Below the pieces are notes generated by a model that was not told the DNA's origin, ran no database searches, and saw only the letters and a list, made by a program, of their open reading frames with translations. A DNA stretch of 35,281 nt. It comes from a virus (taxonomy: Duplodnaviria; Caudoviricetes). Shown in pieces: positions 1 through 35,281 of this stretch; position 1 is the first letter of the stretch; the number at the start of each line of letters is the position of its first letter. Location: IMG/VR virus record IMGVR_UViG_3300012953_004391, positions 1-35,281 of that record; one strand, 5' to 3'. A program made the position numbers and the translations under genes.

Positions 1-83
1 ACAATTACTGCGTCTTCAAACTGATTAAGTCCTCTTATCTCTCCGCCACTTTTTAGTGTGCCATATACAAATACTCTATTCAT
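1..83 (-). CDS. gamma-glutamylcyclotransferase (GGCT/AIG2-like) family protein, 5' part only (runs off window)
   Basis: Manual translation from ATG at 83 gives MNRVFVYGTLKSGGEIRGLNQFEDAVI. VFVYGTL is the GGCT family N-terminal signature. Not in the ORF track. Confidence 0.8.
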   Translation of the reverse strand, partial: MNRVFVYGTLKSGGEIRGLNQFEDAVI

Positions 84-315
84 ATTCTTTCCTATTATCC
101 AAATCAACAACTTTTTCTTCTAGTGATTTTATTCTAGCACTTAGTCCTGCAATTAGCATACTTGTATCTGTATCAGTAACAATAGTATCTAATGCTATTC
201 TATCATTTCTCAATGTCTCAATCTCAGACTCTAGCACTTTAATAGTTTTTTCACGTTCTTTCAGTAAGTTTATTAACTCACTTTTAGTCATTTGTGTTTT
301 AGATTTTTTTCTCAT
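76..315 (-). CDS. hypothetical coiled-coil protein
   Basis: 79-aa ORF with a heptad-like charged helix; overlaps both neighbours; has its own promoter. Confidence 0.7.
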   Translation of the reverse strand: MRKKSKTQMTKSELINLLKEREKTIKVLESEIETLRNDRIALDTIVTDTDTSMLIAGLSARIKSLEEKVVDLDNRKEYE

Positions 316-926
316 GATATAATTTTACTATAATAGTATGGAGAAGTCAACCAATTATTATAAATTTCTGCCTCCACTTGTAAGTACTTATCTATTTGTT
401 CTTTATGGTTTTTTTGGATGAACAAGTTAATTTCTAATAAATTTTCATCACTTGACTTATGATAATGTAATTCTTCAAAACCATTCTTACCTAACCAATC
501 ACTAAGATGTGCTGTATCTACAACTTCTAACGACTTAAATTCTAAATGTTTTGTGTTTACTAACCAATTTGAAGTATGTGGATTTACAAAAGAATAATCA
601 TCGTTAAATTTTTCGTTCCACCAATCCTCAAATTTTTCTCTTTTTATACGTTTATCTTCAGTCCAAATTGTTCTTAGACCACTAACGTATCTTTGGTAGG
701 GATTTCTAATAATTAAGGTTACATCGTAATCTTTCCAAAAAGTAAAATCGCTTTTAGTATTTTGGTCATCTGTCCACCACTCAAATGTATCAAGATTATG
801 TGGCATATATTTTTTAGAGCCGCTTCTATTTTTATAAACTTCTGTAACTGCATTACTTAAAGTTATCAGTCCGCACTTTCGCACACTTAAAATTACTTTT
901 TTATTAGGCTCATCTAAGAAAATCAT
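312..926 (-). CDS. sulfotransferase family 2-like protein
   Basis: RKCGLITL resembles the 5'-PSB loop (PKxGxTS). IIRNPYQRYVSG matches the R-(D/N)-P-x-x-R-x-x-S 3'-PB motif. Confidence 0.6.
   Translation of the reverse strand: MIFLDEPNKKVILSVRKCGLITLSNAVTEVYKNRSGSKKYMPHNLDTFEWWTDDQNTKSDFTFWKDYDVTLIIRNPYQRYVSGLRTIWTEDKRIKREKFEDWWNEKFNDDYSFVNPHTSNWLVNTKHLEFKSLEVVDTAHLSDWLGKNGFEELHYHKSSDENLLEINLFIQKNHKEQIDKYLQVEAEIYNNWLTSPYYYSKIIS
322..350 (-). promoter_or_regulatory. sigma70-type promoter TTGACT-17-TAAAAT
   Basis: agtcaa at 345-350, atttta at 322-327. The ATG at 315 is 6 nt downstream of the -10 box. Confidence 0.6.
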
Positions 927-1864
927 TAGTATTCAAATTTATCTGATTCTTTAACTTTTGTGTGTTTATCAAAATAGTCTTCTATTATATTATCATAATG
1001 AAAAGTTATTCTGTGTAAAACTCTTTTAGCAATAATTTCAGGCTCCCACTCTACTCTCTTATGTAAAGTTAATACTTGGTCACTTATAACAATATCACCT
1101 GGATGCCATTTGTGATTGTAAACATATTTGTCTTGAAAACAATGTTCCATTAATATATTTTTTAATTCTGGATCTTTAGGGAATGTACAATTATTATGAT
1201 AATGAAAATACATTCCTGTTTTGCCTCTAAAACTTTCATGTAATAAAGGCATAGTGTATTTGTGGTCAACTATTCCAAATCCTTTCATAGTCATAAGTTG
1301 TGGTGTAGGTACACCCTTTGCCCAGTTTTCAGGAGCATATTCATAATTACCTACAACACCCTCACAACGTTGTTTTATATCATCTGATAAATCTGCGTAT
1401 GCTTTTGTTGTGTCCATGAATGCTGTATGAGTGTTTTCACTAAACAATGCTCCTTGTAGAGCAACACCTCTTGCTCTATCCATATCGCCATTCATATTGC
1501 TATGCCAATCTAATTCACCATTACCAAATATACCTGTTGCCATTCCTTTTTCTGTTTTCTCTCCAGTAACACGTTGTACTGGATAATCATTATCTTCTCC
1601 TTCCCAACCAAATGGATCTATATAAGGTTGTTTTCCTTTACCTGTGTTGTTACCATCTTGTTTCCATAACATTTGTTCATGGTTTGCAAACTGCCCCATT
1701 TTGGATATTAGTTTTGCAAAAGGCAATGTTTGGTATGGTTGGTTTTCAAAAACTATAATTAAATGCTGTAAATATAATTCATTTATATCATTATAGTCTT
1801 GTTCACTGAGATTTGCAATATCGCAATTTATTTTTACACCTATGCTTAATTCTTCAACTTTCAT
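926..1864 (-). CDS. TauD/TfdA-family Fe(II)/2-oxoglutarate dioxygenase
   Basis: IIVFENQ, LDWHSN, TAFMDTTKAYADL and HKWHPGDIVISDQVLTLHKR...RVLHR match the TauD fold motifs. Confidence 0.85.
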   Translation of the reverse strand: MKVEELSIGVKINCDIANLSEQDYNDINELYLQHLIIVFENQPYQTLPFAKLISKMGQFANHEQMLWKQDGNNTGKGKQPYIDPFGWEGEDNDYPVQRVTGEKTEKGMATGIFGNGELDWHSNMNGDMDRARGVALQGALFSENTHTAFMDTTKAYADLSDDIKQRCEGVVGNYEYAPENWAKGVPTPQLMTMKGFGIVDHKYTMPLLHESFRGKTGMYFHYHNNCTFPKDPELKNILMEHCFQDKYVYNHKWHPGDIVISDQVLTLHKRVEWEPEIIAKRVLHRITFHYDNIIEDYFDKHTKVKESDKFEY

Positions 1865-2378
1865 TATCTACACTAATCTTTTCTATATTGCAACCGCTTT
1901 TTTCTAAAAAATCTAATCCACTTCCTTTATCAGCATCATACGAGTTTTTGTATATTACATGTCTTATGCCACTTTGAAATATTAATTTAGCACAATCCAT
2001 GCAAGGTTCATGTGTACAAAATAGTACAGCATCTTTACAACTTTCTCCGCTTTGTGCCATTTTTGCAATAGCATTTGTTTCTGCATGTAACACTTCTTGT
2101 TTTGTTTTTAATTTGCTCCACGTACTACCGTGTGGAGATTCATGAAATGTAGCACCTTGCTTTTTGTACTCTTCTCTCATGTGTGGAACATCGTTCCATC
2201 TAATTTCTTCTTCACAATTATTGTCCCAACCTGATGGCATACCATTATATCCAATACTTACTATTCTATTGTCTTTAACAATAATAGCACCTACTTGGGC
2301 TCTTCTAGCACTACTTAATTGTGCAAATCTTTCTGCACAATCCATAAATGCATATTTAAACTTCTCTTTCATGTCCAT
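1854..2378 (-). CDS. dCMP deaminase
   Basis: VGAIIVKDNRIVSIGYNG, HAETNAI and PCMDCAKLI zinc-deaminase motifs. Confidence 0.93.
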   Translation of the reverse strand: MDMKEKFKYAFMDCAERFAQLSSARRAQVGAIIVKDNRIVSIGYNGMPSGWDNNCEEEIRWNDVPHMREEYKKQGATFHESPHGSTWSKLKTKQEVLHAETNAIAKMAQSGESCKDAVLFCTHEPCMDCAKLIFQSGIRHVIYKNSYDADKGSGLDFLEKSGCNIEKISVDNES

Positions 2379-2638
2379 CTTCCTGTTAACCTAAATCGTA
2401 CTACTTCGTCCCATGTTGCATATTGAATTTTATCAAATGAACTTCTAGGAAATTGAGGTGGTTCAATATGTAACCATCTCCTTCTACGATATAAAAATGT
2501 TAACCATATTCTTTTTCCGCCTTCTGTCCTTTTAGGAAAAAAAGCAAATATCTTTCTCCATTCAGAATATCTTAAATTGTCTTTACTGTGAATGTAATCA
2601 CCTGCTACGTTACCACCGTAGTAATTAGTTCCCATCAA
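2369..2638 (-). CDS. hypothetical phage protein
   Basis: 89 aa with W..FA.FP.RT..GK.IWL pattern; tightly packed with its neighbours. Confidence 0.65.
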   Translation of the reverse strand: MMGTNYYGGNVAGDYIHSKDNLRYSEWRKIFAFFPKRTEGGKRIWLTFLYRRRRWLHIEPPQFPRSSFDKIQYATWDEVVRFRLTGRWT

Positions 2639-3836
2639 GGGTCACACTCACTGCCGCACTTCTGCCGCCAAATCCAAAACTTGTTTTAAACATTCTGTTA
2701 TAATCTTTTTCTACTACTTCGGATGGTAATTGAAAATATCCATCTTCAGTAAATGGCTTAACTAGTCCAGCATTTGCTGGAACAAATCCATTAGCCATTG
2801 CTTCTGCACCTAATACAACTTCTACTAAACCACTTGCACCCATTTGATGGCCCACTTGTCCTTTATTACTGTACAAATGACTTTGTTCTGGGAAGTAATC
2901 TTTCAACACGTTGTACTCCACAGGATCGCCAAATGGTGTGCTTGTGGCGTGTGCATTTAACACATTGTAATCCTGGGCACTGGTACCTGCTTGTTTAATA
3001 GCATTGTCTATTGCAATCCTGGCTCCAGTGCCTTCTAGGTCAGGTTGGGTAGGATGAGCACCATCGTTCGCTATCCCGATGCCATCTACTACCCACCTAA
3101 TGTCTGCTCCTCTGGCTCTTGCCTTATCTAAAGGTTCAACTACTACACATACAGAACCTTCCCCCATTACAAAACCGTCCCTACTTTCGTCCCAAGGTAC
3201 ACTTCTACCTGTAGGACTGATTGCTCCTAATAGTTGAAAATACAATGAACTCATTGAACTAGTCATCCAATCAGTTCCAACAACTACAGCACAATCATAA
3301 TCTTCTAATGTCATATATTTTTTTGCTAAATCCAATGCCTGTACAGCACTTACACATGTGCCACTTGTACCCATACTGATACCATGCCATTTGTAATGAC
3401 TGCTTATATGGTTACTTAAATATTCGTGACTACTGCTTAATAATATTGTAGGGTGAACTTTGCGTCTACCTTGTACTAAGATATCACTAAATTTTGCTAG
3501 GTTAGGTGCTCCGCCTCTTATTGTTCCAACGAATACAGGTGTATTGTCTGGAAAATCATTATTTGCCATTTGTACTGCTTGGTCAACTGCAACCATACTT
3601 GTTATTACAGTTGGGTCCATCCAACGTCTACTCTTTGGTTCTATTAAACCTTCTAAGTCTAAATCATCAATGTTGCAGTGAAATGCTTTTGTTACGTTGA
3701 GGAATGGATCTGCAAAATGACCAGGTAATCTATAATCAGTTACTGGTACTTGCAATGCCTTTAAATTCTGTGTTACGGATTGGATTTCATTGCCCAAAGG
3801 CGAGACAATGCCCACTCCGGTGATAGCGAGTTTCAT
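2625..3836 (-). CDS. fabF: beta-ketoacyl-ACP synthase (FabF/FabB family)
   Basis: AITGVGIVSPLG; catalytic Cys (GTCVSA); His in NAHATST and GHQMGASG; RDGFVMGEG; C-terminal SFGFGG. Confidence 0.88.
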   Translation of the reverse strand: MKLAITGVGIVSPLGNEIQSVTQNLKALQVPVTDYRLPGHFADPFLNVTKAFHCNIDDLDLEGLIEPKSRRWMDPTVITSMVAVDQAVQMANNDFPDNTPVFVGTIRGGAPNLAKFSDILVQGRRKVHPTILLSSSHEYLSNHISSHYKWHGISMGTSGTCVSAVQALDLAKKYMTLEDYDCAVVVGTDWMTSSMSSLYFQLLGAISPTGRSVPWDESRDGFVMGEGSVCVVVEPLDKARARGADIRWVVDGIGIANDGAHPTQPDLEGTGARIAIDNAIKQAGTSAQDYNVLNAHATSTPFGDPVEYNVLKDYFPEQSHLYSNKGQVGHQMGASGLVEVVLGAEAMANGFVPANAGLVKPFTEDGYFQLPSEVVEKDYNRMFKTSFGFGGRSAAVSVTLDGN

Positions 3837-3841
3837 ACAGA

Positions 3842-3847
3842 TATTTA
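3842..3847 (-). promoter_or_regulatory. late-promoter-like TAAATA box upstream of fabF
   Basis: tattta at 3842-3847, 5 nt from the ATG at 3836. Confidence 0.5.
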
Positions 3848-3881
3848 TTCTGTACTATTTTACTAATATTAATTTACTGGC

Positions 3882-4721
3882 TTATGTTTTCTTGATTACA
3901 GCCGCCTGCCAATAACCTGTATTGTCAGTTTCACTGTTTAAAACGTATTCTGCAGTCCAAAACTTACCAGTGTTTGTCATAGCATTCATAGTGTCCCAAA
4001 ATGCTTCTTGTACAAATGGTAAATGGAAGTTAAATATAATAAAACCACCACCTGAACCACATCTGTTAAACAAACTTGCAATAGTTTTTCTTGCAGTATT
4101 CTTTTCATGTTCTACAAATCCCATGCTAACCGGCCAAGGATAATAAATGCTTAGGTTATAAGCATCATAGTCGCCACTACTATCAATGGCTGTGCCTGCC
4201 TGGTTTACAACATGTGAATTTGGAATTTGGGGATGTAAGAAATTAGATAAGTCATTTACACCTAGTAGTGTTGGAGAATCTGCTAGTACTGTTGTATTTA
4301 CAATTACATTAGCATCAGCACCAAAGGCATCTAATAAATCTACTGAAATAGCAGTTCCGCCTTCATCAAAGTTTGTTCTTTGTAAAGATGATGTATCATT
4401 CTTATAACAATTAGATGCATTAGCCACGTTATCGTAAAATTCACTAGTTGTTAAGTATGTGTCTGTAAAAGTATCTGTAGTAGTTATTTTAATGTCTGCT
4501 TGGTTTGAACAATTATCTACAATAAATTTAGCAGTCTTACCTGTACCTGCATTCATTTCATGTATGTTTATAATGTCACCTGAATCCAAAGATTCAACTA
4601 CTAGTTTTATAACTGCTCCATGAGGATCAGTAATAAGACCGTCCATTAAATCGTCAACTACAAATGCACTTTGATCCACTGCTCTAACGGCGGCTTCATC
4701 TGGTGTTGTTATATTAGACAT
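3882..4721 (-). CDS. hypothetical protein, possible divergent class I SAM-dependent methyltransferase fold
   Basis: 279 aa with a GGAG RBS. IHEMNAGTGKTA resembles motif I (E/D-x-G-x-G-x-G); late GSGGGFIIF strand. Confidence 0.4.
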   Translation of the reverse strand: MSNITTPDEAAVRAVDQSAFVVDDLMDGLITDPHGAVIKLVVESLDSGDIINIHEMNAGTGKTAKFIVDNCSNQADIKITTTDTFTDTYLTTSEFYDNVANASNCYKNDTSSLQRTNFDEGGTAISVDLLDAFGADANVIVNTTVLADSPTLLGVNDLSNFLHPQIPNSHVVNQAGTAIDSSGDYDAYNLSIYYPWPVSMGFVEHEKNTARKTIASLFNRCGSGGGFIIFNFHLPFVQEAFWDTMNAMTNTGKFWTAEYVLNSETDNTGYWQAAVIKKT

Positions 4722-4755
4722 CTATTTCTCCAATTAAACGTATTTCTTAACACAC

Positions 4756-5667
4756 TTATTTATCTGATTTTACTATAATGTCCTTTATATTAGGATAAAA
4801 TAATACTAGGTCCTGTATTTGTTTAATAGTATATTCCTTGGATATATGCCCTAAACGTAATCTTCCAAGCCTATACTGAGGGTCTGTGTAGTTTATATGA
4901 GCCTCTAAATTGCTATTTTCACACCATTCATAAAACTCATTTATTTTTTGCGTATCTACTTCATCTGTAGGTGTATTTTGTGGACCTGTCATAAAGTTTA
5001 CAGCAATACCAGGACATAGTGTTGTTTGCTGTCTTAGTTCTCCTGATGCTACAAGTTCAGAATCATCAGTCCAAAAACAAGCACCTAAATCTTTTCCTAC
5101 AGTATGATAATCCATTTCTAATTCACCCCATAATGCATGTGGCTTCCTTAACATATGGTCTTCATCTGTTAATGTTAATCCTAATTCTTCTGCAATAGGA
5201 CCAACTTGTTTTGCAACCATAAACACTTGATCCATTTCAACAGGGCCTGCTTCTAGTAAATGTACTAGTATGTTTACTCTTTCTAATTGTATCTGTGTTT
5301 CGTTTGCATCTACACCGTATTCTTCTGTGTAGAGTTGAAAAATCTCATGTAACTTGTTTAACTTTTTAACTTGTTTATGTGGTTCTATGGATAAATCTAA
5401 CTTTAGTTCTTCTGTTATACTACAGCCTTCATCTAGTAAATTTACTTTGTCTATAACATCATTCATTTCAGATGCTAAAGACAAAGTAGATTCTTCTGTG
5501 TTTGACCTTCTAACGTCGATACGACCTTCAACAAAAGATGTTGGTTTGGTATATTCTAATAGTTCAATAAATCTGTCAACAATAGGTATGTCATATAAAT
5601 CAAAATCTATACTTTCAGTTTTATTGCCTGATTCACTCTGTAACAGTATCGTCAGTTGCTTCTTCAT
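4756..5667 (-). CDS. hypothetical phage protein
   Basis: 303-aa ORF with LNKLHEIF, NILVHLLE and YHTVGKDL; function not recognised. Confidence 0.75.
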   Translation of the reverse strand: MKKQLTILLQSESGNKTESIDFDLYDIPIVDRFIELLEYTKPTSFVEGRIDVRRSNTEESTLSLASEMNDVIDKVNLLDEGCSITEELKLDLSIEPHKQVKKLNKLHEIFQLYTEEYGVDANETQIQLERVNILVHLLEAGPVEMDQVFMVAKQVGPIAEELGLTLTDEDHMLRKPHALWGELEMDYHTVGKDLGACFWTDDSELVASGELRQQTTLCPGIAVNFMTGPQNTPTDEVDTQKINEFYEWCENSNLEAHINYTDPQYRLGRLRLGHISKEYTIKQIQDLVLFYPNIKDIIVKSDK

Positions 5668-6217
5668 CTATCTTCAATTGACTTCTTCTTAAGTCTTTAA
5701 CATTTTTAAGATATTCAAGCATAGAAGTTACATCACTAACTGAAAACGGATCTCCAGCATAATTGTCCTCTTTACCTTCTTCTACAAAAATCATTTCGAC
5801 TCGTCCATTGTCTACTACCATACTGTAACGTTGACTTCTGTATCCAAAACATACAGGTTCTTTCTTTACAAGCATACCCATTTGTCTAGTAAAGTCTCCA
5901 TTGCCATCTGCAATAGGTTGGACTTGGCTAATACCTAGGCTGTCAAACCATGCATTCATAACAAAACTATCGTTTACACTTAAACAATAAATTTCATCAA
6001 CGTCTTGTTCTAAAATCTCATCATACTTTGCTTCATATCCAGGTAAATGTGTTGTAGAGCATGTTGGTGTAAAAGCACCAGGTAATGCAAACAATACAAC
6101 TCTTTTGCCTTTAAACAAATCCTCAGAGTTTTCAGCAACCCAAGTGTATTCAGCCGCACCTTCCGGCTTCGTTCGTCTGTTCCATTCGACCATTGGTATA
6201 GTCATTTCAATTGCCAT
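5633..6217 (-). CDS. peroxiredoxin (Prx5/redoxin family)
   Basis: LFKGKRVVLFALPGAFTPTCS, SVNDSFVMNAW, ADGNGDFT, RSQRYSMVV; GGAG RBS. Confidence 0.95.
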   Translation of the reverse strand: MAIEMTIPMVEWNRRTKPEGAAEYTWVAENSEDLFKGKRVVLFALPGAFTPTCSTTHLPGYEAKYDEILEQDVDEIYCLSVNDSFVMNAWFDSLGISQVQPIADGNGDFTRQMGMLVKKEPVCFGYRSQRYSMVVDNGRVEMIFVEEGKEDNYAGDPFSVSDVTSMLEYLKNVKDLRRSQLKIDEEATDDTVTE

Positions 6218-6246
6218 ATTTTATTCTCCAAATTAAAAATATACTA

Positions 6247-7773
6247 CTAGTTATTACTAAAAACGTTGAAGTTGGTGAAATTCTTGTAAATTTCTATCTC
6301 TTTATCAACGTCAAAATCAAGCAGTTCTTTGTAATTATACGGCTTTTGGATTTCGTTAGTAAAGTGTTTTACTAAGTTTTCCGTATAATTTTGTTTTATA
6401 TTTGTTAAACTAAGATAAATCCTTTTTTGATTTTCTTGTACTTTGTCTTTTGTAGACAACCAACGTGTGTATAATTCTTTTGGTTCTAGTCTATTCAGTC
6501 TACACAGTTTAACAGTTTCTCTAATAACACGTTTCATACGTTCTTCATTATCTTCTATATCATCATAGTCTTCGTTGATACCAAACTCTTCTCCTAGTGT
6601 ATGATATCCCAACTGTTTTATCTTTTGCAAGTAACCTGGTTGTGAAAATAGTATAAGTCCTTGTCCATTGTTCATAGGCTTTAATACTTTTTCTGTTATA
6701 AACAAATTAGGCTGGTCTATATCTCCTGCTGTTTCGCTTGTGAGCCATACATAAAAGTTATTTTCAAAAGGTACATTCTGAGATTCAACATCTCCTATAA
6801 AATCATAGTCGCCTGGAATAGTCTTGCCTACTCTCATTTTGTCTTTGAAGTCGTCCATGTTAGTAGGATTCAATGTTTCCAATAGGTCTGGTTGAAACCT
6901 TTGAAGTACATGGCCCATATATTCTATATGTACAACCTGGTCTGCCCAATCTTTAGAAGTATTCCCTTGTTTAAAAAATTTTAATGGAGGAAATGCACTA
7001 ATAGTAGGTATGTCATTTGCATATATGCCATGAGTATATAATCCCCATAACAAAGCAGTTCTAGACATAGTAGGTCTTCTATTTAAAAATGCTATAGGAT
7101 ACTTTCTGTCGTATTGCCAATTATTATTGTCTATATATTCGTAAGTTCCGCCTGCCTTAAAATGTCTTGCATGACGTTCTATCTTTTTGTAATCCATGTG
7201 TCCTGTCATATGCCACCTGACAATATACTTGATAGGCATCTCTTTTCTTTCTTCACATAGTTTGTTTATTGTGTTTTGACCTATAAAGTTATGACCCATT
7301 ATCATAACACAGTCTTTTGGTATATTATACAAATTCATACAATCATAAATTTGTTCTACAATCTCATCTAGCACAGGACTTTCATCACAAAAACCTATAA
7401 CTAAATTATAATCTTTTAAGTGGTCCCAGTGTTCAAAGTAAGACAAAAGGAAGTCTACTTGTTGTTCTCTCAGTTTCCAGTTAGCAGAAAATCTACCAAA
7501 CCTATCTATTTCATTCCAGCCACTTGTGGGAATAAAAAAATTAAAGACTAAACTGGGTTTTGTTGTTTCTTCCCAAGTATCTTTGTACATAGAAAATAGT
7601 GTACCAAAGTCTTGAAAGTATAATACTAAAGGATGTCCAGAGATTCTGTCGTTTATAGGTATGTCTAATTCTAATCCATTATTGATTACATGGTCTCTGT
7701 CTTTAGGATTAGTTAAATCGAATTTTTCTCCTCTACTGCTTTTGAGAGAGGTTACATCTACAGTTAGGCTCAT
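6247..7773 (-). CDS. hypothetical protein, glycosyltransferase-like C-terminal domain
   Basis: FLNRRP...R and SET...FITEKVLKP...G...LGYHT, a TEK motif reminiscent of GT10-like domains. Paralogous to 27542..28684. Confidence 0.5.
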   Translation of the reverse strand: MSLTVDVTSLKSSRGEKFDLTNPKDRDHVINNGLELDIPINDRISGHPLVLYFQDFGTLFSMYKDTWEETTKPSLVFNFFIPTSGWNEIDRFGRFSANWKLREQQVDFLLSYFEHWDHLKDYNLVIGFCDESPVLDEIVEQIYDCMNLYNIPKDCVMIMGHNFIGQNTINKLCEERKEMPIKYIVRWHMTGHMDYKKIERHARHFKAGGTYEYIDNNNWQYDRKYPIAFLNRRPTMSRTALLWGLYTHGIYANDIPTISAFPPLKFFKQGNTSKDWADQVVHIEYMGHVLQRFQPDLLETLNPTNMDDFKDKMRVGKTIPGDYDFIGDVESQNVPFENNFYVWLTSETAGDIDQPNLFITEKVLKPMNNGQGLILFSQPGYLQKIKQLGYHTLGEEFGINEDYDDIEDNEERMKRVIRETVKLCRLNRLEPKELYTRWLSTKDKVQENQKRIYLSLTNIKQNYTENLVKHFTNEIQKPYNYKELLDFDVDKEIEIYKNFTNFNVFSNN

Positions 7774-8129
7774 ACTACTAAGTTTCTTATCAGTGTGTTT
7801 AAAAATAAAATAATGCCAACACCATTCAATAATATAAGAGCTCTATCTTTCCATAAAAAGCCTACCCACATCCAACCAGATACTCCTATGATACTTAAAA
7901 TCAAATCGTACATCTGTAATCCTTCAACACCACGTATGCTCATACTTGCGAGTATAAACGAACTTGCAATCCATTTTACATACCATGAAAGGTCTTGTTT
8001 AGGTGTTTTACTTTTTACTACTCTGTTGGAATGTTTAATTTCACCTACGGTAAATTCTTTACCAGTGTCTGTTTCAATTACGACATCATCTAATTTTTTA
8101 CTATGTGCGGGTACTTTTCTACTCATCAC
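7770..8129 (-). CDS. small membrane protein
   Basis: WYVKWIAS followed by three hydrophobic helices and WKDRALILLN. Confidence 0.7.
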   Translation of the reverse strand: MMSRKVPAHSKKLDDVVIETDTGKEFTVGEIKHSNRVVKSKTPKQDLSWYVKWIASSFILASMSIRGVEGLQMYDLILSIIGVSGWMWVGFLWKDRALILLNGVGIILFLNTLIRNLVV

Positions 8130-8500
8130 AATATTCCTAACTGATATTTTCCTTCATCACTAATCATTTCATCTGGGTTCCATGGTGGATCAAATGTCAA
8201 TGTTACTTTTACTTTGTTAATGCATTCAACTGCTCTAGTGGCAAATTCAACTTCCATAGGGAGTATTTCTGCCGCTGGACAATTAGGAGATGTTAATGTC
8301 ATTATAACATTTGCATCATATTCCTGATTTACTGCTACCTGATAGATTAAACCCATATCATAAACATTCAAATTTATTTCAGGATCATAAACACGTTTGA
8401 GGTTATTAATGATTTGGTCGACTAATTGGTCTTGTAGATTTATAGGACCACCTACCATGTCAGATGCCTCTACTTTTTTATCTTTTCTATCGCTTTCCAT
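8126..8500 (-). CDS. sufT: SUF-associated Fe-S maturation protein (DUF59/SufT/PaaD)
   Basis: VYDPEINLNVYDMGLIY, MTLTSPNCP and LTFDPPW are DUF59 signatures. Start placed at ATG 8500 after GGAAGG. Confidence 0.9.
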   Translation of the reverse strand: MESDRKDKKVEASDMVGGPINLQDQLVDQIINNLKRVYDPEINLNVYDMGLIYQVAVNQEYDANVIMTLTSPNCPAAEILPMEVEFATRAVECINKVKVTLTFDPPWNPDEMISDEGKYQLGIL

Positions 8501-9684
8501 AGTCCTTCCACTAGCATTACACAATCATGCTCATCGTTGTAAGGTGCTGAACTGATTCTTAATACTCCTTTCCCTCCAGAGTATTTATTACTAGCCGGGT
8601 AGGCACATAGGTGTCCGGTCCTTACACAGACATTGTCCAAATCTAAAAATCCAGCAATATCGCTTGGGTGATAATCTTCTACTGTAAATGTATATACACT
8701 TCTTGGTTGTATATCACCAATCAGTTGTATTTCTTGTATGTCAAACAGTCCTTTTTCTTTTAACATATTAAAAAATTCTGCTTCGCATTCTTGTATATCT
8801 TTATATGTAACTTCTTTTATCCATTTAGCCGCCGCACCTAAACTATGTACACCTGCTATATTCTGTGTGCCTGCTTCTATATGCTCTGGTCCTGGATGGG
8901 TTACATAATGGTCAAAATCAACATGACTAACAGTTCCGCCACCTAAATCTCGCTCTTTATTTAAGAAGCCTCCCCTACTAAACAGTACACCTACTCCTGT
9001 TGATGCATACATTTTATGACCACTAAATGCCATATAATCTATATTATTCATCTGCAAATCAACTGCTTTATGCCCTATGCTTTGACATGCATCTACTATT
9101 GTTATACATTCGTTTTCTTTAGCAATCCTGCACATGTCTTGCCAAGGCAGTTCAATTCCAGTTAAATTACTTTGTGTTAAGAAACTTGCTACAGCACCTG
9201 GATGTGTCTTACATGCAGTTTCCCAATCTTCTATGTTTATTGTACCATCATCATTTGCAGGAACAACAACTAGCAATCCATTTAGTGCTGTTCTGCCTTG
9301 CTTCATCCAAGGTAAAATGTTACTGTGATGTTCTAGTTCTGTGATTATAATAGGAGTTTCAATTGGAATCCATTCTGCTATAATATTAATACTGTGAGTA
9401 GTACCGGCTGTGAATGCCACTTCCCAATCCTCACAATTTATTAATCCTGCTATTTCTGTTCTTGCTTTATCATAAATGTCTGATGCTATACCACTTGTTT
9501 TAAAATCTCCTCTGTGAACATTTGCTCTGTAATTATAATGATAATCACTTACTGCCTTTATTGCAGTATCCACAGTTTGTGAACTCGCGGCATTATCCAA
9601 ATATACTAATTCAGTATATGCAATACTAGGAAAGCAATTTCTGATTTCCTTAATACGTTTTGCTTTAGGATAAACTCTTAACAT
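8470..9684 (-). CDS. sufS: cysteine desulfurase, SufS type
   Basis: YLDNAASSQ, ANVHRG, EHHSNILPW, DACQS, SGHKMY (PLP Lys) and RTGHLCA (catalytic Cys). Confidence 0.92.
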   Translation of the reverse strand: MLRVYPKAKRIKEIRNCFPSIAYTELVYLDNAASSQTVDTAIKAVSDYHYNYRANVHRGDFKTSGIASDIYDKARTEIAGLINCEDWEVAFTAGTTHSINIIAEWIPIETPIIITELEHHSNILPWMKQGRTALNGLLVVVPANDDGTINIEDWETACKTHPGAVASFLTQSNLTGIELPWQDMCRIAKENECITIVDACQSIGHKAVDLQMNNIDYMAFSGHKMYASTGVGVLFSRGGFLNKERDLGGGTVSHVDFDHYVTHPGPEHIEAGTQNIAGVHSLGAAAKWIKEVTYKDIQECEAEFFNMLKEKGLFDIQEIQLIGDIQPRSVYTFTVEDYHPSDIAGFLDLDNVCVRTGHLCAYPASNKYSGGKGVLRISSAPYNDEHDCVMLVEGLWKAIEKIKK

Positions 9685-10955
9685 AAAAAACTGTCCACTA
9701 AAATGTTTTTTGCAGATTTTGTATCAAATCCTTTTGTCTGCAGATAATATAATTGTTCTTCGTCTACATTACTTATAGTGCAACCATGTGTACATTCAAT
9801 TTCTTTGGTATAGATATCTAGTATAGGTCTGGTCTGCATTTTAGCAGTTTTAGATAACATTAAATTTGGATTATCCATACTACCTGAAAATCCTTCACTA
9901 GCAGAACTAATTTCAAATTTTCCTATAAAAGATGTTTTAGTTTCATCGTTACCTACATTCCTTATATCTACAGTACTTTTATTGTCGTGATCCGAACTTC
10001 TGACCCTTACAAAATTGTAGTACTCATTACCTTTTGAAATGTTGTTCCTGCCTTGTAAATCTATTTCTACATCTGAACTACATTTAAAATAAAAGTTTTC
10101 TTGTGTATATTGACTTCCTGTGTTTTTAAAATTTATCTTTACAGTACTGCCAGCATGACAAATAAATCTACTGTCAAATATATTCCAGCCGCCATAGTCA
10201 TCTGAATATCTATCTATTTCTAGTGTGCTGTTTTCTCTTACAATGTATGTTGTATAATTTAATTGTCCTGCAAATAGTTTTACTCTTTCTTTTAGTTTAA
10301 CATGAGTATCGTACTGTATATCAAAAATTGTTGTATTAGATTCTAAAACAGGATCATCACATGAATTTTCATATCTTACATCTACTGGATTTTTATAATA
10401 TCTATCATTTGAACCATGTGGGAAAATTATTACATTTGGATAACATGTTGTCCCAAACGTAAAGTTACTAAAATTTCCTGTGTTCTCTATTAACTTTATA
10501 TACTCTGCATGTTTGTGTTTGCTTTTTTTAATGTAGTCTAATACTTGTATTCCAAAAGGCTTTTTCTTATTAACTGCTTCATTTGTAAACACACTACCAT
10601 CAACTAATACCATAGCATTTTTATTTGATGTTGCTAAAAACTCCCATCTGTCTAATTTAGCAAATTTGTCTTTTGATTCTAAAGGACTTAATATATCTAA
10701 ATTGTATAATTTGTTTAAGTTAAAAGTATTAAACTGTTCATCTTTAAAACTAGGTAATTCTTTTTCTCTTAAAAATAATAAATTATCAATGTAACATTTT
10801 GTTAAATCATTATACATATTTCTGTCTGTGTGATGTTTAGTCAGTTTGATATAATCATCACTCACAAGAAAATCATACAACGATTCTAAATTGTAATAAA
10901 ATTCTTTTTGATTACTTAATAGTGGGTATGAAAATAACTGCTTATACACTTTCAA
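9678..10955 (-). CDS. sufD: Fe-S cluster assembly protein SufD (divergent)
   Basis: C-terminal RPILDIYTKEIECTHGCTISNVDEEQLYYLQTKG is typical of SufD; lies between sufC and sufS. Confidence 0.82.
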   Translation of the reverse strand: MKVYKQLFSYPLLSNQKEFYYNLESLYDFLVSDDYIKLTKHHTDRNMYNDLTKCYIDNLLFLREKELPSFKDEQFNTFNLNKLYNLDILSPLESKDKFAKLDRWEFLATSNKNAMVLVDGSVFTNEAVNKKKPFGIQVLDYIKKSKHKHAEYIKLIENTGNFSNFTFGTTCYPNVIIFPHGSNDRYYKNPVDVRYENSCDDPVLESNTTIFDIQYDTHVKLKERVKLFAGQLNYTTYIVRENSTLEIDRYSDDYGGWNIFDSRFICHAGSTVKINFKNTGSQYTQENFYFKCSSDVEIDLQGRNNISKGNEYYNFVRVRSSDHDNKSTVDIRNVGNDETKTSFIGKFEISSASEGFSGSMDNPNLMLSKTAKMQTRPILDIYTKEIECTHGCTISNVDEEQLYYLQTKGFDTKSAKNILVDSFLC

Positions 10956-11637
10956 ATCCTTTGCTGAATATAGTTTGTGCTAAAGTATCATCTCCGATAA
11001 CAACTTCATCTTTTTTAAGCACTATTACAGCATCAGGATTTAAGCCTTCAATAAGTTTTTCATAGTGTGTTACGACAATAAGTGTGTTGTTTTCGTTATG
11101 CCAGTCATTGAGTGTAGTAATTAAAGTCTTAATGCCATCTACATCTAAACCACTGTCTGGCTCATCAAGCATTGCAACTTTTTTATCAAGCATTTGTAAT
11201 TGTATGAGTTCATTTTTCTTTTTCTCACCACCACTTGCATCATCGTTGACATTTCTTTTATCCCAACCTTCTGGAAGATTGAGTGCTCCAGCATTATCTT
11301 TGAACTCAGCCAATGTGGGTGCTATTTCACTTCCTTTGAGATTCAATGCCTGCTTTAGCATTTGGAAATTACTAAGTCCTGGAATACTAGTAGGTGATTG
11401 GAATGCAACAAATAGACCAAGTCTTGCACGTTGGTCAACTTCCAAATCTGTTATATCACTGCCCATAAAAGATAGGTCGCCTTCTACTTGTAAGTCGGGT
11501 CTACCCATTATGCTATGCAGTAATGTACTTTTACCTACACCATTAGAACCCATAACAACATATACTTTGCCTTGTTCAAAGTCTACACTAATGTTTTCTA
11601 GTACATCTTTAACAGAGTAATTTTTTAATCTTAGCAT
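10942..11637 (-). CDS. sufC: Fe-S cluster assembly ABC ATPase SufC
   Basis: Walker A GSNGVGKST, LFVAFQSP..IPG, SGGEKKKNE, LDEPDSGLDVD, VVTHY. Confidence 0.93.
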   Translation of the reverse strand: MLRLKNYSVKDVLENISVDFEQGKVYVVMGSNGVGKSTLLHSIMGRPDLQVEGDLSFMGSDITDLEVDQRARLGLFVAFQSPTSIPGLSNFQMLKQALNLKGSEIAPTLAEFKDNAGALNLPEGWDKRNVNDDASGGEKKKNELIQLQMLDKKVAMLDEPDSGLDVDGIKTLITTLNDWHNENNTLIVVTHYEKLIEGLNPDAVIVLKKDEVVIGDDTLAQTIFSKGFESV

Positions 11638-11643
11638 GGTTGT

Positions 11644-11672
11644 ATTATACGTTCTTTTGTATCCTTTGTCAA
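11644..11672 (-). promoter_or_regulatory. perfect sigma70 promoter TTGACA-17-TATAAT for sufC-D-S-T
   Basis: tgtcaa at 11667-11672, attata at 11644-11649; ATG 6 nt downstream. Confidence 0.8.
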
Positions 11673-11809
11673 TCCTGATTATGCCTAGGATCTTGTTGTT
11701 GTCTAATCCACTCTGCTATTTGTTTTTCTTGTTCTTTAATTGTTTGTGCTTGGTCTTTGATTTTCTTTTCTTCAAACCTAAGTCTTTGCTGTTGTTGTTT
11801 TTGTGCCAT
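11669..11809 (-). CDS. 46-aa Q/K-rich hypothetical protein
   Basis: Manual translation [46 protein letters not shown]. The ATG overlaps the cupin stop (TAATG) and the ORF fills the gap exactly. Confidence 0.7.
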   Translation of the reverse strand: MAQKQQQQRLRFEEKKIKDQAQTIKEQEKQIAEWIRQQQDPRHNQD

Positions 11810-12141
11810 TAGTGATTCCTCCCTCCGTCAAATACACATACAAAGTATAATCCTAAGTGTCCTGTGTTAAACACTCTATGGAACTCTCCATCTTCTATGC
11901 AAATTACATCTCCTGCTATTACAGGAAAACGTTCATCGTCAATTTGCATTTCTCCTTCTCCTTCTACAAAGAAGTAAACTTCCTCTTGTCCTTTGTGTGT
12001 ATGACCATTTGTTTTTTGATTTGCTCGTAAAAATGTACTACTTAATACTAGATTGTTTCCAAAAGCATTGTCTTTCAGCAAATAAGTGGCATTGTCTTTA
12101 ATAACTTCTCCACCAATATCTTTGATTGTGACTTTCTTCAT
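11809..12141 (-). CDS. cupin domain protein
   Basis: [18 protein letters not shown] and [16 protein letters not shown] cupin motifs. Confidence 0.9.
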
Positions 12142-13595
12142 CCAACTGCTCCTTCCAATGTTACATTTAATAAACTATTTGCTTCGGCGGCAAACTCTAA
12201 TGGCAGTTTTTGAAATACATCTTTACAAAAACCATTTACCACTAAGTTTAATGCATCATCCTCATCAAATCCTCTTGTTGCAAGATAATACATTTGCTCT
12301 TCACTAATCTTTCCAGCACTTGCTTCATGCTCTACTTTTGCTGTATCATTATTACTTTCTATATAAGGTATTGTTAATGCCCTGCTATCCTGCAACATCA
12401 AACTATCACACTTGGTAAAGTTTGTTGCATTGGTGGCTCCGGGATTTACTTTTACTTTACCTCTGTAAGTATTTGTACTATCTCCAAAACTAATTCCTTT
12501 TGATATAACTGTGGACTTGGTATTCTTGCCTAAGTGTATCATTTTAGTTCCTGTGTCTGCTTGTTGCTTACCTTTTGTAACTGCAACACTATAAAACTCA
12601 CCTACACTATTGTCGCCTCTTAATATACAACTAGGATACTTCCATGTTACAGCACTACCTGTTTCAACTTGAGTCCAACTAACTTTACTGCTTTCTCCTT
12701 TACACATGGCACGTTTGGTTACAAAATTATATACACCACCCACACCATTTTCATCTCCTGGATACCAATTTTGTACTGTTGAATATTTTATCTCTGCCCT
12801 ATCATGTGTTACCAGTTCTACTACAGCCGCATGTAATGTGTTTTCATCGTATGCTGGAGCAGTACAGCCTTCTAAATAACTAACATAACTGTCATCATCT
12901 GCAACTATTAATGTACGTTCAAATTGTCCTGTGTTACGAGCATTAATTCTAAAATATGTGTTTAGTTCCATAGGACATTTTACGCCTTTTGGAATATAAC
13001 AAAAAGTACCATCTGAGAATACAGCAGAGTTCAGTGTAGCAAAGTAATTGTCTGTGTAAGGAACAACTGTACCTAAATATTTTTTAACCAATTCTGGGTG
13101 GTCTTTAACTGCTTCACTGATACTACAAAACACTATACCGTACTTTTCTAATTCTGCTTTAAATGTAGTTGCAACACTAACACTATCAAATACGGCATCA
13201 ACGGCTACTGTTGGTATAAGATTATCTGGTTTTGGCTTCTCTGTATCTAATCCTAATAATGCATCACGTTCATGTAAAGGTACACCTAACTTTTCAAACG
13301 TGTCTAAAATTTCTTGTGGTATTTCGTCTTTGTTTCTTAACTTGGGGGATGAGTGATAACTTAACTCTTGATAATCAACTGGATTGTAATCTAGTTCACT
13401 CCAGTCTGGCTCATCCATTTGTTTCCATCTTCTATATGCTTTGAGCCTAAATTCTAATAACCAATCTGGTTCATCTTTAATAGCACTAATCTTTCTTACA
13501 ATGTTTTCATCTAATCCAGCAGGAAAGGCATCGCTTTCTAAGTCAGTGACAAAGCCTTGTTCGTATTTTTCTTTATTAAGATTATCAATGCTCAT
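12138..13595 (-). CDS. sufB: Fe-S cluster assembly scaffold SufB
   Basis: [59 protein letters not shown]. 485 aa, no intein. Confidence 0.97.
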
Positions 13596-13891
13596 TCTAC
13601 TGGAAATGTCTTAAGTTGTAATGGGTGACCATTAGCACGAGAAATGGCAATGGCTTCGTTGGTCTTTTGTTCTGCTATTTCAAAATTATAATTACCTGCT
13701 ACAGCATTTTGGTTGTTATGAATTTCCATAGTAACCTCTTTTGCTGTTTTCAAATTCTTATTAAATACTTCAATCAACAACTTAATAACAAATTCCATAG
13801 GAGTATAATCATCATTGTAAATGACAACATTATACCTGGGTGGATATTCTAGTTGTGTGTTTGTTCTAGTTTTTACTGCTTCTTTTGTCAT
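13592..13891 (-). CDS. clpS: ATP-dependent Clp protease adaptor ClpS
   Basis: [26 protein letters not shown] and GHPLQ. Confidence 0.95.
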
Positions 13892-13895
13892 AGCC

Positions 13896-14099
13896 TTATT
13901 TACTGTGTGGTGGTAATTTTGCTTCTACGAACAGTTCGTGTTTGCGTTTTACCGGATTATACTTCTTTAATTTTAACTTCTGATTTTCAGAAGTCAACCT
14001 TTTTGTTTTAACTGCTGTATAATGAAACGTATGACTGTCCCTTGTTTCCCCTTCTGGAATCAAGTAAACTATAGTTTTTCTTTTATCTTTCTTTGCCAT
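13896..14099 (-). CDS. rpmG: 50S ribosomal protein bL33 (zinc-free type)
   Basis: MAKK..., HYT..K and KLKLKKYNPVKRKHELFVEAK; no Cys. Confidence 0.85.
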   Translation of the reverse strand: MAKKDKRKTIVYLIPEGETRDSHTFHYTAVKTKRLTSENQKLKLKKYNPVKRKHELFVEAKLPPHSK

Positions 14100-14110
14100 A
14101 TGTACTCACG

Positions 14111-14145
14111 AAAATGGGGAGATAAGCATTTTCCTATCTCCCCAG
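14111..14145 (-). terminator. hairpin after hsp20 (probable intrinsic terminator)
   Basis: TGGGGAGATA / TATCTCCCCA inverted repeat followed by TTTT on the minus strand. A TAAATA box (14146-14151) abuts it. Confidence 0.6.
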
Positions 14146-14160
14146 TATTTACCACTAAAT

Positions 14161-14601
14161 TTACTTAATTGAAATCTTTTGTGGCTTAAGAGCATCAGGG
14201 ACGTTTCTAAACAAAGAAACTCTCAAAATACCGTCTTCAAGTTTGGCTTGTTTTACTTCAACATGTTCTGCAAGTTTGAAAGTTCTTAAGAAGTTTCTTT
14301 CTGCAATACCTTTGTGTAAGTATTCAATCTCATCGCCATCTAGAACATTTGATGTTCCGGAAATTTTGAGTGTGCCATCTTCTAATTCAATTTCGATATC
14401 TGCTTTTTTAAATCCTGCTACTGCAAGAGTAATCTCATAGATATCATCTTTTGTTTTAGAAATGTTATAAGGCGGATAGCCTGTAGCATTATTGAATGCT
14501 GGCTCATTGAAAAATTCATTGACTAATCTGTCGAATCCAATGCTTGTTTTAAATAGTGGGGATAATGTATCGGTTGTGATACGAAATTGCTTATTTGTCA
14601 T
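14161..14601 (-). CDS. small heat shock protein Hsp20 (IbpA-like)
   Basis: GYPPYNI, LAVAGF, YLHKGIAERNF, AKLEDGIL; AGGAG RBS. Confidence 0.95.
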   Translation of the reverse strand: MTNKQFRITTDTLSPLFKTSIGFDRLVNEFFNEPAFNNATGYPPYNISKTKDDIYEITLAVAGFKKADIEIELEDGTLKISGTSNVLDGDEIEYLHKGIAERNFLRTFKLAEHVEVKQAKLEDGILRVSLFRNVPDALKPQKISIK

Positions 14602-14619
14602 AATAATCTCCTATAGTTT

Positions 14620-14979
14620 AGCAAGTTATTTTATTCCACTTTTCCTAACCCATAAGGCGAAAGGATAAGTCGCAAGTGAGGTCGTTTCTGGTTTGTGTGT
14701 TTTCTGTATCTCCTCACACACTTGTTACACTTCTTGGTTTCCTCCGATGTTGCCATCTTTGGTCCTTTGTTGGGTAACCTAATAATGTTGGTACTCTCTT
14801 CCCGAAGGCTTAGTACTACCAACTACAATGTTTTCCTTTGTTTGGTCACCAGTCGGTTTGTTTCAGTTACCATCCACTTACCTTGTGTTACCTTTCTGGT
14901 TAACATTGTGCATTTCAATCTTACAGTAGGTCCAAGTTTCTTACGATTCTTTTTCCCTTGCATGATTTTAATGCAAAGT
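14620..14979 (-). ncRNA. candidate structured ncRNA or long 5' leader of hsp20
   Basis: About 360 nt with no credible ORF, directly below two promoters; several stems, UUCG and GCAA tetraloops and an internal repeat. Confidence 0.5.
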
Positions 14980-15028
14980 TATTTATACAACTCTTACTAT
15001 TATATAGTGTTTTTTGGCAAAAAGTCAA
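14980..15028 (-). promoter_or_regulatory. tandem promoters: sigma70-like TTGACT-18-TATAAT plus T4-type late TATAAATA
   Basis: agtcaa at 15023-15028, attata at 14999-15004, tatttata at 14980-14987. Confidence 0.7.
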
Positions 15029-15258
15029 CCTTTTTTTGCCTTTTTTCGTAAATTTCTGGTTTCAAAGTACAATCTTGTGTAAGTTTTCCTTATAATTGCT
15101 ACAGTTGTAAACACTAATGTTAGAAAAAGAGAAGTCTGTAATGCAGTAAAATTTAAGTCAAATGCAATAGCAACTAACAATAAATTCAAAGGAAAGTTAA
15201 TTATAAATGCTAAAAAAGTATCTGCTACTGCTTCTTTGAATGCTATTTTTTTGTTCAT
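15025..15258 (-). CDS. small two-helix membrane protein
   Basis: AFKEAVADT...two hydrophobic segments...IRKTYTRLYF. Confidence 0.7.
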   Translation of the reverse strand: MNKKIAFKEAVADTFLAFIINFPLNLLLVAIAFDLNFTALQTSLFLTLVFTTVAIIRKTYTRLYFETRNLRKKAKKG

Positions 15259-15599
15259 TTGAATATTTTCTCCACATATGGTTTTAAATTTCTAATTGGG
15301 AATTTATCTGTAAATCTCATTTTGTAAATCATTTCTGCTTCATCACTAACGTCACTAGCATAAATTCTAGCAAAGTAATTTAGATAAAAATCTATTGAAT
15401 CTTCAAATTCACTTTCGTAAGGTTTACCCCAACTAACAAAATATTCGACAGGAATATTATTTTCTTCTAACCAGTTTTTCAAATCTTGTGTTGCAATATT
15501 ACAAGCATCTAAATAGATGTGTTCATAATCTGAATCATCTTTTACAGGGCAACTTACTAACAGTAGTTCTCTTCCAGTATCAAAGTTTTTTGTTTCCAA
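15255..15599 (-). CDS. hypothetical protein
   Basis: Open frame; probable TTG start at 15599 preceded by AAGGA. Confidence 0.65.
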   Translation of the reverse strand: METKNFDTGRELLLVSCPVKDDSDYEHIYLDACNIATQDLKNWLEENNIPVEYFVSWGKPYESEFEDSIDFYLNYFARIYASDVSDEAEMIYKMRFTDKFPIRNLKPYVEKIFK

Positions 15600-16032
15600 G
15601 GTAATCCTTCTCAATATATGATTTAGCCATATGACATAAAACACAAAGGCTTCTTATATTTTCCTTTGCATTAGAACCGCCTTGGCTCTTTAGGTGTATA
15701 TGGTCTCCATGCATAACTCCACGCATTGCTCTTAATTTGTCATATTCATCTTCAACATGTCCAAATCGTAAGTCATCTTCACGTGGGTCATATCCACAGT
15801 TATCACATACCCAGTTACGATAAAACGTGTGGGGGCGGTCAGGTTTACCCATTCCGCCATATTCCACACACTCGATTTGATGAGCCCTGCATAGCACTTG
15901 GCTACCGGGCCCTTCAAATGTGCTAATTGGATTATTACAATCCTCTAGCATACAAGTAGAGTTTACTCTAGTCTCTTTAAGATACTGAGCCGTACTCTTT
16001 GGCTTGTCCTTATTAGGGTCTCTTAATCCCAT
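15580..16032 (-). CDS. HNH/zinc-finger endonuclease-like protein
   Basis: CDNCG...GDHIHLKSQGGSN..ENIRSLCVLCH is an HNH-type ββα motif flanked by CxxC pairs. Confidence 0.75.
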   Translation of the reverse strand: MGLRDPNKDKPKSTAQYLKETRVNSTCMLEDCNNPISTFEGPGSQVLCRAHQIECVEYGGMGKPDRPHTFYRNWVCDNCGYDPREDDLRFGHVEDEYDKLRAMRGVMHGDHIHLKSQGGSNAKENIRSLCVLCHMAKSYIEKDYLGNKKL

Positions 16033-17171
16033 AAGTCCTCAGCCTTTACTGTATAACCATTGTTGGGGTCATACTTTGGAGTTTTAAGGTTAGTGCTTTT
16101 CTTAATTTGTGCAATTATGAAAGGACCACCACATCTCCATTCTGTTGCAAACCCTTTAAGTCCATGCTCAGCATAACTTTCTGGATTTGCAGATTGATAC
16201 CATCTGGTATAGGACATTTTCACTTTGTCCCAAAAAGAACCAGTTTCACTAAAGTCTGCTTCAAAGAAGTCTTTAGTAAATCCTACAAGTTCTCTTATAT
16301 AGTCAGTGTCAACAGTAATACCTTGTTGATGACATGCATCAAAGTATTCGTACAACTGCCTAGCCTCCTTTGCTTGTACTGGTCGTTCTGCGTTTAGCAT
16401 ACTCCAATATCCTGCAAAGTATTTTGTGACTACAGGGTCTTTTGCTTTTGCTAGATTCTTTGTCATCAAAGTATCTGCTAACAAAGTAAATGCACCTGGC
16501 TCAGTTTCGTCACCAAACTTACTGTTGGTGGCAAACAAACCTGCTTGTTCAAAGAACACTTGTTTTTGGTTTGCTTTATTCCAAGCATCGTCATCAGCAC
16601 CGTCGACTCTAACACCGAATACCATTTGCTTATAAGTATCGATAAAATCTAAAGGTTCCTTAGCATCACCATTTAGCAAAATAAAGTTACGTCTAATCTC
16701 TAACTTTTCTGCTGTTGGATACACTACTACAGGTACCATCATTTGTGCTACACGAACTCCAAACACTTTTGTTGCAATTATATAAAGAGCAACTGCGGTG
16801 TGTTGTCCGTCCCAGGCAATATACTTGTCTGGATAATCAGGATCTACATACACCTGTATTGGCATCACCATTGTGTTCTTAAATGTTGATAGGATATTTA
16901 CAATGTGCCTAAAATTTAATTGGCGTTGCATTGTAGTATCAATCAATATTTGATCCAACGTTGCGTCAACAGAGGTACACAATGCAATATCAGATAATTT
17001 CTTCCATTGCTTGTTCCTGCGTTTGAACTCATCCACTACACCTATTAGCATATTTTTGAATACTGGATTCAATGCTAAAGATTCGTTTAGACGTTCTTGT
17101 AAAGTAACAAAGTTACTTTGGGTTTGGTTGTATTGCCGATTAACCTTGTCGGCATGGTTTAATGTTGTCAT
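16023..17171 (-). CDS. ParB/Srx-fold (DGQH motif) protein
   Basis: IDTTMQRQL...PIQVY...WDGQHT; GAGGAG RBS. Confidence 0.65.
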   Translation of the reverse strand: MTTLNHADKVNRQYNQTQSNFVTLQERLNESLALNPVFKNMLIGVVDEFKRRNKQWKKLSDIALCTSVDATLDQILIDTTMQRQLNFRHIVNILSTFKNTMVMPIQVYVDPDYPDKYIAWDGQHTAVALYIIATKVFGVRVAQMMVPVVVYPTAEKLEIRRNFILLNGDAKEPLDFIDTYKQMVFGVRVDGADDDAWNKANQKQVFFEQAGLFATNSKFGDETEPGAFTLLADTLMTKNLAKAKDPVVTKYFAGYWSMLNAERPVQAKEARQLYEYFDACHQQGITVDTDYIRELVGFTKDFFEADFSETGSFWDKVKMSYTRWYQSANPESYAEHGLKGFATEWRCGGPFIIAQIKKSTNLKTPKYDPNNGYTVKAEDLWD

Positions 17172-17252
17172 TTTATGCTCCTCGGACTCTGTCCTATTAT
17201 TGCGGGCCTAATTGCCCTATGCATGGTAAGATTATCTCACCTGACTTTTACT

Positions 17253-17280
17253 ATTATATGTCTTTAAAGACTTTTGTCAA
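17253..17280 (-). promoter_or_regulatory. sigma70-type promoter TTGACA-16-TATAAT
   Basis: tgtcaa at 17275-17280, attata at 17253-17258. Confidence 0.7.
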
Positions 17281-18125
17281 CCTTTAAATAACTCTTTTTT
17301 ATCATAAAGGTCACAAATTTGTGAAAAGTTGTAATCATTATTACCTAAAAATCTAAAACTCATTCTATTATTTCCAGTTGTAGTAACTTTGTGCCAACTG
17401 CTTAAAGGAATAATGTATGGGCAATCATATTGAGTCTTACGGCCCACTTGAGTAAGTTGGTCTGCATTTATATCATCCATCAAGTCCATAACAGTTGTAG
17501 TTGTCATACCCTCTTCTGATATTTGCAAAGCCATTTCTTTAAGATATTCTGTGCTGATGTCAGTTAATGTGCCAAGTTTTTCTCTTTTGTGTTGTTTAAC
17601 TTTGTCAATAAACTGTTCTATTAATGATTTAAAACGTTCCTCATATTCGTCTGAACCTTTAGCAAAATCAACATAAGTTTCGCCCTCTTCAAGATATAAA
17701 GGAAAGTTTAGTGCAAAGTTAGTTCTACCTGTAAGGTATTGTTGCTGTTCTTTGGATACCCAATAAGGAAATCCTTCCCTATGCCATCCTGTGCTTTTAT
17801 GAAACTTTAAACAGGATATTGGCATCATCTTTTTGCCAAGTATTGTAGTTTTTACAGGTGTAAGTATATCTATGGTAAATTGTTCTCTAATCCATTCAAT
17901 TAAATTTTTTGCAAGTTTATTGTTATGCAATGATGCACCAACAGGAGCATCTTGCTCATATGGATTATGATACCAAACAAAGTTTTTTGTGATTGTTGTT
18001 TCTGCTATTTGTTTTTTAGCAGATGCAATTTGAAAGTCTTGCTCGTCAAACACTTCTTCTAAAGTGTATGGAAATTTTAATTGTGTTAAATCAATATAAG
18101 GATGTGTTTCAGTATCTACAAACAT
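17277..18125 (-). CDS. hypothetical protein, possible 2OG-Fe(II)/DSBH fold
   Basis: GWHREG...NFALNFPL...WHKV...RMSFRF pattern (HxE...H...R). Confidence 0.45.
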   Translation of the reverse strand: MFVDTETHPYIDLTQLKFPYTLEEVFDEQDFQIASAKKQIAETTITKNFVWYHNPYEQDAPVGASLHNNKLAKNLIEWIREQFTIDILTPVKTTILGKKMMPISCLKFHKSTGWHREGFPYWVSKEQQQYLTGRTNFALNFPLYLEEGETYVDFAKGSDEYEERFKSLIEQFIDKVKQHKREKLGTLTDISTEYLKEMALQISEEGMTTTTVMDLMDDINADQLTQVGRKTQYDCPYIIPLSSWHKVTTTGNNRMSFRFLGNNDYNFSQICDLYDKKELFKG

Positions 18126-18137
18126 GTATATACTTAT

Positions 18138-18584
18138 TCATTTTCCAATGTCTTTAATATTGTTTTTGCCTATTACTTGATATGCACCTTTGTTATAAGC
18201 AGGAGCAATAGTATAATTTTTGCATATTTCTGCTTTTTCTTTCTCCCACTCAAGGTCTCCTTTACCAGTGTTACCACCACCAGTCATAGGCATACTAGGA
18301 TATTTTTTAGCATGTTCTTTCATTGCATGGGCTCGTTCGCTTTCGAAGTGATTCCTTTTCACAGGCTTGAATGCTTCTCTACTTCTAGGATCTACCTTAG
18401 GTTGTATTCCATGACAGTAATCAACATACTGCTCAAAAGTCCATTTAGGCAAACCCATACGTTTGTGTTCTTTGTTTTTAAGTCGTAAGCCTTCTTCCCA
18501 CTTGGCAATATTTGCCTTGGTCATCTTAGGCTTATATTTTCTATTTCTGATAGTCGTTAGACCTTGTGCTAAATGCATTGTCAT
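18138..18584 (-). CDS. basic hypothetical phage protein
   Basis: TFEQYVDY..G and C-terminal APAYNKGAYQVI....IKDIGK. Confidence 0.75.
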   Translation of the reverse strand: MTMHLAQGLTTIRNRKYKPKMTKANIAKWEEGLRLKNKEHKRMGLPKWTFEQYVDYCHGIQPKVDPRSREAFKPVKRNHFESERAHAMKEHAKKYPSMPMTGGGNTGKGDLEWEKEKAEICKNYTIAPAYNKGAYQVIGKNNIKDIGK

Positions 18585-18585
18585 A

Positions 18586-18954
18586 TTATGCTACTGCCTT
18601 CAATATTTCTACAAATAATTTACCATACTTTGCAAACCAAGTCTGTTCTTCTGTTAATGCAATACCATAACTGTCTGCTAACATGATTGCTGTTTCTGTG
18701 CCTAAAAAAGCATTACTTACTAATAAAAAACCTGCACTTGATACCAACAAATACAAATGATCCTTATCTCTTAAACTATGTGTCATAATTAACATAGTTC
18801 CTGCAAACAGCATAAGATAAGCATACAGTTCCATGTGAGGATTCAAAGATACACCCAAACACATAGTCAAGCCAAGAAACAATAAAGAACATCCTACAAT
18901 TTTCAATGTAGTTTGCACAAAATTGTTAATTTGTTTCTTTTGCTTGTTTGTCAT
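18586..18954 (-). CDS. membrane protein, hypothetical
   Basis: Three hydrophobic helices. Confidence 0.7.
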   Translation of the reverse strand: MTNKQKKQINNFVQTTLKIVGCSLLFLGLTMCLGVSLNPHMELYAYLMLFAGTMLIMTHSLRDKDHLYLLVSSAGFLLVSNAFLGTETAIMLADSYGIALTEEQTWFAKYGKLFVEILKAVA

Positions 18955-19139
18955 TATGCATTAAAGGATTCTAATTCCTCAAATAATTGTTTACTAGTAA
19001 AACCTAGTTTAAGTTCTGCATTATCCAAATGAATGTCTGCATCAACAAAATTCCAATTAACAGAACCATCTTCTTTGATGTTTTCTGGATTCTTTGTAGC
19101 CTTGACAATCAAGTCTTTTATAGTTATTTTTCTACTCAT
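18954..19139 (-). CDS. small hypothetical protein
   Basis: VNWNFVDAD motif. Start taken at the second Met because the first ATG is only 2 nt from the -10 box. Confidence 0.6.
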   Translation of the reverse strand: MSRKITIKDLIVKATKNPENIKEDGSVNWNFVDADIHLDNAELKLGFTSKQLFEELESFNA

Positions 19140-19168
19140 TTTGTTACTTCTAGTTAATTTATACATAT

Positions 19169-19197
19169 ATTATACTAAAAAATACACTATGAGTCAA
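19169..19197 (-). promoter_or_regulatory. sigma70-type promoter TTGACT-17-TATAAT
   Basis: agtcaa at 19192-19197, attata at 19169-19174. Confidence 0.7.
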
Positions 19198-19222
19198 CCT
19201 TTTTTACCACTTTTTTTGAGTC

Positions 19223-19257
19223 AAAAAGAAAGGGCATTACCTAAGTAACACCCTTCC
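19223..19257 (-). terminator. intrinsic terminator after porin gene
   Basis: Minus strand reads GGAAGGGTGTTAC-TTAG-GTAATGCCCTTTC followed by TTTTT. Confidence 0.75.
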
Positions 19258-19290
19258 AAAGTTATTAATAACGTAAAGGACTACTAACCC

Positions 19291-19932
19291 TTAAAAGGAC
19301 TTGCTTAATCCGAAAACAAAACTGTCTTCGTCAGCAAGACCACTGCCGTCTTCTGCGGCAAAGTCAACGTATGCAATAGTTCCTTCAATACCCATAGGTA
19401 AATCAAAACTTCTGCTAATTGACCAGTTGTCTCCAACATTGTCCCAAGAACCGTAAGATACATCCGCTACGTTAGAAATTGAATAACCAACTTCTGTGTA
19501 ATCGTTGAATCCGTCTTGTCCTAAGACGTGGAGAAAAGTAAATCCTTCATAGCCTAAACCAATCTGATATTCACTTCCGTTGAGTGAAGCATCTCCTGAG
19601 TAGTCGTAGTCGACATACGCAATGTCAATGGATACGCCATTAACATCTGTACCCCAACCAACATAAGTATCAAGTTCTAAGTCAGCATCACTGCCAGCAT
19701 AAGAAACCTCCGATGCCCATGCACCAAGGTAAAATCCTTTACCAGCATCGAGGTCGAAACCTCCACTGATAGCAGAATCACCTTGAGTCTGAGATTGCCC
19801 TCTGAAAATATAGTCTGAATCCAGACCAACATTTCCACTCACTGAAGCCGCTTTGGCTCCAAACGCCATAGTGGCAAGTAGTATTACTACTAGAGCCTTA
19901 AAGACGTTGTCAATATTGATTAAATTTTTCAT
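19291..19932 (-). CDS. TorF/TIGR02001-family putative outer-membrane porin
   Basis: Signal peptide ending AKA-A, SDYIFRGQSQT, alternating beta-strands and C-terminal Phe; AGGAGG RBS. Confidence 0.85.
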   Translation of the reverse strand: MKNLINIDNVFKALVVILLATMAFGAKAASVSGNVGLDSDYIFRGQSQTQGDSAISGGFDLDAGKGFYLGAWASEVSYAGSDADLELDTYVGWGTDVNGVSIDIAYVDYDYSGDASLNGSEYQIGLGYEGFTFLHVLGQDGFNDYTEVGYSISNVADVSYGSWDNVGDNWSISRSFDLPMGIEGTIAYVDFAAEDGSGLADEDSFVFGLSKSF

Positions 19933-20009
19933 TTAATCCTCCTTCTTATTATTATATTGCTGAGTAAATAAAGACAGAAAAACTGCCTGTTTTACCACAG
20001 CAACCTATT

Positions 20010-20038
20010 ATTATATATAAAACACGGTGTAATGTCAA
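20010..20038 (-). promoter_or_regulatory. perfect sigma70 promoter TTGACA-17-TATAAT for the porin gene
   Basis: tgtcaa at 20033-20038, attata at 20010-20015. Confidence 0.75.
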
Positions 20039-20285
20039 GTTTTTTTGTGTGATAAATGTAACACCGCTGATAGGGTGATTTGAAATGTTACTTCTATTTA
20101 GTCGGTTAGTAGTTACTAATCTACCGAATAACTACTACTTTAATCTTCTATTTCGATTTCACTAGTTTGTTGTATTCTTCTGTGAAAAGATACTGTATGT
20201 AAAGGTTCTTGTATAATCCAACATACTAGCCAAAAACAAATATTCACTATTATAGGTAACTTACGTCTGAACTTTTTTTCTCCAT

Positions 20286-20310
20286 AAAAAAAGGAGCCCG
20301 GAGGCTCCTT
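20286..20310 (-). terminator. intrinsic terminator
   Basis: AAGGAGCC-TCCG-GGCTCCTT followed by a T-run on the minus strand. Confidence 0.85.
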
Positions 20311-20328
20311 AATTTTTGCAAGTTTAAC

Positions 20329-20592
20329 TTATGAACTTGCTAATGCTTTGTAACCAGCGGCAATAACTGCTCTGCTTGGAGTACCAAGTCTATAAACTCT
20401 ACGAGTTCTGTTTTTGGTATCAGTTACAGTATTTAGGTAAATTGAATAACCTTTAAATCTTAGTGATTGAATCACTGCTTGTGGGTTACCAATGCCAAAG
20501 AAAGATTTCATTTGTGCTGAAGACAATGTTCTTCCTTCTTGAAGAGCCGAAAGTACTTTAGACTCTTTAGTTAATGTAGTAGTTGTAGTCAT
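20329..20592 (-). CDS. small winged-HTH-like DNA-binding protein
   Basis: True start MTTTTTLTKE at 20592 after AGGAGG; KVLSALQEG..LS...NPQAVIQSLRFKGYSIY...YRLG. Confidence 0.7.
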   Translation of the reverse strand: MTTTTTLTKESKVLSALQEGRTLSSAQMKSFFGIGNPQAVIQSLRFKGYSIYLNTVTDTKNRTRRVYRLGTPSRAVIAAGYKALASS

Positions 20593-20647
20593 ATGACCTC
20601 CTAATTTTCTACTTTTAAATTCTGTGCTAAATTGCACATTATCTACT

Positions 20648-20675
20648 ATTATATGTCTTTTCAAAAGAAAGTCAA
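20648..20675 (-). promoter_or_regulatory. sigma70-type promoter TTGACT-16-TATAAT
   Basis: agtcaa at 20670-20675, attata at 20648-20653; shares actattatatgtcttt with the promoter at 17253. Confidence 0.7.
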
Positions 20676-20692
20676 CCTTTTTTATTAATTTT

Positions 20693-20839
20693 TTAAATAT
20701 CATTGTGTTTTGTTGCTTTTAGTGAATAATAAATTGTTATTGCACCAAATACCATAGGGCATAAAAATACTGCAATTAAGCCTATTACGCCTACATCAAA
20801 CAGTTGATTTATTGCAATCCAATATGTATCTAAGTTCAT
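20693..20839 (-). CDS. 48-aa membrane microprotein
   Basis: Manual translation MNLDTYWIAINQLFDVGVIGLIAVFLCPMVFGAITIYYSLKATKHNDI; ATGA overlap with the upstream stop. Confidence 0.65.
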   Translation of the reverse strand: MNLDTYWIAINQLFDVGVIGLIAVFLCPMVFGAITIYYSLKATKHNDI

Positions 20840-21267
20840 CCTTTATACCTCTCTGCCAAGTATTGTTCGTGTTGTTTCCATTCACCTTTGTCTATAAATC
20901 CCCATTCTCTCAACTGTGGCCCAGGAATAAACAAAGTCCAAGTATTAACTCCAGGCTTTAACTCAATTCGGTGTAGGCTACGACTGCCTGCAAGGCGTAT
21001 AGTTCCAGGTCGTCTCCACTTTCGCTCTCCAGTTTTGAGGTGCTCCCAATATCCTCCTTTAAGGATAATAGTGCAATAAGGCCAAGGATGGTCATGTAAA
21101 TCATCCGGATCACCTTTATGAAAATTATGTAAGAATATGTTAAAAGGGAACCATTTGCGTTCTTTTAAAAACAAATAGTACCTAGTAAGGTATGGTTCAT
21201 TGTCCAACCTATCTAAAATTATTCTTTTACGTCCTAAACGTTCAAGAATCTTTAATAGTGTTTTCAT
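20836..21267 (-). CDS. cupin-fold hypothetical protein
   Basis: PYLTRYYL, LHDHPW, ILKGGYWE, HRIEL, WTLF, REWGF. Confidence 0.75.
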   Translation of the reverse strand: MKTLLKILERLGRKRIILDRLDNEPYLTRYYLFLKERKWFPFNIFLHNFHKGDPDDLHDHPWPYCTIILKGGYWEHLKTGERKWRRPGTIRLAGSRSLHRIELKPGVNTWTLFIPGPQLREWGFIDKGEWKQHEQYLAERYKG

Positions 21268-21697
21268 GTTGTGCAACTCTCTGTCTTAGACTTGTACTGC
21301 TAAAACTATGGTCTCTACCATTAAATACCAATTTGATATTTCGGTCTTTACATATCTTTTTACCTGTAAAGTCGTTATCTTTGTATTCGACTCCTAACAC
21401 TCTAACATTTATAGGTAGTGTTAAAAGTAAATCCTCTAGATCCTGCTCTGTCGCATAACAAACAATTTCATCTATATATTTTACAGCCGCTAACTGTATT
21501 TGTCTTTCTACTAAAGTTTGAACTGGCTGATTTTTTGTGTCTGGTCTGTCTATAGTAGGATCTGTCTGTAAACCTACAATCAAATAATCACAATGATGTT
21601 TCGCTTCTTCTAGCATTGTGATATGTCCTGCATGTAGCAAATCGAATGTACTGCAAGTAAATCCGATTTTGCCACAATCTTTATAACTTAATCTCAT
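21242..21697 (-). CDS. glycerol-3-phosphate cytidylyltransferase-like (TagD family)
   Basis: TFDLLHAGH, LIVGLQTD, ER...AVKYIDE and R.HSFSST. Confidence 0.85.
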   Translation of the reverse strand: MRLSYKDCGKIGFTCSTFDLLHAGHITMLEEAKHHCDYLIVGLQTDPTIDRPDTKNQPVQTLVERQIQLAAVKYIDEIVCYATEQDLEDLLLTLPINVRVLGVEYKDNDFTGKKICKDRNIKLVFNGRDHSFSSTSLRQRVAQHENTIKDS

Positions 21698-22137
21698 GCA
21701 AAGTCCTTTAACATTTTTTTAATTTCTAATGCATGTTGTTCTTCTTGTCCAATTTGTCCTCTGGCATATTCTTCTAAATACACACTAGCACCATCGACTT
21801 CTTGTAACAACTTTTTATATAAATTTACAGCATGTGTTTCATGCTCTAAACTTTCTTCAAGTATTTTTAAAATAGAATGGTCATGCGATTCTTCAATGTC
21901 TGCAATAACTTGGCTAGGATGTCCATTCAATCCTGTAATTAGTTCTCCAGCCTGTAAGGCATGTGCTAAACTTTCGTTTGCCTGTTCTTGCAAGAATGTT
22001 ACAATAGGTATTCTATATGGTCCTGTAACCATAAGTGAACTATGTGCATATCTCACAACACCAGCCATTTCATACTCGATAATTTCATTAAGTATTTCAC
22101 ATACTTTCGATTCATTTAATTCTTTCAATTCCATCAT
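21694..22137 (-). CDS. ferritin-like/bacterioferritin protein
   Basis: E..G...Y, ESLAHA, EHE..A...Y and EEQHA diiron ExxH motifs. Confidence 0.85.
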   Translation of the reverse strand: MMELKELNESKVCEILNEIIEYEMAGVVRYAHSSLMVTGPYRIPIVTFLQEQANESLAHALQAGELITGLNGHPSQVIADIEESHDHSILKILEESLEHETHAVNLYKKLLQEVDGASVYLEEYARGQIGQEEQHALEIKKMLKDFA

Positions 22138-22913
22138 TCTCCGTTGTAATACTCAAGACGTTCTATATCATCTTCAGTGGTTTCTTCGCCATATTGTATT
22201 TCTATAATATGACAAGGTTCATCAAAAGGATTATATGCTTGATGCCAATCACCTTGTTTGACATGAAAAACATTATCCTTACTTAAAGTGTGGATATTAA
22301 ATTTATCTGGATCTCCACAACTATGTTTTAAATTCATTTTGCCTTTGCTAACAAACCACATTTCACTTCTTTTAAAATGTCTTTGATAACTTATTCCTTT
22401 GTTAGGTTCAATAATTAGTTCTTTTACACGAACAACATCATCTTGGAACAAGTCACTAAACTCGCCCCAAACCCTTCTACTTGTTGGATATTTCCATTCT
22501 TTTAAAATCCAACTACTGCTATTGGCTTTATTGTCTCCACCAATACCAAATTTAAACTCGTAACCATCAACTTCCATTTCAGGTATATTGTCTTTACCTC
22601 TGTCGCCACCATTACAAAAAACATATTCAGTTGCACCTTGTTTATCAAATGCTTCTTTTATTGTTTCTAATCCGTTTGTAACTGTATCATCTGAATCATC
22701 TACACCGAATACATAATCTACCATATGCATACGTTCCAATATTAATGCTCTTTCATCGAAAGGCATAAAAGGTCTGCCTTTCTTTCTAGTAAGCCACTCA
22801 TCACTGTTTAATAACACAACAAGTTTTTCACCATGTGCAGACGCACTTTCTAATAGATTGATATGTCCAGAATGTAGTGGATCAAAGCCTCCACTTACAA
22901 CGGATATTTTCAT
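22134..22913 (-). CDS. cytidylyltransferase fused to mannose-6-phosphate-isomerase-type cupin
   Basis: SGGFDPLHSGH, NGGDR and K.NSSS, followed by R.WG, SYQRH..RSE.W and IIEIQYG..EDDIER. Confidence 0.88.
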   Translation of the reverse strand: MKISVVSGGFDPLHSGHINLLESASAHGEKLVVLLNSDEWLTRKKGRPFMPFDERALILERMHMVDYVFGVDDSDDTVTNGLETIKEAFDKQGATEYVFCNGGDRGKDNIPEMEVDGYEFKFGIGGDNKANSSSWILKEWKYPTSRRVWGEFSDLFQDDVVRVKELIIEPNKGISYQRHFKRSEMWFVSKGKMNLKHSCGDPDKFNIHTLSKDNVFHVKQGDWHQAYNPFDEPCHIIEIQYGEETTEDDIERLEYYNGE

Positions 22914-22914
22914 T

Positions 22915-23343
22915 TTAGTAATGCCCTAAATTTCTCTGACGAAGTTGTTGGCGCATTTTAGCATCACGCATTTTTCTAGACTTGCGTTTGCTTTTCATCC
23001 ACTTGACACCAGTCAACTCATATTGTTTCATATCACCACGAGCCTCTGCATCACGTACCCAACGTTCCCAACGTTTTTTAGCCTGTTGTTTTTTACGTTT
23101 ACGTTTTTCACTTGGCTTTTCGTAGTATTGTTGTTTTGCCAATTCTTTTTGGAAGTCGGACTTTTCAAGTTTTTTCTTAAGAACTCTGATTGCTTTGTTT
23201 ACATCTCCATTCCTAACTTCGACCTCTGCTTTGAACCTATCTAAATAATGTTCTTCTTTTTTAGGTCTGTCATCTCTTTTACGTTGATTAAACGATTTTG
23301 TATAAGTTTTATTTCTTTGATTTTGATTGCTTCTATTTTTCAA
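22915..23343 (-). CDS. rpsU: 30S ribosomal protein bS21 with N- and C-terminal extensions
   Basis: VEVRNGDVNKAIRVLKKK...QYYEKPSEKRKRKK..A.KR core; TTG start after GAGG. Confidence 0.85.
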   Translation of the reverse strand: MKNRSNQNQRNKTYTKSFNQRKRDDRPKKEEHYLDRFKAEVEVRNGDVNKAIRVLKKKLEKSDFQKELAKQQYYEKPSEKRKRKKQQAKKRWERWVRDAEARGDMKQYELTGVKWMKSKRKSRKMRDAKMRQQLRQRNLGHY

Positions 23344-23344
23344 G

Positions 23345-24601
23345 TTAACCTCTTAATTTAATTTTGTAATCCTTATCTGTGACTTCATTGCCATTATTAT
23401 AATAGAAAATTGGGTGCGTGTCAACATCTTTGGTAGGATAAGTTTTAAATTTTACCTTTACCACGCCAGATTCCTTTAGTTTAGGGCCTCTGAACATGAT
23501 GTTATGTAAACTAACTTCTATAATACTTTTCAGTCCTCTAGCACCAATTTTATTTTTTCTAGCCAATTTGGCAACATCTTTATAATACTGTTCTTCAAAT
23601 TCTAATTCTATTTCATCAAACTCCATAAGTTTTTTAACTTGTGGAATTATACTAGCATCAGATTTTTTAAGTATTGTAACCATATGTTGTTCTTCTAACT
23701 CTTCTAATGTTACAATGTTTGGCAATCTACCTACCAGTTCTGGTATAAGACCAAAAGATATTAAATCTCTGTGGTCTATGCTTTCCTGCCATGCTGTATC
23801 ATCTTTTGTATTAAGTTTAGAATTGAATCCCATATTCTTTTTGTTAATTCTTGCATTAACTAATTTTTCTATACCAACAAATGCTCCACTACATATAAAC
23901 AATATATCTGTTGTGTCAACATCTACATAGTCAGGTCTTTTTGTGCCTGTTGAAGGTATTTTTACAACTGTGCCTTCTATTAATCTTAAAAGTGCTTGTT
24001 GTACACCTTCACCACTAATATCCTTTGTACTGGCGTTAGATTCACTGCTACGAGCCTTTTTATCTATTTCATCTAAGAATACAATTCCATGTTGAGCAAC
24101 CGAAACGTCCCAATTACATTGATGTAATAATCTTTCTATCACACTTTCTACATCTTCACCAACATAACCTGCTTCAGTTAATGTTGTAGCATCAGCAATA
24201 GTGAAAGGAACATTTAATCTTTTTGCAAGAGTTTTAGCAAGTAAAGTTTTACCACTACCTGTTGGTCCTAACATAACAACATTACTTTTTTCTATTTTAG
24301 GTTCTTCATCTCCATAAAATAATCTTTTGTAGTGATTGTATGCTACAACACTTAAAACTTCTTTTGCATGGTCTTGACTAATAACAACATTATTCAAATG
24401 TTCATTTATTTCATTAGGTGTGGGGATTTCTGCTATGTCTAAATCATCTATAGGATTTTCATCATTTATAATCTTATGACTAATACTAATACATTCATTG
24501 CAAATGTATGAATTAGGGCCGGCTATTAATTTCTTAACTTCGTTTCTACTTTTACCACAAAAACTACAAGTTAGATTTTTATCATTTGTTGTGTCTGTCA
24601 T
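23345..24601 (-). CDS. clpX: ATP-dependent Clp protease ATP-binding subunit ClpX
   Basis: CSFC..CNEC zinc domain, [34 protein letters not shown] loop, GARGL. Confidence 0.97.
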
Positions 24602-25302
24602 TTTTTAATAGTATATCTCGTTTCAGTGTTATCATCGTCGCCATCCGTTGGTAAAGGAATAGCCCAAAAGCCTAACTTATTATTTACTTCTTCAGCACTT
24701 AAATCCTTCAACATAGTGAGTATTTCTTCTGTGCTTAAATCGTTTACATTCATTTCACTGTTTGCAATTAATGTAGCCGCGGCTTTAAGGTCGCCTGTAG
24801 CAGGCAATTCTATAGTCTGGGGTCTGCGTGGTCCTTCAACAACTTTTTCCTTGATAACTTCAACTTCCTTGATAACTTCAACCGGTACTTCTTTTATTAC
24901 TTCTCTCTCAACAATTCGCTCTGGTCCTGGGACCTCGACTTCTTTAATAACCTCGACAATCTTTTCGACCTCGACAGGTTTCTCAACAATCTTTTCCTTC
25001 TCAACAATCTTCTCGACTTCGACATGGACAGGCACCTCCTTTTCTACTACCTTTTCTACTGTTTTTGTTTTGGGTTTTGCTTTTAACTTTTTTTCTAAAG
25101 TTGCTATTTGTGATTCAAGTTCGTGTATTTTTAGATTATACATCTGTTCTTGTTTTGTGGATAATGGAACGACTACTTCTCTGATTGTTTCTTTTGGTTT
25201 CTTTTCTAATTTGGTTAGTGCATCATCTAACATAGATAATGTATTACCATATCGTTCCCATAAACTGTCTAATGCTGATTGCAGTTCTTTTTTAGTTGTC
25301 AT
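24598..25302 (-). CDS. hypothetical protein with V/E/K-rich (VEKIVE/VIKEVE) repeats
   Basis: Low-complexity repeat core flanked by helical segments. Confidence 0.75.
   Translation of the reverse strand: MTTKKELQSALDSLWERYGNTLSMLDDALTKLEKKPKETIREVVVPLSTKQEQMYNLKIHELESQIATLEKKLKAKPKTKTVEKVVEKEVPVHVEVEKIVEKEKIVEKPVEVEKIVEVIKEVEVPGPERIVEREVIKEVPVEVIKEVEVIKEKVVEGPRRPQTIELPATGDLKAAATLIANSEMNVNDLSTEEILTMLKDLSAEEVNNKLGFWAIPLPTDGDDDNTETRYTIKK
24847..24882. repeat. perfect 18-bp tandem duplication (ttccttgataacttcaac x2) within a longer degenerate coding repeat
   Basis: 24847-24864 is identical to 24865-24882; encodes VEVIKE twice. Confidence 0.85.
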
Positions 25303-26926
25303 CCTTGTCCAACCTCTGCTTTAACTTTTTTTCTAAGTCTAAAATTGCTTTGGGCGGATTTAAGTCTAGTTTGATATCTTTTTCTTTTGTGACTACTTTT
25401 TCAACTATAACTTCTTTTGGTTTTTCTTGTAGTTGTTTTTCTAGTTCTTCTATTTTTGCCTGATTAGCCGCCGCTTCTGCCATTGCCACAGCCGCATCAT
25501 CTACTGCTGATGGCATTTCATCTCTGTCGAAATATTCTACACTAGTAGGTCCACTAGTGTCACGTAACTCGTCACCATTCTCCCCTGATTGTCGTAAATG
25601 TATGTCGTCGCTTGTTGAGTTGTCCCTTGGTTCACTATCTTGTAAACCACCTGTTTCGATAACGTTTCCGGTTGGCTCAGAGACTTTACCGAGGTCGTCG
25701 GAATGCTCTGAATCGGTGTAATACTGTTTACTTCCATTACCATCTCCTTTTGGTCCTGTTTTTTCTAAGTTTATCCCATATCTAAGTAATGTTTGGTTGG
25801 CGGCAATAATCAATACGACTGCTAGTGGATCAAAAACGAATACTAGCATCAATATGAATAGTCTAACTGCTTGGTCTAAATAGCCTTGACTATCACCGCC
25901 GTAAATTAGTTCTGCTACATATTTGATTGGTCCAACTTCCATTTCTAAGTCTCTTACTATGCTTTCTGCTTCAAACTTTTCGTCTTTTAGTAATGCAATG
26001 TTGTCGTAAAGATTATCTATGTCTGTGTTGAATTCATCTATCTTCTGTAGGTTTGTGTCTTGTTGGTCTGTGCTTTGATTTCTCAATCTGTTTATTTCTG
26101 CATTTGCATCATCAATAACTTTTTGTGCTTGGGCTCTATAGTTATCTATTGTATCTTGAAATACTTTGATGTCTGCACTTGCAGTTTGTCTTATAGTGTT
26201 CTTTTCTTCTTTTATGGTATCACGTTCTGGTTTTTGATTTGCAAACAATTCATTTGCTTGAGCAACGTAATCTATCTTTTCTGTTTCCGCTTGTCTAAAT
26301 GCACCACCTTCATCTAGTGTAACAACTTCTACACCTTTTGCTCTAAGGTCATTTACGGATTTATCTAGTGCGGCTAGTCTACTATCTAATTGTGCAAGGT
26401 CTTCTTTTAGTTGAGCTCTGACGTTTTCTATCTGTTCTTGATTATAATCTATATCACCTTGTACTCTTGCCCATGCACCATCTCTAATTTCTTCTTGTTG
26501 ACTAATACTTTGGCTTACATCTGTTGATCCGCCTAATGCAAGTATTCTATCTTCTATTATTTCTATTTTATTTTCTTCTCTAGCAATTTGTCCATCAATT
26601 CTTTCTACTGTGGCAAATGCTGAACTACTTTCTCCTGCTTGATCCAAATGTGCTTTTGACAAATATCCAAAAATACCCATACTTGTTATAAGCATTAATA
26701 CAACCACGGCTGTAGATAGATACACTTTTAATAGCATAGTGGTTTCGTTCCAATATCTATATAGCCAACTTGCTGTAAGTAATTTACCTACTTCAAGTGT
26801 ACCTGCCATAATAGCAATAGGAACTGCTGAGGCACTGAAAATCGCCATAAGACCTTCTATGGAAAACCAAGCGGCTACGCCAGCGATGGCGATAGCGGTG
26901 AACAATGTGAATAGACCAAACAACAT
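25292..26926 (-). CDS. membrane-anchored long coiled-coil phage protein
   Basis: Three N-terminal TM helices (LEVGKL, TSMGIFGYLSKAH), a long coiled coil, then EVGPIKYVAE and FVFDPLAV TM segment. Confidence 0.85.
   Translation of the reverse strand: MLFGLFTLFTAIAIAGVAAWFSIEGLMAIFSASAVPIAIMAGTLEVGKLLTASWLYRYWNETTMLLKVYLSTAVVVLMLITSMGIFGYLSKAHLDQAGESSSAFATVERIDGQIAREENKIEIIEDRILALGGSTDVSQSISQQEEIRDGAWARVQGDIDYNQEQIENVRAQLKEDLAQLDSRLAALDKSVNDLRAKGVEVVTLDEGGAFRQAETEKIDYVAQANELFANQKPERDTIKEEKNTIRQTASADIKVFQDTIDNYRAQAQKVIDDANAEINRLRNQSTDQQDTNLQKIDEFNTDIDNLYDNIALLKDEKFEAESIVRDLEMEVGPIKYVAELIYGGDSQGYLDQAVRLFILMLVFVFDPLAVVLIIAANQTLLRYGINLEKTGPKGDGNGSKQYYTDSEHSDDLGKVSEPTGNVIETGGLQDSEPRDNSTSDDIHLRQSGENGDELRDTSGPTSVEYFDRDEMPSAVDDAAVAMAEAAANQAKIEELEKQLQEKPKEVIVEKVVTKEKDIKLDLNPPKAILDLEKKLKQRLDKDDN
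25537..25737 (-). CDS. nested out-of-frame 66-aa protein
   Basis: AAGGAG (25749-25744) 6 nt before ATG 25737; protein-like sequence ending YIYDNQG...VDLLV. Confidence 0.6.
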   Translation of the reverse strand: MEVNSITPIQSIPTTSVKSLSQPETLSKQVVYKIVNQGTTQQATTYIYDNQGRMVTSYVTLVDLLV

Positions 26927-26935
26927 AGTAATTAG

Positions 26936-26953
26936 TATTTATCTATATAAATA
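26936..26953. promoter_or_regulatory. back-to-back late promoter boxes (TAAATA on minus, TATAAATA on plus)
   Basis: tattta at 26936-26941 and tataaata at 26946-26953, in the 34-bp gap between divergent genes. Confidence 0.7.
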
Positions 26954-26960
26954 ACTAGTT

Positions 26961-27542
26961 ATGGAACTATACTGGACTCACAACCTTAGTAAAAACTATT
27001 TAGAATGTATCATTAACGACAACCTTTGTTACAGGGCCTTTAAAGGCGGTAAGAAAATTAAGAAATATGTAGATGACAAAGTTGTAGATGTTTTTACACA
27101 AAAAGAACACGATGATCCTTGGGAAGATGAGAAAAAATGGCTAAGCCAATTTTACTCTGATACATTAGGTGCTTATGAGCCAAAATTTGGATATGACCAA
27201 GGACAACAACATGCATGGAAAGTTAATAATAATTGGGACGACCAAGAATTTCCTATGTTTGGTGTAAGTAAAACAGGTGAGTATTTAGATAGACTACAAC
27301 GAACAACCAGTACACAGACAGGCATGGATATGACTACCGTACTTCAAAACATACCGTTTCACATAATGGTGGAAAAAGATGCAGACGGCAATTATTGGCA
27401 GAGACCATTTTGCACAGAACAAGATACCTTTTATAATGTTCAACCATGTTGTGTCTTTCCAGAAAATCCAGGAAGAAAATTACTACCACAAGATGAAGCA
27501 TTACGTTTGATAGAAAAGTACAGTAACTATTCAAACGCATAA
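26961..27542 (+). CDS. hypothetical protein
   Basis: 193-aa ORF directly after TATAAATA; TAATG overlap with the next gene. Confidence 0.7.
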   Translation: MELYWTHNLSKNYLECIINDNLCYRAFKGGKKIKKYVDDKVVDVFTQKEHDDPWEDEKKWLSQFYSDTLGAYEPKFGYDQGQQHAWKVNNNWDDQEFPMFGVSKTGEYLDRLQRTTSTQTGMDMTTVLQNIPFHIMVEKDADGNYWQRPFCTEQDTFYNVQPCCVFPENPGRKLLPQDEALRLIEKYSNYSNA

Positions 27543-28684
27543 TGATAATTCCTATCAGATTCGAAAATGACTCATATTTTAAAAAAGAAATATTAAACAG
27601 TCATGGTTATTTTGATGTAGCAAAGGATAAAGATGCATCTGGTGATAATCAAGATGTTTGGCATCTTGCTTGTAGTCAAATGAACAATTTTAATAGAGAG
27701 TGGTCATTAGAAGAAAAATATGTAAACTTTCAAGATGTATTAACAGGAAACTTTGATACTGAGCAATATTTAGAAATCACTATAGGTAATTGGTTTTTAC
27801 TTAAAGATAGAAGTTGGGTAAAAGATAAAAATATTATTGTAACAAATTTTACTGAATCATGGTTAAGAGGTTTGCCTTGTTATGGTAATCATCATAAATC
27901 TGTTTATGATTTAGATGTACTAGAGGATTTAAAACTTGCTAAAAATCCAGTATTAATAAGAGATAATGCAATTAAAATAGATGATATAAAATGTGTACAA
28001 GTACATTATTTTTATATGGAATGTAGAGAGCATTATCAGACATGGATACCTTGGTGTAGTAACTATGAAGAATTTGTAGCAAATAACATTAATCGTATAG
28101 ATGAGAAACAATATAAGTATGTTGCATTGTTGGGCCATACGAAACCTCATAGAACAGACTTTCAAAGTAAGATACAAAAACTAGGTGTACCAGCATTTAT
28201 TGGTGGGTTTGATTATGGTAAAATAGATTATGATGAACACCAAAAGGATCATACAGACCAAAACTTTTTAAAGGATAGATTTGTTGCTAAACAATGGCTA
28301 TGGAATACAAAACTATGGGTAGTACACGAAACACATTGTACATACAAAGGACAACCACAAGACTATATGTGTGCTCCAATTACAGAAAAAACTTGGAAGC
28401 CAATTGCATTTGGTATGCCATTTGTAATTAACTGTAACATTAAACAATTAGAAAGATTAGAAGAATTAGGATTCGATACTTTTACAAGTTTGTTTGGTAA
28501 CTATCATACAGATGATTTTGAAACAACAAATGACAACATTATAGAAATTATAAAAAATATAGACAGTTACGATACAAAAGAACTAAAACGTATTTGTAGG
28601 AAAAATTGGATTAGGTTTATGAATTTAACTCATTTTGATTTCAGAGATAAATTTTGGAAAGAATTAGGTATTTCTTACGAATAA
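27542..28684 (+). CDS. hypothetical protein, glycosyltransferase-like TEK domain
   Basis: KPHR...VVHET...ITEKTWKPIAFGMPF...LEELGFDTF. Confidence 0.55.
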   Translation: MIIPIRFENDSYFKKEILNSHGYFDVAKDKDASGDNQDVWHLACSQMNNFNREWSLEEKYVNFQDVLTGNFDTEQYLEITIGNWFLLKDRSWVKDKNIIVTNFTESWLRGLPCYGNHHKSVYDLDVLEDLKLAKNPVLIRDNAIKIDDIKCVQVHYFYMECREHYQTWIPWCSNYEEFVANNINRIDEKQYKYVALLGHTKPHRTDFQSKIQKLGVPAFIGGFDYGKIDYDEHQKDHTDQNFLKDRFVAKQWLWNTKLWVVHETHCTYKGQPQDYMCAPITEKTWKPIAFGMPFVINCNIKQLERLEELGFDTFTSLFGNYHTDDFETTNDNIIEIIKNIDSYDTKELKRICRKNWIRFMNLTHFDFRDKFWKELGISYE

Positions 28685-28709
28685 AAAAATAGGTACACGT
28701 CTGTACCTA
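28683..28709. terminator. hairpin between convergent genes (likely terminator for the minus-strand queD transcript)
   Basis: TAGGTACA-CGTC-TGTACCTA with an A-run on the left and ctttcttt on the right. Confidence 0.7.
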
Positions 28710-28789
28710 CTTTCTTTAACGACTCTTCTCATATATTTTATCATCGTATAATGGACTTTAGGCGTCCCACGGCTCCAAGGGCCTGTTAG

Positions 28790-29278
28790 TTATTGTACGT
28801 CTTCTATAAAACGTACTTTTTGGTGGTCTGCTAGTTCAACTGTGGCACTATTGGCTTCATGTTCTCTAACAGTACACTTCTGTACCCAACACCTGCCATT
28901 AGTCAGTTCCTTAACAATTCTGTCTGCTTCATCAAATGCCTGTTCGGCAAATCTTTCACAGCCAACACCGCCAACTACTCTCAAATCAATCAATCCTTTG
29001 TCTGCTAACATTTGAAATGTTTCAAACTCTGGATCATCACTTGCAAGTAGATAAGTATGGTCAAACATAAATTTCAACCATTCTTTAAGTGGCTTCAGTC
29101 CTCCAAAGTCCACTATCCAGTTACGTTCATCAAGTTCATCACCTCCGAAGAGAAATTCAAACTGTAATGCGTAACCATGGATTAAATTACAATGGCTGTC
29201 TGCTCGCCATTGTCTAAATGCACATGAATGTCCTGTATTATGTGCATAAGTTTTTCCTGAATAAAATCTTTTTGTCAT
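28790..29278 (-). CDS. queD: 6-carboxy-5,6,7,8-tetrahydropterin synthase (QueD/PTPS)
   Basis: HSCAFRQ, HCNLIHGY, VDFGGLK, FDH, VREHEANSA. Confidence 0.88.
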   Translation of the reverse strand: MTKRFYSGKTYAHNTGHSCAFRQWRADSHCNLIHGYALQFEFLFGGDELDERNWIVDFGGLKPLKEWLKFMFDHTYLLASDDPEFETFQMLADKGLIDLRVVGGVGCERFAEQAFDEADRIVKELTNGRCWVQKCTVREHEANSATVELADHQKVRFIEDVQ

Positions 29279-29568
29279 AGTGTCTCAATCTTTGATGTTT
29301 GTTGTGTGTAGCCTTTACTTATCTCGTCATTAGTCTTAGCCATACTTAAAACATGTTCCATCTTAATTGATACTGTTGATTCTGGATTCACCGTCATCAT
29401 ATATGGCATAAGTCCGAAGCCTTCAGCACTTCTACCTACAATCAGTGGCGTATCAAGTTCGACGTATCCGTCATCTCTTTTATCTTTTTTTAGTCTTGCA
29501 ACTAATTCTTCGCCTGTTGTAAGTCTGCAACTGACAACTTCATTCTCTTTAATAACTTCAATAAGCAT
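29275..29568 (-). CDS. Sm-like fold phage protein
   Basis: RLTTGEELVA...L.TP...LMPYM...Y pattern. Confidence 0.6.
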   Translation of the reverse strand: MLIEVIKENEVVSCRLTTGEELVARLKKDKRDDGYVELDTPLIVGRSAEGFGLMPYMMTVNPESTVSIKMEHVLSMAKTNDEISKGYTQQTSKIETL

Positions 29569-29589
29569 AGTTCTATCCTGTAAAATTAT

Positions 29590-29617
29590 ATTATACAGAA
29601 TAGTTATGGAAAGTCAA
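29590..29617 (-). promoter_or_regulatory. sigma70-type promoter TTGACT-16-TATAAT
   Basis: agtcaa at 29612-29617, attata at 29590-29595. Confidence 0.6.
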
Positions 29618-29625
29618 CCTATTTT

Positions 29626-30084
29626 TTAAACAATTCCGGCTTCTTCTAGAGTTACGTCAACAAGTCCTTCTCTGATTAACTTTTTACGGTTAGCCATATG
29701 CTTGTCTTGTATCTCATCTTTACTACCACCAAAGTATGCAACTGCATGACCTTCTTCTACTAATATGTCAGTAACCATTCGACCATCCTCAGTAACAAAG
29801 TCACCTAAGATACGACCGAACTTGCCTCGCATGTCTTCGCCTTTTTTGTTGATTTGTGTTTTTAGAATTGGACCTGATTTACCACCTATAAGTTCTTTCA
29901 ACCTAGCCTTACTAGCCAAACCAAATTTCTTTTCTACTTTGTCTCTGGTTCTACTTTCAGGTGTGTCTATACCCATAATACGAACTCTTTCGTCTTTGAG
30001 TAAAATATCAAACCCTAAATCTATATCCACGTCTACTGTGTCGCCATCAATCACTTTGATGACTTTACATCTGTACTCGTACAT
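29626..30084 (-). CDS. thermonuclease (SNase-like) family nuclease
   Basis: KVIDGDTVD, RIMGIDTPE, GKFGRILG, EGHAVAY. Confidence 0.9.
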   Translation of the reverse strand: MYEYRCKVIKVIDGDTVDVDIDLGFDILLKDERVRIMGIDTPESRTRDKVEKKFGLASKARLKELIGGKSGPILKTQINKKGEDMRGKFGRILGDFVTEDGRMVTDILVEEGHAVAYFGGSKDEIQDKHMANRKKLIREGLVDVTLEEAGIV

Positions 30085-30129
30085 AATTACTCCTGTTTCC
30101 TACAAGAGTATTTATCTTAATATACAGTT

Positions 30130-30684
30130 TTAATCGTTTCGGACTAAGAAGGTATGATTGCTCAAAATAGCAACTACAGGATACACACTTCCCCATTTAG
30201 GCTGACTTATATTATGATTATAATAATGTGTCGCACCCGTTGTAGGATCTATAGTCATGCCTTTCATTGCCAATAATGCAACTTGCACACTTTGTTTCCA
30301 AGACTCCATATTAGGGCCTATAGCCTTTCCTGCTCTATTACCATTTAGATATACTATTTGGATATTATCACTTTTACCATCACAGTACCAACTAAACTGA
30401 CATAAGCCAATCACAGGTTGTGTTTTACCTCTCCAGTTTGTGTAATACTTTGCTTGGTGAACAACATCACAAATATTGTTCGGATACTTAGGGTGTTTTA
30501 CCCTATTTAATGTTACATGAGCAACCGCACTTTTACCTGCTAAGGATTCTCCTTTTGCTTCATGATATACATTTGTCGCTAAACATAATGCTTGTTCAGG
30601 GTCTATCTTGACTCCGTCCACATTGTATGGTGCATAACTTACCATCATTGATAGTAGCACTGACTTTATGGTTATCAATTCCAT
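30130..30684 (-). CDS. SleB-like cell wall hydrolase (Hydrolase_2)
   Basis: CLATNVYHEAKGE, V.LNRV..P.YPN.IC.VV, CQFSW, DPTTGATHY. Confidence 0.92.
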   Translation of the reverse strand: MELITIKSVLLSMMVSYAPYNVDGVKIDPEQALCLATNVYHEAKGESLAGKSAVAHVTLNRVKHPKYPNNICDVVHQAKYYTNWRGKTQPVIGLCQFSWYCDGKSDNIQIVYLNGNRAGKAIGPNMESWKQSVQVALLAMKGMTIDPTTGATHYYNHNISQPKWGSVYPVVAILSNHTFLVRND

Positions 30685-30709
30685 GTCTCCAACTCCATTA
30701 ATAAATTAT

Positions 30710-30738
30710 ATTATACTAAATTCGTGTGGCTGTGTCAA
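30710..30738 (-). promoter_or_regulatory. perfect sigma70 promoter TTGACA-17-TATAAT
   Basis: tgtcaa at 30733-30738, attata at 30710-30715. Confidence 0.75.
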
Positions 30739-30778
30739 GTTTTTGTTGCCATGATTATTGGCGTAAATGTTTGTTTAT

Positions 30779-31135
30779 TTATTCTATTTCTTTGAAAGGA
30801 ATTCTGCTAACTTTAGACCAACTCTCGTCAGCAGTATATTTTGCCGCTTCTTCATAAGTGGGCATAGGATCTTTTACTTTGGTAATAACGGGCCATTTGG
30901 CATCCTGACTCATTTCTCTATTGAACTCCAACCAATGATGATCCTCAGGTGCAAGTTTTCTATCAGATACTATAGCATTAACTGGACACTCTGGTTCACA
31001 TATTGCACAATCAATACACACATCAGGATCTATAACTAGTGTGTTTTCTCCCTCATGAAAACAATCCACTGGGCAGACCTTAACACATGTGGTGTGTTTG
31101 CAATCAACACATTCTGATTTTACAACATAGGTCAT
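30779..31135 (-). CDS. fdxA: 7Fe-type ferredoxin (FdxA family)
   Basis: MTYVV..ECVDCKHTTCVKVCPVDCF.EG...LVIDPDVCIDCAICEPECPVNAI...WPVIT. Confidence 0.92.
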   Translation of the reverse strand: MTYVVKSECVDCKHTTCVKVCPVDCFHEGENTLVIDPDVCIDCAICEPECPVNAIVSDRKLAPEDHHWLEFNREMSQDAKWPVITKVKDPMPTYEEAAKYTADESWSKVSRIPFKEIE

Positions 31136-31302
31136 TTAGTGGTCTCCAATGCTATATTTAACAAAAATTCGGTATTTCGATACCATATTTCAGTTATCAT
31201 GTAAATAAAAGTAACTGATTGGTTATAGAACCAGTTGACACAAAAAATGTTTCACCGCTCATTAAGATGTGATAGATAGTAAAGGAACTCGGCGTTCCCC
31301 AA

Positions 31303-32394
31303 TCAGTCAACACAGGCTCCGGAGCCAATTTGTGTTATCATACCAGAGTTAATGGCTTGTTGCCATAACTGTCCACTGGCTAGGTTTTTTGCCTTTGCTT
31401 CGCACTGGATGTCGAAGTCTTGCCAAAATGTCAATGCCCATTCATTAGTTTTTTCATTAGGGTAAAAGTCCGAGTGTGCTCTAAGTTTTTGTTTCTTACA
31501 ACCTAAATCGAGTAAGGACTGTATGTCATGCATAGTTCCATGTTTGTCTGTCCCTTCAAGCAAGGATGGGTCAGGTAGCCATTCATCCCGGCTATAACTA
31601 TAATGTAAAGCAGGGCGGACACCACGCCAACTATCAATAATCCTTTTAATACGGTCATCATTCGCTTGTATATATTCTTCATCTCTAATCCAATGGTGGT
31701 GTATGTCTAAGACTAACGCCACATGTTTTTCTAATTTCAAAGACTCATCTAGTCCCCAACACATCTCATCATTCTCGATTGTAATAGTGTTACGGGCCTC
31801 AGGTGAAAGTCTCGGTAATGTTTGTATGATTCCTTCTGCACCATGCCTACCAGATATGTGTACATTAATTTTCATGTCTTGGAACTCTTTACCATAACCC
31901 ATCCAACGTGCCATGTTTGCATGATACTCAAATTCATCAATGCTACGTTCTACAACATCAGGCTTGTCGCTAGCCAATACGCAAAACTGCCCAGGATGGA
32001 AACTAATACGCACATCAAGAGCACGAGCCAGTTCGCCCACCTTGGCGAATCCTTTCTCCAGCATTCTGATATTATCAGGATCGTCCCACATGTAGCGAAA
32101 GTTTGGCTCAGTAGCCATAGGTATTTGATTACTTCCAAGACGTACCATCCTCCTGTTCTCAGGTAGACTGCCTACCCATTTCACAAGATTGTAGGCACTT
32201 TGCATGTTGTGTTCTATTAGATCCAACATACGTTGCTCCGCAACAGACTTTTCTTGTCGTTTGCACCAAGCAACAGTAGTTACCTTTTCTGTGTAGTTCT
32301 GCTGTATCTCCTTAAGGATCTTAGGCTTTTGCGTCTGATCCGGGTCCAGATATTTGCAACAGAAACCAATGCGTTGTATAGATTCGTCAAACAT
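31303..32394 (-). CDS. uvsE: UV damage endonuclease UvsE/UVDE
   Basis: RIGFCC, RISFHPGQF, IENDE, LDIHHH, LHYS, AHSDF, EAKAK. Start reassigned to ATG 32394. Confidence 0.92.
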   Translation of the reverse strand: MFDESIQRIGFCCKYLDPDQTQKPKILKEIQQNYTEKVTTVAWCKRQEKSVAEQRMLDLIEHNMQSAYNLVKWVGSLPENRRMVRLGSNQIPMATEPNFRYMWDDPDNIRMLEKGFAKVGELARALDVRISFHPGQFCVLASDKPDVVERSIDEFEYHANMARWMGYGKEFQDMKINVHISGRHGAEGIIQTLPRLSPEARNTITIENDEMCWGLDESLKLEKHVALVLDIHHHWIRDEEYIQANDDRIKRIIDSWRGVRPALHYSYSRDEWLPDPSLLEGTDKHGTMHDIQSLLDLGCKKQKLRAHSDFYPNEKTNEWALTFWQDFDIQCEAKAKNLASGQLWQQAINSGMITQIGSGACVD

Positions 32395-32400
32395 GGCTAA

Positions 32401-32436
32401 ATTATACACTCATACACTATCGATGTCAACTAAATA
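32401..32436. promoter_or_regulatory. TTGACA-17-TATAAT (minus, uvsE) back-to-back with TAAATA (plus)
   Basis: attata at 32401-32406, tgtcaa at 32424-32429, taaata at 32431-32436. Confidence 0.75.
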
Positions 32437-32441
32437 ATGAT

Positions 32442-33221
32442 ATGGAAATAGATAGAATAATTGCTTCAGGAGACAGTTTTACTGAAGGTGCTAAAAACGT
32501 TATCAACATCACAAGTGTTGAAACATGGCCCGCAAGGCTAGGAAACAAATTAAATGTACCTTGGGTAAACTTAGCAGAAGGTGGGTCAAGCAATTATGAT
32601 ATTGCATTACAACCTATTCAGCACATAAAAGATAAGCCTTCAAACAAACCTCTGTTTATATTTGGATTTACTGTGGATCATAGAATTACATACTTTGATT
32701 ATGACTTAGGTAAAATAAAAAGTTTTTATACAATATTACCAGAAGAGATTGATGCTGTATTTAAGAACAGCAATGAAATTAAAAAGAAATTAAATTTAGA
32801 CATTACTTTAGGTTTAAAAAATAACGTAAACTTTGTAGGAATGTGTGACATAGAAAAAGTTAATAAAGACGATGACGACCCATTGTTAGATGGTTTCTTA
32901 TGGCAAACTATAAATGCAATTAACGTTGCAATGAATTATAAAAACTTATACAAAGATGCAGAAGTTCTTTGGGGATTCATACATGCAGAAGATACAGCCA
33001 GAGATATAAGAATTAGAACATGTCCTTTTACAAATACTCAATATAAAATAAATTGGCCCCACATGGATAATTGTTTTAATCAGTACATGGATAATTTTAA
33101 TCCTGTACAAGGTTTAAGTGATAAAGAAAAAAACTGGGCAAAGAAAGATGACTGTCATCCAGACGTTGTAGGAATACAAAAGTACGCAGACTTCTTTGCA
33201 AACGTCATATCAAAAATTTGA
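32442..33221 (+). CDS. SGNH/GDSL hydrolase-like protein
   Basis: GDSFTEG, W, NLAEGGSSN and C-terminal DDCHP. Confidence 0.75.
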   Translation: MEIDRIIASGDSFTEGAKNVINITSVETWPARLGNKLNVPWVNLAEGGSSNYDIALQPIQHIKDKPSNKPLFIFGFTVDHRITYFDYDLGKIKSFYTILPEEIDAVFKNSNEIKKKLNLDITLGLKNNVNFVGMCDIEKVNKDDDDPLLDGFLWQTINAINVAMNYKNLYKDAEVLWGFIHAEDTARDIRIRTCPFTNTQYKINWPHMDNCFNQYMDNFNPVQGLSDKEKNWAKKDDCHPDVVGIQKYADFFANVISKI

Positions 33222-33270
33222 TAAATAATGCTGTAGACAACTACATAATCGATTATGAGTGGAGTAACCA

Positions 33271-33855
33271 ATGGCAGATATTAATAACTTCGGGTTGAAA
33301 GGACTAGGCAGTCTTGTCCAGTTTGGAAAACGCGGATTAAAACTTCTCACAAACACTACAGATAACGAATTTACGTTTACTGACAATGATGGTTCAACTC
33401 TAGTAGAAGTAAAAGGTGCTGATGCAACACAGGCTACAGCATTCTTTACAAAAGGACAATTTGATAGTGCTACTCAAACAGTTGCTCAATATGTAAGTAC
33501 AGAAGTACAATACAACACAGGGACTACGACATTGTTTGAAGCACCAGCAAATTCAATGATATTCAGTGTACACGTTGACGTTGGCAGTCCGTGGGTAAGT
33601 GCAAACTCTACCACAGCAGTCCAAATAGGTGACAGTGGTGATGCAGATAGGCATTTTAGTGCCGGAGATGCTGATATGACTCAGACATTTCAATTTCAAA
33701 GCAATCATCAACACATTTATACATCTGCCACAGATGTTGTTGCAACAATTACGCAAGGCGGTGCATCATCCGGAACTGCTACAGTAACAGCGATTGTTAT
33801 TACGCAGGCTGGGGTTACAAGTAATATTGCTAGAGATTACGGTTCAGTAGCATAA
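33271..33855 (+). CDS. probable virion structural protein
   Basis: G/T/S/A-rich beta-type 194-aa ORF with TAAATA at 33222, GGAG RBS and its own terminator. Confidence 0.55.
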   Translation: MADINNFGLKGLGSLVQFGKRGLKLLTNTTDNEFTFTDNDGSTLVEVKGADATQATAFFTKGQFDSATQTVAQYVSTEVQYNTGTTTLFEAPANSMIFSVHVDVGSPWVSANSTTAVQIGDSGDADRHFSAGDADMTQTFQFQSNHQHIYTSATDVVATITQGGASSGTATVTAIVITQAGVTSNIARDYGSVA

Positions 33856-33874
33856 GAAACCTAATATAAAATTT

Positions 33875-33902
33875 AAGCACACCTTCGGGTGTGCTTTTTT
33901 TT
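33875..33902 (+). terminator. intrinsic terminator
   Basis: AAGCACACC-TTCG-GGTGTGCTT followed by a T-run. Confidence 0.92.
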
Positions 33903-33936
33903 GGCAAAAATAAAGAAACTGATAAATACACACATA

Positions 33937-34413
33937 ATGTTTAAAAATTTATTTAAGGATACGAAATTGAATAGAGAAGCAGTATTTGAACAACTTAAAA
34001 TAGACGAAGGAGTTGTTAATGAAATCTATAAAGACCATCTCGGCTACCCAACGTTCGGTGTCGGTCATCTCGTCCTCGAGTCAGACCCAGAATACGGACA
34101 AGAAGTTGGCACACCAGTTTCAGAAGAAAGAACAAAAGAGTGTTTTGAAAAAGACCTCGACATTGCCATTGGAGAATGTGAGTTACTATACGAAGAAGGG
34201 GTGTTTGGAGACTTACCAGACGAAGTCCAACAAATATTGGTCAACATGATGTTTAATATGGGTAGAACTAGACTAAGCAAATTTAAAAAAATGCATGCCG
34301 CTATATTAGAAGGTGACTGGAAAGAAGCCGCAGTAGAAGGCAGAGATTCAAGATGGCATAAACAAGTAACTAACAGAGCAGAAAGGCTTATGGTTAGATT
34401 AGAGAACGTATAA
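33937..34413 (+). CDS. T4-type lysozyme (GH24)
   Basis: LKIDEG....YKDHLGYPTFGVGHL (E-D-T catalytic triad spacing), NMMFNMG, SRWHKQVTNRAERL. Confidence 0.9.
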   Translation: MFKNLFKDTKLNREAVFEQLKIDEGVVNEIYKDHLGYPTFGVGHLVLESDPEYGQEVGTPVSEERTKECFEKDLDIAIGECELLYEEGVFGDLPDEVQQILVNMMFNMGRTRLSKFKKMHAAILEGDWKEAAVEGRDSRWHKQVTNRAERLMVRLENV

Positions 34414-35281
34414 TGAAACTAACAGACTTTTTAAATGAGGCAAACCAAGTAAAGGCTAAAGAAAAAAAGCCTAAGAAAATTAAGCCTAACAAAGGACATG
34501 AAAGTCCACATCCTTATCAAGGGAGACTTGTTGGCGAAAGTAAACCTCAAAAACCTAAACCTTATGACCCTAATAAAAATCAACCTAACCCTGTAGCAAA
34601 ACATTCTAGGAATAAAAGTGGTGCTGGTGCTCACAAGTCTGTAAAAGATTACGACAGGAAAGATAAAAGAAAAGATATACTTTCCAGAATGGACGAAGGT
34701 GAAGAAAGAAGTATTATTCAACAAGCATGTATTGAAAAATTAATAGATAACTTTGCTGGTAGAGAATCTAGTTATGAAAACAAAGAAGAATTAGAATATG
34801 CAATTTATCAACAACTAGAACAATTAGATGTAGCAGATTGTGTGGACCCAGAGATGGAAGTAGGTGGGCAACCGATTGGAAACTTTGCTGGTGGTAGAGT
34901 TTTAGATACTATAAATTCAAGTGATGTAATATATGATGTAATGAATGCTTTGGATTTATCAGAATTAGAAGGTGTATATGAAGGTGTACTTGTTGCTGAT
35001 AGAGGCGATATCATAAACAGTATTTTAGACCAAATAAGGTCAGAAGCATATGATGACATAGGACTTATTAAACACTTAGCAAAATTAATCGGCAAAACAG
35101 TAAGTGTTAGGAGACATAAACATAAAAAAGAAGGTGGAGTATTACAACTAGAGCATGTAGAGAAATTAATGCTTTTACCACCACAACATTATCGTACATT
35201 ACAAGAATCAGTAGGCAAATTAATTACAGAAGCAGAATTCGATAGACTAGCAGAAAAGAAAGATGCTTGTTATCACAAAGT
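34413..35281 (+). CDS. modular late protein, possibly head-internal and protease-processed (3' truncated)
   Basis: Open frame from ATG 34413 (MKLTDFLNEANQVKAKEKKP...) to the window end; missing from the ORF track because it has no stop. Confidence 0.75.
   Translation, partial: MKLTDFLNEANQVKAKEKKPKKIKPNKGHESPHPYQGRLVGESKPQKPKPYDPNKNQPNPVAKHSRNKSGAGAHKSVKDYDRKDKRKDILSRMDEGEERSIIQQACIEKLIDNFAGRESSYENKEELEYAIYQQLEQLDVADCVDPEMEVGGQPIGNFAGGRVLDTINSSDVIYDVMNALDLSELEGVYEGVLVADRGDIINSILDQIRSEAYDDIGLIKHLAKLIGKTVSVRRHKHKKEGGVLQLEHVEKLMLLPPQHYRTLQESVGKLITEAEFDRLAEKKDACYHK

Follow-up and report, generated by a model that had tools for sequence, protein, structure and literature searches.

The window, meaning the whole 35,281-nucleotide stretch of DNA that we analysed, comes from a marine jumbo phage; the sequencing runs that contain it are marine, except for one synthetic metagenome. 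On its minus strand a short gene lies wholly inside a long one, and the features are as follows.

25292 to 26926, minus strand: host gene, 544 aa (open reading frame, AlphaFold model, homologue search)
25508 to 25780, minus strand: disordered acidic linker of the host protein, residues 383-473, enclosing the inner gene (AlphaFold, composition)
25744 to 25749, minus strand: Shine-Dalgarno-like AAGGAG, spelled by host codons K-G-D (sequence, comparison of nested copies)
25537 to 25737, minus strand: inner gene, 66 aa, in the host +1 frame (open reading frame listing, AlphaFold, substitution pattern)
25481 to 25513, minus strand: motif PSAVDDAA..M in the host frame, residues 472-482, shared by filled and empty alleles (homologue comparison)
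24598 to 25302, minus strand: downstream 234-aa gene with KEV/EKIV repeats, context (open reading frame listing, relatives)
23345 to 24601, minus strand: phage clpX, context (annotation search)

We call the 66-aa open reading frame the inner gene and the 544-aa open reading frame around it the host gene; a small gene that stands by itself is free. Host alleles with a nested small gene are filled, and those without one are empty.

The layout that the initial annotation had described stands. The inner frame (25737-25537) lies inside the host gene (26926-25292), on the same strand and in its +1 frame, and covers host residues ~397-464. The AAGGAG reported 6 nt before the ATG at 25737 is present at 25749-25744; an upstream in-frame ATG at 25743 abuts it, and from there the inner gene would be 68 aa long. 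Many inner codons do end in G (38%). The DNA had also been called richer in G and C than its flanks. This holds against most of the host gene (45.5% GC at 25500-25699 versus 33-38%), but two other stretches of the host and downstream genes, 24800-25099 and 26700-26899, reach 40-43%.

The host protein consists of hydrophobic N-terminal helices (residues 1-92), a long coiled coil, a hydrophobic segment (350-381) and a tail that is presumed to be cytoplasmic. In its AlphaFold model residues 383-473 are coil, with a pLDDT of ~30-40, and helix returns at 474-501, in keeping with the earlier description of a disordered linker after which the host structure resumes. The host family is found in SCTP-2/XacN1-like jumbo phages and in T4-like phages, and its members sit on contigs of up to 340 kb; in Salicola jumbo phage SCTP-2, too, the homologue has clpX as its neighbour. 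In some relatives (L012, L018, L041-L045) the host gene and the downstream repeat gene form a single fusion of 630-650 aa, and in L038 and L040 the repeat gene is split in two. An antisense, S/T/F-rich open reading frame of 232 aa over the repeat gene (24626-25324, plus strand) is probably a shadow of the KEV repeats. Runs of 9-10 A occur in the host-gene tail of L047 (~4392), L049 (~4371), L011, L012, L014 and L015; in L047 and L049 a host-frame stop lies 12 nt from the beginning of the run, and the repeat sequence goes on in another frame. The host gene and repeat gene of the window have no A run above 7. Elsewhere the window, a 35-kb virus record, encodes uvdE, phage-borne SUF iron-sulphur genes (8470-13595), a ferritin-like gene (21694-22137) and ribosomal protein S21 (22915-23343).

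Could the inner frame be a shadow of the host frame, or an artefact of assembly? Chance alone would give ~0.66 such +1 runs per window, and although the inner-gene run is the longest in the window at 75 codons, the next are 73 and 67; open reading frame length by itself is not beyond chance. The exact inner protein is also absent from 15 billion predicted proteins, among which its host protein is present. What takes the inner gene beyond chance is its conservation in relatives, together with the substitution pattern described below. An assembly error that removed a stop from the long frame had been raised as a possible explanation. Two contigs from other public runs (X10 record 2, X7 record 26) cross the region with zero indels, and since they are independent, such an error is excluded for the nested layout. 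With free homologues and a codon-position shift also against it, a shadow or an artefact is barely credible. The +1 runs next in length in the window, in uvdE (31950-32138 and 31503-31682, minus strand), have stops and starts that shift in five relatives and are probably shadows, not genes.

AGGA, GGAG or GAGG lies upstream of the inner start in 16 of 19 nested copies, but AGGA, spelled by T/A/K-G-P, is also found in 12 of 23 empty host alleles, so that it is no evidence for an inner gene by itself. In several nested relatives the inner TAG comes from the V-D codons (GTA GAT) of the PS[AS]VD motif. Host codons may favour the site, with T/A/K-G-P spelling AGGA and V-D able to supply TAG. Scanning for promoters and terminators gave a chance-level result (9 against 7.4 expected), and the one metatranscriptome with the stretch has it as contigs only, which is no proof of transcription.

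Small gene and host gene occur in three arrangements. Among 51 close host-gene loci, 48 reach the tail; 13 of these have an open +1 frame with the same motifs, and 35 have none. Distant host homologues are nested in 7 of 83 cases and empty in 76. Searching with the small protein gave 49 loci, of which 16 were nested, 31 free and 2 spurious, and then 17 more, 1 nested and 16 free, for a total of 47 free loci. It was profiles that recovered these relatives (50-81 aa); the 66-aa peptide used as a single query in a protein search had no match. Free-standing homologues in many phages bear out the earlier suggestion that the small gene is pre-existing and independent. Matches at L004, L078 and L079 were spurious and were dropped. 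One profile search returned 134 matches, 14 of them short single-stretch proteins and the rest multi-stretch repeat proteins, which we also dropped as family members because only a YD-like hairpin matched.

Every nested copy is in the host +1 frame, with both frames open. Fifteen of 16 enclosing open reading frames match the host family (P0002), the sixteenth being a fragment of the L070 contig; L152 and the seven distant loci agree, and no nesting in any other gene family was found among the loci examined. The nested hosts include the long type of the window, a 36%-identical homologue (L064) and the short types L070 and L152, and several sites in the host tail are used. Free copies lie in many unrelated neighbourhoods, often abutting or overlapping a neighbour's stop.

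Such fidelity to one gene family, in jumbo and T4-like phages and at several tail sites, might reflect functional coupling: the small protein would work with the membrane protein, as an o-spanin does with an i-spanin, and nesting would ensure co-expression and co-inheritance. Most host alleles are empty, however, among close and distant homologues alike, and homologous recombination alone accounts for the family fidelity. No free copy was found in six partial genomes with empty hosts (18-32% complete), and no host homologue in the flanks of free copies or in five partial genomes with free copies (24-62% complete); these are fragments, and absence from them weighs little. A complex prediction for the two proteins scored 0.00, which is no answer and weighs neither way. 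We regard coupling as unlikely.

If the inner frame is a gene, its codons should show it. In the relative L006, whose host protein is 91% identical to that of the window, the overlap differs by 16 substitutions, which fall 13/1/2 on host codon positions 1/2/3; upstream of the overlap the counts are 7/5/26 (Fisher p 2.3e-5). Thirteen of the 16 are at third positions of inner codons, and they change 2 inner residues versus 14 outer ones. The same shift was seen in five further divergent pairs, for example L025/L069 (27/13/10 in the overlap, 8/4/32 outside) and L009/L025 (32/15/7 and 29/18/48), with the caveat that the nested copies are related and the genomes differ in GC, so that p-values overstate independence. 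Public runs list a single SNP in the overlap (25654), and it is a synonymous change for the inner protein. Three very close pairs lack the shift: L169 against L170, L171 and L172 gives 0/2/0, 1/1/0 and 0/2/0, mostly non-synonymous in the inner frame; two other pairs were identical. We conclude from the divergent comparisons that purifying selection is evidently acting on the inner frame.

The outer frame is constrained in another way. A host stop arises where an inner codon ending in T precedes a codon starting AA, AG or GA. At such junctions T is found at 0 of 196 positions in 16 nested copies, whereas 10 free copies have it at 63 of 148, and shuffling synonymous codons would leave 4-7 host-frame stops per copy; this zero is partly circular, because an open host frame is what defines a copy as nested. 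Nested copies are poor in T even at junctions that carry no stop risk (96/558 nested, 131/364 free). Two observations escape the circularity. The first is that the small gene was never found behind a truncated host (all 13 close and all 7 distant nested loci are open). The second is composition: D and E make up 20.1% and F, W, Y and C 1.1% of the outer frame in 18 nested copies, whereas the corresponding frame has 6.5% and 15.7% in 16 free ones. Residue identity in the outer frame is conserved weakly, while openness and composition are kept. The simplest reading is that the outer frame is translated and has to remain acidic and disordered, as a spacer before the conserved C-terminal motifs. 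The dual coding that the initial annotation had proposed is borne out by these two patterns, and on sequence grounds it is very probably real.

How did one gene come to lie within the other? The initial annotation held that the host gene had lost its stop, extended through a downstream small gene and gained a new tail. A free family of small genes that was already in existence suits this account, as does the finding that just 16 host residues follow the small gene in L152 and L168; with 3-12 outer-frame stops in the free copies, the first capture may have passed through a truncated intermediate. But the empty alleles already have the downstream tail. Most of the 35 empty close homologues have a shorter linker that is likewise followed by PS[AS]V[DE]DAA..M, and even the short C-terminal motif after the L168 cassette is present without a cassette. 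Nor does any of the host homologues examined end near the small gene's start, around 25760 in the window, where a stop had been thought possible. As a general route, extension is contradicted, and we consider it very unlikely.

Filled and empty alleles of distant homologues match on either side of the cassette, and pairs of them show what differs instead. Filled L070 and empty L185 are identical at 218 of 229 core residues (95%); they differ by an in-frame insert of ~80 codons that holds the gene, and by a separate indel of ~13 codons. The L070 insert follows PSAVDDAANVMS, a different site from that in the window, where the gene precedes that motif. The tails of filled L168 and empty L203 are 120 and 54 aa long, a difference of 66 codons, and both keep the C-terminal motif GL.T...RRP[IV]. 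These comparisons make in-frame insertion and exchange of a cassette the probable route to nesting. One nested copy (L080:2789-2926) is shortened to 45 aa, on a long branch and with its outer frame still open; it is possibly a decaying cassette.

The host tail itself is a patchwork of exchangeable modules, as short motifs recur in mixed order: IDWD[HR]AP, PS[AS]V[DE]DAA..M and FEEQ.R..YGDNMPD are found in long- and short-type tails (for example in L069, L070, L175, L176, L188, L010, L029 and L041-L045). In three runs a contig matches just the 37 nt of window positions 25489-25525, the RDEMPSAVDDAA codons, with differing flanks, so this motif also occurs in another gene or allele of the same samples.

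On the host tree, built from 41 rows without duplicates or truncated loci, nested copies are scattered and require six changes, at least three of them forced by starred branches. Similar hosts can have dissimilar inner genes, as in L008, a 79%-identical host with an inner gene only 24-27% identical, and the reverse is seen in dissimilar hosts. Cassettes of short-type L070 and long-type L040 share 73% DNA identity over 202 nt, and those of L064 and L028 share 75% over 165 nt. Trees of the inner protein are unrooted and have 68-69 columns, which do not settle gain versus loss or the number of captures; in AU tests a single nested origin was neither rejected nor shown (p 0.068 for nested copies only, 0.229 with L060). 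The free copy L060 falls inside a nested clade (97/88 with L025 and L069; 98/96 for the wider clade). It keeps a nested-like codon bias (G3 27%, T3 15%) and an interrupted host-like -1 frame, which suggests that it escaped from the nested state. Fresh capture should be rare, given that free copies carry so many outer-frame stops. It would be more economical for cassettes already rid of such stops to spread through recombination among members of the host family than for fresh captures to recur.

Perhaps, then, the inner gene was born by overprinting in the host tail, and the free copies across T4-like phages are escapees? L060, with its position, codon bias and -1 frame, fits such a birth; several other free copies have just 3-5 stops, and nested copies plus L060 as one clade are not rejected (p-AU 0.23). 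The properties of the two frames point the other way. The inner frame is folded (pLDDT ~90), constrained and more widely distributed, whereas the outer linker (pLDDT ~30) is variable and bound to the cassette, and the distribution criterion set out in a section of PMC8227390 makes the inner frame ancestral. Language-model look-alikes of the inner protein, of similar size, form at least 30 unnamed clusters in viruses and bacteria, although these are leads without alignment. The initial annotation's term "overprinted" thus fits the wrong partner: it is the outer linker that is weakly constrained and narrowly distributed. With 47 free-standing loci, and an inner frame neither faster-evolving nor more disordered than the outer one, we rejected classical overprinting; de novo birth in some form is improbable.

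AlphaFold models of nine inner sequences have a three-strand antiparallel sheet (beta-meander) at residues 27-63, with a pLDDT of ~90, after a disordered N-terminus. A Y-x-x-x-G hairpin is invariant in the family, and the C-terminal strand is hydrophobic. No named family for the inner or the host protein emerged from PHROGs, NCBIfam, Pfam or PDB sequence and fold searches; GenBank phages gave no match for two inner-family members, and none of nine pattern matches in GTDB genomes was confirmed. The best Foldseek E values for the inner protein were 0.27 (PDB) and 0.023 (viral), and the best VIA structural match had Z 3.9 and rmsd 3.4 over 45 aligned residues. Its Atlas neighbours DUF3879, TP_0700 and DUF6033 scored 0.83-0.90 with ~100 or fewer shared features, below the bar. 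We tentatively suggest that the inner protein may be a small soluble cytoplasmic factor that binds a partner protein through its exposed sheet edge and hydrophobic C-terminal strand. It may act independently of the host protein, because most host alleles are empty and the host gene is absent from around free copies, as far as fragments tell.

We propose that the small gene is the older partner and that it entered the tolerant tail of a membrane-protein family. Its outer-frame stops would then have been purged, leaving a portable in-frame cassette. Recombination between family members would have carried this cassette from one host allele to another and from jumbo to T4-like phages or back, with an occasional return to the state of a free gene (L060). 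The inner gene is likely translated from its own ribosome-binding site, and translation in the host frame would turn this stretch into an acidic spacer ahead of the conserved C-terminal motifs. Whether these loci form a natural class of portable gene-in-gene cassettes is a broader claim, to which we give somewhat better than even odds: such cassettes would read as a harmless acidic spacer in their -1 frame, spread in frame among the tails of one family across jumbo and T4-like marine phages, swap between subtypes and re-emerge as free genes.

Were such a class to exist, the birth, transfer and dissolution of an overlap could all be read from one family. The family offers natural before-and-after pairs in which to measure recoding when two frames constrain one sequence (purged stops, wobble positions rich in G and poor in T, an acidic linker), and with them design hints for synthetic gene entanglement. 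It is also a case of a conserved phage gene missed by gene callers, with the inner protein absent from predicted proteins and the host protein present.

Known systems resemble the locus in part. The YD/RHS repeat (PF05593, TIGR01643) shares a T-Y-x-Y-[DN]-x-x-G-x-L hairpin with the inner protein, a weak match (E 0.0048, 17.7 bits; cut-off 22). The inner protein differs in having a single hairpin in 60-75 aa and N- and C-terminal motifs of its own, with neither a tandem array nor an Rhs core, and we rejected its assignment to the RHS/YD-repeat proteins on the basis of this single sub-threshold hairpin. In apple stem grooving virus the movement protein overlaps a polyprotein linker, with a conserved inner and a fast outer frame, 4% versus 39% (PMC8227390). 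Evolution is similarly asymmetric here, with 2 versus 14 changes of 66. That virus, however, is an RNA plant virus, and the passage concerned describes no filled/empty polymorphism or cassette exchange.

The two-component spanins Rz/Rz1 resemble the locus in layout, a small gene in the +1 frame of a phage gene for a membrane and coiled-coil protein (PMC6139136). The inner protein has no cysteine in any family member (0/36) and hence no lipobox; its median best 15-residue hydropathy is 0.67, without a signal-like segment, and we discarded the idea of an Rz1-type outer-membrane lipoprotein. The host differs as well, in having several hydrophobic helices, with the overlap after the last. Neighbours are the repeat protein, clpX and rpS21, with lysozyme and cell-wall hydrolase genes 3-7 kb away on the contig. 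Spanin genes are embedded, overlapped or separated, and according to the section cited no spanin family mixes embedded and separated members (PMC6139136), unlike the inner family, which does.

Nested genes are usually accounted for by de novo overprinting or by read-through extension, and the alleles here point to a third route, whole-gene insertion in an alternate frame, which we found described solely as an engineered design. Full-text searching of the literature library used turned up no account of this family, nor of any natural cassette with filled, empty and free alleles. In the engineered design, overlapping alternate-frame insertion (OAFI; 10.1101/2024.11.07.622342), an inner gene with its own RBS, and with outer stops removed, is placed in a permissive region of tetA. 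As far as the cited passage describes it, OAFI and the phage cassette share a complete inner gene, its own RBS, a membrane-embedded outer gene and a weakly constrained outer insert. The phage cassette differs from OAFI in being natural, since wild phages have it in filled, empty and free form, and in an outer-frame selection on composition that, by the same passage, was not designed into OAFI.
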